In this document: positions 1-64,000 of the stretch, piece after piece
Layout of the letters: each line of letters opens with the position of its first letter
How positions within the stretch are numbered: position 1 is the first letter of the stretch
Source: Escherichia phage vB-Eco-KMB38
Reading direction: 5' to 3' (one strand)
Sequence record: OR525701.1
Length of the DNA: 64,000 nucleotides
Position numbers and translations under genes: made by a program
Notes under the pieces: model-generated
Seen by the model: the letters and a program-made list of their open reading frames with translations, nothing else
Told to the model about the DNA's origin: nothing
Databases searched by the model: none

Positions 1-149
1 TCCAAACCACTGGTCTTTCTAAAGCAAAACGTAGACAAATCGCTCGTAAGGTCGTTAAAGCTAAAAAAGCTAACCCTTCAGGCCAAGTTAAAGGCTTGCG
101 TAAGCGTAAAAAGGCTCTTAAACGTCGTAAAGCATTAGGATTAAGCTAA
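1..149 (+). CDS. 3' end of upstream late gene, very basic C-terminal tail ([16 protein letters not shown]...[16 protein letters not shown]); probably prohead core protein gp68 by synteny
   Basis: Open frame entering the window, stop TAA 147-149 overlapping the gene 21 ATG (TAATG); position immediately upstream of gene 21 as in T4. Confidence 0.45.
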
Positions 150-790
150 TGAATAAACCCGAGTTACTTATTGAAACTTGGGGTCAACCCGGTGAGATTA
201 TTGATGGCGTTCCAATGTTGGAATCTCATGATGGAAAAGATTCTGGCTTAAAACCAGGGCTTTATATAGAAGGTATTTTTCTTCAGGCAGAGGTTGTTAA
301 CCGAAATAAACGTTTATATCCTAAACGCGTTTTGGAAAAAGCAGTAAGTGACTATATTAAAGAACAAGTCGCAACCAAACAAGCCCTTGGAGAATTAAAC
401 CATCCACCTCGTGCAAATGTTGACCCTATGCAAGCCGCTATCATTATTGAAGATATGTGGTGGAAAGGAAACGATGTATATGGACGTGCTAGAATTATTG
501 AAGGCGACCATGGTCCCGGCGATAAATTAGCTGCTAATATACGAGCTGGCTGGATTCCAGGTGTTTCCTCTCGTGGTCTTGGTTCTTTAACCGACACCAA
601 TAAAGGGTACCGTATCGTGAACGAAGGATTTAAATTAACCGTCGGCGTAGATGCCGTATGGGGACCTTCTGCTCCAGATGCTTGGGTTACTCCTAAACAA
701 ATATCAGAATCAGAAAATTCGGTGGAAACCACCAAAAACAGTGCTGATGAAGCATTTAAAGCTCTCGCAGAGAGTTTAAAAGCATTATAA
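149..790 (+). CDS. 21: prohead core protease gp21
   Basis: 213 aa, close to T4 gp21 length; conserved position before gene 22 and 23. Confidence 0.92.
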   Translation: MNKPELLIETWGQPGEIIDGVPMLESHDGKDSGLKPGLYIEGIFLQAEVVNRNKRLYPKRVLEKAVSDYIKEQVATKQALGELNHPPRANVDPMQAAIIIEDMWWKGNDVYGRARIIEGDHGPGDKLAANIRAGWIPGVSSRGLGSLTDTNKGYRIVNEGFKLTVGVDAVWGPSAPDAWVTPKQISESENSVETTKNSADEAFKALAESLKAL

Positions 791-793
791 ATA
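786..793 (+). promoter_or_regulatory. T4-type late promoter TATAAATA upstream of gene 22
   Basis: Exact TATAAATA about 30 nt upstream of the gene 22 ATG at 824. Confidence 0.6.
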
Positions 794-823
794 ATAATGT
801 AATCTAAACCACAGGACACTAAA

Positions 824-1636
824 ATGATCAAAGAACAACTTTTGAAAGAAGCTCAGAATATCGAGACTTCAGTTGCTCTTAATAGTGTTTTCGAATCAGT
901 AGAACTGTCTCCGGACGTTAAAGCTAATTTCAGCACTGTATTCGAAGCCACCGTTAAGCAGGAAGCAGTCAAACTGGCTGAATCTCATATTAAAGCCATC
1001 GCCGAAAAAGCCGAAGAAGAAGTTGAAAAGGCTAAAGAAGATGCTGAAGAGAAAGCTGATAAAAAATTGGCTGAACAAGCTTCTAAATTCCTAGACCATC
1101 TTGCAAAAGAATGGCTCGCAGAAAACCAAATCGCAGTTGATAAAGGCATTAAAGCTGATTTGTTCGAATCCATGCTTGGTGGTCTGAAAGAACTGTTTGT
1201 TGAACATAACGTTGTTGTTCCAGAAGAATCTGTAGATGTTGTAGCAGAAATGGAAGAAGAGCTGGCCGAACATAAAGAAGAAACCGCTCGTTTGTTCGAA
1301 GAAGTTGCCAAACGTGATGCATATATCAATTACGTTCAGCGTGAAACCGCTATTAATGAAAGCGTAAAAGACCTGACTGAATCTCAGAAAGAAAAAGTTA
1401 TTGGCCTGGTTGAAGGTATGGATTATTCTGACGCATTTGGTACTAAGTTAACTGCTATTGTAGAAATGGTTAAAGGTTCTACTAAAGAAGAAGCCGCTAT
1501 TACCGAAAGTATAAATACAGTTGACAATGACGCTGCCGGTCTTAATTTTGTTGCCGAAGCAGTTGACACTACCACAACTCAGGTAGAACAGAATTCTAAT
1601 GTAAGTTTATATGCGAAAGTCGCATCTCGTTTCTAA
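824..1636 (+). CDS. 22: prohead core scaffolding protein gp22
   Basis: 270 aa acidic, Ala/Glu/Lys-rich coiled-coil-like protein between 21 and 23, as T4 gp22 (269 aa). Confidence 0.88.
   Translation: MIKEQLLKEAQNIETSVALNSVFESVELSPDVKANFSTVFEATVKQEAVKLAESHIKAIAEKAEEEVEKAKEDAEEKADKKLAEQASKFLDHLAKEWLAENQIAVDKGIKADLFESMLGGLKELFVEHNVVVPEESVDVVAEMEEELAEHKEETARLFEEVAKRDAYINYVQRETAINESVKDLTESQKEKVIGLVEGMDYSDAFGTKLTAIVEMVKGSTKEEAAITESINTVDNDAAGLNFVAEAVDTTTTQVEQNSNVSLYAKVASRF
1510..1517 (+). promoter_or_regulatory. candidate late promoter TATAAATA inside the 3' part of gene 22, upstream of gene 23
   Basis: Exact TATAAATA on + strand about 140 nt before the gene 23 start. Confidence 0.4.
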
Positions 1637-1653
1637 TTTAAAGGTTAACACAA

Positions 1654-3222
1654 ATGACTACTATCAAAACTAAAGCTCAGCTCGTAGATAAATGGAAAGA
1701 ACTGCTGGAAGGTGAAGGCCTGCCGGAAATCGCTAATAGCAAGCAGGCTATTATCGCTAAAATCTTCGAAAACCAGGAAAAAGATTTCGAAGTATCCCCT
1801 GAATATAAAGACGAGAAAATCGCTCAGGCATTTGGTTCTTTCTTGACCGAAGCTGAAATTGGTGGTGACCACGGTTATAATGCTCAGAACATCGCAGCAG
1901 GTCAAACCTCTGGTGCAGTAACCCAAATTGGGCCAGCAGTTATGGGTATGGTTCGTCGTGCTATTCCTAATCTGATCGCTTTTGATATTTGTGGTGTTCA
2001 GCCTATGAACAGCCCTACCGGTCAGGTATTTGCTCTCCGTGCAGTATATGGTAAAGACCCTATCGCTGCAGGCGCTAAAGAAGCTTTCCATCCGATGTAT
2101 GCCCCAGACGCGATGTTCTCTGGTCAGGGTGCTGCTAAGAAATTCCCAGCTCTGGCTGCTGACACTACTACTGTTGTAGGTGATATCTATACTCACTTCT
2201 TCCAAGAAACTGGTACTGTATATCTGCAAGCTTCTGCTGTCGTAACACTTGATTCTAGTGCGACTGATGCAGCTAAATTAGATGCAGAAGTTAAGAAACA
2301 AATGGAAGCTGGTGCACTGGTAGAAATCGCTGAAGGTATGGCTACTTCTATCGCTGAACTTCAGGAAGGTTTCAACGGTTCTACCGATAACCCATGGAAT
2401 GAAATGGGCTTCCGTATCGATAAACAAGTTATTGAAGCTAAATCTCGCCAGCTGAAAGCTGCTTACTCTATCGAATTAGCACAAGACCTCCGTGCAGTAC
2501 ACGGTATGGATGCTGATGCTGAACTGAGTGGTATTCTGGCTACAGAAATTATGCTAGAAATCAACCGTGAAGTTGTTGATTGGATTAACTACTCTGCACA
2601 GGTTGGTAAATCTGGTATGACCCTGACTCCGGGTTCTAAAGCTGGTGTATTTGACTTCCAGGACCCGATTGATATCCGTGGTGCTCGTTGGGCCGGTGAA
2701 AGCTTTAAATCTCTGTTGTTCCAGATTGATAAAGAAGCAGTTGAAATTGCTCGTCAAACCGGTCGTGGTGAAGGTAACTTCATTATCGCTTCCCGTAACG
2801 TAGTTAACGTACTGGCTTCAGTTGATACTGGTATTTCTTACGCTGCACAGGGTCTGGCTTCTGGTTTTAATACCGACACTACTAAGTCTGTATTTGCCGG
2901 TGTACTTGGTGGTAAATACCGCGTATACATCGACCAGTATGCTAAACAGGATTACTTCACCGTTGGTTACAAAGGCGCTAACGAAATGGATGCAGGTATT
3001 TACTATGCTCCTTACGTTGCACTTACCCCACTGCGTGGTTCCGATCCTAAGAACTTCCAGCCGGTAATGGGCTTTAAAACTCGTTACGGTATCGGTGTTA
3101 ACCCGTTTGCTGAAAGTTCCCTGCAGGCTCCAGGTGCTCGCATCCAGTCCGGTATGCCGTCTATCCTGAACAGCCTTGGTAAGAACGCTTACTTCCGCCG
3201 TGTATATGTAAAAGGCATCTAA
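1654..3222 (+). CDS. 23: major capsid protein gp23
   Basis: 522 aa; T4 gp23 is 521 aa; RBS AAGG before ATG; conserved synteny. Confidence 0.96.
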   Translation: MTTIKTKAQLVDKWKELLEGEGLPEIANSKQAIIAKIFENQEKDFEVSPEYKDEKIAQAFGSFLTEAEIGGDHGYNAQNIAAGQTSGAVTQIGPAVMGMVRRAIPNLIAFDICGVQPMNSPTGQVFALRAVYGKDPIAAGAKEAFHPMYAPDAMFSGQGAAKKFPALAADTTTVVGDIYTHFFQETGTVYLQASAVVTLDSSATDAAKLDAEVKKQMEAGALVEIAEGMATSIAELQEGFNGSTDNPWNEMGFRIDKQVIEAKSRQLKAAYSIELAQDLRAVHGMDADAELSGILATEIMLEINREVVDWINYSAQVGKSGMTLTPGSKAGVFDFQDPIDIRGARWAGESFKSLLFQIDKEAVEIARQTGRGEGNFIIASRNVVNVLASVDTGISYAAQGLASGFNTDTTKSVFAGVLGGKYRVYIDQYAKQDYFTVGYKGANEMDAGIYYAPYVALTPLRGSDPKNFQPVMGFKTRYGIGVNPFAESSLQAPGARIQSGMPSILNSLGKNAYFRRVYVKGI

Positions 3223-3246
3223 TCTTAATTGATTAAATCTTATTTT

Positions 3247-3270
3247 GGGAGACTTCGGTCTCCCATTTTT
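3247..3270 (+). terminator. intrinsic terminator after gene 23
   Basis: Perfect hairpin GGGAGAC-TTCG-GTCTCCC (3247-3264) followed by a T-run. Confidence 0.8.
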
Positions 3271-3274
3271 GGTT

Positions 3275-3544
3275 TTATTTCTGTGCAATTTCGATGTAAG
3301 TTTTCAAAATATTTTGCCAATTAGGCATACCTTCTTGGACATATGCTGGAGAACCGTCTTTGTTTTTGAATGATGCAAGTTTATCAGTGGCCCAATAACC
3401 TTTAGCTCGAGCTTCAGAATCAACTTTCATCCATACTTTGTTGAAGGCATTACCATTAACTTTTGCACCATATTTTTCTACTAACTTAACGGCTTCAGTT
3501 TCCAGAACTTTTAAAGTATCTCGTAAGAAACGTGCTTTAGTCAT
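3275..3544 (-). CDS. hypothetical protein, 89 aa, antisense to the flanking late genes
   Basis: ATG start with GAGGAG RBS; own early-type promoter upstream; no recognisable domain. Confidence 0.55.
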   Translation of the reverse strand: MTKARFLRDTLKVLETEAVKLVEKYGAKVNGNAFNKVWMKVDSEARAKGYWATDKLASFKNKDGSPAYVQEGMPNWQNILKTYIEIAQK

Positions 3545-3574
3545 TTTGTTTACTCCTCTGTAGTTGATAAGTCT

Positions 3575-3604
3575 ATAGTATCACATACCAAATACGTTGT
3601 AAAC
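3575..3604 (-). promoter_or_regulatory. early sigma70-type promoter (GTTTAC -35, TACTAT -10) for the 89-aa ORF
   Basis: rc reads GTTTACAacg...N17/18...TACTAT then AGACTTATCAAC leader, matching the recurrent early-promoter pattern in this window. Confidence 0.55.
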
Positions 3605-3610
3605 AATCTT

Positions 3611-3618
3611 TATAAATA
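3611..3618 (+). promoter_or_regulatory. late promoter TATAAATA for gene 24
   Basis: Exact TATAAATA 28 nt upstream of the gene 24 ATG. Confidence 0.65.
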
Positions 3619-3645
3619 ATCTATATCACATAAGGAAAAAATGCA

Positions 3646-4929
3646 ATGAGTAAAATCCAAAAATTATTGCGTGAATCTACAACGTCTACTAGCAACTCAA
3701 TTGGTCGCCCAAATCTCGTTGCTTTGACTCGCGCTACGACTAAATTAATATATTCTGACATTGTAGCAACACAAAGAACTAATCAACCTGTTGCTGCTTT
3801 TTATGGTATCAAATATCTTAACCCAGATAATGAATTCACATTTAAAACTGGTGCTACTTATGCGGGTGAAGTTGGATATGTAGACCGAGAAAAAATTACT
3901 GAGCTCACAGAAGAATCAAAAGTCACACTAAATAAAGGTGATTTTTTCAAATATAATAATATCGTCTATAAAGTGTTAGAAGATACACCATTTGCAGATA
4001 TTCAAGAAAGTGATCTAGAATTAGCTCTTCAGATTGCAGTCGTTCATTTAAAGGTACGGTTATTTTCAGATGCAGCGGTAACAAGCAAATTTGAAAGCTC
4101 CGATAGCGAAATTTCTGATGCAAGATTCCAGATTAATAAATGGCAAACTTCAGTCAAATCTCGTAAACTTAAAACCGGCCTCACGGTTGAATTAGCGCAA
4201 GATTTGGAAGCGAATGGATTTGATGCCCCTAACTTCTTAGAAGATTTGCTTGCTACTGAAATGGCAGATGAAATTAATAAAGATATTCTTCAGTCTTTAA
4301 TTACTGTATCGAAACGTTATAAAGTTACTGGAATTACTGACACTGGATTTATTGACTTGAGCTATGCATCCGCTCCAGAAGCAGGTCGTTCATTATATCG
4401 AATGGTGTGTGAAATGGTATCGCACATTCAAAAAGAGACAACTTATACTGCAACGTTTTGTGTAGCCTCAGCTCGTGCAGCTGCTATTCTTGCTGCTTCC
4501 GGTTGGTTAAAACATAAGCCAGAAGATGACAAGTATCTTTCACAAAATGCTTATGGATTCTTGGCAAATGGATTACCTCTTTACTGCGATACCAACAGCC
4601 CGTTAGATTATGTTATTGTGGGTGTTGTGGAAAATCTCGGTGAAAAAGAAATTGTAGGGTCCATCTTTTATGCTCCATACACTGAAGGAGTAGATTTAGA
4701 TGACCCGGAACATGTTGGTGCATTTAAAGTTGTAGTTGATCCAGAAAGCTTGCAACCGTCTATCGGATTATTGGTTAGATATGCTTTATCAGCAAATCCT
4801 TACACAGTAGCAAAAGACGAAAAAGAAGCGAGAATAATTGATGGTGGGGACATGGATAAAATGGCAGGACGTTCAGACTTGTCTGTTTTATTAGGTGTTA
4901 AACTACCAAAAATTATCATTGATGAATGA
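3646..4929 (+). CDS. 24: capsid vertex protein gp24
   Basis: 427 aa, identical length to T4 gp24; gp23-like; synteny. Confidence 0.93.
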   Translation: MSKIQKLLRESTTSTSNSIGRPNLVALTRATTKLIYSDIVATQRTNQPVAAFYGIKYLNPDNEFTFKTGATYAGEVGYVDREKITELTEESKVTLNKGDFFKYNNIVYKVLEDTPFADIQESDLELALQIAVVHLKVRLFSDAAVTSKFESSDSEISDARFQINKWQTSVKSRKLKTGLTVELAQDLEANGFDAPNFLEDLLATEMADEINKDILQSLITVSKRYKVTGITDTGFIDLSYASAPEAGRSLYRMVCEMVSHIQKETTYTATFCVASARAAAILAASGWLKHKPEDDKYLSQNAYGFLANGLPLYCDTNSPLDYVIVGVVENLGEKEIVGSIFYAPYTEGVDLDDPEHVGAFKVVVDPESLQPSIGLLVRYALSANPYTVAKDEKEARIIDGGDMDKMAGRSDLSVLLGVKLPKIIIDE

Positions 4930-4930
4930 A

Positions 4931-4960
4931 AAAAAAAAGGGACCTTACGGTCCCTTTTTT
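4931..4960. terminator. bidirectional intrinsic terminator between gene 24 (+) and rnlB (-)
   Basis: A8 - GGGACC-TTAC-GGTCCC - T6: hairpin flanked by A-run and T-run, functional on either strand. Confidence 0.8.
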
Positions 4961-4962
4961 CG

Positions 4963-5961
4963 TTATGATACTAATTCAATCCATGCAGGACGCAGAACAT
5001 CTTGCACCATTCGGACTAATTCTTTCTTAACAAGATTCGGATTATCAGATGATGCTAATACAATACCTTCACGAGAAGTTTCTTCCAGAATATCTTGAAC
5101 AGTCAGTCCCATCACTTTGCCAAAATCTTTTGGCGTTACAACCCCAATCTTAGAAATCACATTATTAACACGATTTAATGTAACATAACAAGCTAGAACA
5201 TCAAGCAAGTTTTTGTCAATTTCGGTTAATGGAACCTGAGTTTTAACAGGTTTATCAGACTTTTTCTTTTCACTGAATTTAGAGTTCTTGCACTTAATAG
5301 CTACACGAGTACCGTTTGGCAGCCATTTAGGGAAACAAGGCTTCAGAACATAACCTTCTGCAGTATTATTACCAATAACATTAGCATCAAATACACAATT
5401 ATTTGCTTCGACAAGGTCTTCTGACGCAGTAGCATTATAAGCGGCTAAGACAGAATCAAGGTCGTTTGGAATCATGATAAGAGCATCAAATGTTCCGCGA
5501 CCAAGCATCGGGGCCATTTTAAAACCGAATTCATTACAGAAATCTTGCATTTCATAATCGGTCAAATACGTATTATCACCACTTTCTGTATTGATAAGGA
5601 TATCGAACACATAAAAATCTTTTTCACCGTAGTCAACACCTTTCTGGATTCCACCACCGGCGAATTCACCGAATACTTGATACGATACGGCTCGAGCTGT
5701 GTACATGAATTCCTGAACAGCTTTAATAGCTTTATCATACTTCTTGAGTACGATTTCATAACCATAAAAATCTTCTGCTGGAAGAATAGGGCCTGTGCGC
5801 TTGGCGCATGTGACGTTGTCACGTTCAATTATTAACGAGAAGTTGGTCCCATGGATTTTCTCACGTGCTACCCAAACACCAGTAGTCAAACCATTAGTGT
5901 AGAGTTTTTCAATAAACTTAGAGTTGTAGTGGTTTTCAAGACTGCTGTATTTCTTAAACAT
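4963..5961 (-). CDS. rnlB: RNA ligase 2 (Rnl2)
   Basis: 332 aa; N-terminus [21 protein letters not shown] and adenylylation motif KIHGTNFS as in T4 Rnl2. Confidence 0.95.
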
Positions 5962-6052
5962 AAATCACCATTATAAATAATAATATCAAAATAATTAGCA
6001 GAGACTCTGTCTCCGACCGGATGTTTAATTTGAATGGATAGAACCTAGATTC

Positions 6053-6078
6053 ATTATACCATCAAAAAATGTAAAGCA
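6053..6078 (-). promoter_or_regulatory. candidate MotA-dependent middle promoter upstream of rnlB
   Basis: rc reads MotA box TGCTTTA then about 13 nt then TATAAT. Confidence 0.4.
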
Positions 6079-6080
6079 TA

Positions 6081-6332
6081 TTAGAACTTGATTTCTATCC
6101 AATGACCATCACGCTGGTCGTGATTAATTTTATACTGAAAGCCATTATCACGTAACCACTGACCGACTTGCTCAGTGATAGTTAAATCATTCTTTGACGG
6201 GTAGTACGTGAATTGTGTCTGACCTTTGTCAGCAGCTTTCTCTGCCATCACAGAGAAGTTAGTAATAAAATCACTCAACAAATTAGCTTTAGTGGCCAGA
6301 GCCCTTTCTCTTAATTCCTGTGCAAAACTCAT
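6081..6332 (-). CDS. hypothetical protein 83 aa (24.2-like position)
   Basis: ATG start, stop overlaps next ORF start; synteny between rnlB and hoc. Confidence 0.5.
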   Translation of the reverse strand: MSFAQELRERALATKANLLSDFITNFSVMAEKAADKGQTQFTYYPSKNDLTITEQVGQWLRDNGFQYKINHDQRDGHWIEIKF

Positions 6333-6535
6333 TTCTTCACCTTTTTGTTAATCAAACGTTTACGGTATACAACTTTTTCTTTTGCTTTAAACTTTGACCG
6401 AGCTGTCTCGGCTTTAGTCCATAGTAATCCAACTTCTTTAGGTTGTAAACCGATTTTTTGAGCAATTTCTACGAATGAAAATCCCGCCTCATGTAATGTA
6501 TAAACTTCAACCTCAGTTCTCATAATCAATCTCAT
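6329..6535 (-). CDS. small basic protein 68 aa with helix-turn-helix-like segment (24.3-like position)
   Basis: Motif LHEAGFSFVEIAQKIGLQPKEV resembles an HTH; lysine-rich C-terminus. Confidence 0.5.
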   Translation of the reverse strand: MRLIMRTEVEVYTLHEAGFSFVEIAQKIGLQPKEVGLLWTKAETARSKFKAKEKVVYRKRLINKKVKK

Positions 6536-6603
6536 GTTATCGAGTTGGTGTCATTATATACATCAATCTCAAGTCGTGTTTTTATGCTTTAAAAACGAAG
6601 AAA

Positions 6604-6617
6604 GGGGCCGAAGCCCC
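6604..6617 (-). terminator. terminator hairpin after hoc
   Basis: GGGGC-CGAA-GCCCC hairpin; rc is followed by a U-rich tract. Confidence 0.6.
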
Positions 6618-6623
6618 TTACGA

Positions 6624-7754
6624 TTATGGATATGTATAGATGATACCAGTTTCTAAAGCAGTTTTATGGATGATATATCCATTACGCGATTCTTGAACAT
6701 CAACTTCTGGATAATCTTTCATCATCTTCTGGAGAGTGTAACGATGCAGGTAGTATTTACTATCTGGGTCGTCAATTTTCCAATCTTTACCTTCTTCAGT
6801 CATTTTTTGGATTTCATCCATAACCCACCAACCGCACCAGATGTAAGCTGAAGTACGATGTGGAAGAGGATGAACATAAGGTAGTTCACCTTCTGGTTCC
6901 GGAGCAACTTTATCAGTTACCTGAACTTGACCCGTCGTTTTAACTGTTTTACTATCATAATCGGTTGCAGTAACAACTGCAGTAACTTCAATAGTTTGAC
7001 TTCCAACAGATGAGGTATCAACTGTATACACATTAGTCGATCCTTCTACAGGAGAAGAATCTTTCTTCCATGAATAAGTAATTTGTGCCGATTCTGGTGC
7101 ACCAGTCACATTAGCAGTAAATGTAGCCGAAGCATCTTGTTGAACACTAATAGAAGGAGGAGTCAATGTAACCTGTGGATTCATTGTCTTCTTATTAACA
7201 GTCAGTGATACTTCATTAGAAGTAACTTCTTTTGCATTATAATCATCAGCAGTTACTTGGGCTACGCATTTAATTCTTTTGACTCCATTTGTAGTTGGAG
7301 TATAGTTAAATGTAGAGTTAGTTTCTCCACTAATTTGAGAATCGTCAACATACCATTGATACGTAGCAGATGCACCTGATGGCTGCGAAGCCAAAGCAGC
7401 AGTAAATTTAACAGCTGTTCCAATTACTCCTGCTGGAGGACTATTGGGAGTTACGGCTAATGTAGTCGTCTGGGTTTTGTTTTTGACTGTAATAGTTGTA
7501 CTAATTTCAGCTGTTTCAGCTTCACTGTCAGGAACTGGATTTGTTGCAACTACTTTAATAGTTTTTTGTCCAGCAGGACCCTTTAATACATAACTAAAAG
7601 TTGCTGACGTTTCTTCCTGTGGAGCATCGTCTACAGTCCAAGCATATGTAATAGGTCCGTCTCCAGTTTGACCGCTGGGCGTAGCAGTAAACTGCTTAGT
7701 CTGATCTATAACTCCGGTAGGCGTTTTAGGAGTTATATCAACTGTAAAAGCCAT
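6624..7754 (-). CDS. hoc: highly immunogenic outer capsid protein Hoc
   Basis: 376 aa as T4 Hoc; three to four Ig-like repeats (TYxW...V...KxxG) and conserved C-terminal capsid-binding domain. Confidence 0.9.
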   Translation of the reverse strand: MAFTVDITPKTPTGVIDQTKQFTATPSGQTGDGPITYAWTVDDAPQEETSATFSYVLKGPAGQKTIKVVATNPVPDSEAETAEISTTITVKNKTQTTTLAVTPNSPPAGVIGTAVKFTAALASQPSGASATYQWYVDDSQISGETNSTFNYTPTTNGVKRIKCVAQVTADDYNAKEVTSNEVSLTVNKKTMNPQVTLTPPSISVQQDASATFTANVTGAPESAQITYSWKKDSSPVEGSTNVYTVDTSSVGSQTIEVTAVVTATDYDSKTVKTTGQVQVTDKVAPEPEGELPYVHPLPHRTSAYIWCGWWVMDEIQKMTEEGKDWKIDDPDSKYYLHRYTLQKMMKDYPEVDVQESRNGYIIHKTALETGIIYTYP

Positions 7755-7763
7755 AAGTTATCC

Positions 7764-8432
7764 TTATTTTAATGTTACGAAAGAAGAATTACGAGTTTCG
7801 CGAATTAGAACTGATCCATCGCGATTAATATAATAAATTAAGCTAAATAATGTTTGGTGTGCCGACGCATGTTCAAAACTGGTTGGGCGAGATTTCCAAT
7901 CAGGTGTTTCGGCTATCCATTGATAAATCCACCAAGGAACAGTAACATACCCTGGGCCTTTGCCTAATTTAATGAGTGTAGGACTAAAATTTTCAGGCAG
8001 AACAAATTTTACTTCTTTATTTACTTCTGGCTCAGGCTCTTTTTCAGATTCAACAACCTGAGTAATTGCTTCTTCAAATTTATCATGGTCGAATTCTATT
8101 TCTTGTTCGACAACTTCTAATACTTCAACTTGTTCTGCCGGAGAATCAAACAACAGAATAGCTTCTTCTTTAACTTCTTCGTTGGTGAAATTAACACCGT
8201 CCACATCATCTGCGGCAGTAATTAAATCGGTGATAGATAATCCATCAGTTTCAGGTAATGGTTCATTAGCCAGTGCGTTAAGAGCTTCTTCGATATCAAT
8301 AACAATATTATCGAATGATTTTGTTTTCTTAACACTAATACCAAATTGTGCCGCATATTCAAACAGTTTAGCTTTGGCTTCCTTTTTATCAGAAAGAGCA
8401 CGTAACTCTTCAATATAGTCTTTATCGATCAT
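7764..8432 (-). CDS. inh: Inh (inhibitor of prohead protease, hoc.1)
   Basis: 222 aa acidic protein at the hoc-uvsW position where T4 has inh (226 aa). Confidence 0.7.
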   Translation of the reverse strand: MIDKDYIEELRALSDKKEAKAKLFEYAAQFGISVKKTKSFDNIVIDIEEALNALANEPLPETDGLSITDLITAADDVDGVNFTNEEVKEEAILLFDSPAEQVEVLEVVEQEIEFDHDKFEEAITQVVESEKEPEPEVNKEVKFVLPENFSPTLIKLGKGPGYVTVPWWIYQWIAETPDWKSRPTSFEHASAHQTLFSLIYYINRDGSVLIRETRNSSFVTLK

Positions 8433-8445
8433 GGTATTTCCTCAT

Positions 8446-8453
8446 TATAAATA
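8446..8453 (+). promoter_or_regulatory. late promoter TATAAATA upstream of the homing endonuclease gene
   Basis: Exact TATAAATA 29 nt before the ATG at 8482. Confidence 0.45.
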
Positions 8454-8481
8454 TAACTATATTTATTACATGGAAAAGAGT

Positions 8482-9213
8482 ATGTATCACTTTGTTTATG
8501 AGACCGTAAATTTAATTAATGGTAAAAAGTACATTGGCAAACATTCTACAGAAAATTTAAATGATTCGTATCTAGGGTCAGGTGTTGCCTTAAATCGCGC
8601 TATCAAAAAATACGGAGAAGAATCATTTAAACGTTCAATAATTAAACAATTTGAAACTTCCGCTGAAGCTTTAGAATACGAAGCTCAGTTAGTAACAGAG
8701 GATTTGGTCAAATCTAACGAGTATTATAATATGCGCCAAGGCGGTGAAGGTGGAAGGTATAAGTACACCGAAGCTGATAAGACTAAAATGTCTAATAGTG
8801 CTAAAGAACGAATAAAGAGGCTTGGTCATAATCTTTTAGGAAAACACAGATCGGAAGAAACAAAAAGAAAACTATCTGAAACAAATAAACGTCGATACTC
8901 TGAAGACCCAACATGCCACGGGCGGTATGGTACAGGAAAGCCAAAGATTGATAAAATTAAAGGTCCTAAAAATCCTACAACTCTAAATAAAATTTGTGTT
9001 AACAACGGTAAAGAAAACAGATTTATATCAGCCGAGGACCCGATGCCTGAAGGATTTGTAAAAGGAATGGTCCAACTTAATAGAAAATCTAGAAAGGGCT
9101 GTGAAGTAAAACCTACGACCACCGGCAGAATATGGGTAAATAACGGGGCTATAAATAAATTAGTAAATCCGTTATCCATCCCAGATGGATATGTTAAAGG
9201 CCGTTTAAGGTAA
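8482..9213 (+). CDS. GIY-YIG homing endonuclease (seg-like, at the T4 segE locus)
   Basis: N-terminal GIY-YIG module (YHFVYETVNLINGKKYIGKHS...YLGSG...R...E...N) plus repeated NUMOD3-like K/R-rich motifs; start chosen at ATG 8482 after GGAAAAGAG RBS (ORF track frame opens at 8431). Confidence 0.85.
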   Translation: MYHFVYETVNLINGKKYIGKHSTENLNDSYLGSGVALNRAIKKYGEESFKRSIIKQFETSAEALEYEAQLVTEDLVKSNEYYNMRQGGEGGRYKYTEADKTKMSNSAKERIKRLGHNLLGKHRSEETKRKLSETNKRRYSEDPTCHGRYGTGKPKIDKIKGPKNPTTLNKICVNNGKENRFISAEDPMPEGFVKGMVQLNRKSRKGCEVKPTTTGRIWVNNGAINKLVNPLSIPDGYVKGRLR

Positions 9214-9218
9214 TTATT

Positions 9219-10733
9219 ATGACAGATATTAAAGTACATTTTCACGATTTTAGCCATGTAAGAATTGAATGCGACGAAAGCGTGTTCTATGAATTACGCG
9301 ACTTTTTTAGCTTTGAAGCCGATGGGTACAAATTCAACCCGCGTTACAAATATGGGAACTGGGATGGTAGAATTCGACTTTTAGATTACAATCGTTTGTT
9401 ACCATATGGGCTTGTAGGACAAATAAAAAAGTTCTGTAACAATATGAGTTATTCTGTATGGATTGACCCTAAAATCTTTGAGACCGAAGACCTTACCAGA
9501 GAAGATTTTGGCGCGTGGCTTTCTAAACAAGAAATTTATTCAGGCAACGCCAAAATCGAACCACATTGGTATCAAAAAGATGCAGTATACGAAGGACTAG
9601 TTAATCGTCGTCGAATTTTAAACCTTCCAACATCGGCAGGTAAATCACTAATCCAAGCACTTTTAGCTCGATATTATCTAGAGAACTATGAAGGTAAAAT
9701 TCTCATTATCGTCCCTACAACAGCATTGACAACCCAGATGGCTAATGATTTTGTTGATTATCGCTTGTTTAGTCATTCGATGATTAAGAAAATTGGCGGT
9801 GGTGCTGATAAAGCGGACAAATCTAAAAACGACGCTCCAATTATTGTTGGCACATGGCAAACGGTAGTTAAGCAGCCTAAAGAATGGTTCTCTCAGTTCG
9901 GTATGATGATGAACGATGAATGCCACTTAGCTACAGGCAAAAGTATTTCTTCAATCATCTCAGGATTAAATAATTGCATGTTTAAATTCGGTTTATCTGG
10001 CTCATTAAGAGACGGAAAAGCCAATGTAATGCAGTACGTAGGTATGTTCGGCGAAATCTTCCGTCCTGTTAGCACATCTAAATTAATGGAAGACGGACAG
10101 GTAACTGAGCTTAAGATTAATAGTATTTTCCTTCGTTATCCGGACGAATTCGCCATTAAATTAAAAGGTAAAACATACCAAGAAGAAGTTAAAATTATTA
10201 CCGGACTAAAACGACGTACAAAGTGGATTGCTCAACTTTCAGTCAAATTAGCTAAGAAAGACGAGAACGCATTTGTAATGTTTAAACATGTTACACATGG
10301 TAAAGAAATATTTGAAGCTATTAAAGAGCTTGGATACGAAAAAGTTTATTACGTATCAGGTGAAGTTGATACCGAAACACGTAACGCGCTTAAAGTCATG
10401 GCAGAAAATGGTAAAGGCATTATTATTGTCGCATCATATGGAGTATTCTCTACTGGTATTTCAGTCAAGAATCTTCATCATGTTATTTTTGCCCATGGTG
10501 TTAAATCAAAAATTATCGTACTTCAAACCGTAGGTCGCGTGCTTCGTAAGCATGGTTCTAAAGCTGTTGCTACAGTTTGGGATCTCATCGATGACGCAGG
10601 TGTAAAACCTAAATCATTAAATACTAAAAAGAAGTATACTCATCTTAATTACTTGTTAAAACACGGTATTGATCGTATCCAACGTTACGCTGATGAGAAA
10701 TTTAACTATGTAATGAAAACAATTAATTTATAA
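9219..10733 (+). CDS. uvsW: UvsW DNA helicase (recombination/repair)
   Basis: 504 aa; Walker A (PTSAGKS), DEAH-like (NDECH) and helicase C motifs; matches T4 UvsW. Confidence 0.95.
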   Translation: MTDIKVHFHDFSHVRIECDESVFYELRDFFSFEADGYKFNPRYKYGNWDGRIRLLDYNRLLPYGLVGQIKKFCNNMSYSVWIDPKIFETEDLTREDFGAWLSKQEIYSGNAKIEPHWYQKDAVYEGLVNRRRILNLPTSAGKSLIQALLARYYLENYEGKILIIVPTTALTTQMANDFVDYRLFSHSMIKKIGGGADKADKSKNDAPIIVGTWQTVVKQPKEWFSQFGMMMNDECHLATGKSISSIISGLNNCMFKFGLSGSLRDGKANVMQYVGMFGEIFRPVSTSKLMEDGQVTELKINSIFLRYPDEFAIKLKGKTYQEEVKIITGLKRRTKWIAQLSVKLAKKDENAFVMFKHVTHGKEIFEAIKELGYEKVYYVSGEVDTETRNALKVMAENGKGIIIVASYGVFSTGISVKNLHHVIFAHGVKSKIIVLQTVGRVLRKHGSKAVATVWDLIDDAGVKPKSLNTKKKYTHLNYLLKHGIDRIQRYADEKFNYVMKTINL

Positions 10734-10747
10734 GGGCTTCGGCCCTT
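10732..10747 (+). other. intercistronic hairpin between uvsW and uvsW.1
   Basis: AAGGGC-TTCG-GCCCTT directly after the uvsW stop, followed by GGAG RBS of uvsW.1. Confidence 0.5.
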
Positions 10748-10758
10748 AGGAGATAAAA

Positions 10759-10992
10759 ATGGTACTTGAATTTAAACAATTTTTATACGAAGCATCTATT
10801 GACGAATTCATGGGTAAAATTGCTAGTTGTCATACCTTAGAAGGGCTTGAAGAATTGGAAGCTTATTATAAGAAACGTATAAAAGAAACGGAATTAAAAG
10901 ATACAGATGATATTTCTGTCAGGGATGCCTTAGCAGGTAAGCGTGCCGAACTTGAAGGCGACGATGATGAGGATGAGGAAGAAGACTTTTAA
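10759..10992 (+). CDS. uvsW.1: UvsW.1 small acidic protein
   Basis: 77 aa, acidic C-terminus (DDDEDEEEDF), immediately downstream of uvsW as in T4. Confidence 0.8.
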   Translation: MVLEFKQFLYEASIDEFMGKIASCHTLEGLEELEAYYKKRIKETELKDTDDISVRDALAGKRAELEGDDDEDEEEDF

Positions 10993-11048
10993 TTAAAAAA
11001 GGCCCGACCTTTTTGGAAGGGCCAAAAACCATAGGCAAAAAGGTAACA

Positions 11049-11216
11049 CTATAGTAAAAGTTGGGTTTCGTTCAATTGCTCTTCTGAACTTTCTGAAACC
11101 GGCAATTGTTGGACATAATTATAACAAGGGCCAGGATGTGCCGGACCTTTGTCTGTTTCAACAACCAATGCAGAATCGATTGGAGTTTTACAGACAACAC
11201 AAATCTTATCTGACAT
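11049..11216 (-). CDS. small Cys-rich protein, 55 aa (uvsY.-2-like), not in the ORF track (<60 aa)
   Basis: Translates MSDKICVVCKTPIDSALVVETDKGPAHPGPCYNY...; CxxC...C pattern suggests a zinc ribbon; synteny. Confidence 0.55.
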   Translation of the reverse strand: MSDKICVVCKTPIDSALVVETDKGPAHPGPCYNYVQQLPVSESSEEQLNETQLLL

Positions 11217-11248
11217 GATTGCCTCCTAAGTTGAAATTACATATCTAT

Positions 11249-11473
11249 TTATACCACTCGCATGCACATATCGATACCCATATCTTTTGTATAAAAATAC
11301 TCGTCGATGTACCCGGCAAACTTCCCTTTAATATAAAGGACGTCTTCGCCACAAGGATGGTCTGCCAGGATACGAATATCCTGACGACGTAGACGATACT
11401 TTTCCATTAAGAATTTAATTTCAGTTTCAAATTCTTCATCATTATTAAAGGCATCTTCAATTGAATAGCGCAT
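11249..11473 (-). CDS. hypothetical protein 74 aa (uvsY.-1-like)
   Basis: ATG start overlapping the uvsY stop; synteny. Confidence 0.6.
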   Translation of the reverse strand: MRYSIEDAFNNDEEFETEIKFLMEKYRLRRQDIRILADHPCGEDVLYIKGKFAGYIDEYFYTKDMGIDMCMRVV

Positions 11474-11886
11474 TATTGCCCCGCTTCAAATTCTCGCATA
11501 TCCTGGATATGTTTAAGTGCAAAACTACGAGACTTAACTGCGTCAAGTGCACCACTACAGAACTCAAGTAAAATTCCCCAGTATTGTAAAGTAGTCTCTA
11601 TTTTAAGCACATCTTTATCTGCGGCCAAGACAGTTTTCATTTCAGATTTCTCGTATCGGTCCATACTGAATTCATCACCATCACCTCGTCCCGAGTAGTA
11701 GTCTAATCTTGCTTTTAGAGCAGTTTTCTTCTGAGTCTCTATACGCAACATTTCTTTACGAATAAATGAGTGCTTACGTAGCCATTTGCTGTATAACTTA
11801 ACATTATTCGCCGTCTCATATTGCAACTTTGTCGTATCAATAGCTAAGTCTGCGTCTAACTCTTCCTGTAAATCTTCCAGCTTCAT
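11473..11886 (-). CDS. uvsY: UvsY recombination mediator
   Basis: 137 aa from the internal ATG 11886 (MKLEDLQEEL...), matching T4 UvsY length and sequence; ORF track frame opens further upstream at 11967. Confidence 0.9.
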   Translation of the reverse strand: MKLEDLQEELDADLAIDTTKLQYETANNVKLYSKWLRKHSFIRKEMLRIETQKKTALKARLDYYSGRGDGDEFSMDRYEKSEMKTVLAADKDVLKIETTLQYWGILLEFCSGALDAVKSRSFALKHIQDMREFEAGQ

Positions 11887-11941
11887 AATATTCTCTCTTT
11901 TAACTAATAATCTCCCGGCTGTATCGGAAGGACCTAAAACC

Positions 11942-11966
11942 ATTATACATAGGTTGCCTTGAAGCA
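11942..11966 (-). promoter_or_regulatory. MotA-dependent middle promoter of uvsY (position of T4 oriF)
   Basis: rc reads TGCTTCA (MotA box), 12 nt, TATAAT; lies between gene 25 stop and uvsY start. Confidence 0.65.
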
Positions 11967-12365
11967 TTACACTCTATTGCTTGATGCTAACTGAAGTTTG
12001 ATCTGTTCGATATCATCAGGGTTATCTACGACCGAAAATCTAATCTCTACTATAACCGTATAGTCGTCATATACTGGCGTTACACTTACAGAAAGTTTGT
12101 CGATGCGTGGCTCATAGTTACGGACGGCTGCCTGGATATTACGCTCAATCGTATCAGCTGTAAGCGGTGTCATGTTCTCGAAAAGTTCGTCGACCAAATC
12201 GCATCCAAATTCAGGGTCGAAGGGGCGTGAGCCTTTTCTAGTTGTCACTATGCCAAGAAGACTATTTTTAATAGAACGAAGTCCTACAGAACGAGCAACG
12301 TCCTTGTTCCAATCCATACGCATTTCTGGGTCGATATCTGAATAAAGTTTATTGATATTAGACAT
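11967..12365 (-). CDS. 25: baseplate wedge protein gp25
   Basis: 132 aa, same length as T4 gp25; synteny. Confidence 0.9.
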   Translation of the reverse strand: MSNINKLYSDIDPEMRMDWNKDVARSVGLRSIKNSLLGIVTTRKGSRPFDPEFGCDLVDELFENMTPLTADTIERNIQAAVRNYEPRIDKLSVSVTPVYDDYTVIVEIRFSVVDNPDDIEQIKLQLASSNRV

Positions 12366-12991
12366 TATAATAACTCAAAGAATTCTTTGAGGCCTCGTAT
12401 TGTGTGAACGTGTGACGCCCCACATTTGGGACATTTAATAGGGGTTGCCAGATAAATTGATGGCGATACCAAAAGATTTTTAATATTGATCATGTCATCT
12501 TCTGTTATAAGGCCGTAAAGGTCGTTTATTTCTGCTTCAGTTAAATCTTCAACAGGGATGGACTCTCCATTAACAAAAACAGCCTCAATACATGAAGCAA
12601 TCATTAATGCGATATTTTTATCATCAAATAATTTAGGTTGACGGAACTTAATTTTAATACCGCTGAACGAATACCAGGGATCGGCCTGTTCATCTAATTG
12701 AGTGTGCAATAAATTCATATAGACTTGAAATGAATGCCCACAGGAACAATTCCAGGTGTGTTCTTGATTCACTTCACCTAACGAATGTGCCCACAGATTT
12801 ACCAACAATAGCTCGGCTTCTTGTTTAGTCAAGTTTTTAGCATTAGAGCAATTAGTGATAATATTGTTCACTGCTGATTCAATAGTACCGGTAGCCCGCG
12901 CACCTATGAGTCCTAAATATTCTTTTAAAGTAAAGGCTCTACAATTCACTTCTTTATCGCCTAAACGTACGGTAAACGTATATTTGTACAT
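12365..12991 (-). CDS. 26: baseplate hub protein gp26
   Basis: 208 aa as T4 gp26; synteny. Confidence 0.85.
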   Translation of the reverse strand: MYKYTFTVRLGDKEVNCRAFTLKEYLGLIGARATGTIESAVNNIITNCSNAKNLTKQEAELLLVNLWAHSLGEVNQEHTWNCSCGHSFQVYMNLLHTQLDEQADPWYSFSGIKIKFRQPKLFDDKNIALMIASCIEAVFVNGESIPVEDLTEAEINDLYGLITEDDMINIKNLLVSPSIYLATPIKCPKCGASHVHTIRGLKEFFELL

Positions 12992-13009
12992 GTTAACTCC
13001 TTTATTGTG

Positions 13010-13017
13010 TATTTATA
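13010..13017 (-). promoter_or_regulatory. late promoter for genes 26/25 (TATAAATA on - strand)
   Basis: TATTTATAAATA palindrome-like element gives overlapping divergent TATAAATA boxes. Confidence 0.6.
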
Positions 13018-13021
13018 AATA
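13014..13021 (+). promoter_or_regulatory. late promoter for gene 51 operon
   Basis: TATAAATA 18 nt upstream of the gene 51 ATG, followed by AGGAG RBS. Confidence 0.65.
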
Positions 13022-13038
13022 ATAGAAAAGGAGTAATT

Positions 13039-13791
13039 ATGGCTAATATAATTCGTTGTAAATTACCGGATGGTGTTCATCGTTTTAAGCCGTTCACTGT
13101 GGCGGATTATAGAGACTTTTTACTAGTTAGAAATGATATCGAACATCGTTCGCCGCAAGAACAAAAAGAAATAATTGCCGATTTGATTGATGATTATTTT
13201 GGCGAGTACCCTAAAACATGGCAACCATTTATATTCCTGCAAGTTTTTGCAGGCTCTATAGGCAAAACAAAAGTTCCCGTTATTTTCACTTGCCCTAAAT
13301 GCTCTAAAGAAAAAACTGCACCATTTGAGATATATCAAAAAGAACTAGTCGAACCTGAACTTGATGTTGCTGGTATAAAAATACGTTTTTCTTTCCCTGA
13401 AAAGTTTTATGACAATAAAGCATTAATGATAAGTGAAAACATAAAAGAAATATATTATAATGATGAATGGTACCCATGGAATGATTTGACTGAAGAGAAC
13501 CAAATCCAAGTAATAGAAGCAATAGACATTGACTCGCTCGAGAAGGTTATTGCTTCTATGAATCCTATTAATTTGACCCTTAGATTAGGTTGTTGTGAAC
13601 GTCATGTTAAAACATATACTGATATCTTAGAGGTTTTTAAATTGTTAGTTAACCCTGATGAGATTTTTACATTCTATCAGATAAACCATTCACTAGTAAA
13701 GAGTCAATACACATTGGATTCTATTATGCAAATGATTCCTGTTGAACGTGGTATTGCTTTAACATTAGTAGAAAAGGACCATAAAAAATGA
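13039..13791 (+). CDS. 51: baseplate hub assembly protein gp51
   Basis: 250 aa (T4 gp51 249 aa); synteny. Confidence 0.85.
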
Positions 13792-14960
13792 CAGTATTCC
13801 AACGTCCAGGATATCCTAACTTAAGCGTTAAATTATACCAAGATTATTCGGCTTGGCAAGAAAATAGATACGTTGAACTCGCAGCAACAATAACAACTTT
13901 AACCATGCGAGATTCGCTATATGGAAGAAATGAAGGGATTCTTCAATTTTATGACACTAAAAACATCCACACTAAAATGGATGGTAGACAGATAGTCCAA
14001 ATCTCTGTTTCAAATTCAAACACACCTCTCCAAGTTAGAACTCGAATTTACGGATGTAGACATTATTCTGTGTCTGTGGACTCAAAAGGTGACAATATTA
14101 TTGCAATTGAGCTTGGAACAATACATTCTATAGAGAACCTTAAATTTGGGCGACCATTCTTCCCAGACGCAGGAGAATCTATACGCGAAATGTTAGGTGT
14201 CATATATAAAGACCGTACATTAATTACTCCGCCAATAAACACTATTAATGCTTATGTTCCTGATATTCCTTGGACAAGCACATTTGATGATTATTTGGCA
14301 TATGTCAGAGAATTAGGACTTGCTACAGCGAGTGATAAGTTCGTATTCGTATGGCAAGATATTTTAGGCGTAAACATGATTGACTACGATACTCTTATTG
14401 GTCAGGAAGGCATTAAGATGATTGTAGGCGAGCCAAATACCGTAGGTCAGTATATTCAAGAGCTTGAGTATCCATTGGTATGGGATTTCACCTGGATGAC
14501 TAAAGCTAACCAATTTACAAGAGACCCTATTAAAAACGCCACGATATTCGCCCATTCATTTTTAGATACATCTATTCCGGTTATTGTTACAGGCGATGGT
14601 GATAATGCTATTGTTGTGTCAAGATCTGGTGGATATTCCGAAATGACTTATCGTAATGGATTTGAAGAAGCAAGTCGTCTTCAGACAATGGCTCAATATG
14701 ACGGATATGCTAAATGCACTACTACAGGTAATTTTAACATAACGCCTGCTACTAAAATTATATTTGTTGACCAAAAGAACCAATTCAAATCTGAATTTTA
14801 CGTAGATGAAGTTATTCATGAGTTATCAAATAACAACTCACAAACTCATCTATACATGTTTACCAACTCAATGGTGTTAGAACCTGTTAACCCAGTTAAG
14901 GTTAAAAATGAACTTAAATCTGATTCTACCTCTAAAGAAAATAATTCTACCACAGTCTAA
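13788..14960 (+). CDS. 27: baseplate hub protein gp27
   Basis: 390 aa (T4 391 aa); synteny. Confidence 0.9.
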
Positions 14961-15441
14961 TAAAAAGATAATGATTCCCAAATTAGGGCTCAAACATTAT
15001 AATCTTTTAAAGGACGTTAAAGGTCCTGACGAAAACATGAAAATCTTAGCCGATTCTATTTGTAAAAATATGAGTCCCGCAGATTTTGATTTTGCATGTC
15101 TACACATATTGGAATTTAATAACAAACTTAAGTCTGAAGTTGAAAAAGATGGATTCACTTATAAACTAGATGACGTCTATGTATGCCAACGAACAGAATT
15201 CCAATTTCAAGGTAATACTTTTTATTTTAGACCCCCAGGCAAATTTGAACAATTCGCTACAATCAGTGAAATGTTATCAAATTGCTTAATAAAAGTTAAT
15301 GACGAAGAGAAAGAAATTTCTTTCCTTGAGATGCCTGCTTTTGTAATCAAATGGGCAGAAGACCTTTCGACAACCATTGCTATTCCGGGCCCCAATGGCC
15401 CTATTAAGGGTATAGCAGAAATTATTGGATTGCTTGAATGA
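14908..15441 (+). CDS. 28: baseplate hub distal subunit gp28
   Basis: 177 aa as in T4; overlaps gene 27 end. Confidence 0.8.
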
Positions 15442-17210
15442 AACCTGAAGAAATGAAATCCATGCGTAGAAATAAGGTCATTGCCGATAATAAACCACAA
15501 AAAGTAGCTGCAACAGCAGCTACCGATTCATTAGAAGCATTGAATAACATTTCATCAAAACTAGACGATGTCCAAGCCGCGTCTGAACTCACATCACAAA
15601 GTGTAGAAGATAAAGGCAATAGAATTATTGAATCAATTGGAGACTTAAAGAATTCGACAGATAATACTGCTGAAGGCACAGAGCTTATCGCAGAAGTTAT
15701 TGAAAAACAAACTGAAGTCACTAAAAGTATAAACGAAGTTTCTAGTGCAATAAGCTCTAAGTTAGACCGATTAGCTACATTGTTAGAGCAAAAATTACAA
15801 ACATCTACCGCTATTCAAAATACAGGAGGCACCTCTCTTGAAGTAATTGAGAACGCTATACCTGTTAAAGTGGTTGAGAATGAAACTTCTGATGAGTTGT
15901 TTAAAGCATTACCTACACCTGAAAAGATTGATAATAAGCCGGACGAAGATTTCTTCCCAGCCCCTGTTCAAGAAAGTGCTAATTCTACTTCTGATTCTAA
16001 AGGCGGAATTAGCTTTAAATTGAGCGATAAAATTGCAATGCTCACCAAAACAGTTCAAACCGGGTTTAATAAATCAATATCAATTTCAGACAGAATTGCT
16101 GGAATGCTTTTCAAATACACTATAACAGCTGCTATTGAAGCCGCAAAAATGGCCGCACTTATTCTTGGTATTGTTATCGGTATTGATTTATTGATAGTCC
16201 ATTTCAAATATTGGACAGACAAGTTCACTTCTGCCTGGGATTTATTTGATGAAAACTTTACTAAATTCTCCGATGAAGCTCAAGAGTGGGGTAAATTCTT
16301 AAGTGATATATTCACTTCTATTGACTCGATAAAACAATTGTGGGAAGCTGGAGACTGGGGTGGTTTAACCGTTGCTATTGTCAAAGGTGTAGGAACAGCA
16401 TTAATGAACTTAGGTGAACTAATTCAATTAGGAATGGCTAAACTCTCCGCGTCTATATTGCGTGCTATAGGTTTTGGTGATACCGCGGACGAAATAGAAG
16501 GACGTGCTTTAGAAGGATTCCAAGAAACTACTGGGAACAAATTAAAGAAAGAAGACCAAGAGAAAGTCGCTAAATATCAAATGAAGCGTGACGACGGGGA
16601 ATTAGGAACCGTTTCTAAAGGTCTTGATATGTTACAACGCGGCAAAACATTCGTTACTAACTGGGTTCGTGGTAATGACAATAAAGAAGAGTTTAGTACA
16701 AGTGATGAGCGTGCTGCGGAATCAGCAAAATTAAAAGAGTTACCTGAAGAGGAACGTAAAGAGGCATATATAAAAGCTAATGAAACTCGTGCGGCACTGG
16801 TTAGATTTGAGGATTATATCGATAAAATCGATATGTCTAATCCGGAAAATGCTAAAAACGTCGAGAAGTCTTATGCTGATTTAAGTAAACTTATTAAAGA
16901 CCCTGAACTTAATAAAACTCCTGTTGTTAAAAAGGAAATAGATGCTAGATTTGAAAAGCTAAATAATAAAATGGCTGAAGCCAAAAAGGCTCAGACAACA
17001 GTTAAGCCTGAATCTTCGTCTAAATCTCCGGAAGCAAAACAAGTTCAGTCAATAGAGAAAGGACGTGCTTCTGAATCTAAACAACAGCAACCGGTAGCGG
17101 CGATTAGTAACACAAATAATGTCGTCAAAAAGAATACCGTAGTCCAGAATATGACCCCTGTAACAAGTACAACGGCTCCTGGAATTTTCCATGCCACCGG
17201 TGTTAATTAA
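15438..17210 (+). CDS. 29: baseplate hub / tail length determinator gp29
   Basis: 590 aa as T4 gp29; synteny. Confidence 0.85.
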   Translation: MKPEEMKSMRRNKVIADNKPQKVAATAATDSLEALNNISSKLDDVQAASELTSQSVEDKGNRIIESIGDLKNSTDNTAEGTELIAEVIEKQTEVTKSINEVSSAISSKLDRLATLLEQKLQTSTAIQNTGGTSLEVIENAIPVKVVENETSDELFKALPTPEKIDNKPDEDFFPAPVQESANSTSDSKGGISFKLSDKIAMLTKTVQTGFNKSISISDRIAGMLFKYTITAAIEAAKMAALILGIVIGIDLLIVHFKYWTDKFTSAWDLFDENFTKFSDEAQEWGKFLSDIFTSIDSIKQLWEAGDWGGLTVAIVKGVGTALMNLGELIQLGMAKLSASILRAIGFGDTADEIEGRALEGFQETTGNKLKKEDQEKVAKYQMKRDDGELGTVSKGLDMLQRGKTFVTNWVRGNDNKEEFSTSDERAAESAKLKELPEEERKEAYIKANETRAALVRFEDYIDKIDMSNPENAKNVEKSYADLSKLIKDPELNKTPVVKKEIDARFEKLNNKMAEAKKAQTTVKPESSSKSPEAKQVQSIEKGRASESKQQQPVAAISNTNNVVKKNTVVQNMTPVTSTTAPGIFHATGVN

Positions 17211-17218
17211 GGATTATT

Positions 17219-18328
17219 ATGATTAGTGTAAAAGAAATAGTAGTAGATGCAAAGGATTTAAATAAAGCAATCCCAGTCTCAGAAAGTGCTGGGCAAAGCA
17301 CTAAAACCGAAACAACTACTAAAACTTATGTTGCTCAATTTCCTACAGGAAGAGCAGCCGGAAATGACTCCACAGGAGACTTCCAGGTAACAGACCTTTA
17401 TAAGAATGGATTATTATTTACCGCGTACAATATGTCTGCACGCGATTCAGGATCCCTCAGGAATTTACGTCCTGCATACGCCGGGACTTCATCCAATGGT
17501 ATCATATCAGATTTAACTGATAATGTGAAAGATGCAGTGACTAAATTCTCAAATGGATTGCTTCCTGCTGGAGCTAATAAATCTACCATAAATAAAACTC
17601 CTGTTGCCAATATCCTGTTGCCACGTTCCAAATCTGACGTTGATACAACTTCACATCGTTTTAATGATATCGGTGATAGTCTTATTACTAAAGGTGGAGG
17701 TACTGCTACGGGTGTTTTAAGTAACATTGCTTCTACTGCAGTCTTTGGTGCATTAGATTCTATTACCCAGGGGCTTATGGCTGATAATAACGAACAGATT
17801 TATACGACTTCTCGTAGTATGTATGGTGGTGCCGAGAACCGTACTAAAGTCTTTACATGGGATTTAACTCCACGTTCAACTGAAGACCTTATGGCTATTA
17901 TAAACATTTACCAGTATTTTAACTATTTCTCATATGGTGAGACCGGTAAATCACAGTACGCCCAAGAGATTAAAAGTTATTTAGACGAATGGTACCGTTC
18001 AACGTTTATTGAGCCTATGACCCCAGACGATGCTGTAAAAAATAAGACATTGTTTGAAAAGATTACTGCGTCATTAACAAACGTATTAGTTGTAAGCAAC
18101 CCTACGATTTGGATGGTTAAAAACTTTGGACACACATCTAAATTTGACGGGTTAACTGATGTATTTGGCCCATGTCAAATTCAAAGCGTACGTTTTGATA
18201 AAACTCCAAATGGACAATTTAATGGTCTTGCTGTTGCTCCTAACTTACCGTCAACATTTACGTTAGAGGTAACAATGCGAGAAATTATTACATTAAACCG
18301 TTCTTCACTTTATGCGGGGACTTTCTAA
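17219..18328 (+). CDS. 48: baseplate tail tube cap gp48
   Basis: 369 aa; synteny. Confidence 0.85.
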   Translation: MISVKEIVVDAKDLNKAIPVSESAGQSTKTETTTKTYVAQFPTGRAAGNDSTGDFQVTDLYKNGLLFTAYNMSARDSGSLRNLRPAYAGTSSNGIISDLTDNVKDAVTKFSNGLLPAGANKSTINKTPVANILLPRSKSDVDTTSHRFNDIGDSLITKGGGTATGVLSNIASTAVFGALDSITQGLMADNNEQIYTTSRSMYGGAENRTKVFTWDLTPRSTEDLMAIINIYQYFNYFSYGETGKSQYAQEIKSYLDEWYRSTFIEPMTPDDAVKNKTLFEKITASLTNVLVVSNPTIWMVKNFGHTSKFDGLTDVFGPCQIQSVRFDKTPNGQFNGLAVAPNLPSTFTLEVTMREIITLNRSSLYAGTF

Positions 18329-19290
18329 TGTACTCTTTAGAAGAATTTAATAACCAAGCTATAAATGCAGATTTCCAACGAAACAATATGTTTAGTTGTG
18401 TATTTGCTACTACACCGTCGACTAAATCATCTTCACTAATTTCGTCAATTGGTAGTTTTGCTTATAATAACTTAGGGTTGGATTCAGATTGGCTAGGATT
18501 GACTCAAGGTGATATCAATCAGGGCGTTACAACCCTGATTACAGCAGGAACACAGAAATTAATTCGAAAATCAGGTGTAAGTAAATATCTGATTGGAGCA
18601 ATGAGTCAACGTACGGTACAAAGCTTGTTAGGTGAGTTCACAGTAGGAGCTTATCTGATAGACTTCTTCAATATGGCATATAATAATACAGGTTTAATGA
18701 TTTATTCTGTAAAAATGCCTGAGAACCGATTATCTTATGAAACGGATTTCAACTATAACTCACCGAACATCCGAATTACCGGTCGAGAAATGGACCCGTT
18801 AGTAATAAGCTTTAGAATGGATTCCGAAGCATCCAACTTTAGAGCAATGCAGGACTGGGTAAACTCAGTCCAAGACCCTGTAACAGGTCTTCGCGCTTTA
18901 CCACAAGACGTCGAAGCAGATATTCAGGTTAATTTACATGCACGAAATGGTTTACCGCATACCGCTGTCATGTTCACCGGATGTATTCCTGTTAGTGTCT
19001 CTTCTCCTGAGTTAACGTATGATGGTGATAATCAGATAACAGTTTTTGACGTAACATTTGCTTATCGCGTTATGCAATCAGGTGCTGTAAATAGACAGGC
19101 TGCTTTAGAGTGGTTGGAATCAGGACTTATTAGTAGTGTTTCAGGAATGTTTGGAAATAATCAGAATGATTCTGGTCTAGGAAGTGCAGTATCAAGACTT
19201 TCTAGATTAGGTGGGACCGCCGGAGGTGTGTCTAATATAAACACATTGACAGGTGTGGTGAATTCTACATCAAGAGTTTTAGGACTATAA
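18328..19290 (+). CDS. 54: baseplate tail tube initiator gp54
   Basis: 320 aa as T4 gp54; synteny. Confidence 0.85.
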   Translation: MYSLEEFNNQAINADFQRNNMFSCVFATTPSTKSSSLISSIGSFAYNNLGLDSDWLGLTQGDINQGVTTLITAGTQKLIRKSGVSKYLIGAMSQRTVQSLLGEFTVGAYLIDFFNMAYNNTGLMIYSVKMPENRLSYETDFNYNSPNIRITGREMDPLVISFRMDSEASNFRAMQDWVNSVQDPVTGLRALPQDVEADIQVNLHARNGLPHTAVMFTGCIPVSVSSPELTYDGDNQITVFDVTFAYRVMQSGAVNRQAALEWLESGLISSVSGMFGNNQNDSGLGSAVSRLSRLGGTAGGVSNINTLTGVVNSTSRVLGL

Positions 19291-19296
19291 GAAAAA

Positions 19297-19316
19297 GGGA
19301 GACGTTGTCTCCCTTT
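19297..19316 (+). terminator. terminator after gene 54
   Basis: GGGAGAC-GTT-GTCTCCC hairpin followed by TTT. Confidence 0.65.
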
Positions 19317-19322
19317 AGGGGT

Positions 19323-19616
19323 TTATTTACGGAATGAAAGGAATGCTGGTGCTCGGAATGGAGTATCATCTTTAGAGTATTTAACTAATACGACCATTGG
19401 TACCTCTGTTTCTAAATGTCCTGTCAATACACCGATAAAAATTTGATCAGTGTGCTCAGGGTCACGAAAGTTTTTAAGAGGTTCCATAGCAATATGGAAT
19501 GCACCTGGGAATACTCGATTCAATTCGTCAATCACAGCTTCGTTAAAAACATCATCCGCTGGGATAACATCTTCAACTACTAGTTCTTGACCATTAAAGC
19601 GAAGCATAGATTTCAT
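19323..19616 (-). CDS. hypothetical protein 97 aa downstream of alt
   Basis: ATG 19616 preceded by GAGGAAAA RBS; the ORF-track start at 19655 is a GTG read as M. Confidence 0.6.
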   Translation of the reverse strand: MKSMLRFNGQELVVEDVIPADDVFNEAVIDELNRVFPGAFHIAMEPLKNFRDPEHTDQIFIGVLTGHLETEVPMVVLVKYSKDDTPFRAPAFLSFRK

Positions 19617-19645
19617 AACGTTTTCCTCATGTTGTTGATAGGATG

Positions 19646-19675
19646 ATAGTATCACACATCCATGTGTTTGTAAAC
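19646..19675 (-). promoter_or_regulatory. early promoter (GTTTAC ... TACTAT) overlapping the alt stop
   Basis: rc GTTTACAaac...N18...TACTAT then CATCCTATCAACAAC leader. Confidence 0.55.
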
Positions 19676-21762
19676 TATCCTTGGAAAAATTTAAACGGAA
19701 CTGATTCTAAATCCATTAAAGATGCTAACAATTCCAAACCTTTAGGTGCACTAGTTTTTTCTACAAATGAGGAGAACGATACCAGCTCATCAGATTCGAT
19801 TTCACCCGTCATAGCGACCACCTCGCCTGTTTCCATGAGAACATCACCATCGTAAATGACAGCTTCATCTAACTGGTCTGAAGACATGACTTCAGCTTGA
19901 ATAAATTTAAGGTTGGATTCTAAACCTGCACCAGTGTCAGATGACGCATCTGTAATTTTATTTATCTGCAAGAGAATGCCTCTAGGCAAAATAATTTCTT
20001 GCTCATTAGGGTGATTACTCAACTGTCCTGGATAAATCACGTTAACTTTATGGGCGCCATCAATAGCCCATCCAACGTTAACACGGATTTGTTCTGGCGC
20101 ATGCATAGCTGTTCTTACTTGACTAGGAGAAATAGTAACACCTTCGTCATTATTGTCAATGTTAAGCTCTTTGCGAACTTCTTCAGGAGCAAGTCCAAGG
20201 GCAACGTTCTCTTTAAACCCACCGAAAATAATAGGAGCTAGTGAAGTGGAAACATAGTTTCTGAAGTAGAATACCTTATTTTTAACCATTGCTTCGTAAA
20301 TAGGCATTCTGATAGACTGAGCTCTATATAACGTTAGACCTTCAGGTAAACGATCTCCATTTAAAAACGCCGAATCAAGACCATCAATAGCGCGTTTAAC
20401 TTCATCTTCATCTGCAACATCGTAAAAATCTGGTTTATAACGACCTAACAACATATTATTGATATCTGTATATGCAGAAGAGGCATATTCACGAATAGCT
20501 CGTTTTTCAGCAACAGAGTATTGTTTAGGGTCACGATTCATTGTTATATTAAAGGTGCCTCTAGCTGATTCTCGTGCATAAGTATACATCACATTAGACA
20601 AGAACGCTGATTTACGTTGTTTCCAAGTTCTTTCAGATACTTCAGCTAAAACGTCGTCAGGCAGTTGGAAATTATCACGTCTAAAATCTTCAAACCATTC
20701 GTCTTTAATAGAGTCTGCAATTTCATTTGCAGCTTCAACAAAAGCAGCTAATGCTTTAACAGATGTTGTTTTTTCGGTTTTAATTTTCTTAGCAAACTTT
20801 TCTAAAGTCGGCTTAATAACACTACCATAAGAAACTTCATCGGCAAATTTAAAGGATTCATCAATACGATTATAAATCTTATTTTCGATATCAGCAACTA
20901 AAGTGCCTTTTGCTGTGGACGATGCTTGGGCTAGTACGATTTCATATGCTTCAGGAAGTAATTCGGCTGTAGCCGGGCCACTAACTTCTTTAGCAGAATT
21001 TTCGTATTTCTGGAATAACTCACCTTCTTGACGGTCAGCTTCTAAAGATTGACTTGCTGCAATAGCACGACGAGAAATTTTAGTGCGAGCAATAACAGGC
21101 TTATCTTTACGTTTTTCTTCTACCGCGGCAATAGAACCAGCGATAGCCGTTTCTTTGGTGACCTTTTCACCGGTCTTTTTACTCACATAAACTTCGCCAA
21201 CATCAGAATCTACTTTCGTGTACAACTCTGTGTTAATGTTAGGGATGCCTTTAATATCTTCAATGTTGGCATTTTTACGAACCATCATCACATAGGTGTG
21301 TTTACCTGTGAATTGATACATTGCCGACAATACTTTAAAACGACCACCGGTTTTAGTAGAAACTAAACGAGCAAGAAGAGTTTGAAGCTGCTGTCCACGT
21401 CCTTTCAATTTCTTGGTAGGGAATCTGAACAGAACCGCATCCATACGAAGAGCTTTAACCTGTTCATATACTGTATTGAAAATGGTGTTGATTGCATCAA
21501 TAGGAGCAGGACCAAGGCCGTTTTTCAATTCAGCGAGATTACCCTTTTCAGACAGACTCATAATAACAACATGGGCATATTTGTCGCCAAGTTTAACTTG
21601 TTTTACAGCATCGCCTTCAGAAAGGTAAGAGAATAAGCGAACTACGATGTTTGTATCGATATCACCAATTTTCCAGACTTGTGGAACTTTAGCTTTAGGG
21701 TTCAAATTGACGACAGGAAGACTGCCTTCAGATTCAAACACTTCATTTAATTGTTCAGACAT
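19675..21762 (-). CDS. alt: Alt ADP-ribosyltransferase (packaged, modifies host RNA polymerase)
   Basis: 695 aa (T4 Alt 682 aa); position between gene 54 and ligase; N-terminus MSEQLNEVFESEGSLP. Confidence 0.88.
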   Translation of the reverse strand: MSEQLNEVFESEGSLPVVNLNPKAKVPQVWKIGDIDTNIVVRLFSYLSEGDAVKQVKLGDKYAHVVIMSLSEKGNLAELKNGLGPAPIDAINTIFNTVYEQVKALRMDAVLFRFPTKKLKGRGQQLQTLLARLVSTKTGGRFKVLSAMYQFTGKHTYVMMVRKNANIEDIKGIPNINTELYTKVDSDVGEVYVSKKTGEKVTKETAIAGSIAAVEEKRKDKPVIARTKISRRAIAASQSLEADRQEGELFQKYENSAKEVSGPATAELLPEAYEIVLAQASSTAKGTLVADIENKIYNRIDESFKFADEVSYGSVIKPTLEKFAKKIKTEKTTSVKALAAFVEAANEIADSIKDEWFEDFRRDNFQLPDDVLAEVSERTWKQRKSAFLSNVMYTYARESARGTFNITMNRDPKQYSVAEKRAIREYASSAYTDINNMLLGRYKPDFYDVADEDEVKRAIDGLDSAFLNGDRLPEGLTLYRAQSIRMPIYEAMVKNKVFYFRNYVSTSLAPIIFGGFKENVALGLAPEEVRKELNIDNNDEGVTISPSQVRTAMHAPEQIRVNVGWAIDGAHKVNVIYPGQLSNHPNEQEIILPRGILLQINKITDASSDTGAGLESNLKFIQAEVMSSDQLDEAVIYDGDVLMETGEVVAMTGEIESDELVSFSSFVEKTSAPKGLELLASLMDLESVPFKFFQG

Positions 21763-21802
21763 AGTGTTTTCCTTTTAGTAATAATTTATATTTATGCCAA
21801 AA

Positions 21803-21818
21803 AGAGCCCGAAGGCTCT
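21803..21818 (-). terminator. terminator hairpin upstream of alt
   Basis: AGAGCC-CGAA-GGCTCT; rc followed by TTTTT. Confidence 0.6.
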
Positions 21819-22006
21819 TAATCCACAATCGGGAGCAAAGTACGATAAACTTCAAAATTAGGGCCTTTTTCATACCCATCAACGTTATCTACGAAAACCC
21901 GATACGAATTTTCATTAGGAAAATCTAATATAATCTGAGAGCAAGAGGTGGAAACATCTCCACCATCCTTCTTAGCTACAATAACTGTTTCTAAATAAGC
22001 TTTCAT
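21818..22006 (-). CDS. hypothetical protein, about 62 aa from ATG 22006
   Basis: ORF track start 22027 is a GTG; the first ATG overlaps the ligase stop. Confidence 0.4.
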   Translation of the reverse strand: MKAYLETVIVAKKDGGDVSTSCSQIILDFPNENSYRVFVDNVDGYEKGPNFEVYRTLLPIVD

Positions 22007-23499
22007 TATAAACCTGTCTGGGACCACGGTCCAAATACATCTTCAAACGAATCCGCTTCTGTTTTATCAAAACGGAACCCTTTAATAATTGGAAGGAAAA
22101 TACCTACAGTACCTTCACGGCCTTTAGAATGAACCCAACCATTACATTCACAATCAGCGATACGTCCAATTAATTTACCTTCACGAGCTTCGGCCATTAA
22201 TCGTTCACGGTCTAAATCATGACGCTCGTCTAAAGGAATAAGAACCTTTACACCGTCAACTGTTTTATGAGTTGTATCTTTAAAACCTGAACCACAATCG
22301 GTTGTAATACGACGACAACGTGATACGAGTTCGACACCACCTAATTTGTTAGGGACTTTAGAGTGTTCATAGTATCCTACAACTTCTAAAGCGATATCAA
22401 TAACTTCTTTAAATTTAATTAAATTCTTAGAGCGTTTGTTTTCCCAATATGAATCACGGTTTTTAAGGATAATACCTTCAAGACCTTGGTCAACATATTT
22501 TTTATAAACCACTTTAGCTTCGTCAAGATTACGAACTAACTGATTTTCAATTGGCTCAATTCGCTTAAAGCCTTCAGCCATATTTTCAAGAGCAGCAAAA
22601 CGAACATCGTATTTCTGACCTTTAATTTTGCCGTCAGAATAGACTTCATCTAAAGGAACATAGTCCCAGGCTTGAAGAACCATACCTTCCGCTTCTTTAG
22701 GAGAAATAGTCCCTTGAAGAGATTTATTTGCTAAACCGTTTGAAGTGCTACGGTCTGCAACTTGTACTTCTTCGGATTCTTCATTATCACCAAATAAGAA
22801 CGACAGGTCATTTCCTGAGCTCACAGCCTTTTTAATATCAAATGAATGATAAACTAATTCACCGTCGATTAAAACCCCATTAGGGTGTCTTTCACGAGCT
22901 TCTTTAGTCATTTCCATTAGTTCATCCGCTAATAGAGTAAGACCGTGGTATTCGTTACCGGCACGAGAAAAGAATTGAACACCATCATCGCGAACTTCAG
23001 CGAAACAACGAGCACCATCGGCTTTTAATTGAGCAAATGCGGGCCATTTAATATTTTTAGTAATCAATTTCTCGTCATATGCAGATGCTAACATCTGTGG
23101 CTGCAATTGAATAAGTCCAGGCCACACCTTATTCGCGATAGACACTGAAGCACCTACTTCAAGGTCGCGCATCATTACACGACGAAGGACTTCTACATCA
23201 TCAGGTTTACCATCAGCGATATAACCCATGAGCTCTTTAATTGCCGCATTACCGGTGAGTTTACGAGTGGCTAATGTGAACTCAATAAAATCCAACATGT
23301 CATCTAATTCAAGAAGACCATATGCTTGAGACCTTTCACCTGGTCCTGGCCATTTCTTAATATAATACTGGATACCACGTGCATATGTTAAACGATACAC
23401 ACGTTCAAGTAATTTGTTGTCCTTATTTTTCTTAAGGATTTCTTGTTTTGTTTTAGTAGAACCGATCGCAGCTATTTGGTTTAAAATATCTAAAATCAT
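22006..23499 (-). CDS. 30: ATP-dependent DNA ligase gp30
   Basis: 497 aa; N-terminus MILDILNQIAAIGSTKTKQEILKKNKDN and adenylylation motif KADGAR as in T4 DNA ligase. Confidence 0.96.
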   Translation of the reverse strand: MILDILNQIAAIGSTKTKQEILKKNKDNKLLERVYRLTYARGIQYYIKKWPGPGERSQAYGLLELDDMLDFIEFTLATRKLTGNAAIKELMGYIADGKPDDVEVLRRVMMRDLEVGASVSIANKVWPGLIQLQPQMLASAYDEKLITKNIKWPAFAQLKADGARCFAEVRDDGVQFFSRAGNEYHGLTLLADELMEMTKEARERHPNGVLIDGELVYHSFDIKKAVSSGNDLSFLFGDNEESEEVQVADRSTSNGLANKSLQGTISPKEAEGMVLQAWDYVPLDEVYSDGKIKGQKYDVRFAALENMAEGFKRIEPIENQLVRNLDEAKVVYKKYVDQGLEGIILKNRDSYWENKRSKNLIKFKEVIDIALEVVGYYEHSKVPNKLGGVELVSRCRRITTDCGSGFKDTTHKTVDGVKVLIPLDERHDLDRERLMAEAREGKLIGRIADCECNGWVHSKGREGTVGIFLPIIKGFRFDKTEADSFEDVFGPWSQTGL

Positions 23500-23765
23500 T
23501 TGATGTCCTCGATTTTGGTTACGGTTCTATTATAAGCCACTTCATCTAGAAGCGATTTCAGCGTTTTCTGATAAGTGGTAATCCGTTTACCGAGTCCTTC
23601 AACGTAGTATTCTGAAATGTAGATGAACCCTTGTTCAACACACTCTTTAAATATTTCTGCGTCTTTTACTGAACGAAACAATGGCCAGTCTCGAAAGAAC
23701 ATGTTAACGTGACCGTAGTCACGCGTTGTGTTTTTACCATCTGTAATATCATGAACTACAAACAT
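23496..23765 (-). CDS. hypothetical protein 89 aa (30.1-like)
   Basis: ATG start, overlaps ligase start by 4 nt; synteny. Confidence 0.6.
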   Translation of the reverse strand: MFVVHDITDGKNTTRDYGHVNMFFRDWPLFRSVKDAEIFKECVEQGFIYISEYYVEGLGKRITTYQKTLKSLLDEVAYNRTVTKIEDIK

Positions 23766-23774
23766 AAGTATCCC

Positions 23775-24590
23775 TTAACAATTTATAGACCAAGTCCATT
23801 TAGACGAATCTAAAGGAAAGTTTTGAATCGTCCACCATGGCCGCATATCAGTTGGTCCTGGGGTTCGCCAGGTATACGGATTCGACGGACCACCAATTTG
23901 ATTAGGCCATGCACCTGGACTTGTTGCACCAGATTCTTTAAGCAAATCCGCCAATCGTTTTAAAAGGTCTTCACGATCTGAATCTGAATTATGCTCGGGT
24001 GGAACCAAACGAGATTCAATATCATCCCACGTGTGTACACGTTGTGCAGTGCGAGGAATATCATCACGTTCACCACGAGCCAACCAATAAATCGGTACAT
24101 TAAGAATTTCTGCCGCATGGTCACAATGATGAGCTAAATCGTCAATGTAACAAATCACGTTATATTTTGTTTTAGCTAGTTCGAATAATTGTTCCTTTGA
24201 AGAATCATGACCACACATCATTACTTCAGAGAAAGCGCCAGGGAACAAAGCGTTCAAATTAAATTGTCTATTCAATCGAGCATCAATTGAATCACCTAGC
24301 GCCGTCACGGCTACAAAATTATAGTCTTCTTTTAGTTTATTGATAACTCGAAGAGCATCCGAATAAGGCGCTAAGTAACGAATAAAATCAGAGCGATTAT
24401 ATTTTTCTATTAATTGTTTACCGAGGTTATCATCGGTATTGAATAGTTTACCAGGAGAAATAAATTTTTCGTCCTGAATCATTTTTAAAATATGTTCTAA
24501 TGGAAGATTATATTTTTGGGCAAAATAAGGAAGTCCAGATTGCCAGCTTAAACATACACCATCAATATCAGTCAAAATAGTAGGCTTCAT
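23775..24590 (-). CDS. HAD-superfamily-like hydrolase (30.2-like) with Pro/Trp-rich C-terminal tail
   Basis: N-terminal ILTDIDGV (HAD motif I DxDG) and later YIDD; 271 aa. Confidence 0.65.
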   Translation of the reverse strand: MKPTILTDIDGVCLSWQSGLPYFAQKYNLPLEHILKMIQDEKFISPGKLFNTDDNLGKQLIEKYNRSDFIRYLAPYSDALRVINKLKEDYNFVAVTALGDSIDARLNRQFNLNALFPGAFSEVMMCGHDSSKEQLFELAKTKYNVICYIDDLAHHCDHAAEILNVPIYWLARGERDDIPRTAQRVHTWDDIESRLVPPEHNSDSDREDLLKRLADLLKESGATSPGAWPNQIGGPSNPYTWRTPGPTDMRPWWTIQNFPLDSSKWTWSINC

Positions 24591-25045
24591 AAAGAGTCTC
24601 TTAATAGGTTTAACACATCAATAAATTCAGCTTCGGTTAATATTGTATCATCTTTTGTTAGGTGGCTGGCCATGCTGTGCTTCAAAATTTTTCCTTTCGA
24701 AGCCTGTAATGCATCACGAAACCCCTTGTTTTGGATCGCTGCTTCAAAATATGCATTTGTGTATAATTCTTTCCACGCTTCAGAGTATCTTGAAAATGGA
24801 ACTCCTAACCAGAAGAGAGTCCCATGGTCCTGAGCTCTTGCATAAGACCTTCCTGCTTGCTGTGCAGCCAATCCAGACAACCCAAATATACGTCTTTGTT
24901 GTTCAACATTTTTCACCTTACATCCTTGGAGAAATCCTTCAAGACCTCCGAATTGAATACCATCCATAACAAAAGGCCATTGAGCAAAGTTACTTAATGC
25001 ACATGACGGCCATCTAAAATTGCTTCTAATCTCTAACTCAGACAT
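24587..25045 (-). CDS. NADAR/YbiA-like (DUF1768) domain protein (30.3-like)
   Basis: LSNFAQWPFVMDGIQF...LEGFLQGCKV resembles the YbiA FSNFAAWPIKVDGKTW...SEHYFQAQKF core; start set at ATG 25045 (track start 25054 is a GTG). Confidence 0.6.
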   Translation of the reverse strand: MSELEIRSNFRWPSCALSNFAQWPFVMDGIQFGGLEGFLQGCKVKNVEQQRRIFGLSGLAAQQAGRSYARAQDHGTLFWLGVPFSRYSEAWKELYTNAYFEAAIQNKGFRDALQASKGKILKHSMASHLTKDDTILTEAEFIDVLNLLRDSL

Positions 25046-25250
25046 CTTTAACACTTATAATTTCAACATCAGCCCAATGTCCATAAGCCGGTAGACGGTC
25101 TTCAATAGATAAACCACCGTCATTTTTAAGCATTTTAATTGTCTTGATATATGGTTCATCTTGTGGATGAATAGGCGAGCAGTCAGTCACACGATAAGTA
25201 ACTTCGACCATTTCTGTACCTAACAATTTCTGAATTAATTTCTTTAACAT
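25038..25250 (-). CDS. hypothetical protein 70 aa
   Basis: ATG start; compact operon arrangement. Confidence 0.5.
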   Translation of the reverse strand: MLKKLIQKLLGTEMVEVTYRVTDCSPIHPQDEPYIKTIKMLKNDGGLSIEDRLPAYGHWADVEIISVKDV

Positions 25251-25251
25251 A

Positions 25252-25446
25252 TTATCCTCGCTTTAAAGATTTGATTACAGACAGTTCACCACCCATGCGA
25301 ACGTCTTCAGTTCCATCGACCCATAGGACGGTGTAGGCTTCTTTAATAGTAGAATTACCTAATTTAAAAGCAGGTAAAACCTTTGAAATCATACCAGGAA
25401 TACCTATACCTTTTAACTGAACGGTTTGTGATAAGAATAGTTGCAT
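25252..25446 (-). CDS. hypothetical protein 64 aa
   Basis: ATG start; 1-nt spacing to neighbours. Confidence 0.5.
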   Translation of the reverse strand: MQLFLSQTVQLKGIGIPGMISKVLPAFKLGNSTIKEAYTVLWVDGTEDVRMGGELSVIKSLKRG

Positions 25447-25766
25447 TAGAACCTCATCTGAAAGCCGTGCGATTTAACATTACCGCCATAAATGTCAGAG
25501 GTATTGACTTCACGTGCGGCGCTAGGGTCGATGTTAATATCATGGCTGAGCTTAGTGATTGCTAAGGTATCACGACCGTTAACAGTACGGAATTCTACCG
25601 GGCACACGACATCAGCATAAGCCTTAATGGATTCACGAGTAGGTTGTTTGTCGACAGGAACGTCTTTACCCGCTTTAGAGAAAACAACTTCACAGAAATT
25701 TTTACGAGTATCAAAATAAGTGGTCATAAACATAATATTTTCCTCAAAGGAGGCCGAAGCCTCCAT
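25446..25766 (-). CDS. hypothetical protein 106 aa (alternative start at 25733 after GAGGAAAA gives 95 aa)
   Basis: ORF in track; GGAGGC-CGAA-GCCTCC hairpin 25749-25764 lies at its 5' end. Confidence 0.5.
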   Translation of the reverse strand: MEASASFEENIMFMTTYFDTRKNFCEVVFSKAGKDVPVDKQPTRESIKAYADVVCPVEFRTVNGRDTLAITKLSHDINIDPSAAREVNTSDIYGGNVKSHGFQMRF

Positions 25767-25774
25767 TTTTAAGA

Positions 25775-26140
25775 TTAGATATCAAATTCGTTAAGAACTA
25801 CATCAAAGATTGCTTCGAGATGTTCAGGTTTAGCTCGGTTACTCAGGATATGACGAATCCAAGTTTTAACCAGAAGTTTACGATTAACACCATTCCAGCA
25901 AGGATGAGTACCTAAATCACGCTGACGGAAATCATCATCTAATGCAATTTTAAAATTTGAACCTTCCATCGTGATTGAAACCGTGATACCATTTTCAAAT
26001 CGCATATAAACGTAATTAGGAGTCATGCACTGTTCGATTTCACAAACTGTACCGTTTTCGTGTTTCCATAAGCAAATAACTTCAGAAGAACCAGCAATAC
26101 CGTTAGAAACATATTTGCGTTCGAAGTTGATGTAGTTCAT
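25775..26140 (-). CDS. hypothetical protein 121 aa, paralog of the adjacent 122-aa ORF
   Basis: Shared CMTP motif and similar length with ORF 26215-26583; own promoter cassette. Confidence 0.6.
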   Translation of the reverse strand: MNYINFERKYVSNGIAGSSEVICLWKHENGTVCEIEQCMTPNYVYMRFENGITVSITMEGSNFKIALDDDFRQRDLGTHPCWNGVNRKLLVKTWIRHILSNRAKPEHLEAIFDVVLNEFDI

Positions 26141-26168
26141 TTTATTCTCCAGATGTTTAAGTTGTTTA

Positions 26169-26210
26169 TTGGTACAGGTCTATAATAACATAACCTGTAC
26201 CAAAGTAAAC
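26169..26210 (-). promoter_or_regulatory. early promoter with stem-loop (PeSL-like cassette)
   Basis: -35 GTTTAC (rc of 26205-26210), -10 TATTAT; 10-bp perfect inverted repeat TTGGTACAGG / CCTGTACCAA brackets the -10. Confidence 0.55.
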
Positions 26211-26214
26211 TGTT

Positions 26215-26583
26215 TTATGCAACTTTAATCCAATTGTCTAAATTTAAAACACCTTTGGCTTTCATTTTTTCGATCAGGTTATCTGCTGTAATGCGTCCAT
26301 TTTGATACCATGTAACATCTTCAGAGTAACCAGTTTCTTCGTCAACATATGTTTCTGAACGAATTTTACCGGTAATAATAGTTTTTAATTCGTATGTGTC
26401 ACCTGTGAAAAAGTTTGCTAACACAATTTTCCAAGAGAAATCATCAGAAGGACCTTCAGGGGTCATACAACTTACGATCTCAAATTGCTCTTTGTATAAC
26501 ATCCACTGGAATTCTTTAATTTCGATAGCTTTATAACCGTCGTGGTCTTTACATTTGATGTATGAGTTCAGATTGATTTTCAT
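26215..26583 (-). CDS. hypothetical protein 122 aa, paralog of ORF 25775-26140
   Basis: ATG start with GGAG RBS; own early promoter upstream. Confidence 0.6.
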   Translation of the reverse strand: MKINLNSYIKCKDHDGYKAIEIKEFQWMLYKEQFEIVSCMTPEGPSDDFSWKIVLANFFTGDTYELKTIITGKIRSETYVDEETGYSEDVTWYQNGRITADNLIEKMKAKGVLNLDNWIKVA

Positions 26584-26625
26584 TTTGTTCTCCAGGTTGT
26601 TTTATTGATTAGGTGGTACAAGTCT

Positions 26626-26654
26626 ATAGTAACACATCCTACAGGAGAGTAAAC
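26626..26654 (-). promoter_or_regulatory. early promoter GTTTAC-N17-TACTAT
   Basis: rc GTTTACtctcctgtaggatgtgtTACTAT upstream of ORF 26215-26583. Confidence 0.55.
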
Positions 26655-26690
26655 ATCTTTTTAAACTTTTTCTGCCCTAAACGCACAAAA

Positions 26691-26708
26691 GGGAGACCGA
26701 AGTCTCCC
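26691..26708 (-). terminator. intrinsic terminator
   Basis: GGGAGAC-CGAA-GTCTCCC; rc followed by UUUU. Confidence 0.75.
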
Positions 26709-26713
26709 TAAAA

Positions 26714-26893
26714 TTATGCAACAACCTTTCCAAAACGAGAAGCATCATCTCGAAGAACTGCACGTGCTCTGCGCATGATCTTCTCAACGGTTTGATTAAT
26801 ACGAGAGTTCGACCCACGCTTGTATCCAGCGCGTTTAGAGGTACCATCAACTTTCTTTTCAACTGCTTTCTTTGCTTTAGCTTGTTTTGCCAT
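26714..26893 (-). CDS. small basic protein 59 aa (MAKQAKAKKAVEKK...), not in the ORF track
   Basis: ATG with AAAGAG RBS, ends 1 nt before the terminator hairpin; Lys/Arg-rich. Confidence 0.45.
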   Translation of the reverse strand: MAKQAKAKKAVEKKVDGTSKRAGYKRGSNSRINQTVEKIMRRARAVLRDDASRFGKVVA

Positions 26894-27212
26894 TATAAAT
26901 TCTCTTTAAATGAAAATGCAGGACTTATTGACATTGCCTGCGCAAGCCCTCAAGGGGAACATAGGTTTTGAATATTTACCGACAGGATAACCATAAACCC
27001 GTCATCATACTTATAACTCTTATCTGTTGCACACCGTTAGCTTAAAGGTTCCGGGTTCGATTTCTCGAGGATAAGATATATACTGATGGATATATAGGCC
27101 TTGAGGCGTACTCCCGATCGGCCATCACCTCGGGGTAGCATGCACTTGCCGCTATAAGAATAACATTCAAGAGGTACACCGTAAAAATTGCCGGGGCGAT
27201 ACTTCAAAAACA

Positions 27213-27232
27213 TATCGATTCGTAAATCGATA
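27213..27232 (-). terminator. terminator hairpin downstream of rIII
   Basis: TATCGATT-CGTA-AATCGATA hairpin; rc followed by UUUUU. Confidence 0.55.
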
Positions 27233-27260
27233 ATCAGACAATTTCGACGGCTCCTCGATT

Positions 27261-27509
27261 TTACTTCAGGGTAATAACAAAATGACGAACTGCTTTACGT
27301 GCGGCAGAAGCCAGAGGCTTAGCATATTTCAATTCATCTTTAGCTTCCAGTTCAGCAGCCAGAGTAGCCTGAGCAGGATTCAGATGTTTGAAATATCGCA
27401 GGATTTCCAGTGCTTCGGCTTCAACATCAATTGACGCACCGTAGTTTTCGTGACCGTTATTCCATGCGTTGCGTTGCAGTTCAAGAGCGTGTTGTAATTG
27501 TTTAATCAT
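27261..27509 (-). CDS. rIII: rIII lysis-inhibition accessory protein
   Basis: 82 aa, MIKQLQHALELQRNAWNNGHENYG..., same length and N-terminus as T4 rIII. Confidence 0.9.
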   Translation of the reverse strand: MIKQLQHALELQRNAWNNGHENYGASIDVEAEALEILRYFKHLNPAQATLAAELEAKDELKYAKPLASAARKAVRHFVITLK

Positions 27510-27633
27510 TTTAAATTCTCAATTCGAGATAATATTTAGTAGCCACGTTCGTCTGAATTTCACCTTCTTTCGACAGGTCTCTCAGTTGTAGGCTACCGCT
27601 TAGAAGAGTGTTCTCTTCATATAGTTATTTATA

Positions 27634-27966
27634 TCACTTATAAAGACACGGAATAGCTTTATAGTGGCATGTTACGAATTTCTGTTTAATTTCTTTAGGT
27701 TGCTTAAGACCTAAAGCCACAAATGGATGTGGAACATTTCGAATTTGTCCAACTGGTAGTGGAGTCAAATCACCGACTTCAACAAAACCTTCAGGAACAT
27801 CAGGACCTACAGAATGAACTACACATAGTTCAGGAACTTCACCTTGAACACGTTTGCCAATCACGAGTCCTGATTCGGTAACTTCTTCATCACCAGCTTG
27901 AGCGGGTTCAGAAACCAGAATGACATATTCACCAACAGCACGAATTGGGAGTTGTACTTCAGACAT
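27634..27966 (-). CDS. 31: co-chaperonin gp31 (GroES analogue)
   Basis: 110 aa (T4 gp31 111 aa); synteny rIII-31-cd. Confidence 0.9.
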
Positions 27967-28023
27967 CTTATTTCCTTGTTGTTTGACGATAGATTAATAA
28001 TACCATACTATTCGTAAAGCATA

Positions 28024-28320
28024 TTACATAAGAAGCAAACGTTCTACCGGAGTACCATCAACCGAAATTACCTTATCAAGGCGGAAAGAACGCCACTGAC
28101 CTAACTCGGTATCGAATGCTCGAACTGATTCACGAGGTTCATAACGAACTTCTGTTGCCGGATTGTTATTTTCATATTTGACTTCAAGTTCATCGCGGGA
28201 GGCAAACATCGTACGAACATCACCGTTAGCCTTTTCAAATACAACACAATGAACGCCTACAGACAGAATAGTTTTAATACGTTCACGAAGAACCATAGTT
28301 TCTTGTTCAGTTAAAATCAT
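28024..28320 (-). CDS. hypothetical protein (31.1-like), 98 aa from ATG 28320
   Basis: Track start 28332 is a GTG; the ATG at 28320 overlaps the cd stop. Confidence 0.55.
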   Translation of the reverse strand: MILTEQETMVLRERIKTILSVGVHCVVFEKANGDVRTMFASRDELEVKYENNNPATEVRYEPRESVRAFDTELGQWRSFRLDKVISVDGTPVERLLLM

Positions 28321-28321
28321 A

Positions 28322-28903
28322 TTATTCACCACAAAAGTTTCGGATTTGTTCCCAATTCAGAGAACGAAGATTATTACGAGAGTACTGAATTACTTCAATA
28401 CCAGCTTGTTTTAGAATGTCGGCCCAATTTTCAGGAGATCTGTCATATAATTCTGCGTATACAACCTTTTTAATACCTGACTGCGTGATAGCTTTAGTGC
28501 AATCAGGGCATGGAGAAAGCGTAGTATATAACGTAGCACCTTCAATAGAATTACCTTTACGAGCTGCAAACAAAATTGCATTCAGTTCCGCATGGATTTC
28601 GTTATTAGCAGACCATGCACTATGAGCGGCCCGATGTTCTTTAGCCAAAACAAAATTATCTGCCCGTCCAAATGCTGTAGTGCCTTCTTTATGTCCAGCA
28701 ACGATGACTGGGATTGGTTTATTCTTCAACCAACCATTTTCAGATGCATGTTCACAACAGTTAACACCGCCTGAAGGAGAGCCATTATATCCAGTAGAGA
28801 TAATGCGTCCATCTTTTTCAATGACGGCACCAACTTTCCATGAACAACATTTTGATTCTTGAGAAATCAAATAAGCAATTTGAAGATATGTGCTAGCTTT
28901 CAT
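28322..28903 (-). CDS. cd: dCMP deaminase
   Basis: 193 aa as T4 Cd; zinc-binding motifs HAE and PCxxC (cytidine/deoxycytidylate deaminase fold). Confidence 0.95.
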   Translation of the reverse strand: MKASTYLQIAYLISQESKCCSWKVGAVIEKDGRIISTGYNGSPSGGVNCCEHASENGWLKNKPIPVIVAGHKEGTTAFGRADNFVLAKEHRAAHSAWSANNEIHAELNAILFAARKGNSIEGATLYTTLSPCPDCTKAITQSGIKKVVYAELYDRSPENWADILKQAGIEVIQYSRNNLRSLNWEQIRNFCGE

Positions 28904-29895
28904 TATTGAACCTTATTAATATAAGTTAACAGCTCTTTAGTTTGTTCCCAACTGATGCACGCATCGGTAATGGAAACGCCATATGACATATTATCAGAAA
29001 TTTTTTGATTTCCTTCATGTAGGAATGATTCTATCATAATTCCTTTGACCAAATCATTAGCTGCTAAATTTTTACCAATACCAATTTGATTACTATAATG
29101 CCCATCAGCGTTTGCATGGCTACAGTCAACCATTACATAATGATTCAGACCTACTGCCCTTGCTTTGTTAGAAGCTTCTTGAATATCAGAAGAATGATAG
29201 TTCGGGCCGTTGGTCCCGCCACGCAATACGATATGCGTATTCTGATTACCTTCAGCTTCAACAATGCCTACAGTACCATCGACGTCCATACCCATATACC
29301 GATGAGGCCAGGAGGCACTATACATCGCGTCTGTAGCTACTTTAATAGAACCATTGGTTGCGTTCTTGAAGCCTACGCACATCGGTAGACCTGAAGCAAT
29401 TTCACGATGTGTCTGACTTTCAGTCGTACGGGCGCCAATAGCAACCCATGAGAAAATACCAGAAAGATACTTAATCGTGAATGGGTCCAATACTTCAGTT
29501 GCTAATGGAAGTCCCATACGTAGAAGTTTACGACACAATGTTCGTGCAACTATAAGACCGTGGTTCATATCAAAACTTCCGTCAAGATATGGATCATTTA
29601 CAAGACCTTTCCAACCTACGGTAGTTCGAGGCTTTTCAAAATAAACGCGCATCACTAACAGAACATTAGGAAGACGAGTTTGAAGTTCAGCCAGACGTTT
29701 GCCGTATTCAACAGCAGCAATAGGGTCATGAATTGAACAAGGACCTACAACAATAAGTTTGCGTGGGTCTTCACCGTTCATAATCGAATTAACTTGTTCG
29801 CGATGAGAAGCCACTTGTGATGCGTAAGCTTCCGACAAAGGAATAATCTCAGCCAGTTCTTTTGGAGAAATAAGTTTTCCGACGATAGGTAACAT
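28903..29895 (-). CDS. 3-deoxy-D-arabino-heptulosonate-7-phosphate (DAHP) synthase, class I (AroF/AroG/AroH-like)
   Basis: 330 aa with LIVVGPCSIHDP, VMRVYFEKPRTTVGWKGL, AIGARTTESQTHRE, VGFKN, MVDCSHAN, SITDACISWE motifs of E. coli DAHP synthases; AAGGA RBS; stop overlaps the cd ATG. Confidence 0.9.
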   Translation of the reverse strand: MLPIVGKLISPKELAEIIPLSEAYASQVASHREQVNSIMNGEDPRKLIVVGPCSIHDPIAAVEYGKRLAELQTRLPNVLLVMRVYFEKPRTTVGWKGLVNDPYLDGSFDMNHGLIVARTLCRKLLRMGLPLATEVLDPFTIKYLSGIFSWVAIGARTTESQTHREIASGLPMCVGFKNATNGSIKVATDAMYSASWPHRYMGMDVDGTVGIVEAEGNQNTHIVLRGGTNGPNYHSSDIQEASNKARAVGLNHYVMVDCSHANADGHYSNQIGIGKNLAANDLVKGIMIESFLHEGNQKISDNMSYGVSITDACISWEQTKELLTYINKVQ

Positions 29896-30015
29896 AACAA
29901 TCCTTAGGAGATATAAACAGATTCTGATTCAACAATACCTTTAACCGGATTAGACAGGCTAAGTTGGTAGTGCTCAGATTTATGACCATTCTCGATAGTA
30001 ATGAGATAGCTCTCA

Positions 30016-30252
30016 TTATAGTGTTCCATATACTCGAGTTGCTTCAACAAGACCATCACTGCCTAATTTAAGATTAGTAATTTGGTCACCATCTTTAGGA
30101 TTAACGATTATGAGAAAAGAACGTGGAGATTCTTGAATAACTCGTAATGTTGCATCCTGGAAACGTTCAGACACTTTATTGATGAGTGCTTGAGCAAATT
30201 CTTTTACTTTAATCTGAAATTCGTGTACTGTAATTGGGGTTTCACTTAGCAT
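30016..30252 (-). CDS. hypothetical protein 78 aa
   Basis: ATG with GAGGAAA RBS and early promoter upstream. Confidence 0.55.
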   Translation of the reverse strand: MLSETPITVHEFQIKVKEFAQALINKVSERFQDATLRVIQESPRSFLIIVNPKDGDQITNLKLGSDGLVEATRVYGTL

Positions 30253-30281
30253 TTCGATTTCCTCATTGTGTTGGTAGAGTT

Positions 30282-30311
30282 ATAGTATCACAACTCCACC
30301 ATGTTGTAAAC
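30282..30311 (-). promoter_or_regulatory. early promoter GTTTAC ... TACTAT
   Basis: rc GTTTACaacatggtggagttgtgaTACTAT then CTCTACCAACAC leader. Confidence 0.55.
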
Positions 30312-30587
30312 TTAAATTGCAAAACATTTAATTTCTTGTGAATCGAAATCAACTTCGCACTGAATTACTAGTTCAGCATCAAGTCCAAACACAACAATCA
30401 CGTGAGCCGAGCTGGGCAACAGTGTAACAGACACAGAATCCACTTGGTCAGGCACCAGCGTATTCAAAACGTAGAGTAGTTCAGAGTGGATCTTAAGCTC
30501 GGTAGCCGTGTCCAGCTTATCAAAGAAATGATTTGCGATAATCTGACTAAAAACGACCTTTACAATTTCAGAATATTTAGGGAACAT
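30312..30587 (-). CDS. hypothetical protein 91 aa
   Basis: ATG with GAGG RBS. Confidence 0.55.
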   Translation of the reverse strand: MFPKYSEIVKVVFSQIIANHFFDKLDTATELKIHSELLYVLNTLVPDQVDSVSVTLLPSSAHVIVVFGLDAELVIQCEVDFDSQEIKCFAI

Positions 30588-30594
30588 AATTACC

Positions 30595-30819
30595 TCAGTG
30601 TACAGTATTTACTTTAACTCGAACAACAAATTGCTCGGTCGGTTCGCCTACAGGAACAAACTCTACATGATATTCGCCTTTGTAACGAGTATTCAGGTCG
30701 TTACGAATTTCGGTAAGCTTGTTGATTAATGTAGAACTCATATTAAGTCCCACTAGTTTACGAAGCATTTTGTATGCTTCATCTTCGATTTCACGATGTT
30801 TATCGTACATAGTTTTCAT
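30595..30819 (-). CDS. hypothetical protein 74 aa
   Basis: ATG start; operon context. Confidence 0.5.
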   Translation of the reverse strand: MKTMYDKHREIEDEAYKMLRKLVGLNMSSTLINKLTEIRNDLNTRYKGEYHVEFVPVGEPTEQFVVRVKVNTVH

Positions 30820-30990
30820 TTAACCATTCAATTGCCTGGTCGACGTTATCAAATATACCACCGTCCAAACGTTCTTCATGCTCATAGTCCAGCACATCAA
30901 TACCGAACTGTCCATTTACTAAAGGCCAGGCTACAAACAAATATTCTTTATGCTGTTCGATGGCCTCAATCACTTCATATAATCGTTTCA

Positions 30991-30991
<1 letters not shown>
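30800..30991 (-). CDS. possible small ORF 63 aa (GTG start only, overlaps neighbour by 20 nt)
   Basis: No ATG in frame; weak. Confidence 0.25.
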
Positions 30992-32077
<1,086 letters not shown>

Positions 32078-32078
<1 letters not shown>

Positions 32079-32377
32079 TATTTTATTCCTAAGAAAGTTT
32101 CAAGAATACGAATGTTATGCTCGCGGCGGTCTTTATTAATTTCAGCAACGTTTTTATTAATTGACGTACTTCTAACGTTTGAAGAAATAAATTTAATCAT
32201 ATGACTTTTGAGTTGTTGCAAATCCAACCCCTTTTCTTTAGCAGCTTTACGAAGAGCTTTACCTGCTTCATCTAGGGCCTTTGCTGCATCTTTATCATAG
32301 TTGCCAAGTGACATTCCACGGCAGATATCAATATACTCATCAGACCGTTTGATGTAATTCTCTAGTAATGTTTTCAT
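32078..32377 (-). CDS. hypothetical protein 99 aa
   Basis: ATG with GAGGAAA RBS and PeSL-like promoter upstream. Confidence 0.55.
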
Positions 32378-32399
32378 TTAGATTTCCTCAATTATCCAT

Positions 32400-32435
32400 A
32401 GGAGCATTATACTCTGCTCCTGAGAGTTTGTAAAC
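32400..32435 (-). promoter_or_regulatory. early promoter with stem-loop (PeSL-like), family A
   Basis: 7-bp inverted repeat AGGAGCA/TGCTCCT around loop TTATACTC carrying the -10; -35 GTTTAC; near-identical to the cassette at 61421-61456. Confidence 0.55.
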
Positions 32436-32659
32436 TATTTTACTAAAGATTCAATATACTCATGAAGAGCTTTAGTCGCTACTGCCCACTTATTCTGATA
32501 TTCATTTTTCAGATTAGCACGAGACTGAACTAACAAGCGGTCATTAGTCGGAGACAAAGATTCTAATCGTTGAATCTGGCGCCCATAAATCATAGCTGCC
32601 ATTTCAGATTCATAGATAAGCCCTTTAATGTATTCATGTTGTTCTTTAGTCATTGGCAT
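32435..32659 (-). CDS. hypothetical protein 74 aa (pseT.1-like position)
   Basis: ATG with AAAGAGGAAAAA RBS. Confidence 0.5.
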   Translation of the reverse strand: MPMTKEQHEYIKGLIYESEMAAMIYGRQIQRLESLSPTNDRLLVQSRANLKNEYQNKWAVATKALHEYIESLVK

Positions 32660-32940
32660 TTTTCCTCTTTTAAACCACTACGATAATAACATATCATAGT
32701 CTTCTGGTCATGTACATATCTTTTTACGTCGTTTAACCAGATACGAAATTCTTGAGAGTCTTCAAATGGCATTCCAACCCATGGATTACCATCAATAACC
32801 TTTACTTGCCATTTCTGGTTATATTCAACAATAGATTCAGGCCATGACGGATGTAAAGTTTCTTTAGGGCTTAAGGGCACATCCTGGGCACATCCAGCCA
32901 AAATGCCAATAGATAATACAACTGCGGTTAATTTAATCAT
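32650..32940 (-). CDS. outer-membrane spanin (o-spanin) lipoprotein, pseT.2-like
   Basis: Signal peptide with lipobox LAGC (MIKLTAVVLSIGILAGCAQ); overlaps the i-spanin gene end; T4 spanins are pseT.3/pseT.2. Confidence 0.7.
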   Translation of the reverse strand: MIKLTAVVLSIGILAGCAQDVPLSPKETLHPSWPESIVEYNQKWQVKVIDGNPWVGMPFEDSQEFRIWLNDVKRYVHDQKTMICYYRSGLKEEKCQ

Positions 32941-33293
32941 TCTGAGAGCTTCCTGAGGTCTTCTGCAAAGGAATCGAAGGACCTGTTGATTTGTTTTTCG
33001 ACCAATCCCGGTTTACTTGCCACCACATTCTTCTTCTTCGAATCCTTACGGAGCTTTTCATTTTCGGCCTTAAGTTGGTCAACTAAAACACGGTTCTTAT
33101 AGGTCATTTCTTCGATTGACTGATATTGAGCTTTGAAGTCGTCTAATACTTTAGCATTGTTTTTAGCGGTCTTTTTAACAGAAGCTAATTCAGTATTCAA
33201 CGAATCAACTTTGTTGTTTAAGACAACTATTGTTACCGTAGAAACTAGAGCAAAAGCTGCTACTATAGCATAAATCGGATTTACTTTAAGCAT
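32937..33293 (-). CDS. inner-membrane spanin (i-spanin), pseT.3-like
   Basis: N-terminal transmembrane helix (IYAIVAAFALVSTVTIVVL) followed by coiled-coil-like periplasmic region. Confidence 0.7.
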   Translation of the reverse strand: MLKVNPIYAIVAAFALVSTVTIVVLNNKVDSLNTELASVKKTAKNNAKVLDDFKAQYQSIEEMTYKNRVLVDQLKAENEKLRKDSKKKNVVASKPGLVEKQINRSFDSFAEDLRKLSE

Positions 33294-33781
33294 GTTTTAA
33301 TAATCTCAATGATTTCATCTCGGGATAATCCATTGATAAGAACGATTTTCAAACCATCACACTGGATTTTGTACGATTCAAACAATACACACAACTCTTC
33401 TGCTGTATGATATGGACTTGAAATTCCGAGGCGGTTGAATTTGTCGGTAAGAGGGTCGCAAATAATGTAGAATTTTATACCTGCGATATGTACGTTTGGT
33501 TGACTAATATTAATGAACACATTAGCGTCGTATTTAGTCAAATTGTTTTGAAGAAATTCTACCATGGCATTAACTGCTTCCGGCATTGCTTCACGTTTCT
33601 CTTCAGCGTATCGGGTGGAATACTCTTTTTGTTTTACTTTCTTTTTAAGATTTTTGGCCAGTGTAACACGTAGGTCAGTAAGATAACCAACTGGACGTCC
33701 TTTCTTAAAGACCCGGATTCCGTCAGTTGTATCTCCAAAAGCGGTTACGACCATATCGTTAGTAATCAATTGCATATTCAT
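33281..33781 (-). CDS. alc: Alc (inhibitor of host transcription)
   Basis: 166 aa from ATG 33781 (MNMQLITNDM...), after GAGGAG RBS; T4 Alc is 167 aa. Confidence 0.8.
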   Translation of the reverse strand: MNMQLITNDMVVTAFGDTTDGIRVFKKGRPVGYLTDLRVTLAKNLKKKVKQKEYSTRYAEEKREAMPEAVNAMVEFLQNNLTKYDANVFINISQPNVHIAGIKFYIICDPLTDKFNRLGISSPYHTAEELCVLFESYKIQCDGLKIVLINGLSRDEIIEIIKTCLK

Positions 33782-33811
33782 AATTTTCTCCTCGTGTTGT
33801 TGATAAAAGCC

Positions 33812-33841
33812 ATAGTAACACCTTCCTTGGTGTTTGTAAAC
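33812..33841 (-). promoter_or_regulatory. early promoter GTTTAC ... TACTAT upstream of alc
   Basis: rc TTTACAaacaccaaggaaggtgtTACTAT then TATCAACAACACGAGGAG leader. Confidence 0.55.
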
Positions 33842-33843
33842 CA

Positions 33844-34977
<1,134 letters not shown>

Positions 34978-35023
34978 TCAGTTAGTTTTTTTAAATTGTA
35001 CCACAATCCTTGTGGTGTGTAAA

Positions 35024-35434
35024 CTACTTTTTCTTATGTTGGATATTCCAAGGCGGGTTGAACTTTTTGATAAAAAGTGGTTCTTCAAGGTCCATTGTTG
35101 CGATGGTCATTGAACCAAGTTCGTTGGTGACTGAAAGATCAAAACATTGGCGGGCCCAGAATTCAACCTTTTTGCCTTGCATTAAGGCATCCAAAATCAT
35201 AAGTGATTTTCTTGAATCTGAAGTCTGGTCTTTTCGATTTATGGCTGTTCGATAATAGTTAATGCGTTTCTTTAAATTCTTGGTTTTACCAATATACACA
35301 AGTTCGTCATCTATAGCAATAGCGTATATGACATTTTTCTTATTAGGGACATCAACTGTTTTAATTGTTGCATCTTCTAATAGCTCCAATTCTGTATATT
35401 TAATAAAGGAATATTCGGCGGCGATATCTTTCAT
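35024..35434 (-). CDS. denA: endonuclease II
   Basis: 136 aa as T4 EndoII; GIY-YIG-like motif VYIGKTKNLKKRINYY. Confidence 0.9.
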   Translation of the reverse strand: MKDIAAEYSFIKYTELELLEDATIKTVDVPNKKNVIYAIAIDDELVYIGKTKNLKKRINYYRTAINRKDQTSDSRKSLMILDALMQGKKVEFWARQCFDLSVTNELGSMTIATMDLEEPLFIKKFNPPWNIQHKKK

Positions 35435-35442
35435 AATAAAGT

Positions 35443-35456
35443 GGGACCGAAGTCCC
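35443..35456 (-). terminator. hairpin between nrdB and denA
   Basis: GGGAC-CGAA-GTCCC. Confidence 0.45.
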
Positions 35457-35460
35457 GTCC

Positions 35461-36639
35461 TTAGAAATATTTTTTGTATGAATTGATTACATTTTGGTCT
35501 ACATCATTATCAATTTGTGCGACAAGATAAGAACTGATTTCAACTTCCTGAGGAGCTGCTTGAACTAAATCAGAGTTCAGATATTCACGAATCCAAGGAT
35601 ACGGATGTTTGGTCGGAGCATCAGTGATTGGGCATGGCAAACCACACTGTTTCATACGAGACACAGTCAAGTAATCAACAAAAGCACACATACTCTGCGT
35701 ATTGATACCTGGACATGTACCGTCTTTAAAGAGGTGTGCAGCCCATTCCTTCTCTTGTCTATTTACTTCCATAAAAATGTCAACTGCTTCTTGTTCACAT
35801 TCTTTAGCAATTTGAACCCACTCATCACCATCAGTACCAGATTGAAGTTGACGGATAATGTACTGAGTACCCTTGAGGTGGAGTTGTTCGTCACGAGCAA
35901 TGAACTTCATAATCTTTGCATTACCTTCCATAATTTCCATATTTTTATGGAAGTTGAAAGTACATGCAAATGATACGTAAAAACGAATAGCTTCTAAGGC
36001 GTTGATAACATGCAAACAGAGATAAAGAGACTTCATTAAATCACGCTTAGCAGCGGCTTCTTGCTTAATAGCACGTTCTAATTGAAGGTCTGCACCAATT
36101 GACGCTTTGGCTAGTTCCGTGAATTCTTTCTGGTTTTCCCAATGACGAGTCTTGACTAGAACATCATCGTAATATTTACCTATTGATTCAGCTCGTTTCA
36201 TGATTGCTTCGTCTAATACAATCTCATCAAATACTTTGGATGGATCGGTATAAAGATTTCGCATGATATGAGTATATGAACGACTGTGAATAGTTTCACT
36301 GAAAGTCCATGTAGCAACCCATGTATCTAATGAAGGGTCTGAAAGCAATGACATAAGTACCGCAGATGGTGCCCTGCCTTGGATAGAATCTAATAATGAT
36401 TGATACTTAAGGTTGTTTGTAAAGATGTCCTGTTGGAACTGAGGAAGCTTATTGAACTGCGCAGAGTCCAACATCAAGTTTACCTCTTCAGGGCGCCAGA
36501 AAAATGACAATTGCTTTTCGGTCAAATCTTCAAAAACTTTATGGCGTTGAATATCATAACGCGCAATACCAAGTCCAGAACCAAAGAACATCGGTTCGTT
36601 CAAAACATCGACTTGTTGTGTATTAAAAACTGTACTCAT
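35461..36639 (-). CDS. nrdB: ribonucleotide reductase small subunit
   Basis: 392 aa, uninterrupted (no intron); diiron motifs typical of class Ia R2. Confidence 0.95.
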   Translation of the reverse strand: MSTVFNTQQVDVLNEPMFFGSGLGIARYDIQRHKVFEDLTEKQLSFFWRPEEVNLMLDSAQFNKLPQFQQDIFTNNLKYQSLLDSIQGRAPSAVLMSLLSDPSLDTWVATWTFSETIHSRSYTHIMRNLYTDPSKVFDEIVLDEAIMKRAESIGKYYDDVLVKTRHWENQKEFTELAKASIGADLQLERAIKQEAAAKRDLMKSLYLCLHVINALEAIRFYVSFACTFNFHKNMEIMEGNAKIMKFIARDEQLHLKGTQYIIRQLQSGTDGDEWVQIAKECEQEAVDIFMEVNRQEKEWAAHLFKDGTCPGINTQSMCAFVDYLTVSRMKQCGLPCPITDAPTKHPYPWIREYLNSDLVQAAPQEVEISSYLVAQIDNDVDQNVINSYKKYF

Positions 36640-36693
36640 TATATTTTCTCACTTAGTTTTAACTCATCCATGAGTAAATTATAATCAAAAGTC

Positions 36694-38949
36694 TTAAAGC
36701 TTACAAGCAGAACAATCTTCAGCTTTAGGTGTTTCTAATTCATAGTCATCTGTACCTGACCCATCACGAGTGTTATGATAGTAGAGGTTTTTTCCGCCAA
36801 AGTACCAGAAGTAAAGCAGATCGTCAAGCATTACTGACATTGGCACTTTACCTTTCTCAAATACCGCAGGGTCATAGTAAGTATTAGCAGAAGCAGATTG
36901 GCACACCCATTTCAACATGATAGCAACTTGGGTCAAATAAGGTTTATTACCTTTCTTAGCAAGTTTCCACGCGTAGTCGTAAAGACTCATGTTATGTTCG
37001 ATATTAGGAACAACCTGTCGGAAGTTGCCTTCTTTAGATTCTTTAATACTTACTGGACCGCGCGGGGGCTCAATCCCATTTGTAGAGTTCGATACTTGAC
37101 TGCTTGACTCACAAGGCATGAGTGCAGACAACGTTGAGTTACGAATTCCATGTTCTTTGAGTTCAGCTCGAAGTTCTTCCCAGTTACAGACGTAGTTCGG
37201 GGCTGCGATTTGGTCAATCTTTTTATTGTACCAGTCGATAGGTAATTCGCCTCTAGACCATTTAGTGTCTGAATAATACTCACAAGGTCCTTTTTCTTTG
37301 GCGAGTTTGATTGAAGCTTTGATAAGGCCATATTGCAATCTCTCAAACAATTCATGAGTCAAATCGTTAGCATCTTCATATGAAGCAAAGTTAGAAGCTA
37401 ACCATGCAGCATAGTTCGTCACACCAACGCCGAGGTTTCGACGCTTTTTAGCTTTTAAAGCTTCTGGAACCGGATAATCTTGATAGTCTAACAGGTTATC
37501 AAGTGCACGTACTTGTACTTCAGCAAGTTCATTAATTTTATCTTGGTCTTGCCAATCAAATTTATCTAATACAAAAGCAGATAACGTGCATAAACCAATT
37601 TCAGCATCAGGACCATTCACATCATTAGTTGGAATAGCGATTTCACAACATAAGTTACTCTGACGAATTGGAGCTTTTTCACGAATAAACGGAGTGTAGT
37701 TATTCGTGTTATCAACAAACTGTGGATAAATTCGAGCAGTACCAGAACGTTCAGTCATGAACAATTCAAAGAGTTCTAGTGCTTTGATTCTTTTCTTTCT
37801 GATTGTTGGGTCTTTTTCAGCTTTCTCATAAAGCTCACGGAATTTATCTTGATCTTCAAAGAACGAGTAGTATAGTTCGCCTGACATTTCGTGAGGGCTA
37901 AATAAAGTAATATAATCATTTTTACCAAGGCGTTCCATCATAAGGTCATTAATCTGAATTCCGTAGTCCATATGTCGAATACGGTTTTCATCCACGCCTT
38001 TGTTATTTTTCAGAACTAATAGGTTCTCTACTTCTAAGTGCCACATCGGATAATACGCTGTAGCAGCACCGCCACGAATACCACCTTGAGAACAAGATTT
38101 TACTGCAGTTTGGAAATGTTTCCAGAATGGAATAACACCCGTATGTCGAACTTCACCCATACCGATCTTAGAACCTTCTGCACGAAGCATGCCAACGTTG
38201 ATACCGATACCAGCTCGTTTAGAAATATATTCAATAATTGATGCTGAAGTTTTGTTAATAGATTTTAACGAATCACCGGCTTCAATAACTACACAACTAG
38301 AGAACTGGCGAGTCGGAGTACGAGCACCTGCCATAATTGGGGTTGGCAATGAAACTTGATGAGTAGAAACAGCATCATAAAAACGAATAATATGTTTCAA
38401 ACGGTCATGAGTTTCGTCTTGATGTAAGGCCATACCAATAGCCATGATAGCAAACTGGGGAGTTTCATAAATCTTACCAGTTGTTTTATCTTTAACCAGG
38501 TATTTTTCTTTAAGCTGCATAGCACCAGCATAAGTCAGGTCAAAATCTCGCTCATGTTTAATCCGAGAATCAAGATAAATGATTTCTTCTGCAGAATATC
38601 TAGACAACAACTCAGGATCGTATTTGCCTTCATTAACACAGTAAGAAATATGGTCGATAAAAGCAGGTGGTTCAAACTGCCCATATACATCTTTACGAAG
38701 TGCAAACATTAATCCTTTAGCAGCAACATATTGATAATCAGGTTCTTCGACAGAAATCGAGTTAGCTGCAACTTTAATACAAATCTTCTGAATATCTTTG
38801 GTGCTCATCCCATCGACAAGATGGGTCTTAATTTCTTCATACAATTCATACGGGTCGATTTGTGTTCCTTCACATTGCCAAGTTAAGACTTGAATAATTT
38901 TCTGTGCATCAAAATTTTGGGATACACCACTGCTCTTAGTTACTTGCAT
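36694..38949 (-). CDS. nrdA: ribonucleotide reductase large subunit
   Basis: 751 aa; ATP-cone N-terminus and catalytic Cys/Asn/Glu motifs; T4 NrdA 754 aa. Confidence 0.96.
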   Translation of the reverse strand: MQVTKSSGVSQNFDAQKIIQVLTWQCEGTQIDPYELYEEIKTHLVDGMSTKDIQKICIKVAANSISVEEPDYQYVAAKGLMFALRKDVYGQFEPPAFIDHISYCVNEGKYDPELLSRYSAEEIIYLDSRIKHERDFDLTYAGAMQLKEKYLVKDKTTGKIYETPQFAIMAIGMALHQDETHDRLKHIIRFYDAVSTHQVSLPTPIMAGARTPTRQFSSCVVIEAGDSLKSINKTSASIIEYISKRAGIGINVGMLRAEGSKIGMGEVRHTGVIPFWKHFQTAVKSCSQGGIRGGAATAYYPMWHLEVENLLVLKNNKGVDENRIRHMDYGIQINDLMMERLGKNDYITLFSPHEMSGELYYSFFEDQDKFRELYEKAEKDPTIRKKRIKALELFELFMTERSGTARIYPQFVDNTNNYTPFIREKAPIRQSNLCCEIAIPTNDVNGPDAEIGLCTLSAFVLDKFDWQDQDKINELAEVQVRALDNLLDYQDYPVPEALKAKKRRNLGVGVTNYAAWLASNFASYEDANDLTHELFERLQYGLIKASIKLAKEKGPCEYYSDTKWSRGELPIDWYNKKIDQIAAPNYVCNWEELRAELKEHGIRNSTLSALMPCESSSQVSNSTNGIEPPRGPVSIKESKEGNFRQVVPNIEHNMSLYDYAWKLAKKGNKPYLTQVAIMLKWVCQSASANTYYDPAVFEKGKVPMSVMLDDLLYFWYFGGKNLYYHNTRDGSGTDDYELETPKAEDCSACKL

Positions 38950-39036
38950 ATATTCCTCAGTATAGGTTGATAGACATTACTCCAAACGGGATAGTATTTA
39001 TCCCGTTAATTTATTATACACTTTTAAACTGAAGCG

Positions 39037-39291
39037 TTAATTATTCTTAGCAATAATTTCTTTGTATTCTTTAGGAGTCAAGACTGTGATATCAAAATAA
39101 ACCAATGGTTCTTTTTCCATACCGTAACCACCACAAAATTCACGATATTCATAAATTCGTTCGTGTGAATGGCAAATGAATCGTTCACCTTTAACTGTGA
39201 TTTCACTATTTGGTGAAGGGATATCTAGTTCGGTAGGATTTTTCATTTCAAAAATTGTGGTGCCATATGAATTAATAAAACGTAAAATCAT
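39037..39291 (-). CDS. hypothetical protein 84 aa (nrdA.1-like position)
   Basis: ATG start 1 nt after the td stop. Confidence 0.5.
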   Translation of the reverse strand: MILRFINSYGTTIFEMKNPTELDIPSPNSEITVKGERFICHSHERIYEYREFCGGYGMEKEPLVYFDITVLTPKEYKEIIAKNN

Positions 39292-39292
39292 T

Positions 39293-40153
39293 TTATACCG
39301 CCATTTTAGCTTTGATAGCTGGATGTGATTCGTAATTTTTAAGAACGAAATCAGAATGTGTCATTGTTCCAGTAACCCAGTCCATTTGGATTTTTGTAGG
39401 CCAATTCTCAAAATTACTAGGCCAATTAATTTCAAGAGAACATAACTCTTTAGGTTCACGACGAAGAACTTCTTTGCATTGTTCTACATGATTGCTGTAG
39501 ATATGCGTGTTGCCGCCTGAGAACACTAAATCACCTGGGATAAGATTACACATCTTCGCTACAATATGCGTCAAGGCAGCGTACGAGGCAATGTTGAATG
39601 GCAGGCCCAAGAAAACATCTACACTGCGTTGATACCATTGTAAATCAAGGTGACCATTACGCACATTAAATTGATAGAACATATGACAAGGAGGAAGAGC
39701 CATTTGGTCAATTTCTGCAGGGTTCCATGCAGAAACTATTTGTCGACGATCATTAGGAAGAGCTTTAATACGGTCAATAGTTTTGACCAATTGGTCTACA
39801 CCACCAAAATCACGCCATTGCTTACCGTAAATAGGACCAAGTTCACCACTATGATAACCAAGGTCTTTTGCCTGATTTTCATAGTTGTCGTCCCAAATAG
39901 TTTTGCCTTCAATTAGACTACCATGAGTACGAATACGCAAATCATTAACATTGGTAGAACCAGACATGAACCACAGTAGTTCGGCAATACAAGCTTTCCA
40001 TGCTAATTTCTTAGTTGTTACTGCAGGGAATCCTTTAGTCAGGTCCCAACGTAATTTAGTTCCGAACAGGGCAATAGTGCCGATACCTGTACGGTCATCT
40101 GTTTCGTAGCCGTTTTCAAGGATATTTTTAATTAAATCTTGGTATTGTTTCAT
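39293..40153 (-). CDS. td: thymidylate synthase
   Basis: 286 aa as T4 Td, uninterrupted (no intron); motifs LPPCH and DRRQIV. Confidence 0.96.
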   Translation of the reverse strand: MKQYQDLIKNILENGYETDDRTGIGTIALFGTKLRWDLTKGFPAVTTKKLAWKACIAELLWFMSGSTNVNDLRIRTHGSLIEGKTIWDDNYENQAKDLGYHSGELGPIYGKQWRDFGGVDQLVKTIDRIKALPNDRRQIVSAWNPAEIDQMALPPCHMFYQFNVRNGHLDLQWYQRSVDVFLGLPFNIASYAALTHIVAKMCNLIPGDLVFSGGNTHIYSNHVEQCKEVLRREPKELCSLEINWPSNFENWPTKIQMDWVTGTMTHSDFVLKNYESHPAIKAKMAV

Positions 40154-40166
40154 TTAGCACCTATAA

Positions 40167-41124
<958 letters not shown>

Positions 41125-41367
41125 TCAAAACCCCTTTTCAATAAACCATTCAGTGGCTTTATTAGCGTCAAAGAAAACTTCTTCATATGTCTTTTCTTTG
41201 TTTTCAAAAACTGTCACACAAACACGTTGACATTCTCCACAGTATTCTTCTGACATACTCAAAGCGTCAGAAAACATTTCATTAAATTCACTTAAATCGG
41301 GATTATGCAATGCGTTAAAAATTGCATAATCGAATTCGTCATTCATAAATTCAAATACAAAAATCAT
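41125..41367 (-). CDS. hypothetical acidic protein (frd.1-like), 80 aa from ATG 41367
   Basis: Track start 41406 is a TTG; the ATG at 41367 follows GAGGAAAAA RBS. Confidence 0.5.
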   Translation of the reverse strand: MIFVFEFMNDEFDYAIFNALHNPDLSEFNEMFSDALSMSEEYCGECQRVCVTVFENKEKTYEEVFFDANKATEWFIEKGF

Positions 41368-41378
41368 ATTATTTTTCC

Positions 41379-41621
41379 TCAAACAGACTTTTTCACAATT
41401 TTCCAATCAGCTTTAAACGATTCAACATCAGAGTGGTGAATCCAGAATCCTGCACTTTCACCATCTTCATAGAGTGGACATCCATCGCATTCATCTTCCC
41501 AACCCATATCGCGTAAAAGATGTTCAGCTTTTTCAACAAGTTCAGCGTCTTTACCGACGATGTTGAAGTACCATTTACCTCTAACTTCAGAATCTTTGAT
41601 GCTCTGACGTTGCAATCTCAT
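41379..41621 (-). CDS. hypothetical protein (frd.2-like), 80 aa from ATG 41621
   Basis: Track start 41636 is a GTG; the ATG at 41621 follows GAAGGAG RBS. Confidence 0.5.
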   Translation of the reverse strand: MRLQRQSIKDSEVRGKWYFNIVGKDAELVEKAEHLLRDMGWEDECDGCPLYEDGESAGFWIHHSDVESFKADWKIVKKSV

Positions 41622-41645
41622 TTTATTCTCCTTCACTTTTATTTG

Positions 41646-41683
41646 ATAGGGCTACTATAACATAGCCCTATCTTATTATAAAC
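41646..41683 (-). promoter_or_regulatory. early promoter with stem-loop (PeSL-like), family B
   Basis: 9-bp inverted repeat ATAGGGCTA/TAGCCCTAT around loop CTATAACA; -35-like GTTTAT; homologous to the cassette at 62193-62229. Confidence 0.5.
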
Positions 41684-42069
41684 TACTTTTTAAAAGTTTT
41701 TTGCAAAAGTTCGATGATTTCGTCGACGTTGGTTTCATCTACGATACAATGGATTTTTGTTACACCTAAAGTTATACCTTCGTTAGTAGGTTGAGGCTTT
41801 TCTAAAGTTACCTCAGTAAAGTATTTGAATTCTTCAGAGTAAATCTCAAAATACGTCTCAAGTGGGCCACCAGCCGTGTATTCAGTGCCATCTTCCATAG
41901 TTACACGTACCACACAATCACCAGCACAATCATCACTTTCCATTTCATCTACAACAAAACTAGGTCCGTGCTTCTCTATTAAATTTAGCATCATTACATT
42001 GCAACGGCACTCGTTAGCAAAGTCATTTTTAAATAAAGGGTTAATGATATAAGATTTTCCGATTTCCAT
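41683..42069 (-). CDS. hypothetical protein 128 aa (frd.3-like), Cys-rich N-terminus
   Basis: ATG with GAGGAAATC RBS and early promoter upstream. Confidence 0.55.
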   Translation of the reverse strand: MEIGKSYIINPLFKNDFANECRCNVMMLNLIEKHGPSFVVDEMESDDCAGDCVVRVTMEDGTEYTAGGPLETYFEIYSEEFKYFTEVTLEKPQPTNEGITLGVTKIHCIVDETNVDEIIELLQKTFKK

Positions 42070-42098
42070 TTTGATTTCCTCATGTTGTTGATAGGTCT

Positions 42099-42127
42099 AT
42101 ACTAACACATCTATGGAAGAAGTAAAC
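42099..42127 (-). promoter_or_regulatory. early promoter GTTTAC-N17-TAGTAT
   Basis: rc GTTTACttcttccatagatgtgtTAGTAT then AGACCTATCAACAAC leader. Confidence 0.55.
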
Positions 42128-42158
42128 AACTTTTTCGGTAATTTACAGATACTCAAAA

Positions 42159-42176
42159 GGGAGACCGAAGTCTCCC
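42159..42176 (-). terminator. intrinsic terminator after gene 32
   Basis: GGGAGAC-CGAA-GTCTCCC; rc followed by UUUU. Confidence 0.75.
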
Positions 42177-42182
42177 AATTTA

Positions 42183-43085
42183 TTATAGACCAGCTAACAG
42201 GTCATCGAGGTCGCCATCATCAGAGGATGAGGTAGAGCTCATGAAGTCATCTTCAGTTTTTGCAGAACTAAAGGCTTCCATGTCTTTATCAAAATCGTCA
42301 AGGTCAGAAGCAACTTTATCTGCAACAGAAGCTGCTGCGGCTGCTGCACCACCAAGAGCGGCGGTACCAAGAACCTTAGCGAAAGATTCATTTAATTTTT
42401 CAAAGGATTTGAACTGGTCTTTAGCCGTCAAAGTAGTAAGGTCTACCATCTGGTCATACAGTTCTTTCTGGAATGCTTCGTCATTAATACGAGGAATTTC
42501 AGATTGACCCAAGAATTTAGATTCGTCATAGTTGCTAAAACCTGAAACCTGCTTAGCTTTCAGAACAAAGTTAGCACCTTCAAACGGACAAGTAACGTCA
42601 ACTGGAGTTTCACCCATTTCGGTATCAACAGCAATCATTGCATTGATTTTGTCCCAAATCTTTTTACCGAAACGATATTTAAATACTTTACCTTCGTTAT
42701 CTGGAGCTTGAGGGTCTTTAACAACCAGAATATTAGCCCAATAAGAAGTTTTACGTTTCAGTTGAGAATATTCAGCTTTGTTGGTATTGTACAGGTCATT
42801 TTTACTAATGTACTGACATACAGGACAAGAGTCATAATCACCATGTGTAGAAGAGCAATTTTCAATATACCATTTACCATTTTTCTTGAAACCGTGGTTA
42901 ACAAGAATTGCAAATGGTAGTGCATCATCAGTTTTTGCTGGCAAGAAACGAATTACCGCTTGACCATTACCGGATGCATCTAGCTTCAGCTTCCATTCGC
43001 CTTTATCTTCTGAAGAGAAACCTTTGTTACCGTTCAGTTTAGCCATTTGAGCAGCGAGGTCAGCAGTAGATTTACGTTTAAACAT
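42183..43085 (-). CDS. 32: single-stranded DNA-binding protein gp32
   Basis: 300 aa; [36 protein letters not shown]... and zinc-binding Cys/His cluster as T4 gp32; acidic C-terminus. Confidence 0.96.
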
Positions 43086-43125
43086 TATATTTACCTTTAT
43101 TTAGATTATTTAATTTATTTACAGT
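43086..43125 (-). promoter_or_regulatory. A/U-rich 5' leader of gene 32, candidate autogenous translational operator
   Basis: rc reads ...AAATAAATTAAATAATCTAAATAAAGGTAAATATA-ATG, repeated UAAAU-like units as in the T4 gene 32 operator. Confidence 0.45.
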
Positions 43126-43201
43126 TGGTTGCTACGACACTTATACCTCGTAGCTGGTATGATTTATTTATAAAGTAATTTTAACACACAAGAAATAAAG
43201 C

Positions 43202-43855
43202 TTAATACTTACATGATTTTATTGTTTCTATGAACAATTTCTTAGCAGCATTTCCATCGATTTGAAGTATTTTTCGATATGCCTTTAATTTGGTAGAATA
43301 ATTTTGCCAGACTAAATTGTCAGTAAGTTCATCATGCTTATCTATAATATTCAAGAATGAATCCAACAACAAGAAGGTTTCAAACGAAATTATATTGCTT
43401 TGTAGCAATTTAAATATGTAGCTCGACTGAACTTTATTATTATAATCAAATATCTCTTGAAGCGCACTAACTTCCACTTTCTTACTGAAATAGTAGATGT
43501 TACGTACATCTTCAGCAAACGTCTCCTTGGCTTGTTTGAGACGTCCAATATATTCCCTATAGAAAACTAATGCATCAGCGTCTGAGATCTCACCAATCCA
43601 TGCATCTTGGTTAGCAACTAAGTTACTTATGAATATCAAGGTGAGTTCCTTCAATTTATATTTCTCTGCTAGTTTTTCAAAGAAATATTTATCTCGGCGT
43701 TTTTGATACGCATTATCCGAAACACGCATGCACCAGTTATATTTGATTACGTCATACCGACCATTAAAATGTTGTTTGCACATCAAGTATAGTTTGTATA
43801 CCGATTTTCCATTAATATAACGTTCTCCGTCAGGAGGCATGCGTATTTTAATCAT
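43202..43855 (-). CDS. 59: helicase loader gp59
   Basis: 217 aa as T4 gp59; synteny 32-59-33. Confidence 0.93.
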   Translation of the reverse strand: MIKIRMPPDGERYINGKSVYKLYLMCKQHFNGRYDVIKYNWCMRVSDNAYQKRRDKYFFEKLAEKYKLKELTLIFISNLVANQDAWIGEISDADALVFYREYIGRLKQAKETFAEDVRNIYYFSKKVEVSALQEIFDYNNKVQSSYIFKLLQSNIISFETFLLLDSFLNIIDKHDELTDNLVWQNYSTKLKAYRKILQIDGNAAKKLFIETIKSCKY

Positions 43856-44190
43856 AATAAGAAATCTAACGTATTAGTTTTTTCACCACGAGCAACTGAT
43901 GGGCGAAGCATGTTTTCGTCAATTGCTTCGCTTGTAATTTTTTCAACAATTCCTGTAGGAATAAATTTAGCAAATTGTGTTTCTGGAATAGAATTTTCTT
44001 CCAAGAAAGCAGTTGTTGCTTCTAAATAAGTCATACCAAATTGCTCAACCATGGATTCGATAATGAATCCGTTTTCTTGACGGTCAAGCAATTTAGCGAT
44101 ATCATCTTTATCATGTTTTACTGCTAATTCTTGTTCAGATAAACCGGTCTCATCAACCGGTTTAATATCACTTAGTGAAAACTGTGTCAT
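43852..44190 (-). CDS. 33: late transcription co-activator gp33
   Basis: 112 aa as T4 gp33. Confidence 0.9.
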   Translation of the reverse strand: MTQFSLSDIKPVDETGLSEQELAVKHDKDDIAKLLDRQENGFIIESMVEQFGMTYLEATTAFLEENSIPETQFAKFIPTGIVEKITSEAIDENMLRPSVARGEKTNTLDFLL

Positions 44191-44437
44191 AAAGCTCGAC
44201 TACCTCTTCGTTTTCAGCTTCAAATTGGTCACGAGCATCTTTATGATAAAGAGCTAACAAACGATTAAACATTTTTCCATCAACGCCAAGCTCTTCTTTA
44301 GCACGAGTACGAATGTCTTTAATCAGTTCATTATAACCAGAAATTTTAAGTTTGTTATCGGAAGCTTCCTTGACTAGTTTAGCCAGTTCTTCACCATGCA
44401 CATCTTGATTAAATTCAACTGCTTCTTTCTTAGCCAT
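44168..44437 (-). CDS. dsbA: double-stranded DNA-binding protein DsbA
   Basis: 89 aa from ATG 44437 (MAKKEAVEF...), T4 DsbA is 89 aa; ORF track opens at 44455. Confidence 0.75.
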   Translation of the reverse strand: MAKKEAVEFNQDVHGEELAKLVKEASDNKLKISGYNELIKDIRTRAKEELGVDGKMFNRLLALYHKDARDQFEAENEEVVELYDTVFTK

Positions 44438-44444
44438 GTTTACC

Positions 44445-45362
44445 TCAGAATTCATTAATTACACTTGTTAATTTAGAAAGACCGGATTTTACAAAGTATG
44501 AATAAATCTTGCCTTTAGGTTGTGGTTTATATGAGTTATAATACTCTATAATGGTTGAAGCAATATTATCAGGGATATAATCAAAATCAATGAGAACCAA
44601 ATTTTCTTGATACCGTTTATATTCTTCTGCACTTAATAATACTTCAGCTTGAGAACGGTCATTGGCAATTGCTTCAATAATTGATGTTTTCATGCTTGGA
44701 GTTCGTTCACCATCAACTCTGGTAAACCAGAAGTCGCCACGAACTCGAACAGATGCAACGCCATCTTTACGGTCGCCTTTAAGAATTTTAGTCATGCAAT
44801 CAATTTCAGCAGAACCGTTCTTAATTTTAACCCATTTTTTCTGTGGTGGTGACCACTGTTTAACGTTAGGATATTTGTGTAATTGTGTAAAGTCACCATC
44901 TGATGCAACAATACATACCTTATGACCAGCTAATGACAAATATTTAGTTAATACACCGATATGGTCATCCGCTTCATATTTGTCAATATCCATTACAACG
45001 TATGGCATGTATTTCTTAATCTCATCAACAACTTGACGGAGTGCAGTAAAATATCCTTCCCAATCCCACTTTGAAGCTTCACGATCAGTTTTACGATTTT
45101 TCTTGTAATAGTAAGCAAAGTCACGTCGCCAATAACCTGAAGTAGCATTATCCATACACAATACAAATTTTGTATAGCCTTGCTTACGGAACATCACTAC
45201 GTTTTTACGAATTGAATTCAAGATTACATGGCGAACCATCGGAACAGTAATTTTATCGCCGTCTTCAAAGTTGTTTAATGCGGCTGCCAATGCAATGTTA
45301 CTAAAGTCGGCAAGTGCAATACCTTCTTTGTAATCTTCATCCAACATCATTTCTAAATCCAT
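44445..45362 (-). CDS. rnh: RNase H (5'-3' exonuclease, FEN family)
   Basis: 305 aa as T4 RNase H. Confidence 0.92.
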   Translation of the reverse strand: MDLEMMLDEDYKEGIALADFSNIALAAALNNFEDGDKITVPMVRHVILNSIRKNVVMFRKQGYTKFVLCMDNATSGYWRRDFAYYYKKNRKTDREASKWDWEGYFTALRQVVDEIKKYMPYVVMDIDKYEADDHIGVLTKYLSLAGHKVCIVASDGDFTQLHKYPNVKQWSPPQKKWVKIKNGSAEIDCMTKILKGDRKDGVASVRVRGDFWFTRVDGERTPSMKTSIIEAIANDRSQAEVLLSAEEYKRYQENLVLIDFDYIPDNIASTIIEYYNSYKPQPKGKIYSYFVKSGLSKLTSVINEF

Positions 45363-45395
45363 ATGAACCTCTTGTTCAGTTAGTCAACTTAGACC

Positions 45396-45425
45396 ATAGT
45401 AACATACTAGTTCGAAAGCGTAAAT
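45396..45425 (-). promoter_or_regulatory. early promoter ATTTAC ... TACTAT upstream of rnh
   Basis: rc ATTTACgctttcgaactagtatgtTACTAT. Confidence 0.5.
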
Positions 45426-45440
45426 AGTCTTTTACTCATT

Positions 45441-45448
45441 TATAAATA
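45441..45448 (+). promoter_or_regulatory. late promoter TATAAATA for gene 34
   Basis: Exact TATAAATA 35 nt upstream of ATG 45483, GAGGA RBS. Confidence 0.65.
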
Positions 45449-45482
45449 GTAAAATAGAACACATAATGATAAGAGGACTACC

Positions 45483-48400
45483 ATGGTTGACATCAAACGT
45501 AAGTTCAGGGCCGAAGATGGTCTTGACGCAGGCGGTGATAAGATAGTTAACGTTGCGCTTGCTGACCGCACAGTTGGCACCGATGGCGTGAACGTTGACT
45601 TTTTGGTGCAAGAAAACACCGTACAGAATTATGACGATACGCGCGCGTATACAAAAGATTTTATTGTTCTTTATGATAATCGTTTTTATCAAGCTTTAAA
45701 CGATATTCCAGCTCCGGCAGGCCCTTTCTCTTTGGCTAAATGGAAGGCAACTCGTACAGATGCAGAATGGATTACAGTTCAAGGCGGAGATTTCCAATTA
45801 TCAGTAGGTAACTCTATTGCGGTTGATACTTCAGCTGGCACTGATATTAATTTCACTTTGCCTCAAAATCCTTTAGATGGCGATACAGTTATTTTGTCTG
45901 ATATTGGTGGTAGAGTAGGCTATGTAAAAGTTCAAATTACTGCAGAGGCTCAAAGTATTGTAAACTTTAGAGGACAACAGGTTCGTTCAGTTTTAATGAC
46001 GCACCCAAAATCTAAAATGGTCTTCATTTTTAGCAACCGCCTATGGCAAATGTATGTTTCTGATTACGAACGTAATGCAGTCACAGTAACTCCTGCTAAG
46101 CCATATCAGGCGCAACCTAATGATTTTATCATTCGACGTTTTACATCAGCCGCTCCTATTAATATTACATTGCCTCGTAATGCTAATAATGGCGATATTA
46201 TTAATTTAGTGGATTTAGACAAATTAAACCCATTATATCACACAATTGTCAAAACTTACGATGAAACAACTTCTATACGAGAAGCTGGTGTTCATGTAGC
46301 AGAAGGACGTAATACTGCGGAAGCATTCTTTGTTTATGATTCTGCCAATAGTTTATGGCGTGTTTGGGAAGGTGACCAGAAATCTCGTTTACGTATAGTT
46401 CGTAATGATACTGATTTACGCCCTAATGAAGAAGTTCTTGTTTTTGGAACTAATAATGATACAATCTCGACGGTAAATCTTACTTTGCCTACAGATATTT
46501 TGTCTGGCGATACTGTTAAAATATCGTTGAATTATATGCGTAAAGGGCAAACTGTAAAAATTAAAGCTGCTGAAGGCGATACAATTGCTAGCAGTATTTC
46601 TTTATTACAGTTCCCAAAACGTTCGGAGTATCCACCTGATGCACAATGGGTTTCTGTTAGTGAGTTGGAATTTAATGGTGATACTTCGTATGTACCTGTA
46701 CTTGAGTTAGCTTATATAGAAGATTATTCATCTGAAACAAAATATTGGGTAGTTCAACAAAACACCGTAACCGTCGAACGAGTCGATGCATCGAGCAATA
46801 CCACTCGAGCTCGTTTAGGTGTTATTGCTCTTGCTTCTCAAGCGCAAGCAAATGTCGATTTAGAAAATGCTCCTGGTAAAGAACTGGCTATTACTCCGGA
46901 AACATTAGCAAATCGTACAGCAACTGAAACTCGTCGTGGTATTGCTCGTATTGCAACAACTGCACAAGTTAACCAGAATACCGATTTTGCATTCCAAGAC
47001 GACTTGATTATTTCTCCTAAGAAATTGAACGAACGTACAGCAACTGAAACCCGTAGAGGTGTTGCTGAAGTTGCAACTCAGGCTGAAACTAATGCCGGAA
47101 CAGATGATACCACTATTATTACTCCTAAGAAATTGGATGCCCGTCAAGGTTCTGAAGTTTTATCTGGTATTGTAAAATACACATCTACGACTGGTACTAC
47201 AGCTGCTACTATTCGTGGTAATGCTGGGACTAACGTTTATAACAAAGCCGTAGATAATTTAACTATTTCTCCAAAGGCTCTTGACCAGTATAAAGCTACC
47301 CCTACTCAGCAGGGTGCAGTAATTCTTGCTATTGAAAGTGAAGTTATCGCTGGCGAATCACAAGCCGGTTGGGCTAATGCTGTAGTGACCCCTGAAACTC
47401 TGCATAAGAAAACTTCTACTGATGGACGTATTGGTTTAATTGAAATTGCTACGCAAGCAGAAACTAACACTGGAACTGATTATACTAGAGCAGTAACGCC
47501 TAAGACGTTAAATGATAGGAAAGCTACGGAAGGATTATCTGGCATAGCCGAAATTGCTACGCAAGTTGAATTTGATACTGGAACTGACGATACTCGTATC
47601 TCGACTCCACTGAAAATTAAAACTCATTTTGATTCTTCTGACCGTACCAGTGTTAATTCTGATTCCGGACTTATTGAAGAAGGAACCTTGTGGAACCATT
47701 ATACTCTTGATATTTCTAAAGCAAATGAAACACAACGTGGTACACTTCGCGTAGCGACCCAGGCAGAATCTAATGCAGGAACTTTAGATGATGTTCTTAT
47801 TACTCCTAAAAAGCTTTTAGGGACTAAGTCCACTGAAACGTCTGAAGGCGTAATTAAGGTTGCTACTCAGGCTGAAACTGTAACAGGAACTTCTGCTAAT
47901 ACTGCTGTATCACCTAAGAATTTAAAATGGATTGTTCAATCAGAACCATCATGGACTGCTACTACGGCGATTCGTGGATTCGTTAAAACTTCATCCGGTT
48001 CTATTACATTCGTTGGTAATGATACGGTTGGTTCAACACAATCTTTAGAATCATATGAGAAAAATAGCTATGCGGTATCACCATATGAATTAAACCGTGT
48101 ACTTGCTAACTACTTACCGTTGAAAGCTAAAGCAGCTGATAGTAATTTGTTAGATGGTCTAGATTCTCTTCAGTTCATCCGTAGAGACATCGACCAGACG
48201 GTTAATGGTTCTTTAAGTCTTACTAAACAGACCAACCTGAGTGCTCCTTTAGTATCTACAAGCACTGCTTCTTTTGGTTCCGAAGCATCTGTTACTCGTA
48301 GATTAACTCTTAACGATTCTAGCGGTTCCGAAATAGTTTTCACTAAAGGAACCCAATCTCTTAGTAATAAAGAGAATTTCGTTGTTAGAGCATGGGGTAA

Positions 48401-49316
48401 TAGCGCTACAGATGGTGCCCGCGATACAGTATTTGAAGCGGGTGACGAAACAGGATACCATTTCTATTCTCAGCGCGCTGCTGATAATAGAGTATCATTT
48501 AATATTAATGGAACACTTTATTCAACAGGTATTGTTTCTACAAATGGATTAAATGTTACAGGTGTTTCTACCTTTACAGGGCCTATTAGTGCTACAGGCG
48601 AAATTGTTTCTAGTTCTCCTATTGCATTCAGAGCTATTAATGGTAACTATGGTGTTATGCTTTATAATGCTGGTAACAGTTCTTATATTGCATTAACTAA
48701 CTCAGGTGACCAGACCGGGACGTTTAATAACTTACGCCCTATCACGATTAACAACGCCACAGGCTTAGTTCGTCTTGACAATGGTGTTCAAATCACGAGT
48801 GGTGCAACAATAACTACTGGTGGGTTAACTGTAAATAACAGAATTATTTCTAACGGCGTTAAAACTGCTACTGTTTATACCGATAAACCAACAGCTTCTA
48901 CTGTAGGTTTTTGGTCTATTGACATTAACGATTCTGCTGTATATAGCCAATTCCCTGGATACTGGACGCGTGATAACAAAGGTAACCGTGACCAAGAAAT
49001 TAAATATCCTGGTACTTTGACTCAATTCGGCAATAGCTTAGATTCGCTTTATCAGGATTGGATTTGTTATCCTACAGGTGCAAATGGCGGTAGCATTCGA
49101 TATACTCGTACCTGGCAGAAAAATAAAGATGCTTGGACTTCATTTGCAATGGTATTTGATAGTGGCAACCCACCTTCACCTAGCGATGTCGGTGCTATCC
49201 CATCTGATAATGCTGTTATTGGAAACCTTACTATTCGAGACTTCTTACAATTAGGAAATGTGAGAATTGTTCCAGACCCGGTTAACAAAACAGTTAAATT
49301 TATATGGGTTGAATAA
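45483..49316 (+). CDS. 34: long tail fibre proximal subunit gp34
   Basis: 1277 aa (T4 gp34 1289 aa); repeated ATExxRG/IAxxAxT motifs. Confidence 0.95.
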   Translation: MVDIKRKFRAEDGLDAGGDKIVNVALADRTVGTDGVNVDFLVQENTVQNYDDTRAYTKDFIVLYDNRFYQALNDIPAPAGPFSLAKWKATRTDAEWITVQGGDFQLSVGNSIAVDTSAGTDINFTLPQNPLDGDTVILSDIGGRVGYVKVQITAEAQSIVNFRGQQVRSVLMTHPKSKMVFIFSNRLWQMYVSDYERNAVTVTPAKPYQAQPNDFIIRRFTSAAPINITLPRNANNGDIINLVDLDKLNPLYHTIVKTYDETTSIREAGVHVAEGRNTAEAFFVYDSANSLWRVWEGDQKSRLRIVRNDTDLRPNEEVLVFGTNNDTISTVNLTLPTDILSGDTVKISLNYMRKGQTVKIKAAEGDTIASSISLLQFPKRSEYPPDAQWVSVSELEFNGDTSYVPVLELAYIEDYSSETKYWVVQQNTVTVERVDASSNTTRARLGVIALASQAQANVDLENAPGKELAITPETLANRTATETRRGIARIATTAQVNQNTDFAFQDDLIISPKKLNERTATETRRGVAEVATQAETNAGTDDTTIITPKKLDARQGSEVLSGIVKYTSTTGTTAATIRGNAGTNVYNKAVDNLTISPKALDQYKATPTQQGAVILAIESEVIAGESQAGWANAVVTPETLHKKTSTDGRIGLIEIATQAETNTGTDYTRAVTPKTLNDRKATEGLSGIAEIATQVEFDTGTDDTRISTPLKIKTHFDSSDRTSVNSDSGLIEEGTLWNHYTLDISKANETQRGTLRVATQAESNAGTLDDVLITPKKLLGTKSTETSEGVIKVATQAETVTGTSANTAVSPKNLKWIVQSEPSWTATTAIRGFVKTSSGSITFVGNDTVGSTQSLESYEKNSYAVSPYELNRVLANYLPLKAKAADSNLLDGLDSLQFIRRDIDQTVNGSLSLTKQTNLSAPLVSTSTASFGSEASVTRRLTLNDSSGSEIVFTKGTQSLSNKENFVVRAWGNSATDGARDTVFEAGDETGYHFYSQRAADNRVSFNINGTLYSTGIVSTNGLNVTGVSTFTGPISATGEIVSSSPIAFRAINGNYGVMLYNAGNSSYIALTNSGDQTGTFNNLRPITINNATGLVRLDNGVQITSGATITTGGLTVNNRIISNGVKTATVYTDKPTASTVGFWSIDINDSAVYSQFPGYWTRDNKGNRDQEIKYPGTLTQFGNSLDSLYQDWICYPTGANGGSIRYTRTWQKNKDAWTSFAMVFDSGNPPSPSDVGAIPSDNAVIGNLTIRDFLQLGNVRIVPDPVNKTVKFIWVE

Positions 49317-49324
49317 GAGGTTAT

Positions 49325-50449
49325 ATGGAAAAATTTATGGCAAGGTTTGGACAGGGATACGTCCAAACGCCGTTTTTATCGGAAAGCAATTCAGTTAGAT
49401 TTAAGCTAAGTATAGCGGGTTCATGCCCGCTTTCAACAACTAATCCATATATTTTGTTCCAAAACGAGCCTTTAGGGTTGCAGTCTTTTGGTATTGGACT
49501 AAATGTTAGGGTGATAAATCCGGAAAATGGAACTATAGTTGATAGTAAATTATACAATTTTGCGCCTACAAATAATGCAACTTCAGCTGCATTTATTTCG
49601 TTTGTTAATACATACGCAGATAATTTCATTTTCGCATTTATTTCTAATAACAAATTTAATTTGCCACCAGAAATAATTGAATGGTTTAAAGCTGCTGGGA
49701 GTTCAGTTATACCGTCAATTGAAGTTGCTAGTCTTGTTGATATTTCATATTCAGCGTTTTATGTTTCAGGTAAAAATACTATTGCATTAGAACACATAAA
49801 ATACAGTAATAAGAAAACAATTTCTGATTACGCAACTCCATTAGATATTGTATATGACTCTATTGCTGATATAGGTGCTACCGGCTATCCTAGACGTACA
49901 TATGAAGCTCTAGAAACGTTTTTATCTCCTGTTGGAGGAACTAACAATGAAATAAAAAGGATGCCTACATCATCCCTTGTTACTCCTATCGCAAACTATG
50001 GATTAAAGCCTACAGATTTTCTTTATTTGAAATTTCAATTAATGGCTGATGAAGAATTATTAGAGGAAGGAACCACAAGACTTTCAATTCGTTTCTTTAA
50101 GTCTCCATCTAGCTCTCCTATATCATCTAAAGATATAAACTTTGATGGAACTGCCGGGGAGTGGAAGCTATATGAAGAATACGTTGAAATACCAGCTGAA
50201 GCTGATGGCTTTACAGTATATTGTTACCGTACGGCCTCAGTCGGTCAAGGTGGACTAAGAAATGTTATTTTCACTGAAGTATCATGTAACGGAAGTATAG
50301 CAAAACCCGCCGAGTTTGGTATAAACGGTATTCGTGCTAATTACATTGATGAATCATTAACCGGTAATGATATAATGGACTTGCCTACTCAGTTATCTAA
50401 CGACACAGGTAAGGTATTTGGGCAGGAATTTAAAGAGTACACAGAATAA
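49325..50449 (+). CDS. 35: long tail fibre hinge protein gp35
   Basis: 374 aa (T4 gp35 372 aa). Confidence 0.85.
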   Translation: MEKFMARFGQGYVQTPFLSESNSVRFKLSIAGSCPLSTTNPYILFQNEPLGLQSFGIGLNVRVINPENGTIVDSKLYNFAPTNNATSAAFISFVNTYADNFIFAFISNNKFNLPPEIIEWFKAAGSSVIPSIEVASLVDISYSAFYVSGKNTIALEHIKYSNKKTISDYATPLDIVYDSIADIGATGYPRRTYEALETFLSPVGGTNNEIKRMPTSSLVTPIANYGLKPTDFLYLKFQLMADEELLEEGTTRLSIRFFKSPSSSPISSKDINFDGTAGEWKLYEEYVEIPAEADGFTVYCYRTASVGQGGLRNVIFTEVSCNGSIAKPAEFGINGIRANYIDESLTGNDIMDLPTQLSNDTGKVFGQEFKEYTE

Positions 50450-50470
50450 AGGAGACTTCGGTCTCCTTTT
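50450..50470 (+). terminator. terminator after gene 35
   Basis: AGGAGAC-TTCG-GTCTCCT followed by TTTT. Confidence 0.7.
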
Positions 50471-50474
50471 CGCG

Positions 50475-50482
50475 TATAAATA
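50475..50482 (+). promoter_or_regulatory. late promoter TATAAATA for genes 36-37
   Basis: Exact TATAAATA 27 nt upstream of ATG 50509, AAGGAG RBS. Confidence 0.65.
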
Positions 50483-50508
50483 CTTTAATATTAATAAGGA
50501 GACACGAA

Positions 50509-51165
50509 ATGGCCGATTTAAAAGCCGGAAGTACAGTTGGTGGTTCCGTCATATGGCATCAAGGCAATTTTCCTTTAATGCCAGCTGGCGATGACATCCT
50601 ATATAAAACATTTAAATTATACACCGAATATAACAAGCCAAAAGCGGCTGATAACGATTTCGTATCTAAAGCAAATGGCGGGACATATCTCAAAAAGGTA
50701 ATCTTTAACGAAGGTATTGCAGTCAAAACAGCAGATGACCAAACGAATGGTATTTTTTCTGGTGGTGGTGACGCCGCGACATTCGACCAAACAAACATGG
50801 ATATTGTTTCGTGGTATGGTGTTGGGTTTAAATCATCTCAAGGTACAGGTGAAAGAACTGTTGTAATTGATACTCGCACCGGTAATATAAGTTCTAAAGG
50901 CGTTATTGAAGCATCTCAATTCAGAGCCACAACGTTAGCACCTTTAAATAATTACGACCTTACTCGCAAAGATTATGTTGATAGTCAAATAAATACAGTT
51001 AATGCTAATGCAAACAGTCGTGTACTCCGTTCAGGAGATACGATGACCGGCGCGCTAACAGCCCCAAACTTTTTCTCACAGAATCCTGCATCTCAACCCT
51101 CGCATGTTCCACGATTTGACCAAATTGTTATTAAGGATTCTGTTCAAGATTTCGGCTATTATTAA
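50509..51165 (+). CDS. 36: long tail fibre distal connector gp36
   Basis: 218 aa (T4 gp36 221 aa). Confidence 0.85.
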
Positions 51166-51173
51166 GAGGACTT

Positions 51174-54100
51174 ATGGCTACTTTAAAACAAATACAATTT
51201 AAAAGAAGCAAAACTGCAGGAGCACGTCCTGCCGCTTCAGTATTAGCCGAAGGTGAATTGGCTATAAACTTAAAAGACCGTGTACTTTTTACTAAAGATG
51301 ACCAAGGAAATATTATTGATCTGGGTTTTGCTAAAGGTGGTAGTATTGACGGGAATGTTATTCATACAGGCAATTATAACCAAACTGGCGATTATACTTT
51401 AAATGGCGAATGTTATTCATACAGGCAATTATAACCAAACTGGCGATTATACTTTAAATGGCACCTTCACTCAAATTGGCGATTTCAATCTCAAGGGTAT
51501 TGCTCGCGTAACTCGTGATATTATTGCTGCGGGTCAGATAATGACCCATGGTGGCGAACTTATTACAAAAAGTTCAGGTACAGCACATGTTCGTTTTCAT
51601 GATTTAGCTGACCGTGAACGTGGAATCATTTTTTCTCCTGCTAATGATGGATTAACTACACAAGTTCTTAATATTAGAGTTCAAGATTACAAAGCTGGTT
51701 CAGAAAGCACTTTCGCTTTTAATGGAAATGGTTTGTTTTCTTCACCAGAAGTTTTTGGGTGGAAATCTGTATCAACTCCGGTAATTTATACCAATAAAGT
51801 TATCACCAATAAAAAAGTTAAAGATGATTATGACATCTATTCGATGGCAGACAATGTCCCATTGTCTGAAAGCACTACTGCTATTAATCATCTACGTGTC
51901 ATGCGCAATGCAGTCGGTTCTGGTATTTTCCATGAAGTTAAAGATAATGATGGAATAACTTGGTATAGTGGAGATGGATTAGATGCTTATCTTTGGTCAT
52001 TTACCTGGAGCGGCGGAATTAAATCAAGTCACTCAATTTCTATCGGTTTAACACCCGGTAATAAAGATTATTCAATATTAGGACCATCTAGCATTGCTTT
52101 AGGAGATAATGACACCGGGTTTAAATGGCATCAGGATGGATATTTTTTTACGGTAAACAACGGTACAAAAACTTTCCTTTCTGGTCCGGCGGAAACCACT
52201 AGCCTTAGAAAAATGGTTATGGGTTATTCTGTAAATGGTACTGATTTGACTACTCCTCCAACTGAAAACTATGCTCTTGCTACTGTTGTGACATATCACG
52301 ATAATAACGCGTTTGGAGATGGTCAGACTCTTTTGGGATATTATCAAGGCGGTAACTATCATCATTATTTCCGCGGCAAGGGTACCACAAACATTAATAC
52401 TCATGGCGGTTTGTTAGTTACTCCAGGTAATATTGATGTTGTTGGCGGTTCGGTTAATATCGATGGTAGAAATAATGCTTCTACGCTGATGTTTAGAGGT
52501 AACACGACCGGAGCTAGTTCAGTTGATAATATGACAATTTCCGTGTGGGGTAACACGTTTACTAATCCTAGTGTAGGTAATCGTAAAAACGTCATGGAAA
52601 TTTCTGATGCAACTAGTTGGATGAGCTATATTCAAAGACTTACTACTGGTGAAGTAGAAATGAACGTTAACGGTTCATTTGAATCATCTGGTGTTACTGC
52701 TGGAAATAGAGGAGTTCACACAACAGGCGAAATTTCATCTGGAGCAGTGAATGCTCTTCGTATTTGGAATGCAGATTATGGAGTCATTTTTAGACGTTCG
52801 GAAGGTAGTCTTCATATTATTCCAACTGCTTATGGCGAAGGCAAAGATGGCGATATCGGTCCACTTCGTCCGTTTAGTATGTCTTTAGATACAGGTAAGG
52901 TCGTTATTCCTGACCTAGATTTGAGTCATACAACTTTTGCTGAAAATGGTTTTATTAAATTCGGTGGGCATGGTGCTGGTGCCGGTGGTTATGATATTCA
53001 ATACGGCCAAGCAGCTCCTGTTTTCCAAGAAATTGATGATGACGCGGTAAGTAAATATTATCCTATTGTTAAGCAGAAATTCTTACAAGGAAAAGCTGTT
53101 TGGTCTTTAGGTACTGAAATTAATTCCGGGACTTTTGTTTTACACCATCTTAAAGAAGACGGGACCGGTGGTCATACCTCAAGATTTAATGCTGATGGTA
53201 CAGTTAATTTCCCTGATAATGTCCTGGTTGGCGGTGGTGAAGCTGCTATTGCTCGAAATGGTAATATTTTCTCTGATATTTGGAAAGTATTTACATCTGC
53301 AGGCGACGTAACTAATATTCGCGATGCAATAGCTACTCGTGTTTCTAAAGAAGGCGACAAGATGACTGGCACTCTTTGGATTAATAAAGATGCTGCTGGA
53401 ATAGTTCTTAATCCTCCTTTGGCCAGTGATTCATCATTTATTCGTTCTGATACGGCCGGGGCCAATAATTGGTATATTGGTAAAGGCGGTGCCGACAATG
53501 GTCTAGGTTTTTACAGTTATGTTACACAAGGCGGTGTATACATAACAACTAACGGTGAAATATCGCTTTCTCCTCAAGGCCAAGGAACATTTAATTTTAA
53601 TAGAGACCGCCTCCATATAAACGGTACACAATGGACCGCACACCAGGGTGGTGGTTGGGGAAATCAATGGAATCAAGAAGCACCGGTATTTGTAGATTTT
53701 GGTAATGTTGGTAATGATAGTTATTATCCTATTATTAAAGGAAAATCCGGTATTACTAATGAAGGATACATATCTGGTGTAGATTTTGGTATGCGACGCA
53801 TTACTAATACATGGGCACAAGGTATTATTCGTGTAGGTAATCAGGAAAACGGTTACGACCCACAAGCTGTATATGAATTCCATCATAACGGTACTTTTTA
53901 TGCTCCAAGCTTACTTAAGAGCAGTAGAGTATCAGCTGGTGGTGGTGACCCTGCATGGGGCGGGCCGTGTATTGTACTTGGAGATAACGATACCGGTTTG
54001 CTTTGGGAAGCAGACGGTATTTTCAACGCATATGCAAACGGCCAAGGTGTGTTTAGTTTTAGACCTGGTTTAGCTCAGACATTCGGTGATGTTAACTTCC

Positions 54101-54480
54101 ACTGTAATGCAGGTATGTATGTTCGTGATAACATTGATGTTAACGACGTTTATATTCGTTCTGATATTCGTTGTAAGTCGGAAATTAAGCTTATTAAGAA
54201 CGCTCAAGAGAAATCTAAACTATTGGGCGGTTATACTTATCTGCTTAAAAACTCTGTTACAGACGAAGTTAAACCGTCCGCAGGTTTAATTGCTCAGGAA
54301 GTTCAAGAAGTATTACCTGAACTTGTTTCTGAAGATAAAGAGACCGGACTGCTTCGTTTGAACTATAACGGTATTATTGGTTTAAATACAGCTGCAATAA
54401 ACGAGCATACAGATGAAATCAAGGAATTGAAATCTGAAATTACCGAATTGAAAGCATTAATTAAATCATTGATAAAATAA
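51174..54480 (+). pseudogene. 37: long tail fibre distal subunit gp37, reading frame broken by a 55-bp tandem duplication
   Basis: N-terminal ORF 51174-51434 ([35 protein letters not shown]..., T4 gp37 N-terminus) stops in the second repeat copy; the remainder 51403-54480 is in another frame. Removing one 55-bp copy restores a single 1083-codon ORF. Confidence 0.8.
51353..51462 (+). repeat. perfect direct tandem duplication, 2 x 55 bp
   Basis: 51353-51407 and 51408-51462 are identical (GAATGTTATTCATACAGGCAATTATAACCAAACTGGCGATTATACTTTAAATGGC). Confidence 0.95.
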
Positions 54481-54484
54481 TAAA

Positions 54485-54500
54485 AGGGCCTTCGGGCCCT
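54485..54500 (+). other. intercistronic hairpin between genes 37 and 38
   Basis: AGGGCC-TTCG-GGCCCT followed by GGAGG RBS of gene 38. Confidence 0.5.
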
Positions 54501-54510
54501 GGAGGTTTAT

Positions 54511-55290
54511 ATGGCAGTAGTAGGAATCCCTGGTTGGATTGGGACTTCAGCCGTTGCTGAAACGGGACAAAGATGGATGACGGCTGCTTCAAGGGAACTT
54601 CGTTTAGGAAACCCTTCATGGATGTCCCAATTCGCGGGCCGTTCAAGAGAAATAATTCATACACTTGGTGCAGACCATAACTTTAACGGGCAATGGTTCC
54701 GTGACCGTTGCTTTGAAGCTGGCGGCGCTCCTATAGTGTTTAATATCACCGGAAATTTAGTATCATATAGTAAAGATGTTCCATTATTCTTTATGTATGG
54801 CGATACACCGAATGAATATGTTACTTTGAATATTCATGGTGGAGTTCATATGTGGGGACGAGGTGGTAACGGCACTGTAAACGGAAACCCAGGCACAAAT
54901 GGCGGCGATGTAATCCAAAATGATATCGGCGGAAGACTTCGTATTTGGAACTATGGCGTTATTGCATCAGGCGGTGGCGGTGGCGGTGCAGTGTCATTAC
55001 AGAATAGCTGGGCTCCAAATGCTACAGCAGGTGGCGGTGGTGGTAGACCATTTGGCATCGGCGGAGGTGGCGTTAATTGGCCGGGTGGTAATGCTAGTTA
55101 TGACGCCCCGGGCGGTGCTGGTTACACTTCCCAATTCGGCGGAGGCAATGGCGGTGATGCTGGCGCTCGGGGTGGAGATGGATGGGGTAATCACTTATCT
55201 AGATCTGGCGGTGGTGCTCCTGGCAGAGCAGTATTCGGAAGTTCACCGTCATGGGGTGCTACAGGCACAATCTACGGCTCCTGGATTTAA
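54511..55290 (+). CDS. 38: receptor-recognising adhesin gp38, T2/T6 type with glycine-rich motifs
   Basis: 259 aa; conserved N-terminal gp37-binding region and C-terminal polyglycine stretches (GGGGGG, GGGGG, GGGG) separated by hypervariable segments. Confidence 0.85.
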
Positions 55291-55308
55291 ACGATAATAC
55301 CTCTCAAT

Positions 55309-55316
55309 TATAAATA
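55309..55316 (+). promoter_or_regulatory. late promoter TATAAATA for holin gene t
   Basis: Exact TATAAATA about 20 nt upstream of ATG 55336. Confidence 0.6.
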
Positions 55317-55335
55317 TTGATAAATGGGAGGTAAT

Positions 55336-55995
55336 ATGGCAGCACCAAAAGTATCATTTTCGCCTAGTGATATTTTATTTGGGTTGCTAGACCGCATTTT
55401 CAAAGATAACGCCTCTGGAAATATTCTTATTTCAAGAGTTGCTGTTGTAGTTCTTTTGTTCCTAATGGCACTAATATGGTACAAAGGGAATATTTTTATG
55501 GATTATTACGTGAGGTCGAAATATGATACTTACACAGAAGTAATTCAAAAAGAAAGAAATACACGATTTGAATCTGCGGCTTTAGAACAACTACAAATAG
55601 TCCACGTCACATCAAGGGCGGATTTTAGTTCGGTGTATTCTTTCAGACCTAAAAATCTAAATTATTTCGTCGACCTTATTGCGTATGAAGGTAAGTTACC
55701 TAGCACAGTAACTGAAAAATCTATGGGAGGATTTCCTGTTGATAAAACGACAGCAGAATATTCGGTCCATTTAAGTGGACTTCACTTTACTTCTAAAACA
55801 GATTTTGCTTTCTTACCTACCAAATCAAAAACTCCGGAACTGGCGTATATGTATAGTTGTCCTTACTTCAATTTGGATAACATATATGCGGGAACTGTTT
55901 CTATGTATTGGTATAAGGGGTCGGATGTGTTAAATGAAGAACGCTTGGCTGCAATATGCAACCAAGCAGCAAGGATATTAGGGCGGGCTAAATAA
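55336..55995 (+). CDS. t: holin
   Basis: MAAPKVSFSPSDILFGLLDRIFKDN...; single N-terminal transmembrane segment and large periplasmic domain as T4 holin T; start at ATG 55336 after GGGAGG RBS (track opens at 55324). Confidence 0.9.
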   Translation: MAAPKVSFSPSDILFGLLDRIFKDNASGNILISRVAVVVLLFLMALIWYKGNIFMDYYVRSKYDTYTEVIQKERNTRFESAALEQLQIVHVTSRADFSSVYSFRPKNLNYFVDLIAYEGKLPSTVTEKSMGGFPVDKTTAEYSVHLSGLHFTSKTDFAFLPTKSKTPELAYMYSCPYFNLDNIYAGTVSMYWYKGSDVLNEERLAAICNQAARILGRAK

Positions 55996-56268
55996 TTAGT
56001 TGTTAGAATACATCGTCAAATGGCGATAAATATTTTCAAAACCTTCATTGAATTCACTAATCAGTGTTTTCTTTTCTTCGGCAGTTAAATTTGTAATTAG
56101 TTTTCTGAACGAATTCTGATTTAGCTGCCGACCATCTTTTTTAATTCCAATCTCATTCAAGAATCCGATGAAATTTGCTCGGTCTTCAACAATATCTTCC
56201 CTAGAGAATTTAATCAAAATAGAAGCAATAGTAATAATTTCACGTACGATTTCAATGTCTTTATTCAT
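55996..56268 (-). CDS. asiA: anti-sigma70 factor AsiA
   Basis: 90 aa as T4 AsiA; MNKDIEIVREIITIASILIKFSREDIVEDRANFIGFLNEIG. Confidence 0.92.
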   Translation of the reverse strand: MNKDIEIVREIITIASILIKFSREDIVEDRANFIGFLNEIGIKKDGRQLNQNSFRKLITNLTAEEKKTLISEFNEGFENIYRHLTMYSNN

Positions 56269-56314
56269 AACGTTTTATTCATTCCACTTAATTGATAGGA
56301 GTATAGTACCATTA

Positions 56315-56476
56315 TCAGTGTTGATTGTAAACGGCTTTTTCTACGCTTTTAACGTAATTGATATAGTCTTCCTGTTCGTACGAGTGTAAAGCCAAGAACT
56401 GAACTAATAGTTCATTATAGACTAAAGCCTCACGCTCACGTTCTGCCTCTACTACGTTCTGAAGATTATGGCTCAT
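56315..56476 (-). CDS. possible small ORF, 53 aa from ATG 56476
   Basis: AAGGAA RBS; overlaps the upstream ORF by 11 nt; weak. Confidence 0.3.
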   Translation of the reverse strand: MSHNLQNVVEAEREREALVYNELLVQFLALHSYEQEDYINYVKSVEKAVYNQH

Positions 56477-56765
56477 ATCGTTCCTTATAACTATCAATAT
56501 AGTCCTGTATGTCGAAGAATGACATTTCATATTCTAGGACATTAAGAGCCCGTTCTTCAGTATAGTCAGAACCAAAGACGATAGTGATTTCACCAGGCTT
56601 CATGTGATTGAAATCCACACTAAAAGGAATACGAGAACATACTTCGTCTGCCATATCTGCGACAACACTACGATACACTTCTCGGTTAACCTGATAAAGC
56701 TCTGCGAGTTCTTCACAACGAATAACAAGTTCAGTGGCAGGATTTTCTTTGATTTTAGTAAGCAT
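56466..56765 (-). CDS. hypothetical acidic protein 99 aa, at the position where T4 has arn
   Basis: Position immediately after asiA; acidic composition; sequence identity to Arn not verified. Confidence 0.5.
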   Translation of the reverse strand: MLTKIKENPATELVIRCEELAELYQVNREVYRSVVADMADEVCSRIPFSVDFNHMKPGEITIVFGSDYTEERALNVLEYEMSFFDIQDYIDSYKERYEP

Positions 56766-56839
56766 AGTCTTTACCCTTATGTTTTTGTTTGCGTTTAGAT
56801 TGAAGTTCTGATTTCTTCTTGTCCTTATGGACAGAAGCC

Positions 56840-57067
56840 TTATTGAAATCGTGTTTTGCTACAAGATTGTTCATAATGATTTATAACCTCATTTAAACAT
56901 TTATCGGTAAAAGAAAACTTTTTAGCCACAGAACATTCGATAATGTGTTCTTTCAAATCTTTAGAGTCAGTATAACCCATCTCAGTAATAAAGTGGCGAA
57001 TTAAAGCTTTATTCTTATCATTAACAGAATTAAAATAATCTGCTTTAGAATCAATTATTCTCATCAT
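56840..57067 (-). CDS. hypothetical protein 75 aa
   Basis: ATG start; compact operon. Confidence 0.5.
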   Translation of the reverse strand: MMRIIDSKADYFNSVNDKNKALIRHFITEMGYTDSKDLKEHIIECSVAKKFSFTDKCLNEVINHYEQSCSKTRFQ

Positions 57068-57332
57068 CTAATTTCCTTAACTGATATTGCAACGAGCTAA
57101 TAATTTCTTCGTTCATTTTAATATACATGTCACGCAAGAAAGGTTTTAACCCTTCACGAATAATTGCTAATGTATCACCTTTACATAGATTGACCAAATA
57201 AGGATGATCTAAAGCATCCCAGCCAGGCTGATTAGCATACATACCATAGTTTTCTTCCATCATATGATTAAGACGTTTGATATCTTGGATACGTGATTCA
57301 ATAGCATCTTTCTGGAGTTGTTTAATATTCAT
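57051..57332 (-). CDS. hypothetical protein 93 aa
   Basis: ATG start adjacent to upstream stop. Confidence 0.5.
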   Translation of the reverse strand: MNIKQLQKDAIESRIQDIKRLNHMMEENYGMYANQPGWDALDHPYLVNLCKGDTLAIIREGLKPFLRDMYIKMNEEIISSLQYQLRKLDDENN

Positions 57333-57793
57333 TAATAAAGGTCCTCTGAATAAAGTTCTTTCTCACTTCCGCCACGTTCAATACGTACCTGTCCAGCATA
57401 CGTTGCAATAATCATTGCTTCTTCACGCGTCCAGTAATTAGAGTATTGGTCAATAAAACCTTGGTCGTCACCACAAACTTGTTGCGAGACTAATTGAGGA
57501 CCAACTATATCAAGTACTTCAGCCATATCTTTAGAGTAATGACGAACTCCAGGAATAACCAGAGTTCCACCGCTCTTCAATTTAAACCTATTAGCTGCAC
57601 ATACTATAACACGTTGAACTTTTTGGTCATTGTTCCAATAGCACGTTTGCCAACAGATTTCAGGAACTTCATTCATTATATCATCAGCAGAATAATTATA
57701 ACCGTAGGACTGGAATTTTTCTGCTAGACTTTCAGGAGTCTCACGAGACAAGGCCAAATCTAATAGCTCTAAACGTTCTTTAAATGATTTCAT
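57332..57793 (-). CDS. hypothetical protein 153 aa with conserved-looking core (VIVCAANRF...GG...[10 protein letters not shown]...[20 protein letters not shown])
   Basis: ATG start; motif pattern suggests an enzyme fold but family not identified. Confidence 0.55.
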
Positions 57794-58119
57794 TTAAACC
57801 ATTCCTTAATACGTTGCCAAATAGATTTTTGTGCTTGTTTATTTACACCAATCGAACGAATAACCGGTTGTGACTGCTGATATTCTTTATAATCTTCTTT
57901 ATAGATTTCGTAAGCCGCATCAACAAATGAACTGATCGCTGCCATGTAGTTTTTACGAAGGCCAAATGGCGCGTCATTATTTTCACGAATAACCGTATAT
58001 TGGCCTGCTTTAATCTTTACAATTGTCCCTAAATAAGCCCCATGGTACCAAATATCCCATCCTTCCTGAGTAGGTTCTGCACATTTACGAAGTTCATTAA
58101 TAATATTCAGCTTATTCAT
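57790..58119 (-). CDS. hypothetical protein 109 aa
   Basis: ATG start overlapping upstream stop (ATGA). Confidence 0.55.
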
Positions 58120-58129
58120 TATGTATTCC

Positions 58130-58762
58130 TCACAGTACGTTAGTTACAAGGGTAATGATTTCTTTGGACACATTAGGGAAGTCAATGTAAGTATATTTAC
58201 CACCGATCTTAATCTTAACATCATTTTCAAGAGAAGTAAACAGCTTTGATTCAGTTTCTGACATGTTGTATGCAAAGATTCTAAGAGCGCCATCTCGTCG
58301 AATTTCAATTTGGCGAATGCCTAGAACTCGTTTAGCGAATCGAACTTCTAAGTTACTACGGTTTTCACCAATTTCTTTAACTTCAACTTTATCTTTAATA
58401 TTTTCAAAAACAAAGTTTGCTAATTCATGCATTTCAGGAGTAACTCCACGTGCTTTTCTAGTGTTACGTTTCTGAAGAAGTTCTGGAGCATTTTCTTGGG
58501 CAAAGAGGTCTGCAGCTTTTTGGATAATATCCATTGCTTCGCCTGTTGCTACAAGTCCGTCACCGGATTTTTCGACTAAACCTTTCTTAATCAATACACC
58601 AATGTTAGAGTTAACAACTGATGCGTTGTATTCTGCTTCCAGAGCTTCACGGACATTGGCAGCAGTGGTGAAGTTGTTCTTAATGATATAAACCATTATT
58701 GCAGCAGTTTTTTCATTCAGAGCGTTTTCAGAAGCTTTGATGATGTAAGTAACTTTAGACAT
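58130..58762 (-). CDS. motA: middle transcription activator MotA
   Basis: 210 aa (T4 MotA 211 aa); N-terminus MSKVTYIIKAS... and NSNIGVLIKKGLVEKSGDGL segment. Confidence 0.9.
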   Translation of the reverse strand: MSKVTYIIKASENALNEKTAAIMVYIIKNNFTTAANVREALEAEYNASVVNSNIGVLIKKGLVEKSGDGLVATGEAMDIIQKAADLFAQENAPELLQKRNTRKARGVTPEMHELANFVFENIKDKVEVKEIGENRSNLEVRFAKRVLGIRQIEIRRDGALRIFAYNMSETESKLFTSLENDVKIKIGGKYTYIDFPNVSKEIITLVTNVL

Positions 58763-58799
58763 TTTATTTCTCCAAATTAGTATTTGTTTTGATAGGTCT

Positions 58800-58828
58800 A
58801 TAATATCATGTTTGAAGCAAAAGTAAAC
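58800..58828 (-). promoter_or_regulatory. early promoter GTTTAC-N17-TATTAT upstream of motA
   Basis: rc GTTTACttttgcttcaaacatgaTATTAT then AGACCTATCAAAAC leader; part of a duplicated cassette. Confidence 0.55.
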
Positions 58829-58865
58829 TTTATTTTGGGCTCTTTTTCAAAAGCCCTGGTAAAAT

Positions 58866-59081
58866 TTACAAACTCATTTCTTTAATAAGGCTAATAAGTT
58901 TTGCCTTTTTAGAACGAAGCTTTTCTAAATGATGACCATTTGAACCGCGAACCACTAAAGAATTGATTTCAACTTCTAAGAAATTTAATTCTTCAACAAG
59001 TGCTTTACGGAGAGCATTCATACCAGGTTTGACTTTACCGAAACGAGTAGTTGTGTTTTGGGTTAATTTCATTTTAGACAT
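58866..59081 (-). CDS. hypothetical protein 71 aa sharing promoter/leader with motA
   Basis: Starts MSKM..., same leader and RBS as motA (MSKV...). Confidence 0.55.
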   Translation of the reverse strand: MSKMKLTQNTTTRFGKVKPGMNALRKALVEELNFLEVEINSLVVRGSNGHHLEKLRSKKAKLISLIKEMSL

Positions 59082-59120
59082 TTTATTTCTCCAATTTGGT
59101 TGTTTTGTTTTGATAGGTCT

Positions 59121-59149
59121 ATAATATCATGTTTGAAGCACATGTAAAC
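59121..59149 (-). promoter_or_regulatory. early promoter GTTTAC-N17-TATTAT (duplicate of the motA promoter)
   Basis: Near-identical to 58800-58828. Confidence 0.55.
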
Positions 59150-59174
59150 TGTTTTGTGAGAAAAATGCACAAAA

Positions 59175-59190
59175 GGGAGCCGAAGCTCCC
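59175..59190 (-). terminator. terminator after gene 52
   Basis: GGGAGC-CGAA-GCTCCC; rc followed by UUUU. Confidence 0.7.
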
Positions 59191-59266
59191 TAATCATGAT
59201 TGTCCAACCAATACAGCCAAATCACTAGTGCAGCTATTGCACCGAGAAATCCTAAGGCTAGGGCAC

Positions 59267-60592
59267 TCAAAGTGCCTCCAAGTCTTTAGTGTACTCTGTC
59301 ACAACATCAGTAGACTTCCAATACTCATTTTCTTCTTTCTTAGCTTTAGCTTCTTCTGCTAGTTTACGTGCTTCATCGGAAGTGATATGGAAGATGTTAA
59401 GACCTACCAGTTTATCAACATGTTCTTTATACATTTCGATTTGTGCTAGCTCTTCAGTCAAAGCTTTACGGGTCTTGCCCTGAATCACAATTTCGCCACT
59501 GATAACTTTTTTGATGAAGTGTGCCTTAGCAAAAGCAAGTTTAAATGCTTTTTCAGATTCAAGGATTTTGTTATCAATACGTTTCTGAACGTAAGTCTTA
59601 CGGACTTCAACAAAATCTTTGATTAAGTCCACTACGTTATCGTAGACCGCTAATTTACCCTTTTCATTAATCACTGTGATGTTTTGTGAACGACGTTCGA
59701 TGAGACTAAAATCTTTCATGATTTTTTCATGACGTAGCTCTTCATCATCAGGAAGCGAGTACTCTTTACGGAACTTCACCTTAAACCCAAAGCCGTGTTC
59801 ACCGCAATCATCTTCCCATGAGATTAGACCTTTGTCTTCCAACGGGTCAAGAACCTTACTCACATACGTTTCACGGTCGAATTTATATGGGATTTCAGTT
59901 ATCTGCATTTGAGTGCGAGATGTGAACTTATATGTTCCGTGAATCTCATAACGTCCATCAACTTCATGCACTTCACCACGGAATTCCGGGAATTCAACTT
60001 TTGGTTTAGTGACATTTTTACCTTGAAGAGCTTGTAATACGGCCTTTTTGACTGATTTAAAACTATGAGGCAGAATATTTGTTGCGTAACCGGTTGCAAT
60101 ACCAGAGACGCCATTCAAAAGAACTGTCGGAATAATAGGAAGATAGAATTTTGGTGGAACGTGTTCTTTATCTTCATGTGCTGGAGCATATTCAGTATCT
60201 TTATAGACATTATAGAAATTTTTACTTACACGAGCAAAAATATAACGAGATGCTGCAGCTTTTTGGACTGTTCTAGAACCAAAGTTGCCTTGGCCGTCTA
60301 ACAGTGGATAGTTGTTATTCCACGTATTAGCCATCAATGCACCTGCATCTTGTGCAGAAGATTCGCCATGATGATAACCTAAATCAGCAACACCGCCTGC
60401 AATTGACGCAAGTTTATGAAATTTTTCTTTATTACCACGAGCCAAATCTAACGCACGATGAACCACAAAACGTTGAACCGGCTTAAATCCATCAATCATG
60501 TTTGGGATTGCACGGTTTTCAACGGTGTACATCGCATATGCTAAGGCTTCGTTATCAATAATACTTTTTAGATTACGAGAATTCAATTGCAT
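59267..60592 (-). CDS. 52: DNA topoisomerase II medium subunit gp52
   Basis: 441 aa (T4 gp52 442 aa); GyrA-like N-terminal motifs (AMYTVENRAIPNMIDGFKPVQR) with active-site Tyr region. Confidence 0.95.
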   Translation of the reverse strand: MQLNSRNLKSIIDNEALAYAMYTVENRAIPNMIDGFKPVQRFVVHRALDLARGNKEKFHKLASIAGGVADLGYHHGESSAQDAGALMANTWNNNYPLLDGQGNFGSRTVQKAAASRYIFARVSKNFYNVYKDTEYAPAHEDKEHVPPKFYLPIIPTVLLNGVSGIATGYATNILPHSFKSVKKAVLQALQGKNVTKPKVEFPEFRGEVHEVDGRYEIHGTYKFTSRTQMQITEIPYKFDRETYVSKVLDPLEDKGLISWEDDCGEHGFGFKVKFRKEYSLPDDEELRHEKIMKDFSLIERRSQNITVINEKGKLAVYDNVVDLIKDFVEVRKTYVQKRIDNKILESEKAFKLAFAKAHFIKKVISGEIVIQGKTRKALTEELAQIEMYKEHVDKLVGLNIFHITSDEARKLAEEAKAKKEENEYWKSTDVVTEYTKDLEAL

Positions 60593-60596
60593 ATTT

Positions 60597-60737
60597 TCAC
60601 CATATTAATGAACGAATAACCATTATAACATCTGAAATGAAAAGCACTACTTGGATTAGTCCAAACATCACACCGTAGTACAGAACAGTAAGCAACAACA
60701 AGAGCCCGAAGGCTCCTGCTAAGATTTTCTTAATCAT
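60597..60737 (-). CDS. small hydrophobic membrane protein, 46 aa (not in ORF track)
   Basis: MIKKILAGAFGLLLLLTVLYYGVMFGLIQVVLFISDVIMVIRSLIW; start overlaps the upstream stop (TAATG). Confidence 0.4.
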   Translation of the reverse strand: MIKKILAGAFGLLLLLTVLYYGVMFGLIQVVLFISDVIMVIRSLIW

Positions 60738-60883
60738 TACTCGCCTTTTAACACGTTAAAAAGAGCTAAGACCGCTAAGGTACCTTGTGATACGGCCTGT
60801 TGAAATACTGTTGTTTCGCCTGTAACTAAAGTATTAACGAATAAAAACGACCAACACAACAATGCAATAATCCATGCTACCAT
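60737..60883 (-). CDS. small hydrophobic membrane protein, 48 aa (not in ORF track)
   Basis: MVAWIIALLCWSFLFVNTLVTGETTVFQQAVSQGTLAVLALFNVLKGE; position between ndd and gene 52 where T4 has small membrane genes (ac/stp region). Confidence 0.4.
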   Translation of the reverse strand: MVAWIIALLCWSFLFVNTLVTGETTVFQQAVSQGTLAVLALFNVLKGE

Positions 60884-60935
60884 TTTATTACCTCACAAAT
60901 AAATTAAAGGGCCTATTAAGCTAGGCCTATATAAA

Positions 60936-61382
60936 TTAGTAACTCTGCAGAATGAATTTGAAATTATCTGCCAGAAGACGGTTCATTTCAGTGAGTGTTT
61001 GATATTCTGATGTATGATTGCGAGTGAATGCCAGAGCCAATTGTCCTTTACCATAACCAGTAGTCAGTGGTTTCATGTTCTTAGCTGCAACAAAGATTAC
61101 GTCATATTCAATATTGTTAGTGCCCATGGTACGGGCTAGTTGCGAACGGCCTTGACGAATGTGAGAAAGAATTGCATCCAACCCTTGTTTAGAACGTTGA
61201 CGTCCTACAAAAAATCGTGCTGCTACTTGTCGCCAATCAGATGAACCTTTAACAAAGAAGTAAAAACCTTCACGAGAACGAAACTCTTTAGAAACTTCGG
61301 AACCGTATTCGCCATTACGAACTACTGCAACAACTTCACCGCCAACTGCCAGAAGGTCTTTACGAGTTAAATATTTAGACAT
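60936..61382 (-). CDS. ndd: nucleoid disruption protein Ndd
   Basis: 148 aa; ...[29 protein letters not shown]...[40 protein letters not shown] as T4 Ndd. Confidence 0.85.
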
Positions 61383-61420
61383 GCTAATTTCCTCAATTGA
61401 TTAATGTTTTTGTAATCCGT

Positions 61421-61456
61421 GAGAGCATTATACTCTGCTCTCAAGAGTTTGTACAA
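61421..61456 (-). promoter_or_regulatory. early promoter with stem-loop (PeSL-like), family A, upstream of ndd
   Basis: 7-bp inverted repeat GAGAGCA/TGCTCTC around loop TTATACTC (-10 TATAAT on - strand). Confidence 0.55.
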
Positions 61457-61458
61457 TT

Positions 61459-61659
61459 TTATTCGGCCATATCAGAACGTTCAAAAAGCTCTTCAACAGT
61501 TAAACATTCGGTATCATCCTCAATAAAGAATCGGGACCAACACGTTGGGGTGATGCAGTTATGAGTTTGTCCGGCTATAGAAGCTACACGAATAAGCTGC
61601 TGGCCATTATTCAGGACAAATTTTTCACCAATTTCAACATCTTTAAAAAGCTTAGCCAT
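61459..61659 (-). CDS. hypothetical protein 66 aa
   Basis: ATG with GAGGAACA RBS and early promoter upstream. Confidence 0.5.
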   Translation of the reverse strand: MAKLFKDVEIGEKFVLNNGQQLIRVASIAGQTHNCITPTCWSRFFIEDDTECLTVEELFERSDMAE

Positions 61660-61687
61660 TTTGTGTTCCTCGTGTTTTGATAAGACT

Positions 61688-61717
61688 ACTATACCATAAT
61701 CCTACTGTGTTGTAAAC
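61688..61717 (-). promoter_or_regulatory. early promoter GTTTAC ... TATAGT
   Basis: rc GTTTACaacacagtaggattatggTATAGT then AGTCTTATCAAAAC leader. Confidence 0.5.
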
Positions 61718-61909
61718 AATTAAATTACATTAAAATATGTTAAAGCCAACCATGTTCCAGTGAACGAACATGCGATGTAAAAACCAGTATCACAAATTGT
61801 TCTTAGTACAATAAGAAGTGCATTTTTCATAAGTACCTCAATGCAATTGAAAATATTATACAAATCATAGGGATACTAAGCAACCATATTCCGATCCACA
61901 TTTTAGAGC

Positions 61910-62173
61910 TCATATCTCAACTTCCGCGAGTTCCATATATCCTTTGTTGATAACATCTTTAAGGTCTTTAGAAAGAATGACATTAAAATGGTCGTTCATA
62001 TGTCCATTAACCAGACGAGTTATTTCGGCTTCAGATGACATATAAGGCATGTCTGAGTCCCAATGAGATAGTCCCAAATGGGTATAAACCATCCCTTCGT
62101 CATCTGCAGTGTTGTACATCGAAACAAATTCGCCTGTTACTTTATGTTTTGCGTAGAAAAATTTAAATTTCAT
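61910..62173 (-). CDS. hypothetical protein 87 aa
   Basis: ATG with AGAGGA RBS and PeSL-like promoter upstream. Confidence 0.5.
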   Translation of the reverse strand: MKFKFFYAKHKVTGEFVSMYNTADDEGMVYTHLGLSHWDSDMPYMSSEAEITRLVNGHMNDHFNVILSKDLKDVINKGYMELAEVEI

Positions 62174-62192
62174 GATGTTATCCTCTTTTAGA

Positions 62193-62229
62193 TAGGACTA
62201 CTATAACATAGTCCTACTTAGTTGTAAAC
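62193..62229 (-). promoter_or_regulatory. early promoter with stem-loop (PeSL-like), family B
   Basis: 8-bp inverted repeat TAGGACTA/TAGTCCTA around loop CTATAACA; -35 GTTTAC. Confidence 0.5.
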
Positions 62230-62241
62230 ACTTTTATGAAA

Positions 62242-62799
62242 TTAAAGATGAAGATACCACCCGTTGTAGTTGCTCTTGCGGACGATTTTCTTTAGGTCTT
62301 CATGGTCTCCCACGAACTTTATAGAATAAGAGAAGACGTCAGGTGAGGTTTCTTTGACATCTAATATAATAATGCAATCTGCGACTCGATGGTTCAAGAA
62401 GGGCCCTATATTGATTCCATTACCACCCGGATAATCACCACTGTATCCTGTGGTAACCGAAATCCATTTAGAATCTACCTGGTGCGTCTTGACTTCGACA
62501 CGCAACCCGCAGTATTTAGGATGAGCTAACACGTCCCATGCATACGTGTACGGGTCTTCTACGTCTTCAATACCTTTATTAACATATCCATCTAGCCAAT
62601 TTGCTACCACATACTCTGCAAAGACTGCAACCTTACAACGACGAACTACATCTTCTTTGTTTTGGTCAGGATTTTGGCTCAGGGAATACCGAGCAGTGTC
62701 AGCAATCTTCACCTTCATTTCACTAGTCAAAAACTCATTCGACAGGATAAATGTCGGAAGATTCTTCAGTCTCAACAGTCCCAAGTTCGTCTTTACCAT
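62242..62799 (-). CDS. denB: endonuclease IV
   Basis: 185 aa from ATG 62799 (AGAGG RBS), the T4 DenB length; motif VANWLDG...DPYT.AWDVLAHPKYCGLRVEVKT...GINIGPFLNHRVAD; track ORF opens at 62862. Confidence 0.75.
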   Translation of the reverse strand: MVKTNLGLLRLKNLPTFILSNEFLTSEMKVKIADTARYSLSQNPDQNKEDVVRRCKVAVFAEYVVANWLDGYVNKGIEDVEDPYTYAWDVLAHPKYCGLRVEVKTHQVDSKWISVTTGYSGDYPGGNGINIGPFLNHRVADCIIILDVKETSPDVFSYSIKFVGDHEDLKKIVRKSNYNGWYLHL

Positions 62800-63022
62800 A
62801 GATACCTCTGATGTGTAGTTCGCCAAAATAAATGCGGTCTCCTTCTTCAAGATAGTTAGCATCTACCGGTGGGATTTCAATAACAACTTCGTCGCATTCT
62901 AACCAGCCGTAGTGTGCATCACCAGGATGTTTTACCAATTTAGCACAATAAACTGATTTACACTTATGATGACCGCGAAGATTAGCAATTTTGGATTCTG
63001 ATACGTCAAATGGATGAATCAT
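62735..63022 (-). CDS. hypothetical protein (denB.1-like), 95 aa from ATG 63022
   Basis: Track start 63061 is a TTG; ATG 63022 follows AGGGGT RBS; overlaps the denB start region. Confidence 0.45.
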   Translation of the reverse strand: MIHPFDVSESKIANLRGHHKCKSVYCAKLVKHPGDAHYGWLECDEVVIEIPPVDANYLEEGDRIYFGELHIRGIYGKDELGTVETEESSDIYPVE

Positions 63023-63043
63023 AATTACCCCTAAAGAAAAAAA

Positions 63044-63059
63044 GGGGACCGAAGTCCCC
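63044..63059 (-). terminator. terminator after rIIB
   Basis: GGGGAC-CGAA-GTCCCC; rc followed by UUUUUUU. Confidence 0.7.
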
Positions 63060-63064
63060 AATTA

Positions 63065-63991
63065 TTATTCTGCAAATAATTCAGTAACGTCTGAAATTAC
63101 TTCATAACGACAAGTACGCATCTTAGCATCGCCATAGTCAACTGGGATGGACACAACATCACGCGGATGAACTTTAACCTTAACAACTTTATCTGAGCTA
63201 GAACCAAAGTAACGAATATATGATTTAGCACAAACATGTAGACCACGGGAACAAGTTTGTGTATCATCATCGTTAACACGAGTACGAGGCATTGAAACAA
63301 CTTTACCAGGCGAGTTATCAAATGTGCCACTATAGCAATCTAAATAGTCTTTACGAACTACTTTCCACGCATAGAAATGCCCATCTTTAGTGATTTCAAT
63401 ATCGTTTGCAACCAAGAAGTCGAATAAACGTTGTACAGCTTTTTCGCTTGGGTTTTCTAACAGGTTTTCAAGGAACGGCAGGTAGAATTTAAAGTCTTCG
63501 CCTTTTTCCATGGAATCAATAATACGATTAACCAGCCCTGAACGAATCTCTATACCTTGATAAAATAAACTACCACCTTCAATAGTAACATTACCGTCAA
63601 CAAACTTACTAATAGCTTTCTTGATGTTAATAAGTTCGACAGCTTTACTAAGGTTTCCTGCGACCAAATTAGCTTTAATTTCTTCAAAATTTGCATGACT
63701 TGATGGGGTCGCATTGTATGCTACGCGTCCTTCAATGATTGAAATAAATTTAGATGACGCATTCCATACGATTTCAGGACGATGGCCGCTGATAATAGGT
63801 TCATCATTTTCTGGAACTTCTTCAACTTTCGAAGTCTCATCTTCGGCTTTAAAATTCTTAACAATCTTACGAAGAGTATCTGTTGAAATGTCGAAGTAAT
63901 CAGCAATTTCCCGACGGGTCCATTGACCTGATTCAACCAGTCTGTAAGCTTCTAACTGTTCTTCTTTGGACAAGCATTTGATATTGTACAT
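63065..63991 (-). CDS. rIIB: rIIB membrane-associated rapid-lysis protein
   Basis: 308 aa (T4 rIIB 312 aa); MYNIKCL... and conserved C-terminal block FDFLVANDIEIT...YAWKVVR...MPRT.VNDDDTQTCSRGLHVC.KSYIR.FGSS.D.VVKVKVHPRDVVSIP. Confidence 0.92.
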   Translation of the reverse strand: MYNIKCLSKEEQLEAYRLVESGQWTRREIADYFDISTDTLRKIVKNFKAEDETSKVEEVPENDEPIISGHRPEIVWNASSKFISIIEGRVAYNATPSSHANFEEIKANLVAGNLSKAVELINIKKAISKFVDGNVTIEGGSLFYQGIEIRSGLVNRIIDSMEKGEDFKFYLPFLENLLENPSEKAVQRLFDFLVANDIEITKDGHFYAWKVVRKDYLDCYSGTFDNSPGKVVSMPRTRVNDDDTQTCSRGLHVCAKSYIRYFGSSSDKVVKVKVHPRDVVSIPVDYGDAKMRTCRYEVISDVTELFAE

Positions 63992-64000
63992 AATGTTTCC

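Follow-up and report, generated by a model that had tools for sequence, protein, structure and literature searches.

The adfN locus

The window, by which we mean the whole 64,000-nucleotide stretch of Escherichia phage vB-Eco-KMB38 (OR525701.1) that was analyzed, carries at positions 24587–25045 of the minus strand an orthologue of T4 gene 30.3 (adfN). Its product is a 152-amino-acid phage-type NADAR protein, predicted from its sequence to be a DNA guanine-ADP-ribose glycohydrolase. The frame runs from an ATG at 25045–25043 to a TGA at 24589–24587, exactly the interval given in an initial annotation made from the letters alone, which had left out the strand. Both peptides quoted in that annotation occur in the product (LSNFAQWPFVMDGIQF, residues 17–32; LEGFLQGCKV, residues 35–44). 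An in-frame GTG lies just upstream at 25054; because it is not conserved in T4, we place the start at the ATG.

The genes follow one another as in T4 and RB69 (alt, alt.1, 30, 30.1, 30.2, 30.3, 30.4, and so on). The Alt gene (19675–21762; PF03496) and the ATP-dependent DNA ligase gene (22006–23499) lie close to adfN, as had been claimed, and gp30.1 (DUF3045) is encoded at 23496–23765. Both immediate neighbors of adfN overlap it. The start of gene 30.2 (23775–24590, minus strand) shares an ATGA with the adfN stop, and the stop of gene 30.4 (25038–25250, minus strand; 70 amino acids; phrog_2042) overlaps the adfN start by 8 nucleotides (ATGTCTGA). The TGA of 30.4 thus falls within the first adfN codons, an arrangement common to KMB38, T4, and RB69.

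Gene 30.2 encodes a HAD-superfamily hydrolase of 271 amino acids with a core of about residues 1–200 and a variable tail rich in tryptophan and proline. The protein begins MKPTILTDIDGV, with the DxD of HAD motif I at D8/D10, in agreement with the motif reported earlier for this frame. Motifs I–IV (DxD, T/S, K, and DD) and the Rossmannoid HAD fold are all present, and gp30.2 is a genuine, complete HAD-fold hydrolase. Among the Pfam HAD models it reaches 15 bits with HAD_2, under the 23.8 cut-off, and no NCBIfam model matches it. The tail (approximately 70 C-terminal residues, window 23775–23990) varies in length and is modeled with low confidence; many homologues stop at about 200–220 amino acids and do not have it.

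In T4, a middle promoter located within adfN, PM30.2, drives gene 30.2. The equivalent site, located from the X53848 annotation and by alignment, is at 24642–24667 on the minus strand. Alignment with T4 reveals that the −10 element TACAAT is retained and that there are five substitutions in the −30/MotA-box region. Given this divergence, gene 30.2 may rely more on read-through in KMB38. A scan for sigma-70 promoters and terminators between 21.7 and 27.3 kb found sites no more frequently than in shuffled sequence, and for this reason we claim no promoter from it. T4 is also annotated with an internal 75-amino-acid frame, ORF 30.3′, in an alternative frame of adfN (window 24682–24909, minus strand). 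In KMB38 a stop at codon 35 breaks this frame, so we rejected the idea that ORF 30.3′ yields a second, conserved product in this phage.

Elsewhere in the window, a full-length class-I DAHP synthase gene (aroF/G/H type; TIGR00034, E = 3.5e-128) occupies 28903–29895 on the minus strand. It adjoins the dCMP deaminase gene (cd) on the promoter-proximal side, where T4 has no such gene. DAHP synthase is the first enzyme of aromatic amino acid synthesis. The gene occurs in 212 phage records, mostly T4-like phages of Escherichia and Klebsiella, and is annotated as a “putative aldolase” in Bas47.

Identity of the gene and its phage relatives

The adfN product matches PF08010 (“Phage_30_3”) over the full model length (E = 2.6e-69; 231.8 bits, cut-off 36). 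It is equal in length to T4 gp30.3 and identical to it at 147 of 152 positions (97%). All five differences (R74H, P89E, V120I, I125M, and G128H) fall in variable columns. The frame is T4 gene 30.3, which has already been characterized, in the copy carried by a new isolate. Homologues are nearly universal across T4-superfamily phages (1510 phage records), and in nearly all of these roughly 1,500 records the gene is labeled “hypothetical protein.” Over a 25-kb stretch, the window matches Escherichia phage PTK with 100.0% identity and AlbertHofmann (Bas47) with 99.9%. Bas47 is a Mosigvirus, in the same genus as RB69, and its AdfN protein is identical to that of KMB38.

The wider family of gp30.3-type NADARs comprises 1656 representatives (50% identity, E ≤ 0.001). 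Some are multi-domain proteins in which as many as three stretches match NADAR (P0233, 480 amino acids), and some are extended at the N or C terminus by more than 300 amino acids (representatives P0233–P0380). Such members are consistent with the length of the phrog_652 profile, which has 296 columns and exceeds the span of AdfN (columns 126–272).

NADAR homology and fold

The initial annotation assigned the frame to the NADAR/YbiA-like proteins, and the assignment is correct on the strength of family-level homology, fold, and published data for the T4 orthologue. De Souza and Aravind had already placed gp30.3 in the NADAR family in 2012 (cited in PMC11543638 and PMC11125620). A direct match to PF08719, which had been suggested as a check, was not obtained at E ≤ 0.1 or E ≤ 1, because Pfam models the adfN clade separately as PF08010. 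Searched alone and directly against PDB sequences, NCBIfam, and PADLOC, the protein likewise found no match.

Homology becomes apparent at the level of the family. Twenty of 55 full-length, diverse relatives match PF08719 unaided (best E = 1.5e-7), and an HMM built from the 55 members retrieves E. coli YbiA (2b3w) with E = 0.0038 against all PDB sequences. This profile aligns the motif stretch quoted in the initial annotation to YbiA residues 29–83, so that the parallel drawn there goes beyond chance. Comparison of the family with the genuine K-12 YbiA by hhalign gives a probability of 93.6% (E = 2.1e-7) over residues 15–121. An AlphaFold2 model of AdfN built from the family alignment (pLDDT 93.1, pTM 0.88) has the YbiA fold, in which small beta-hairpins flank an alpha-helical core. 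In a Foldseek comparison, E. coli YbiA ranks as the closest solved fold. The lack of a PF08719 match or of the conserved acidic catalytic residue had been named as grounds for discarding the NADAR assignment; neither overturns it, since relatives reach PF08719 and the acidic residue, E36, is present.

Catalytic residues and allele state

The codon of the catalytic glutamate E36 was verified at 24938–24940 (minus strand); the residue is invariant in 55 family members and aligns with the glutamate of the YbiA SEHYFQ motif by both profile and hhalign. The catalytic lysine K43 (codon verified at 24917–24919, minus strand) is shared by at least 90% of family members and aligns, by the same two methods, with the lysine of YbiA QAQK. 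E36 and K43 are the counterparts of the conserved NADAR glutamate and lysine, E88 and K95 in the E. coli C7 NADAR. In T4 AdfN, the substitutions E36A and K43A and an RB69-type truncation each impair function (PMC11825919). A third, putatively catalytic residue, the histidine H123 that marks phage NADARs, is encoded at 24677–24679 (minus strand, codon verified) and is invariant in 55 sequences. When the hhalign alignment is extended without gaps, H123 lies opposite E125 of YbiA. A histidine in the last strand is the published signature of phage NADARs, as against glutamate in YbiA-type and aspartate in DarG1-type proteins (PMC11543638, PMC11125620).

Residues 138–152, encoded at 24590–24634 (minus strand), comprise the C-terminal helix of the model (138–151) and the last residue, and are intact. 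The truncation phenotype indicates that the C-terminal part of AdfN is needed for full activity (PMC11825919). Since KMB38 belongs to the genus of RB69, we looked for the RB69 defect. In the RB69 gene (locus L010, 8268–8681), an additional T at gene position 411 introduces a premature stop, so that the protein loses its last 15 residues and with them the terminal helix; this T is absent from the window and from T4 adfN. KMB38 adfN is an intact, full-length allele.

In phages SV76, UGJNEcP4, NR1, and RPN226, adfN has been called as truncated (86–109 amino acids) or merged with the domain of a neighboring gene (P0008, P0014, P0017, and P0051). These calls suggest either recurrent natural inactivation or errors of sequencing or annotation.

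Published function and predicted role in KMB38

The function of this NADAR was established by others for T4 gp30.3 in 2024–2025, and we add nothing new to it here. Johannesman et al. (Nat Commun 2025, PMC11825919) traced the resistance of T-evens to DarTG1 back to gene 30.3, which they renamed adfN and which is both necessary and sufficient against DarTG1 in T-even infection. They found that ectopic adfN(T4) restores plating of RB69 on DarTG1 hosts, an effect impaired by E36A, K43A, and the RB69-type truncation, and that purified T4 AdfN strips ADP-ribose from DarT1-modified DNA and does not bind DarT1 itself. An independent group found that the T4 enzyme hydrolyzes guanine-ADPr and not thymine-ADPr in vitro (PMC11125620); in later work by that group, it was inactive on cytidine-ADPr. 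In a genome-wide T4 transposon screen (HIDEN-SEQ preprint), insertions in 30.3 disappear when DarTG1 is present (log2FC −7.25). The initial annotation had named both ADP-ribose removal from guanine in DNA and a counter to DarT-type toxins as possible roles. The first is borne out by experiments on the 97%-identical T4 orthologue (PMC11825919, PMC11125620), and the second by the anti-DarTG1 experiments with T4 AdfN (PMC11825919).

All Tevenvirinae tested by Johannesman et al., including Bas35–Bas47, are DarTG1-resistant. Bas47 has its other factor, AdfA, in the inactive R164 form (PMC11825919), and its resistance is therefore likely due to AdfN. From the 97% identity to the T4 protein, the intact residues, and this Bas47 phenotype, we predict with a probability of roughly 0.92 that KMB38 AdfN strips ADP-ribose from phage DNA and thereby counters DarTG1. 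The gene would be expressed early, within the tightly packed block of genes from 30.7 to 30. As host DarT1 ADP-ribosylates guanine bases of the replicating phage DNA, AdfN would bind the ADP-ribose moiety on the modified guanine, and E36, K43, and H123 would cut the N-glycosidic bond that joins the ribose to the base. ADP-ribose would be freed and unmodified DNA restored, so that replication could continue and DarTG1-mediated abortive infection would fail.

Alternative readings

An improbable alternative is that AdfN acts mainly on soluble immune signals derived from ADP-ribose, or on ADP-ribosylated RNA, and that its effect on DarTG1 is a side effect. Iyer et al. used comparative genomics to propose such substrates for phage NADARs, all NADAR families also remove G-ADPr from RNA in vitro, and the 1510 T4-superfamily records amount to a wider distribution than expected for a response to a single defense system. 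Direct genetics and biochemistry, however, link AdfN to G-ADPr in DNA and to DarTG1 (PMC11825919, HIDEN-SEQ), and none of the papers covered here reports a soluble substrate.

It is very unlikely that AdfN is instead a housekeeping N-glycosidase that destroys reactive intermediates of the riboflavin pathway, like bacterial and plant YbiA/COG3236. The Foldseek ranking of YbiA, the name “YbiA (DUF1768 family)” given to several homologues by JGI, and the documented riboflavin role of NADARs (PMC11125620) are in keeping with this idea. Against it, the last-strand glutamate that defines YbiA is replaced by an invariant histidine, H123, and the published phylogeny sets the AdfN clade beside DarG1 and not YbiA. 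Furthermore, T4 gp30.3 hydrolyzes G-ADPr in DNA (PMC11825919) and becomes essential only when DarTG1 is present (HIDEN-SEQ). E. coli YbiA (PF08719, PDB 2b3w) also differs from the phage enzyme in its setting, a chromosomal, LexA-controlled operon with a housekeeping/riboflavin role, and in its ability to remove C-ADPr, on which the phage enzyme is inactive.

The initial annotation implied that the neighborhood of adfN is significant. One form of this idea, that AdfN and gp30.2 constitute a two-enzyme module in which gp30.2 processes the released ADP-ribose or is itself the T-even factor that potentiates AdfN, merits very little credence. The overlapping stop and start codons, the completeness of the HAD enzyme, and the near-equal phage distribution (1438 records for 30.2, 1510 for adfN) speak for it; a similar distribution is nevertheless expected for any two quasi-core genes of the T4 superfamily. 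Adjacency is lost in distant phages: Aeromonas 44RR2.8t, Vibrio D484, Ralstonia RSP15, and Salmonella Melville all lack a 30.2 homologue in the region up to 4 kb from adfN. None of 148 representatives is a NADAR-HAD fusion. T4 30.2 moreover has its own middle promoter inside adfN (X53848). Transposon disruption of T4 30.2 is neutral in the DarTG1 screen (71 sites, log2FC −0.12, p 0.61; HIDEN-SEQ), which largely refutes gp30.2 as a partner of AdfN. A functional link to alt and ligase was rejected as well: alt insertions are neutral in the same screen, and in distant phages adfN lies among tRNA genes or elsewhere. That adfN lies near alt and ligase therefore reflects no more than the usual T4 gene order.

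Finally, there is next to no chance that KMB38, a Mosigvirus like RB69, carries a decayed and non-functional allele of the RB69 kind, as the truncated or fused variants in several deposited phages might suggest, since its full-length frame has no extra T at 411 and keeps all conserved residues, which refutes this reading from the sequence, and since Bas47, with the identical protein, is DarTG1-resistant despite a non-functional AdfA (PMC11825919).

Comparison with related systems

The closest known system to KMB38 AdfN is AdfN(T4) itself (PF08010; Johannesman et al., 2025; Toxins 2024, 16:208), a 97%-identical orthologue that likewise lies upstream of ligase, with 30.4 and 30.2 on either side. 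The two have E36, K43, and H123, the C-terminal helix, and the 8-nucleotide overlap with 30.4 in common. They differ in the five conservative or surface substitutions, in the broken ORF 30.3′, and in the diverged MotA box of the middle promoter in KMB38.

DarG1, the NADAR antitoxin associated with DarT1 (BC4488 family; e.g., E. coli C7, Geobacter lovleyi, PDB 8bat), is more distinct. Unlike DarG1, AdfN has no DarT gene nearby and is flanked by 30.4 and the HAD gene 30.2. It starts approximately 10 residues before the NADAR core and has no N-terminal extension of about 50–67 amino acids. The third catalytic position is aspartate in DarG1 and His123 in AdfN, and T4 AdfN gives no rescue of DarT1 toxicity in uninfected cells. 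AdfM (T4 Tk.4), an anti-DarTG2 macrodomain factor, resembles AdfN in being a phage homologue of the hydrolase domain of an antitoxin. However, its fold (a macrodomain) is unrelated, it is presumed to act on DarT2 thymine adducts, and its locus is a different one that, by inferred synteny with T4, is outside the window.

AdfN(Bas32) and AdfN(Bas60), from T5-like and Vequintavirinae phages, are likewise orphan phage NADARs that are specific for guanine adducts and reverse DarTG1. They fall in NADAR clades other than that of AdfN(T4) and represent independent acquisitions. They are also active without infection and to the benefit of unrelated phages, and hence need no T-even-specific factor.

Gene 30.4 and the postulated T-even factor

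AdfN(T4) works fully only in T-even infection: besides failing to rescue uninfected cells, it rescues non-T-even phages weakly (PMC11825919). Johannesman et al. postulated a T-even factor on this basis, and for the same reason the mechanism outlined above for KMB38 AdfN is incomplete and may need a further phage factor. The adjacent gene 30.4 bears on this point. In HIDEN-SEQ Data S6, the header of the DarTG1 table gives two T4 genes as significant, and these are 30.3 and 30.4. For 30.4 the values are 21 sites, log2FC −1.79, and an adjusted p of 0.014. The text of the preprint discusses 30.3 only and not 30.4. The upstream genes 30.6 and 30.7 are not depleted under DarTG1.

KMB38 gp30.4 itself has no match among the Pfam models searched; its homologues carry PF26911. 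The protein is restricted to T-evens of the Escherichia/Shigella/Yersinia type (721 records), in line with the host range to which the context dependence of AdfN points. Together with the significance of 30.4 under DarTG1 and the conserved 8-nucleotide overlap, this restriction fits a role of gp30.4 as the T-even-specific cofactor that Johannesman et al. postulated, an idea that we put forward as a tentative and rather unlikely one.

A polar effect of 30.4 insertions on adfN is probably the better explanation of the depletion. No Shine-Dalgarno-like motif was found before the adfN start in T-evens, and distant homologues with intergenic spacers have G-rich motifs there. Given this absence, translation of adfN probably depends on ribosomes that finish 30.4, with 30.4 a likely partner in translational coupling. 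The HIDEN-SEQ transposon has no terminator but contains stops in each of the three reading frames, so that an insertion in 30.4 would break the coupling. The depletion of 30.4 is also partial (−1.79 vs. −7.25 for 30.3) and comes from one replicate pair, and between KMB38 and T4 gp30.4 is only 46% identical compared with 97% for AdfN; both points favor the polar effect. RNA folding at the 30.4/adfN junction gave no structure beyond chance (z = −0.10 in the window and +1.44 in T4), and with z scores in this range it neither supports nor refutes sequestration of the start codon.

We also considered gp30.4 as a detached N-terminal extension of DarG1, i.e., a “split DarG1,” and found no support for this. 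The gp30.4 profile finds nothing relevant in PDB sequences, gp30.4 is unlike the heterogeneous N-terminal extensions of 148 gp30.3-like representatives, and it has no PADLOC match.

Implications

The transposon signal in 30.4 bears on a question left open by the AdfN paper, namely which T-even factor potentiates AdfN. For annotation, KMB38 adfN is useful as a seemingly functional copy of a known counter-defense gene that is mostly labeled “hypothetical protein.” The state of the adfN allele further leads to the prediction that PTK/Bas47-like phages, unlike RB69, would grow on DarTG1 hosts.

Follow-up and report, generated by a model that had tools for sequence, protein, structure and literature searches.

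The analyzed stretch of DNA, in the following referred to as the window, comprises 64,000 nucleotides of Escherichia phage vB-Eco-KMB38 (sequence record OR525701.1) and belongs to a Tequatrovirus. Positions 25400-27000 agree with Escherichia phage PTK at 100% identity, and matches to them were found in 753 phage records. The gene order gp31 (Cpn10) - rIII - 30.9 - 30.8 - 30.7 - 30.6 ... 30.3 - 30.2 is that of the T4 reference map, and throughout the region all genes are located on the minus strand. Two ORFs, 25775-26140 (121 aa) and 26215-26583 (122 aa), had been described in an earlier note on this DNA as a tandem pair of paralogous genes. Both ORFs could be confirmed on the minus strand, and judged by their sequences and their position they correspond to the catalogued T4 genes 30.7 and 30.8. 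The following features were annotated, listed in the direction of transcription:

26685..26708, minus strand: intrinsic terminator after gene 30.9, GGGAGAC-UUCG-GUCUCCC followed by UUUUGU
26626..26654, minus strand: early promoter of 30.8, with the -35 GTTTAC at 26654-26649, a spacer of 17 nt and the -10 TACTAT at 26631-26626, TGT ahead of it
26581..26593, minus strand: Shine-Dalgarno sequence and predicted RegB/S1 target GGAGAACAAAA, adjoining the ATG of 30.8
26215..26583, minus strand: gene 30.8, 122 aa, Pfam PF06019, phrog_1507
26169..26210, minus strand: early promoter of 30.7 within a stem-loop, with the -35 GTTTAC at 26210-26205 and the -10 TATTAT at 26187-26182
26138..26150, minus strand: Shine-Dalgarno sequence and predicted RegB/S1 target GGAGAATAAAA, adjoining the ATG of 30.7, an exact optimal 11-nt site
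25775..26140, minus strand: gene 30.7, 121 aa, Pfam PF06919, phrog_1582
25749..25764, minus strand: UUCG-tetraloop hairpin GGAGGC-UUCG-GCCUCC between 30.7 and 30.6

The T4 literature already covers both genes together with their early promoters and the RegB site of 30.7, and the layout of the cassettes fits the published model of PeSL (promoter-early stem-loop) elements. The locus as such therefore adds little, being an ordinary and previously described stretch of the T4 early region. A study by Truncaite et al. from 2006 (Virology 344:378) reportedly deals with this region of T4.

Both ends of the gene pair are marked by hairpins. The 30.9 terminator, which forms the upstream border of the 30.8 cassette, has a predicted RNA fold of -19.1 kcal/mol (z = -3.3), and the T4 hairpin at this position has another stem (GGACTCC-TTCG-GGAGTCC). 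The downstream border of the pair is the UUCG hairpin between 30.7 and 30.6 (-14.8 kcal/mol, z = -3.2), which is also detected by a terminator scan of the plus strand and which is replaced by a different stem in T4.

The earlier statement that no domain is recognizable in the two proteins was found to be wrong in a narrow sense, as each of them scores far above the cut-off of its own Pfam family. Gp30.7 matches PF06919 (Phage_T4_Gp30_7) with 172.9 bits at a gathering cut-off of 27 bits (E = 2.3e-51, residues 1-120 on model positions 1-118 of 118) and phrog_1582 with 5e-65. Gp30.8 matches PF06019 (Phage_30_8) with 152.4 bits at a gathering cut-off of 25 bits (E = 7e-45, residues 2-121 on model positions 3-123 of 124) and phrog_1507 with 1.6e-48. 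Both are soluble, mildly acidic proteins of approximately 14 kDa (pI 5.8 for gp30.7 and 4.9 for gp30.8), and both are confined to T4-like phages.

A GTTTAC ... TAYTAT promoter had been proposed ahead of each ORF and is present in both cases (26182-26210 and 26626-26654), which supports the view of two small genes, each with its own promoter, in the variable region between rIII and the ligase gene. The pattern GTTTAC-N17-TAYTAT occurs 12 times in the window, always on the minus strand, compared to 0.14 occurrences expected by chance. Both promoters show the characteristics of T4 early (sigma-70) promoters, namely GTTTAC, a spacer of 17-18 nt, TAnnAT, TGn and an ORF on the early strand. In T4, 30.7 is treated as an early transcript (PMC9409239).

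The Shine-Dalgarno sequences of both genes are part of predicted RegB/S1 targets, for which the consensus is GGAGRAYARAA (Durand et al., 2006; PMC1702504). The window contains three matches to this consensus that directly abut an ATG, compared to 0.04 expected, and 30.7 and 30.8 account for two of them. The 30.7 site equals the optimal RegB sequence GGAGAAUAAAA and stays single-stranded when the 30.7 leader is folded in silico. PMC9409239, referring to Truncaite et al. (2006), describes the T4 30.7 mRNA as a standard RegB substrate that is cut at the GGAG of the Shine-Dalgarno sequence.

Promoters and RegB/S1 sites are contained in two blocks of approximately 75 nt (26136-26210 and 26579-26654), which are direct repeats with 72-78% identity, 443-444 bp apart. 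Each block consists of GTTTAC, a 17-nt spacer, TGn-TAYTAT, a short leader and CTGGAGAA(T/C)AAAATG. The cassettes of 30.7 and 30.8 are 78% identical, and the 30.7 cassette shares 72-74% with the blocks preceding motA and a neighbouring ORF (58828 and 59149). As similar blocks precede these other genes, the repeat is regarded as a dispersed regulatory cassette and not as the remnant of a duplicated gene. For the 30.8 block, no significant structure was detected, its fold being no better than that of shuffled sequences (z = +1.46). Lacking the stem-loop, it looks like a degraded 'half' cassette.

The proposed paralogy of the two genes was examined at several levels. BLASTP of gp30.7 against gp30.8 yielded a single match of eight residues, EIEQCMTP / EIVSCMTP, with E = 0.037 for one comparison. 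The 'shared CMTP-centred block' is thus reduced to EIxxCMTP, and the C-termini, which had been called similar, fail to align. The pairwise comparison that the earlier note had suggested as a check did not reveal any similarity beyond chance, with a local score of z = 1.39 (p = 0.10) and a global score of z = 0.33 in 2,000 shuffles. Alignment of the two family profiles with hhalign resulted in a probability of 0.14%, and of 0.10% when the 30.7 alignment was made more diverse (25 sequences, Neff 3.4). Family HMMs scored crosswise on a set of 80 sequences remained at noise level (E >= 0.39).

Searching 50,697 phage records by tblastn, gp30.7 was found in 994 records at 994 places and gp30.8 in 1034 records at 1034 places, with neither cross-hits nor a second place per genome for either protein. 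A profile of the 30.7 family searched against 1.84 billion protein representatives resulted in 27 hits with E <= 0.001, none of which is a member of the 30.8 family. Of these, 25 are convincing, with lengths of 41-134 aa (mostly around 120 aa) and no linked domain in any of them; the two marginal hits (E ~7e-4) have 202 and 1390 aa. A fold search of BFVD with the gp30.8 model returned relatives of gp30.8 alone.

The CMTP motif itself behaves differently in the two families. In the 30.7 family its C is replaced by Y in most members, and distant members carry YWEDN, GIEN and others, accompanied by indels, so that the motif marks a variable loop. CMTPEG is conserved almost without exception in the 30.8 family, although the T4 allele lacks it. 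Furthermore, the order of structural elements differs between the AF2 models of the two proteins. On the basis of the BLASTP, shuffling, hhalign, HMM, tblastn and BFVD results, together with the assignment to separate Pfam and PHROG families, the tandem duplication was rejected, a very remote structural kinship of the two proteins being just conceivable, and equal length and spacing are attributed to two unrelated ORFs behind similar regulatory cassettes.

The inverted repeat around the 30.7 promoter, given as 10 bp before, is real and consists of 11 perfect base pairs with arms at 26169-26179 and 26193-26203 (fold -20.7 kcal/mol, z = -3.8). Read in the mRNA sense, the stem is formed by UUGGUACAGGU and ACCUGUACCAA, with the -10 located in the loop. 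The promoter spacer contains the 5' arm (26203-26193). As the expected transcription start, around 7 nt after the -10, falls into the 3' arm (26179-26169), the hairpin could form solely in read-through RNA coming from upstream.

Stems of quite different sequence are kept at the same promoter position in four genera. Upstream of 30.7, the 5' and 3' arms are GGTGAGGGTCT and AGACTCTCACC in Winklervirus CHI14, TTGGTGTAGGAGTA and TACTCTTACACCAA in Marfavirus F48, and GCTGATTGAGTGT and ACACTCAATCAGC in L026-L028. Base pairs were counted on three stem classes that share one register, a fourth class being described separately. In the three classes 90.6% of the cells are paired, compared to 34-43% in slid controls, and both sides have changed in five of the 14 stem pairs. 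The covariation score of 0.288 (0.185 in shuffles) was reached by none of 500 shuffles. Taken from these comparisons, it is suggestive, rather than conclusive given only three or four independent lineages, that the stem-loop is a selected structure kept by compensatory changes across genera. Such maintenance points to a function at the RNA level.

In loci of the Gelderlandvirus type, the pairing partner of the promoter spacer is ATACAACGGAG, the Shine-Dalgarno sequence of 30.7. This pairing would silence read-through RNA and leave the transcript of the proximal promoter translatable. The stem-loop of the window may insulate the downstream cassette, acting as an attenuator, as a barrier for 3' exonucleases or as a block of the ribosome site. 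A canonical intrinsic terminator was rejected for this stem, as no U-tract follows it in any lineage. Rfam yielded no hit that came close to a gathering score.

Comparison of the window with T4 reveals a sharp change in identity between the two genes. Over 26729-26213, which includes the terminator as well as 30.8 and its promoter, it amounts to 33-60%; at 26212-26173 it rises abruptly to 88%, and through 30.7 it stays at around 72-97%. Due to this jump, the right breakpoint of the 30.8 allele swap is placed at the -35 of the 30.7 promoter. The conservation of the two proteins within the phage records differs likewise: gp30.7 is at least 90% identical in 706 of 994 records, while for gp30.8 this holds for 118 of 1034, with 632 of 1034 below 60% and the common T4-type allele at approximately 38%.

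A deletion was found in the Mosigvirus G2285, which carries the 30.9 terminator and a promoter block of the 30.8 type as in the window, up to ...AATAAAACAA, the only difference being that the A-run before the -35 is longer by one A. Next come CTGGAGAATAAAATG and the coding sequence of 30.7; 30.8 is gone. The junction of the deletion is located within the shared ...AACAA-CTGGAGAA... repeat, so that 30.8 was lost precisely, through recombination between the two repeats.

Insertions were found by reading the gene order on 27 related loci, with T4 (adjacent genes, gap of 68 nt) kept apart. The arrangements were distributed as follows:

14 of 27 loci: 30.8 and 30.7 adjacent, gap of 71-83 nt
5 of 27 loci: 30.8 and 30.7 approximately 590-630 nt apart, with one extra ORF
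5 of 27 loci: 30.8 and 30.7 approximately 1100-1130 nt apart, with two extra ORFs that have no Pfam match
3 of 27 loci: 30.8 absent

One or two extra ORFs are thus located between 30.8 and 30.7 in 10 of the 27 loci. Judged from these alignments, the regulatory blocks probably act as points of homologous recombination for swap, deletion and insertion among T4-like phages. With an allele swap ending at a promoter, a precise deletion from repeat to repeat and insertions elsewhere, the locus can be seen as a very clean natural example of the PeSL model.

Within the 30.7 family, H27 and H79 are invariant and an RDLxxHP motif is nearly so. Between the window and T4, 30.7 shows 46 nucleotide differences, of which 33 are at third codon positions, resulting in eight amino-acid changes; these differences indicate that 30.7 evolves under purifying selection. 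The AF2 model of gp30.7 has seven strands arranged as a beta meander, with two helices at the C-terminal end (pLDDT 80, one good model out of five). For gp30.8, a confident, beta-rich model (pLDDT 93.6) was obtained, in which eight strands precede a single C-terminal helix and two short strands, and for which a PDB fold search did not find structural relatives of solved fold.

Relatives with an assigned function were found for neither protein in Pfam, PHROGs, NCBIfam, PADLOC, PDB sequences or PDB folds; the first four of these returned only the two families of 'unknown function', and profile searches against the PDB gave no E-value below 0.07. A named function for gp30.7 or gp30.8 was not found in the papers searched either. 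A 2026 preprint describes a toxicity screen of 45 early proteins of Mosigvirus AV110, which could not be assigned to 30.7 or 30.8. The most likely role of both proteins would be the binding of host factors in takeover or counter-defence, which is plausible from their timing, their location and, for gp30.8, the allelic diversity. As gp30.8 is strikingly polymorphic and has a fold without a solved relative, it is a reasonable candidate for a host-interaction screen.

In summary, 30.8 and 30.7 are most probably two unrelated immediate-early ORFan cassettes whose PeSL-type regulatory blocks act in gene shuffling. Each cassette is composed of a T4-type sigma-70 early promoter, a short leader, a GGAG within a RegB/S1 consensus at the ATG and an ORF for a protein of around 14 kDa, with the approximately 75-nt blocks belonging to the dispersed PeSL family. 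Both genes would be transcribed by the host RNA polymerase straight after infection. RegB, aided by the ribosomal protein S1, would then cut inside the Shine-Dalgarno sequence, so that each protein is presumably produced only as a short pulse.

The alternative that 30.7 and 30.8 descend from one promoter-plus-gene unit by tandem duplication, their proteins having diverged past easy recognition, would account for the same orientation, the lengths of 121 and 122 aa, the spacing of 443-444 bp and the fact that the two blocks are each other's best match within the window (78%). EIxxCMTP is also located at an equal residue position in a beta-hairpin turn of both models, and both models have an N-terminal beta meander followed by a C-terminal helix. 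Against this stand the chance-level alignments (local p = 0.10, global z = 0.33), the hhalign probabilities of 0.14% and 0.10% and the HMM cross-scores at noise level. Moreover, no genome out of about 1,000 has a second tblastn place, neither the 30.7 profile nor the 30.8 model leads to the other family, and CMTP is unconserved among 30.7 members. The block resemblance extends, at 72-74%, to unrelated genes, several genera have one or two ORFs between the two genes, and either gene occurs alone. A duplication is therefore considered extremely improbable. An objection to the cassettes as shuffling elements is that the similarity of the blocks could be purely convergent, reflecting early-promoter consensus and RegB/S1 site, with the breakpoints being incidental. 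The conserved pieces are indeed known elements (-35, TGn -10, GGAGRAYARAA), and an extended consensus through leader and Shine-Dalgarno sequence is common to all early promoters of the window. However, TGTACCA follows the -10 in both blocks, whereas most others have TATCAAC; the G2285 junction lies within the repeat and the breakpoint between T4 and the window at the -35 of the 30.7 promoter. In addition, PeSL-to-PeSL excision of mini-circles was demonstrated experimentally for RB49 and phi1 (PMC2839356). Pure convergence thus appears unlikely. As block similarity is partly forced by function, the label 'mobile cassette' may still overstate plain homologous recombination at function-constrained sequences.

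The palindrome, in turn, could act as double-stranded DNA instead of forming an RNA hairpin, either as an operator bound by a dimeric repressor or as a cruciform. Its overlap with spacer, -10 and start site is a classic operator position, and the symmetry of 11 bp is perfect; the stem sequence is nevertheless wholly different in four genera with the pairing kept, which speaks for selection on structure. Read as mRNA, all eight wobble cells are G.U, and on the opposite strand they would be A.C mismatches, which favours a structure of the sense RNA; the shift of the Gelderlandvirus-type 3' arm onto the Shine-Dalgarno sequence is sensible for RNA only. A DNA operator or cruciform is accordingly rated as highly improbable. 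Beyond the reading as two unrelated shuffled cassettes, a more far-reaching one is offered tentatively, as it is rather doubtful: gp30.8 might be an arms-race protein for takeover or counter-defence, having a fold unseen in solved structures and diverged alleles (approximately 38% within the genus, beside a neighbour with 93%) that are traded via the flanking promoter cassettes, and the covarying 30.7 stem-loop might serve specifically as an RNA insulator or switch by which the transcripts used for the downstream gene are chosen.

The closest known system is T4 itself, in which the genes (NP_049821, NP_049822) have the same order rIII - 30.9 - 30.8 - 30.7 - 30.6. The gp30.7 of the window is 93% identical to that of T4, and both window proteins span the full length of their Pfam models. 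The gp30.8 allele of the window is around 38-39% identical to that of T4 and 12 residues longer; it is nearer to gp30.8 of Klebsiella and Edwardsiella phages (63-75%).

PeSL elements are described with a T4/PST consensus TTTACW-N17-TAYWAT, with stem-loops over the -10 as a common class and with degraded 'half' elements (PMC2839356, PMC4122927). Like the 30.7 block, PeSL cassettes consist of an AT-rich upstream part, a promoter, a stem-loop at the -10, a Shine-Dalgarno sequence and a start codon (Arbiol et al., 2010; Comeau et al., 2014). They also share the setting, a hyperplastic region ahead of ORFs without assigned function, and the link to replacements, deletions and insertions. The 30.7 block has all parts of the PeSL composite, and the 30.8 block has its promoter and Shine-Dalgarno parts only and, being stemless, resembles a 'half' PeSL. 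The 30.7 and 30.8 cassettes were not found by name in the text of PMC2839356 and PMC4122927. For PeSL of RB49 and phi1, terminator activity was demonstrated for stems with G/C tracts, whereas the stem of the window is not G/C-tract-like and lacks a U-run.

In T4, early mRNAs like that of motA are controlled by RegB/S1 (PMC1702504; Juskauskas et al., 2022, PMC9409239), and the window likewise has GGAG with the A-rich consensus. For the two genes, RegB cleavage is known only for 30.7 of T4, and the 30.7 and 30.8 sites of the window are predicted from their sequence.

The transcripts of the T4 genes e, soc, 49 and I-TevI provide a further parallel, as it is only in their longer read-through RNA that a hairpin hides the ribosome site. 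The 30.7 genes of the window and of T4 differ from these: 18 nt separate the end of the 3' arm from the GGAG, so that a direct sequestration of the Shine-Dalgarno sequence is not expected. The Gelderlandvirus-type loci are alike, and the ribosome site of their 30.7 would be free just in the RNA initiated at the proximal promoter.

Gene 30.8 is damaged or lost in two relatives, and 30.7 is damaged in the first of them:
Locus 1370-1730 of Escherichia phage vB_EcoM_G2285 (L005, MK327933), a Mosigvirus
Locus 1401-1720 of Escherichia phage teqsoen (L006, MN895436), a Tequatrovirus

In vB_EcoM_G2285, 30.8 was lost via recombination between the 30.8 and 30.7 promoter blocks. The 30.7 gene of this phage is truncated after residue 39 and continues as an out-of-frame fusion to downstream sequence, the remainder of 30.7 being removed together with 30.6 and 30.5 by a second deletion. 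In teqsoen, the T4-type 30.8 is disrupted and only residues ~39-123 remain as an in-frame remnant; a 30-aa ORF is annotated in place of 30.8 in the record (MN895436).

ORFs inserted between 30.8 and 30.7, or replacing 30.8, were found in three related loci:
L002, 440-1442
L003, 422-1438
L004, 942-1430

The inserted ORFs of the Winklervirus and Marfavirus loci comprise 156-176 aa, and in Gelderlandvirus STML-198 a 162-aa ORF occupies the place of 30.8. Neither the inserted ORFs nor the 162-aa ORF matched Pfam. Of 45 early Mosigvirus AV110 proteins screened, six were found to inhibit growth, namely Gp94, Gp135, Gp204, Gp208, Gp214 and Gp263 (bioRxiv 10.64898/2026.09.14.751387).

The first ATG of the mechanically called 30.6 ORF falls within the hairpin at 25749-25764 (window 25733-25766). 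The start that corresponds to that of T4, the ATG at 25733, is preceded by GAGGAAAATATT and yields a product of 95 aa, as in T4.

Further early regulatory elements, listed with two of the genes behind them, were located elsewhere in the window:
41619-41631, minus strand, GGAGAATAAAATG, a predicted RegB/S1 site, the third to match the consensus perfectly and abut a start codon
58130-58762, minus strand, motA
58866-59081, minus strand, 71-aa ORF beside motA
Within 58800-59149, minus strand, a block of early promoter and leader before motA and another before the 71-aa ORF
19646-19675, 30282-30311, 32406-32435, 33812-33841 and 34995-35024, minus strand, early promoters with short inverted repeats in the -35/-10 spacer (by eye)

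The early promoter at 42127 is ~470 nt upstream of the predicted third RegB/S1 site, and an ORF follows the site. The motA and 71-aa-ORF blocks are 83% identical to each other, with the common reading GTTTAC[AT]T[GT]TGCTTCAAACATGATATTATAGACCTATCAAAACAAA, and the 30.7 block shares 72-74% identity with them. Examples of the spacer repeats are ACACAT..ATGTGT and CCACAA..TTGTGG. In the promoter-early stem-loop (PeSL) cassettes of T4-type phages, the -35/-10 spacer, in which these repeats were identified by eye, is the other common stem position.

Follow-up and report, generated by a model that had tools for sequence, protein, structure and literature searches.

A conserved structured RNA element, very probably functional, between rIII and gene 30.9 of T4-like phages

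The region between rIII and gene 30.9 of Escherichia phage vB-Eco-KMB38 raises the question as to what occupies 367 nt (26894-27260) in which no ORF conserved among relatives is found. On the minus strand it is flanked by rIII (27261-27509), encoding an 82-aa product of PHROG 1457 ('lysis inhibition accessory protein'), and by gene 30.9 (26714-26893), encoding a small, Lys/Arg-rich basic protein of 59 aa and unknown function (PHROG 1427). At a 60-aa cut-off the interval 26863-27260 (398 nt) is the longest ORF-free stretch of the window, meaning the whole 64-kb stretch of DNA analysed, as the original prediction had it; the runner-up at 60593-60935 measures 343 nt and contains two abutting minus-strand ORFs of 46 and 48 aa. 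Lowering the cut-off to 50 aa lets mechanical ORFs of 58 aa (27037-27213, minus strand) and 59 aa (26792-26971, plus strand) span it. The central element described below has stops in all six frames and no frame stays open throughout its homologues, the sole semi-open frame through it being interrupted in PS2, EcS1, KMB17 and L026, and the two ORFs are therefore not genes. The earlier statement that the gap holds no convincing ORF is borne out, and the frameshifted protein gene considered at the same time finds no conserved frame in the homologues. In public records the region is either empty or has small 'hypothetical protein' ORFs drawn over the element, and from the sequence comparison we regard those annotated ORFs as spurious.

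The homologous gap spans 244 bp in T4 and 262 bp in HX01, and alignment indicates that the excess of ~150 bp over T4 is an inserted element and that the gap as a whole is a mosaic of RNA-level modules. The element covers 27010-27158 on the minus strand (149 nt including its closing stem P1; core 27018-27151). We put at about 80% the probability of the overall explanation, a gap made up of RNA-level modules with a structured RNA cassette among them; that 27158-27010 encodes a functional minus-strand structured RNA appears very probable from the pattern of substitutions, and the autonomous factor-binding mode specifically, though the one we favour, is somewhat less likely than not.

Single-sequence folding of both strands, one of the checks originally proposed, was uninformative, with both strands folding no more stably than their shuffled versions (z +0.16 and +0.06). 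Thermodynamic folding of one sequence is blind to the element and only comparison with relatives exposed it, this second proposed check showing it to be conserved in ~418 records. RNAalifold reported compensatory changes in 15 of 42 pairs. In a structure-blind MAFFT alignment (A4) 95.8% of cells were paired and 22 of the 50 pairs carried double changes, against 28-42% paired when partners were slid, and 0 of 500 shuffles matched the real value. An alignment of 34 distinct homologues (A5) gave 96.6% paired cells with compensatory changes in 24 of 50 pairs, the slid controls for the structured element reaching 27-42%. The compensatory double substitutions span six helices, including a long-range pseudoknot, and as the homologues compared are closely related (mean column identity 82%) the compensatory events that count as independent are modest in number. 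Within the core there are 31 G-U cells versus 2 A-C cells, and on this basis the RNA is assigned to the minus strand, the sense of rIII and 30.9; the GAAA/GUAA loop of P5 is likewise readable on the minus strand only. Compensatory pairing beyond controls, together with tolerance of G-U and not of A-C, is what is generally looked for in a structured ncRNA. A structured small RNA was among the options first listed for this gap, and covariation, the pseudoknot and strand asymmetry give it strong support for the central 149 nt.

Constraint on the element can also be compared with that on its neighbours. Identity between genera is 84-95% for the core, 72-76% for rIII and 73-83% for 30.9 when nucleotides are compared, and at third codon positions of rIII it falls to ~50%, which shows purifying selection on the element that is stronger than that on the flanking protein genes. 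Unpaired columns are invariant in 32 of 49 cases and ~75 nt of the element are invariant in total. These data bear on whether there is any RNA function at all, the alternatives being a gene remnant, a DNA site (origin, protein-binding or recombination) or a selfish cassette that spread recently, its similarity reflecting recent transfer alone. Presence of the element is polymorphic within genera, its insertion point varies between genera as expected of a cassette, P1 resembles terminal inverted repeats and the element is overlaid with small annotated ORFs in some public records, all of which would suit such an origin. It is nevertheless scarcely credible against compensatory doubles in six helices, the excess of G-U over A-C and invariant loops, and P1 covaries instead of being conserved as sequence. 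The decayed gene remnant suggested at the outset fails in addition on the lack of a homologue-wide open frame and on helix substitutions that are compensatory, and the origin-like region suggested alongside it finds no support in a sequence with no iterons, just two short two-copy direct repeats, and a constraint that takes the form of RNA pairing with G-U tolerance.

A covariance model of the element (R1) returned a single match in the window at 27006-27160 on the minus strand (184 bits, E 2e-40). In the predicted fold, all parts of which are given on the minus strand, P1 closes a perfect four-way junction with zero unpaired linker nucleotides. The 5' strand of P1, CUUAUAGC (27151-27158), pairs with GUUAUAAG (27010-27017); its inner 5-6 pairs are well supported by AU/GC/GU, AU/UA/CG and UA/AU switches and its outer pairs differ in length among genera (5-9 bp). 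The P2 arm (27097-27150) comprises P2a (GGC/GCC, 27148-27150 with 27097-27099), which is invariant and hence a putative pairing, an almost invariant internal loop (AAGUGCAU at 27140-27147 opposite CUCAAG at 27100-27105), P2b (27130-27139 with 27106-27117, with a bulged A and C) and the loop L2 (27118-27129). Compensatory changes are found in 6 of the 10 pairs of P2b, the variants being CCCGA/UCGGG, CCCAA/UUGGG, CUCUA/UAGAG, CGGAU/AUCCG and CCUGA/UCAGG. On inspection by eye the P2 internal loop fitted neither a k-turn nor the 11-nt GAAA receptor. P3 (27077-27096) is a 7-bp hairpin with a 6-nt loop, 99.6% paired with double changes in 2 pairs (UAUAUA/UAUAUA, UAUACA/UGUAUA, UAUUCA/UGAAUA). Its loop L3, CCAUCA (27084-27089), is predicted to kiss UGAUGG in L2 (27122-27127) in a 6-bp pseudoknot, which was left out of the covariance model used to build the alignment; it is paired in 100% of the 34 distinct sequences with 3 of 6 pairs covarying (UGAUGG/CCAUCA, CGAUGG/CCAUCG, CUAUGG/CCAUAG and, in EcS1, CAAUGA/UCAUUG). 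The P4 arm (27018-27076) encloses a three-way junction formed by P4 (27070-27076 with 27018-27024, 3 covarying pairs), P5 (27057-27068) and P6 (27052-27056 with 27031-27036). In P5 3 of 4 pairs covary (UCGA/UCGA, CCGA/UCGG, CUGA/UCAG, CAGA/UCUG) and its GNRA tetraloop, GAAA at 27061-27064, takes the form GAAA or GUAA in the majority of homologues. P6 is invariant, hence a putative pairing, and with the 3' half of its loop L6 (27037-27051) and J6/4 (GCAACA, 27025-27030) makes up 32 consecutive nt that are invariant in all sequences.

The element was found in ~418 of ~993 T4-like phage records that share the rIII–30.9 gap, always as a single copy and located without exception between rIII and 30.9. 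Counts by host (Klebsiella 161 vs 158, Enterobacter 27/27, Escherichia 130/567) indicate that it is fixed in T4-like phages of Klebsiella and Enterobacter and polymorphic in coliphages, and it is missing from T4, T2 and HX01. In IMG/VR it was present at 15 of 40 rIII loci, and all 14 metagenome matches scored as close family members, on phage-sized contigs where informative. Covariance-model matches across the 40 rIII loci and the metagenomes fell at 129-190 bits and were followed by noise with no intermediate relatives, which suggests that the family is narrow. As regards bacterial homologues, a 17-mer scan of 185,579 genomes gave 10 matches, below chance expectation and with none fitting the covariance model, and blastn found nothing matching in 5,426 E. 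coli genomes.

The Rfam covariance search recommended originally matched no family. Among the 4227 models of Rfam 15, which include riboswitches, ribozymes, manA and wcaG, the element reached no family threshold; the whole window had no match at gathering level, cmscan at E<=10 over 1.2 kb returned nothing overlapping 27010-27158, and with a 186-nt slice at the same setting it returned zero matches, ribozyme families included. ARAGORN called 0 tRNA or tmRNA genes in the window. The element is thus uncatalogued in the sense of having no Rfam model, and no description of it was found in the literature on T4-like phages and ncRNA that we covered. A plus-strand tRNA-like reading with GGTTCGATT as T-loop was discarded, this sequence being the complementary strand of hairpin P5, which covaries. 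T4 rnaC and rnaD (species 1 and 2 RNA) of the T-even phages are comparable as small structured non-coding RNAs (119-139 nt) on the gene-sense strand; unlike the element they belong to the tRNA cluster, which in T4 is ~60 kb distant, and rnaC resembles a tRNA, has a GGUUCGAAUCC T-arm and gives a strong fold by itself (z = -4.6). Homology was rejected, as alignment yields scattered identities only and the rnaC fold is different.

The surroundings of the element bear on how it might act. Downstream of it here lies module X (26981-27003, minus strand), a hairpin GACGGG-UUUAUGGUUAU-CCUGUC with a conserved loop and a GUAAAUAUUCAAAACC tail to ~26960, which is present in all genera including T4 with compensatory changes in 3 of 5 predicted pairs. 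Module Y (26947-26957, minus strand) is a mini-hairpin CCC(C)-UUGA-GGG followed by CUUGCG and is kept in all genera. Module Z (26908-26941, minus strand), read from sequence as a hairpin GCAGG-(14 nt)-CCUGC followed by AUUUUCAUUU, comes shortly before the Shine-Dalgarno of 30.9, AAAGAG (26902-26907; AUG 26891-26893), and in other genera its site holds a different hairpin, GGGAGC...GCUCCC followed by AUGUAUUUCUCC. Writing E for the element, the order is E-X-Y here, X-E-Y in Roth17, PEi26 and PS2, and Y-E-X in EcS1 and KMB17; X is upstream of the element in PWKp16 as well, and Y precedes it in EcS1 and KMB17 and follows it in the others. The spacing from the rIII stop to the start of the element is 5-27 nt for Karamvirus, EcS1 and KMB17 (5 nt in Karamvirus) and 109-119 nt for Klebsiella phages and the present phage, and the distance of the element to the 30.9 AUG ranges over 73-162 nt. 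This variation among genera in module order and in spacing to rIII and 30.9 supports autonomy.

An unlikely alternative is that the element is a cis-regulatory leader of 30.9 and the downstream 30.x genes, either a riboswitch aptamer or a protein-binding operator, whose fold state would alter read-through into or translation of 30.9, with gp30.9 possibly the binder. Its anatomy is aptamer-like, with a P1-closed multi-helix junction, invariant junction and loop nucleotides and loop-loop kissing, it is always upstream of 30.9 in the same sense, the product of 30.9 is small and Lys/Arg-rich, and the stretch from the element to the Shine-Dalgarno of 30.9 holds hairpin Z and a U-rich tract. However, P1 does not adjoin a terminator-like hairpin with U-run or a Shine-Dalgarno-sequestering helix in any genus; it is followed by module X, module Y or a GNRA hairpin depending on the genus, none of which has a U-run, and no terminator was called. 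A stretch of 73-162 nt with one to three conserved modules separates the element from the start of 30.9, module X changes sides between genera, and X, Y, Z and 30.9 are all conserved in the element-free phages T4 and HX01. The lack of an Rfam match also tells against a leader, as does the lack of bacterial members in the genomes searched, a distribution that metabolite riboswitches would not usually show. Lysine and purine riboswitch aptamers share with the element the P1-closed junction, side-by-side arms, a loop-loop contact of ~6 bp and invariant unpaired nucleotides, and differ from it in having an Rfam class and an adjacent expression platform and in not being confined to phages. The conserved P1-closed architecture of a riboswitch is thus found here and a contiguous platform directly upstream of 30.9 is not. 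Expression platforms of riboswitches are normally variable, and for this reason the missing platform is only moderate evidence against cis-regulation. We favour an autonomous factor-binding domain over a riboswitch.

The position of the element exactly at the intercistronic boundary, 3'-UTR-like in Karamvirus, also invites an explanation in terms of RNA processing or stability, in which a self-cleaving ribozyme or nuclease target would split rIII from 30.9 mRNA or, alternatively, a nuclease-resistant block would guard the 3' end of rIII or the 5' end of 30.9. Such functions are independent of exact neighbours. Four-way junctions with tertiary loop contacts occur in natural hairpin, hammerhead and twister-sister ribozymes, and the element has the same arrangement; with the hairpin and twister-sister classes it shares contacts between adjacent arms and a phage and metagenome habitat. 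We nevertheless consider this quite unlikely. The known catalytic core motifs and conserved catalytic loops are missing, no ribozyme family was found in the 186-nt search and no Rfam model of these ribozymes matches. Simple hairpins are enough against E. coli 3' exonucleases, so that ~75 invariant nt and a pseudoknot exceed the needs of an exonuclease block, and a separate hairpin, the probable terminator, is already present 3' of rIII here.

Processive antitermination by an RNA of the HK022 put or EAR type, in which the nascent fold would bind RNA polymerase and promote read-through into 30.9-30.x, would account for cis action that tolerates variable position, and in every case at least one hairpin (Y, Z or Z') comes after the element and before 30.9. 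The extreme conservation of the sequence would also suit a target such as host RNA polymerase, which is itself conserved across the Enterobacteriaceae. Like HK022 putL and putR the element is a self-contained folded RNA of a phage transcript with narrow distribution and tolerance of spacing. The put sites are, however, two simple stem-loops of ~70 nt with no similarity to it in sequence or structure, it is equally unlike EAR and matches no Rfam model, and the downstream hairpins are unconvincing as terminators. In addition T4, which lacks the element, expresses 30.9 as far as a paper cited in PMC9409239 indicates. Antitermination is therefore a very improbable account.

The reading that we prefer is that the cassette at 27158-27010 encodes an independently folding RNA of ~150 nt, which would be transcribed within read-through transcripts from rIII to 30.9 and whose tertiary fold would form a self-contained domain binding a conserved partner, be it a host or phage protein, an RNA or a small ligand. 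Its role would then be that of a stable non-coding RNA or of an RNA decoy, accessory in function and perhaps host-dependent, and action through an adjacent expression platform seems improbable. For a decoy, conceivable targets are conserved enterobacterial factors such as RNA polymerase, the ribosome or S1, a nuclease, an immune sensor or a second messenger. That it represents a new functional class of phage RNA, whether a ribozyme or ligand sensor with an unseen fold or a decoy or sponge employed by some T4-like phages only, is a doubtful proposition, and a decoy role, if true, would explain both fixation in Klebsiella and Enterobacter phages and dispensability in T4.

The T-even-type phages are among the most heavily studied genomes, yet this RNA of ~150 nt is uncatalogued, an oversight that is likely because neither T4 nor T2, the laboratory models, carries it; transcript studies, too, have been made on T4. 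The element is present in >400 sequenced phages, many of them of Klebsiella, Enterobacter and E. coli and isolated for therapy, and its complexity (two junctions, a pseudoknot formed by kissing loops, a GNRA tetraloop and ~75 invariant nt) is of the order usually seen in RNAs that perform a defined biochemical task. The covariance model and coordinates permit mis-annotations to be corrected.

Upstream of the element a hairpin UAUCGAUU-UACG-AAUCGAUA followed by UGUUUUUG (27205-27232, minus strand; inverted repeat I3, arms 27213-27220/27225-27232) is probably the intrinsic terminator of rIII. Its T4 counterpart, UAAUGAUU-UGCG-AAUCAUUA with UAGUUUU, differs by two compensatory changes; with 2 G-C pairs in an 8-bp stem the hairpin is below the 3 G-C minimum of the terminator scan and was not called. 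The ATCGAT-based hairpin singled out originally is this structure, and it is present as described and lies outside the RNA element. Next to it the sequence TTTACG-N17-TATTCT (27157-27185, minus strand) is a weakly indicated candidate for an early promoter of the PeSL type, agreeing at 5/6 + 5/6 positions with the T4/PST consensus TTTACW-N17-TAYWAT (PMC4122927) and giving no call in a sigma-70 scan; HX01 has TACTAT as -10 at this site. Since the -10 overlaps the 5' strand of P1, transcripts from this candidate would be without P1. As a promoter directly serving the element it was rejected, the match being weak, P1 being truncated and the site not being conserved in other genera. The element here is downstream of the probable rIII terminator and the possible early promoter overlaps P1, both of which run against the proposed scheme, and for these reasons abundant transcripts may lack the intact fold.

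The PeSL cassettes of T4-type phages are promoter/stem-loop units of ~50-100 bp, with a promoter and simple hairpin, that flank ORFans (Arbiol 2010, PMC2839356; Comeau 2014, PMC4122927). The terminator hairpin with TTTACG-N17-TATTCT resembles the T4/PST version of these, and like PeSLs the element is a small intergenic module, shuffled by recombination in plastic regions of T4-type genomes. It differs in being a 150-nt multi-junction RNA with a pseudoknot, without its own promoter or terminator-type stem-loop, and by analogy it behaves as the cargo and not the linker of a shuffled cassette. As the element shows, the shuffled intergenic cassettes of T4-type phages can hold RNA cargo besides ORFans.

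The cues first noticed in the gap were mostly the wrong ones for the element. The palindromes are there, including GCATGC at 27138-27143 and CCGATCGG at 27114-27121, and 6-nt palindromes are enriched in the gap (14 vs 5.9 expected, p ~0.001), an excess that stems mostly from the TATATA stem of P3. CCGATCGG is private to the present phage lineage, relatives carrying CCGATTGG or CTAATCGG, and by this comparison is a chance or lineage-private feature and not a meaningful cue. The 8-nt long-range complement exists at 26948-26955 and 27099-27106, both positions having been reported off by one, and is not significant, with 2 inverted 8-mer pairs observed versus 1.2 in shuffles (p ~0.3). It was rejected as a long-range helix or switch, being unconserved with uncompensated CCUUAUGG or CCCUUAGGGG variants in relatives; one of its arms is module Y. 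Directly 3' of the rIII stop a putative small hairpin read from the sequence, UCGA-GGAGCCG-UCGA (27240-27258, minus strand), is kept in T4 and HX01 and carries in its loop GGAG, the cleavage motif of RegB.

The gap between rIII and 30.9 (26894-27260, 367 nt) lies in a T4-like (Straboviridae) genome that shares 99.9% identity over the region with Escherichia phage PTK and 99.6% with phage AlbertHofmann. All genes around it are on the minus strand: the dCMP deaminase gene cd (28322-28903), 31.1 (28024-28332), gp31 (27634-27966) and rIII (27261-27509, PHROG 1457) on one side, and on the other the genes for gp30.9, a basic protein of 59 aa (26714-26893, PHROG 1427), and gp30.8 (26215-26583, Pfam Phage_30_8). 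The original prediction had singled out the gap as the largest ORF-free interval of the window, with no convincing ORF, and both statements hold: at a 60-aa cut-off it ranks first, and none of the mechanical ORFs of 45-59 aa that traverse it is conserved. The second-ranked interval, 60593-60935, contains two abutting minus-strand ORFs of 46 and 48 aa. Neither this interval nor two more that are poor in ORFs, 61660-61909 and 10993-11248, yielded an Rfam family; the last shows an apparent switch of gene orientation and only ORFs of ≤55 aa.

Comparison of the gap with ~993 phage records showed that its outer thirds (26894-~27000 and ~27160-27260) are common to T4, T2 and HX01, and that its middle (~27003-27150) is absent from all three. 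The comparative alignment suggested with the prediction found this middle kept in relatives, with compensatory changes; it is 90-98% identical in Klebsiella, Enterobacter, Citrobacter, Salmonella, Serratia and Edwardsiella phages, in which the flanking intergenic DNA does not align. The homologous gap measures 244 bp in T4 and 262 bp in HX01, and where T4 joins TGAATGTGA directly to ATGATGACGGG the window has ~150 additional bases, occupied by a structured RNA element (27010-27158, minus strand; core 27018-27151). At its exact position the element-less Mosigvirus HX01 (locus L001, ~1905-1950; columns 197-345 of alignment A1) and its relatives carry an unrelated ~46-nt filler, TACTATCATGCGTCAGAAAAGTGTTATCTGTGTAAGTCTTGGTGGT, and T4 has nothing, so no fewer than two distinct insertions or replacements have struck the site.

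Compensatory changes were already visible by eye in an initial alignment of five genomes, and RNAalifold, run on 17 minus-strand sequences, predicted 42 pairs, with double changes at 15. We lengthened the closing stem of this model, added a pseudoknot between two loops and tested the structure twice. In a structure-blind MAFFT alignment of 20 distinct sequences 95.8% of cells were paired (slid controls 28-42%), with double changes at 22 of 50 pairs; in an alignment of 34 distinct sequences based on a covariance model (CM) the figures were 96.6% (27-42%) and 24 of 50, and in each test 0 of 500 shuffles reached the observed level, the independent substitution events being few because the family is shallow. 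The CM did not include the pseudoknot, so this alignment was not fitted to it; the pseudoknot is nevertheless 100% paired there, in four variants (UGAUGG/CCAUCA, CGAUGG/CCAUCG, CUAUGG/CCAUAG and CAAUGA/UCAUUG). Core G-U cells number 31 versus 2 A-C cells and the loop of helix P5 reads GAAA or GUAA on the minus strand only, so the RNA runs in the same sense as the neighbouring genes. At the level of aligned sequences a conserved, complex, gene-sense RNA fold is shown, and that the element has no RNA function at all is hardly credible.

Read 5' to 3' on the minus strand, the element is closed by P1 (27158-27151/27017-27010), which meets P2, P3 and P4 in a four-helix junction with zero unpaired nucleotides. 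P2 consists of P2a (27150-48/27099-97), an internal loop (AAGUGCAU, 27147-40, opposite CUCAAG, 27105-00), P2b (27139-30/27117-06, with a bulged A and C) and loop L2 (27129-18), which includes one pseudoknot strand (27127-22). The second strand is the loop (27089-84) of P3 (27096-90/27083-77). Within P4 (27076-70/27024-18) lie P5 (27068-57, GAAA loop 27064-61), P6 (27056-52/27036-31) with its loop L6 (27051-37), and the junction strand J6/4 (GCAACA, 27030-25). P2a, P6, the 3' half of L6 and J6/4 are invariant, including 32 consecutive positions, and are plainly under the tightest constraint; since both helices are invariant, the pairing of P2a and P6 is predicted only. Of the 49 core columns without a pair, 32 are invariant.

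The gap as observed is borne out, and the interpretation in the original prediction is supported in part: its option of a structured small RNA is correct, but on grounds other than those offered for it. The palindromes it named are present, with CCGATCGG limited to the phage's own lineage. The 8-nt long-range complement exists one base away from where it had been placed (26948-26955/27099-27106); it is not conserved, and such complements occur at chance frequency (2 observed versus 1.2 expected).

Between genera the core is 84-95% identical at the nucleotide level (outlier EcS1, 71%), compared with 72-76% for rIII, whose third codon positions are ~50% identical, and 73-83% for 30.9. A CM search of the window returned a single copy (27006-27160, minus strand, 184 bits). 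In the phage collection 418 records match the element and ~993 the gap, the respective counts being 161 and 158 for Klebsiella, 27 and 27 for Enterobacter, 130 and 567 for Escherichia and 27 and 78 for Shigella phages. It is present at 15 of 40 IMG/VR rIII loci, and 14 metagenome matches are all close family members, on phage-sized contigs where length was informative. A 17-mer scan of 185,579 bacterial genomes gave 10 matches, none agreeing with the CM, and none of 5,426 E. coli genomes gave a match in blastn. In all annotated contexts inspected the element lies between rIII and 30.9. It is single-copy, fixed in several genera, independent of its immediate neighbours and, as T4 lives without it, accessory.

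No Rfam 15 family matches the element, nor did one at E≤10 when a 186-nt slice was searched. The element is neither a tRNA nor a tmRNA and is unrelated to T4 rnaC and rnaD. Full-text literature searches by gene name, sequence string and topic found no description of it, and public records leave the region unannotated or cover it with spurious ORFs. Klebsiella phage annotations (Roth17, L003 1506-1631; OL362041, NC_055831, OR352949) lay 'hypothetical protein' ORFs across it, and some records call a small spurious gap ORF '1,4-alpha-glucan (glycogen) branching enzyme'; such labels are probably erroneous. No reading frame of the element stays open in PS2, EcS1, KMB17 and locus L026. On the comparative evidence it is a new family within a known kind, the conserved structured phage ncRNAs.

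In architecture the element resembles junction-plus-kissing-loop aptamers, among them the lysine and purine riboswitches, but it lacks an adjacent expression platform, no terminator-like or Shine-Dalgarno-sequestering helix being contiguous with P1 in any genus. A role as cis-regulator or riboswitch of 30.9 we consider unlikely. The distance from the rIII stop to the element is 5-27 nt in some genera and 109-119 nt in others, and from its end to the 30.9 AUG 73-162 nt; its behaviour is that of an autonomous cassette. Its genomic behaviour resembles that of the cargo of shuffling promoter/stem-loop (PeSL) cassettes (Arbiol, Comeau; PMC2839356, PMC4122927), although their cargo is an ORFan and here it is RNA. 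Our leading, tentative reading (probability about 0.35-0.4) is an autonomous factor-binding ncRNA or decoy, which would use its tertiary fold to engage a conserved partner; a processing, ribozyme or stability element is somewhat less likely even than a regulator of 30.9. The element would be transcribed inside an rIII-to-30.9 read-through RNA, rIII having early, middle and late promoters according to literature cited in PMC9409239. A put-like antitermination RNA is improbable.

Further conserved RNA-like modules, also present in T4, occupy the gap (all minus strand). Directly 3' of the rIII stop a hairpin (UCGA-GGAGCCG-UCGA, 27240-27258), conserved in T4 and HX01 as well, presents GGAG, the motif of the RegB endoribonuclease. 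A recent paper reports that RIII inhibits the activation of RegB via S1 (PMC9409239). The ATCGAT hairpin of the prediction is an AT-rich UNCG hairpin with a U-run (27232-27205) and two compensatory changes relative to T4; it is probably the rIII terminator, and would then lie upstream of the element in the window's lineage. A candidate promoter, TTTACG-N17-TATTCT (27157-27185), matches the T4/PST PeSL early-promoter consensus (PMC4122927), and HX01 has a perfect TACTAT -10 there. In the window's lineage the -10 shares bases with the P1 5' strand, so transcripts from this possible promoter would carry a P1-less element.

Module X (27003-26981, tail to ~26960; 3 of 5 predicted pairs covary) is a hairpin with a conserved 11-13 nt loop (UUUAUGGUUAU or GUUGUUGGUUAUC), with UAUGAUG on its 5' side and GU(U)AAAUA...CAAAACC on its 3' side; it is kept in every T4-like genus examined, T4 included (L024, within 1542-1785), upstream or downstream of the element according to genus. 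Module Y (26957-26947) is a mini-hairpin, CCC(C)-UUGA-GGG, with CUUG(C/A)G behind it. It is conserved from genus to genus, and its place relative to the element varies too: in EcS1 and KMB17 it immediately follows the stop codon of rIII. It bears a faint likeness to a MotA box (GCTTG), with no conserved -10 element. Module Z (26941-26908), GCAGG-(14 nt)-CCUGC then U-rich AUUUUCAUUU, directly precedes the 30.9 Shine-Dalgarno; in other genera its place is taken by another hairpin, GGGAGC...GCUCCC then AUGUAUUUCUCC, and the hairpin before 30.9 may be an attenuator or translational control structure for that gene. The order is rIII-terminator-element-X-Y-Z-30.9 in the window, rIII-X-element-Y-Z'-30.9 in Roth17, PEi26 and PS2, and rIII-Y-element-X-...-30.9 in EcS1 and KMB17. 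A GNRA hairpin, UUGCC-GNRA-GGCAA (AAUGUUGCC-GNRA-GGCAAGUUAA), precedes the element in PG7 (L004) and follows it in PWKp16 and L017; by analogy with the mini-circles proposed for PeSLs, repeats of this kind could allow recombination to excise or insert the element. The 30 nt that directly precede the element in phages of Klebsiella and Edwardsiella (L003, L022, L021) include a block, GCUACCAAAGUGCAGCUAG, similar to the 5' segment of the element itself, GCAAGUGCAUGCUAC; this block may have arisen by partial duplication or may serve as an alternative pairing partner.

Follow-up and report, generated by a model that had tools for sequence, protein, structure and literature searches.

What purpose does a DAHP synthase (DAHPS), an enzyme of the shikimate pathway, serve in a bacteriophage? 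The question is raised by a coding sequence of 330 amino acids (28903..29895, minus strand, as are all features of the window given below) in a 64,000-nucleotide stretch of Escherichia phage vB-Eco-KMB38 (OR525701.1), which is here called the window. By itself, the gene is an ordinary, catalogued phage auxiliary metabolic gene (AMG). It is already known as PHROG 5045, from annotated records and from mentions in PMC8022965 and PMC11845039. The public records hold the name alone, without an analysis of regulation or pathway context, and no functional study of any phage DAHPS was found in the literature. The two features considered here are the feedback site of the enzyme and the genes in whose company it occurs.

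A class I-alpha DAHP synthase between pseT and cd

The product of the coding sequence is a class I-alpha DAHP synthase with an intact catalytic set and a remodelled inhibitor pocket. An earlier note, made from the bare letters of the window, had called it a class I enzyme from motifs of AroF/AroG/AroH, every one of which was found in the translation, and the call is borne out by profile matches and by catalytic residues that are all present. Pfam DAHP_synth_1 (PF00793) matched with E = 1e-74 and 251 bits (cutoff 25.5), and the NCBIfam models TIGR00034 (aroFGH) and PRK12755 matched with 427 bits (cutoff 173) and 455 bits (cutoff 343), respectively, while the AroG/AroH equivalog models remained below cutoff (364 vs 568 and 387 vs 463). 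An identity as KDO8P synthase, the sister family in PF00793, was ruled out, as the NCBIfam matches are all to DAHPS models and the KPRT motif for erythrose-4-phosphate (E4P) is kept. The top match among solved structures was E. coli AroF (6agm, E = 1.9e-104). In an AlphaFold (AF2) model with a pLDDT of 92, the protein forms a (beta/alpha)8 barrel with the beta6a/6b insertion (strands 198-203 and 209-214), and Foldseek aligned this model with 4hso, 5cks and 1kfl at a TM-score of 0.95 and an rmsd of 1.6-1.8 Å.

The metal ligands C53, H260, E289 and D311 correspond to AroG Cys61, His268, Glu302 and Asp326 and are unchanged in all 15 phage sequences examined. Moreover, AroG R92, K97, P98, R99, T100, E143, G163, A164, R165, K186 and R234 are identical in the window DAHPS and in the phage clade. 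Hence the full set of 15 residues checked for metal, PEP and E4P is retained in the window and invariant across the clade, and an enzyme competent to convert PEP and erythrose-4-phosphate into DAHP is predicted from it. The reading frame opens at the earliest start codon available downstream of the preceding stop, and a direct reading of the sequence places the Shine-Dalgarno motif AAGGA (29901..29905) 5 nt 5' of the ATG.

The gene order at the locus is pseT, homologues of cd.4, cd.3 and cd.2, a conserved 41-aa ORF, DAHPS and cd, and DAHPS keeps its place in this pseT-cd synteny across five genera. The polynucleotide kinase/phosphatase gene pseT (30991..31890) forms the upstream edge of a variable interval, in which the cd.3 homologue (DUF7355, 30312..30587) differs strongly among Mosigvirus genomes. 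Between the latter and the cd.2 homologue (DUF7320, 30016..30252) sits an early-promoter-like site (30282..30310) that matches the consensus with TTTACA, 17 nt including TG, and TACTAT; the T4 early promoter Pe133295 occupies the same place. The cd.2 homologue is likely the first gene of the transcription unit, and early transcription of DAHPS would start from this upstream promoter. The 41-aa ORF (29904..30029, phrog_15876, E = 1.9e-32) and DAHPS are gained or lost as one cassette, both being missing in mar005P1-type Mosigvirus. In T4, the slot corresponding to DAHPS holds cd.1, in keeping with the acquisition of an accessory gene between cd and pseT that the earlier note had described. Neither tRNA nor Rfam families were found in the window.

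Downstream lies the dCMP deaminase gene cd (28322..28903), which is recognised by annotation and by Pfam dCMP_cyt_deam_1 (E = 3e-26). The two genes meet in a TAATG (28901..28905), in which the TAA of DAHPS (28905-28903) and the ATG of cd (28903-28901) have base 28903 in common, as the note had read it. The translational coupling that it derived from this overlap is not upheld: the arrangement is ordinary T4 gene packing, T4 cd.1 and cd overlap alike, and functional coupling of DAHPS to cd through the TAATG was ruled out by Winklervirus and Bragavirus, which have 1-2 ORFs between the two genes.

The inhibitor pocket and the N-terminus

An unbiased screen was made for positions at which phage and cellular DAHPS each reach 90% conservation or more, but with a different residue. 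It yielded six positions only, namely P150I, Q151K, D155G, S180P, F209Y and T223A in AroG numbering, and all but one of these are on record as part of the inhibitor pocket or as sites of feedback resistance. The canonical pocket P150, Q151, D155, S180 and F209 reads I, K, G, P and Y in the window DAHPS. At the same pocket, the closest 98 cellular homologues have Q and F without exception (98/98 each) and S and D in 96/98 cases each. In AroG, Q151 and S180 touch the inhibitor, D155 provides a stabilising salt bridge, and the replacements P150L, S180F and F209A/S give feedback-resistant enzymes (PMC9529685). In AroF, replacement of Q152 or deletion of Ile11 results in a Tyr-insensitive enzyme (PMC5791370); the phage residue at the Q152 position is K.

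The N-terminus is altered as well. It is 8 residues shorter than that of AroG and 9 residues shorter than that of AroF, of which residues 1-9 are missing, and 30 phage sequences have 48-52 residues ahead of the catalytic Cys, compared with 58-95 in 98 cellular ones. According to the paper on the 1KFL structure, the N-terminal residues are said to close the inhibitor pocket from the neighbouring subunit, and the extension of the feedback-regulated AroF/AroG/AroH presumably contributes D6/D7/I10 to it. The earlier note had put the shortening at 10-20 residues, which is too much, but the shortening itself is real, and its idea of a loss of feedback control gains from the altered pocket and the shortened N-terminus together. 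On sequence grounds, the internal pocket is the stronger evidence of the two and suggests an enzyme insensitive to feedback. Because the aromatic feedback site is rewritten, the phage DAHPS should stay active under conditions in which host AroF/G/H are inhibited.

Distribution and genetic company

A tblastn search found DAHPS in 212 phage records, most of them annotated as such and about 195 of them T4-like. The window belongs to Mosigvirus; its DAHPS matches the PTK protein at 100% identity and those of about 139 other records at 97-99%, and the region is 100% identical to AlbertHofmann/Bas47. GenBank entries for a 'phospho-2-dehydro-3-deoxyheptonate aldolase' in Mosigvirus, Kanagawavirus, Winklervirus, Marfavirus and Bragavirus represent the same family. 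The T4-like phage DAHPS clade is monophyletic (200/200 NJ bootstraps) and old. Its divergence between genera parallels that of cd, pseT and gene 31 (gp31), dN/dS is 0.16 between Entb_45 and PEi26, and its GC content resembles that of the neighbouring genes. No cellular homologue exceeds 54% identity, and the sole donor signal is the position of the phage clade beside an AroF-like gammaproteobacterial group in the NJ tree; the donor phylogeny envisaged in the earlier note thus reaches an affinity to this group, short of a specific donor lineage. The very low synonymous divergence of DAHPS versus cd within Mosigvirus was set aside as ordinary mosaicism by a sliding-window comparison, in which variable sites amounted to 31% in cd.3, 9% in cd and 2% in the cd.2-DAHPS block, the last figure being near the overall locus identity. 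DAHPS was not found in Tequatrovirus or Dhakavirus, which have the same hosts, and it is missing in RB69 and mar005P1-type Mosigvirus, where it is dispensable.

The company of the gene is a member of the peptidase U32 family. RB69 gp50 was used as the U32 query because a tblastn search with E. coli TrhP matched no T4-like phage, the phage U32 being too distant. RB69 gp50 and its Bas47 counterpart (bas47_0149) are both Peptidase_U32 proteins, and the phage protein, with a Pfam score of 42 bits for this family, has 13 conserved Cys, including CX4CX3CX2C. In Bas47, the gene (MZ501047 97272-98441) lies in the arabinosyl-5-hydroxycytosine cluster away from the DAHPS locus. In clusters of the RB69/Bas47 type it adjoins the 5hodCMP synthase gene, and its product has been labelled a 'sugar or heterocycle reductase' (PMC13326640). 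With DAHPS in 212 records and U32 in 221, a union of 242 records and 434 matched places, about 192 records have both; U32 is present in about 192 of the roughly 195 T4-like DAHPS records, by counts that are uncorrected for phylogeny. Among the records with DAHPS only, 17 of 21 show less than 60% identity and come from outside the T4-like group, and the four T4-like DAHPS records without U32 are probably fragmentary; U32 without DAHPS occurs in about 29 records. Among T4-like phages, DAHPS is confined to carriers of the 5-hydroxycytosine/U32 cluster. This co-occurrence goes back to what is essentially a single gain in a single clade and is thus confounded by phylogeny.

A chorismate mutase joins the cluster in many genera, directly beside U32. 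In Entb_45, U32 is followed by a chorismate mutase (CM_2, E = 2.4e-10) and then by a thymidylate-synthase homologue, with stops and starts that overlap, and a chorismate mutase in this place is found in 51 phage records from genera other than Mosigvirus. RB69 ORF049c was rejected as a chorismate mutase, having no Pfam or NCBIfam match and no convincing alignment. The 79-aa Mosigvirus ORF in the same slot gave no chorismate-mutase signal, so that the window phage would depend on host PheA/TyrA.

Beyond the T4-like clade, Aeromonas phage HJ05 carries a DAHPS of an unrelated lineage in which all five pocket positions are changed, and a CmoA homologue lies ~3 kb from it, with a terminase gene between them. 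Of a second, clearly independent pairing of an altered DAHPS with a prephenate consumer, HJ05 is the sole example. In 80 IMG/VR loci, the neighbours of DAHPS at up to 8 kb were searched for chorismate mutase, CmoA or U32, and only bacterial aroF-tyrA operons, a sign of contamination, came up. Most DAHPS copies of giant viruses and other UViGs retain the canonical PQDSFT pocket.

Purpose of the enzyme and comparison with known systems

We propose that a feedback-blind DAHPS supplies prephenate for phage DNA hypermodification, a reading to which we give an even chance. Because its T4-like carriers are confined to phages with 5-hydroxycytosine DNA, the enzyme probably feeds DNA chemistry and not protein synthesis. 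Acting at the control step of carbon entry into the shikimate pathway, it would direct more of the host's carbon to chorismate. Prephenate, consumed by the phage enzyme of the peptidase-U32 family, would most likely be the sink, and the outcome would be an oxygen-independent route to a 5-hydroxy-pyrimidine. Such a route would be most useful where aromatics abound, oxygen is scarce and the host pathway is switched off, the gut being one such place. What the U32 enzyme does, and in which direction the metabolic link runs, is suggested by analogy with RlhA, a member of the U32 family that produces 5-hydroxycytidine and requires prephenate and Fe-S clusters (PMC5727448), and with TrhP, which is prephenate-dependent (PMC12783734). 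A more specific version is offered tentatively, as possible rather than probable. It would be a three-gene module, spread over the genomes of enterobacterial T4-like phages whose cytosine is replaced by arabinosyl-5-hydroxycytosine, of feedback-blind DAHPS, monofunctional chorismate mutase and Fe-S U32 hydroxylase, in which host carbon would be drawn through the shikimate pathway and prephenate would be the oxygen donor for O2-independent formation of 5-hydroxy-dCMP; DAHPS of the HJ05 type would serve other prephenate-consuming modifications. The module would complement the flavin/O2 thymidylate-synthase homologue and thereby allow hypermodification in the anoxic, aromatic-rich gut.

Two more direct links were ruled out. 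The 5hodCMP synthase has no prephenate need of its own, as it is a flavin/O2 enzyme (PMC13326640), and a connection via 'arabino'/UDP-arabinose fails because the sugar comes from ribulose-5-P by A5P isomerase, with DAHP not involved. Against the supply of prephenate stand RB69, which makes arabinosyl-5hoC DNA without DAHPS, and the finding that gp48 and a kinase are enough aerobically, with the oxygen deriving from O2 (PMC13326640). In its favour we count Acinetobacter phage DLP3: the host is aerobic, U32 is not listed in the DLP3 cluster (PMC13326640), and the U32 query added no Acinetobacter records.

It is unlikely, yet worth weighing, that the gene is a general AMG, whose deregulated product raises Phe, Tyr and Trp for the burst of phage protein after the shut-off of host transcription. 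This view was that of the earlier note, and it is also taken in PMC11845039. The hypothesis has been stated there for Kanagawavirus KLB31, DAHPS controls the carbon entry of the pathway (PMC9529685), and an intact active site with an altered feedback pocket would suit such a role, as does the filing of the family by PHROGs under 'moron, auxiliary metabolic gene and host takeover'. It leaves unexplained, however, why the gene is restricted among T4-like phages to carriers of U32/5hoC when Tequatrovirus and Dhakavirus do without it on the same hosts, and the folate purpose named in the earlier note shares this weakness. Furthermore, the phage chorismate mutase sits in the DNA-modification operon and not among translation-related genes, and RB69 and mar005P1-type phages dispense with DAHPS.

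An improbable alternative concerns the pocket itself, which might have been re-tuned, its I/K/G/P/Y/A residues binding another effector (nucleotide, prephenate or chorismate) through which phage metabolism would control the flux. The six residues are 95-100% conserved over 20 non-redundant phage sequences despite an overall identity of 56-77%, in an alignment of which 34% of the columns are invariant, and the pocket-forming beta6a/6b hairpin is still present; strict conservation without drift makes a new ligand possible instead of none. However, sequences of the HJ05 type (A/H/P/P/V) and the L036 type (P/N/H/P/Y) change the same positions to other residues, so that repeated destruction of the site looks likelier than convergence on a new one, and the N-terminal residues that reportedly close the pocket are absent. 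Very improbable is a supply of folate (pABA) for frd, td and the dCMP-modifying enzymes, or a PEP/E4P sink shifting central carbon toward pentoses: frd, td and nrdAB do lie 7-12 kb from DAHPS in the same window, in a neighbourhood of nucleotide metabolism, but the co-occurring chorismate mutase sends chorismate to prephenate, away from pABA/folate and Trp, which counts against a folate or amino-acid purpose, these phages have a thymidylate-synthase homologue that works with flavin and not folate (PMC13326640), and T4 with the same folate enzymes has no DAHPS.

A supply of prephenate would explain DNA modification without oxygen in these phages. The distribution of DAHPS would tie the shikimate pathway to DNA hypermodification and offer a role for the U32 and chorismate-mutase genes of the arabinosyl-5-hydroxycytosine cluster. 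If true, the aromatic-pathway status of the host and the oxygen level would affect the protection of the DNA of therapeutic Mosigvirus-type phages from restriction/CRISPR.

Prephenate serves pyrimidine C5 chemistry in several known systems, namely RlhA (ho5C2501), TrhP (ho5U34), CmoA (Cx-SAM) and the CmoA/CmoX of phage S-B43. The DAHPS-bearing phages resemble the RlhA/TrhP systems in having a U32-family gene, here beside the 5hoC synthase. To our knowledge, no prephenate-dependent system of nucleic-acid modification has a DAHPS of its own.

Among DAHP synthases, the window protein is a full-length match of PHROG 5045 (E = 9.8e-182) and belongs to the same family. It is about 55% identical to E. 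coli AroF (6agm) over the full length, and it has the (beta/alpha)8 fold, the metal ligands and the PEP/E4P residues, including KPRT, of AroF/AroG/AroH. Like AroF, it has Gly at the position of AroG S211. Its C-terminus is about 10-26 residues shorter than those of the three E. coli enzymes, with two small loop deletions, and it differs from these feedback-regulated enzymes in the canonical inhibitor pocket and the N-terminal extension. The feedback-resistant alleles AroG P150L, S180F, F209A/S and D146N and AroF Q152I, P148L and Ile11 deletion form the closer comparison set, beside which the phage DAHPS looks like a feedback-resistant enzyme of natural origin, altered at several sites, and a candidate template for the bioproduction of aromatic compounds. 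As in such alleles, AroG positions 150, 151 (AroF 152), 180 and 209 are substituted and the N-terminus is truncated, whereas the positions of AroG D146 and AroF P148 are unaltered. Unlike them, the phage enzyme combines multiple changes, and these have been fixed and kept throughout a deep clade.

Identity of the phage DAHP synthase

The ORF at 28903-29895 (minus strand), taken from its first available start codon with a ribosome-binding site (AAGGA by sequence reading) 5 nt upstream, encodes the 330-aa protein which the earlier note proposed as a class I DAHP synthase (DAHPS), and this enzyme identity is secure. A profile search matched Pfam DAHP_synth_1 at 1e-74, and the protein scores 427 bits against NCBIfam TIGR00034 aroFGH (cutoff 173) and 455 bits against PRK12755 (cutoff 343), while its scores for the AroG- and AroH-specific NCBIfam models stay below cutoff. 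The closest solved structure is E. coli AroF (6agm, 1.9e-104), and the AlphaFold model (pLDDT 92) reaches a TM-score of 0.95 on solved DAH7PS structures. Moreover, the metal-, PEP- and E4P-binding residues are intact, all 15 being invariant across the phage clade, and catalysis is predicted.

As a gene and as an annotation, DAHPS is already known. Escherichia phages PTK and AlbertHofmann (Bas47, genus Mosigvirus) match the region at 100% identity, and >100 further Mosigvirus genomes do so at 97-98%. The protein is matched in 212 phage records (tblastn), most of them already labelled phospho-2-dehydro-3-deoxyheptonate aldolase, AroF, AroG or DAHP synthase, and it belongs to PHROG 5045, classed there as an auxiliary metabolic gene (AMG). 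The phiC120 genome paper mentions both a DAHPS domain and a peptidase_U32 ORF (PMC8022965); no functional study of a phage DAHPS was found in the literature. Additionally, several records filed as phage look bacterial and push up phage AMG counts (CAKLQF020000002.1, CAKLQH020000056.1, OR851216.1, AGRM01000002.1 and MT83xxxx fecal contigs); among them are 'Salmonella phage S.Kent' fragments, a Salmonella houtenae contig, and 'Acinetobacter phage MD-2021a', of up to 305 kb with yegQ and aroF.

Descent and placement of the gene

The phage clade (30 sequences, 319-343 aa) is recovered in 200 of 200 NJ bootstraps. As to a donor lineage, it adjoins an AroF-like gammaproteobacterial group, but identity to any cellular homologue is never above 54%. 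This monophyly, the tracking of cd (dCMP deaminase), pseT and gene 31 by DAHPS identity between genera, a dN/dS of 0.16 for the sole unsaturated pair, and a GC content equal to that of neighbouring genes point to one old acquisition followed by vertical descent under purifying selection.

The order pseT, cd.x, DAHPS, zero to two small ORFs, cd, 31.x, 31, rIII is common to Mosigvirus, Kanagawavirus, Winklervirus, Marfavirus, Bragavirus and a metagenomic T4-like contig; in T4, cd.1 occupies the DAHPS slot. Placement at the cd-pseT junction is thus kept in five genera, but the gene is absent from some Mosigvirus. RB69, ECO111 5-P and mar005P1-type phages lack both DAHPS and the adjacent 41-aa ORF, and there cd.2 abuts cd; DAHPS is still accessory inside this genus. 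Base 28903 does belong to both the DAHPS stop codon and the cd ATG, as the earlier note had read. The coupling it saw there is ordinary T4 gene packing which varies between genera, and functional coupling to cd through the overlap is rejected.

The conserved 41-aa ORF (phrog_15876, 29904-30029, minus strand) shares bases with the end of cd.2 on one side, and on the other its stop codon runs into the DAHPS ribosome-binding site. Among Mosigvirus genomes, the two genes are gained or missing jointly as one cassette. Across five of these genomes, the cd.2-ORF41-DAHPS block (28903-30252) has only 2% variable sites, against 9% with a hotspot in cd (28322-28903) and 31% in the cd.3 homologue (30312-30587, minus strand), a pattern that reads as mosaic allele exchange flanking a uniform cassette. 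Expression is probably early, from a promoter-like site (30282-30310, minus strand) matching T4 Pe133295 in position. In the same region, the gene 31.1 homologue (28024-28332, minus strand) has a WYL_2 / Sm-like SH3 domain (E = 8.5e-10); its name 'tail fibers protein' in several public records looks like a propagated misannotation. Short minus-strand ORFs beside pseT (32078-32377) and between td and frd (40166-40513), putative homing endonucleases in the Bas47 annotation, may be what remains of mobile endonuclease genes.

The inhibitor pocket in phage and other viral copies

Columns were screened for positions at least 90% conserved both in 20 non-redundant phage sequences and in 98 cellular homologues, with different residues. 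Only six pass (AroG numbering): P150 to I, Q151 to K, D155 to G, S180 to P, F209 to Y and T223 to A, so the inhibitor pocket is the only systematic phage-versus-cellular difference. Q151 and F209 occur in all 98 cellular homologues, S180 and D155 in 96 each. AroG P150L, S180F and F209A/S are feedback-resistant, Q151 and S180 are contact residues for the bound amino acid, and D155 forms a stabilising salt bridge (PMC9529685). The N-terminal truncation noted earlier is real but smaller than the 10-20 residues claimed, amounting to 8-9, and its size is the sole concrete point on which the earlier note was wrong; phage proteins have 48-52 residues before the catalytic Cys versus 58-95 in cellular enzymes, and therefore lack equivalents of AroG D6/D7 and AroF N8. 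Replacement of AroF Gln152 or deletion of Ile11 yields a tyrosine-insensitive enzyme (PMC5791370). These sequence features argue strongly that aromatic-amino-acid feedback has been lost.

Elsewhere among viruses, the canonical PQDSFT pocket is found in 35 of 43 class I copies on putative giant-virus MAG contigs (IMG/VR GVMAG, L040-L102; 38-48% identity to the window protein) and in 19 of 27 copies on other non-T4-like IMG/VR viral contigs, several of which are plainly bacterial aroF-tyrA operons; the remaining copies differ at one to three positions. A jumbo-phage-like 261-kb IMG/VR contig has the pocket P/N/H/P/Y/S, its DAHPS overlapping a thymidylate-kinase gene, with topoisomerase-I-like, NUDIX, Tad6 and Dam methylase neighbours (7956-9648 of its locus).

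DNA modification and a proposed prephenate supply

In RB69, whose arabinosyl-5-hydroxycytosine (ara-5hoC) cluster has been described, the 5hodCMP synthase is a flavin enzyme taking oxygen from O2 (PMC13326640). Beside this thymidylate-synthase-like protein (gp48) lies gp50, a Peptidase_U32 protein (U32) of 389 aa with 13 conserved Cys including CX4CX3CX2C. Together with a 79-aa ORF (phrog_8601), it is placed between the UDP-arabinose genes and the synthase in RB69 (8257-9662 of its locus) and Bas47 (6037-7442); in the genome that contains the window, the U32 gene is at MZ501047 97272-98441. Enterobacter phage Entb_45 (Kanagavirus) has the order A5P isomerase, AfhE-like, phosphatase, U32, chorismate mutase, thymidylate-synthase homologue, the last three with overlapping stops and starts. 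The mutase (6170-6409 of its locus; CM_2, 2.4e-10) is monofunctional and 79 aa long. It occupies the same slot in 51 records, mostly labelled hypothetical protein, from phages of Klebsiella, Serratia, Yersinia, Enterobacter, Edwardsiella, Erwinia, Pectobacterium, Providencia, Morganella and Shewanella and E. coli phage EcS1; the RB69/Mosigvirus ORF in that slot has no recognisable chorismate-mutase signal.

A concatenated DAHPS and U32 tblastn query matched 434 places in 242 records, and separate queries matched 212 and 221 records, respectively, which gives about 192 records with both genes. Since only 21 have DAHPS alone (17 of them low-identity, non-T4-like or contaminant-like) and about 29 have U32 alone, DAHPS is nested within U32/ara-5hoC genomes in T4-like phages. 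No U32 is listed for the cluster of Acinetobacter phage DLP3, whose host is strictly aerobic (PMC13326640), and searching phage records with U32 brought in no Acinetobacter entry beyond the DAHPS set, consistent with an oxygen link for U32.

The best-supported purpose of DAHPS is prephenate supply, a composite explanation with about an even chance of being right. DAHPS, an unregulated chorismate mutase and U32 would together yield the 5hoC base by a route that draws on prephenate and needs no O2. From the 37.9% GC of the window, a rough estimate is ~64,000 cytosines per genome, or 6-13 million per burst of 100-200; this demand would coincide with aromatic amino acids in the medium shutting down the host pathway, while a feedback-blind DAHPS would keep running. 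RB69 lacks DAHPS, so the gene is not essential aerobically. A general aromatic-amino-acid AMG, as the earlier note suggested and a Klebsiella phage paper proposed for the Kanagawavirus copy (PMC11845039), is rather doubtful given the nesting within U32 genomes. Because the new pocket residues are themselves strictly conserved, a site re-tuned for another ligand is conceivable, if improbable. Folate supply or a sink is very unlikely.

Prephenate supply draws on co-occurrence confounded by ancestry, a U32 analogy and one clear independent case. Formation of 5-hydroxycytidine in 23S rRNA depends on RlhA, a U32-family Fe-S protein that in turn needs aro genes, pheA/tyrA and prephenate, the hydroxyl donor proposed by its authors (PMC5727448); similarly, ho5U arises by a prephenate-dependent route via TrhP and an O2-dependent one via TrhO (PMC12783734). 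The likeness of phage U32 to RlhA and TrhP is at family level. Aeromonas phage HJ05 (79 kb, not T4-like) has a divergent DAHPS, only ~40% identical to any cellular enzyme, with an intact active site and the five pocket positions from P150 to F209 all altered (A/H/P/P/V). Its locus (287-5546), labelled hypothetical throughout, comprises a CmoA homologue, a 325-aa ORF, a terminase-like gene, DAHPS and an Acb2/Tad1 anti-defence gene. The CmoA homologue (TIGR00740, 7e-35; PDB CmoA, 1e-23) lies ~3 kb upstream of DAHPS, and CmoA consumes prephenate to form carboxy-SAM, a compound that serves DNA carboxymethylation in another phage (PMC12783734).
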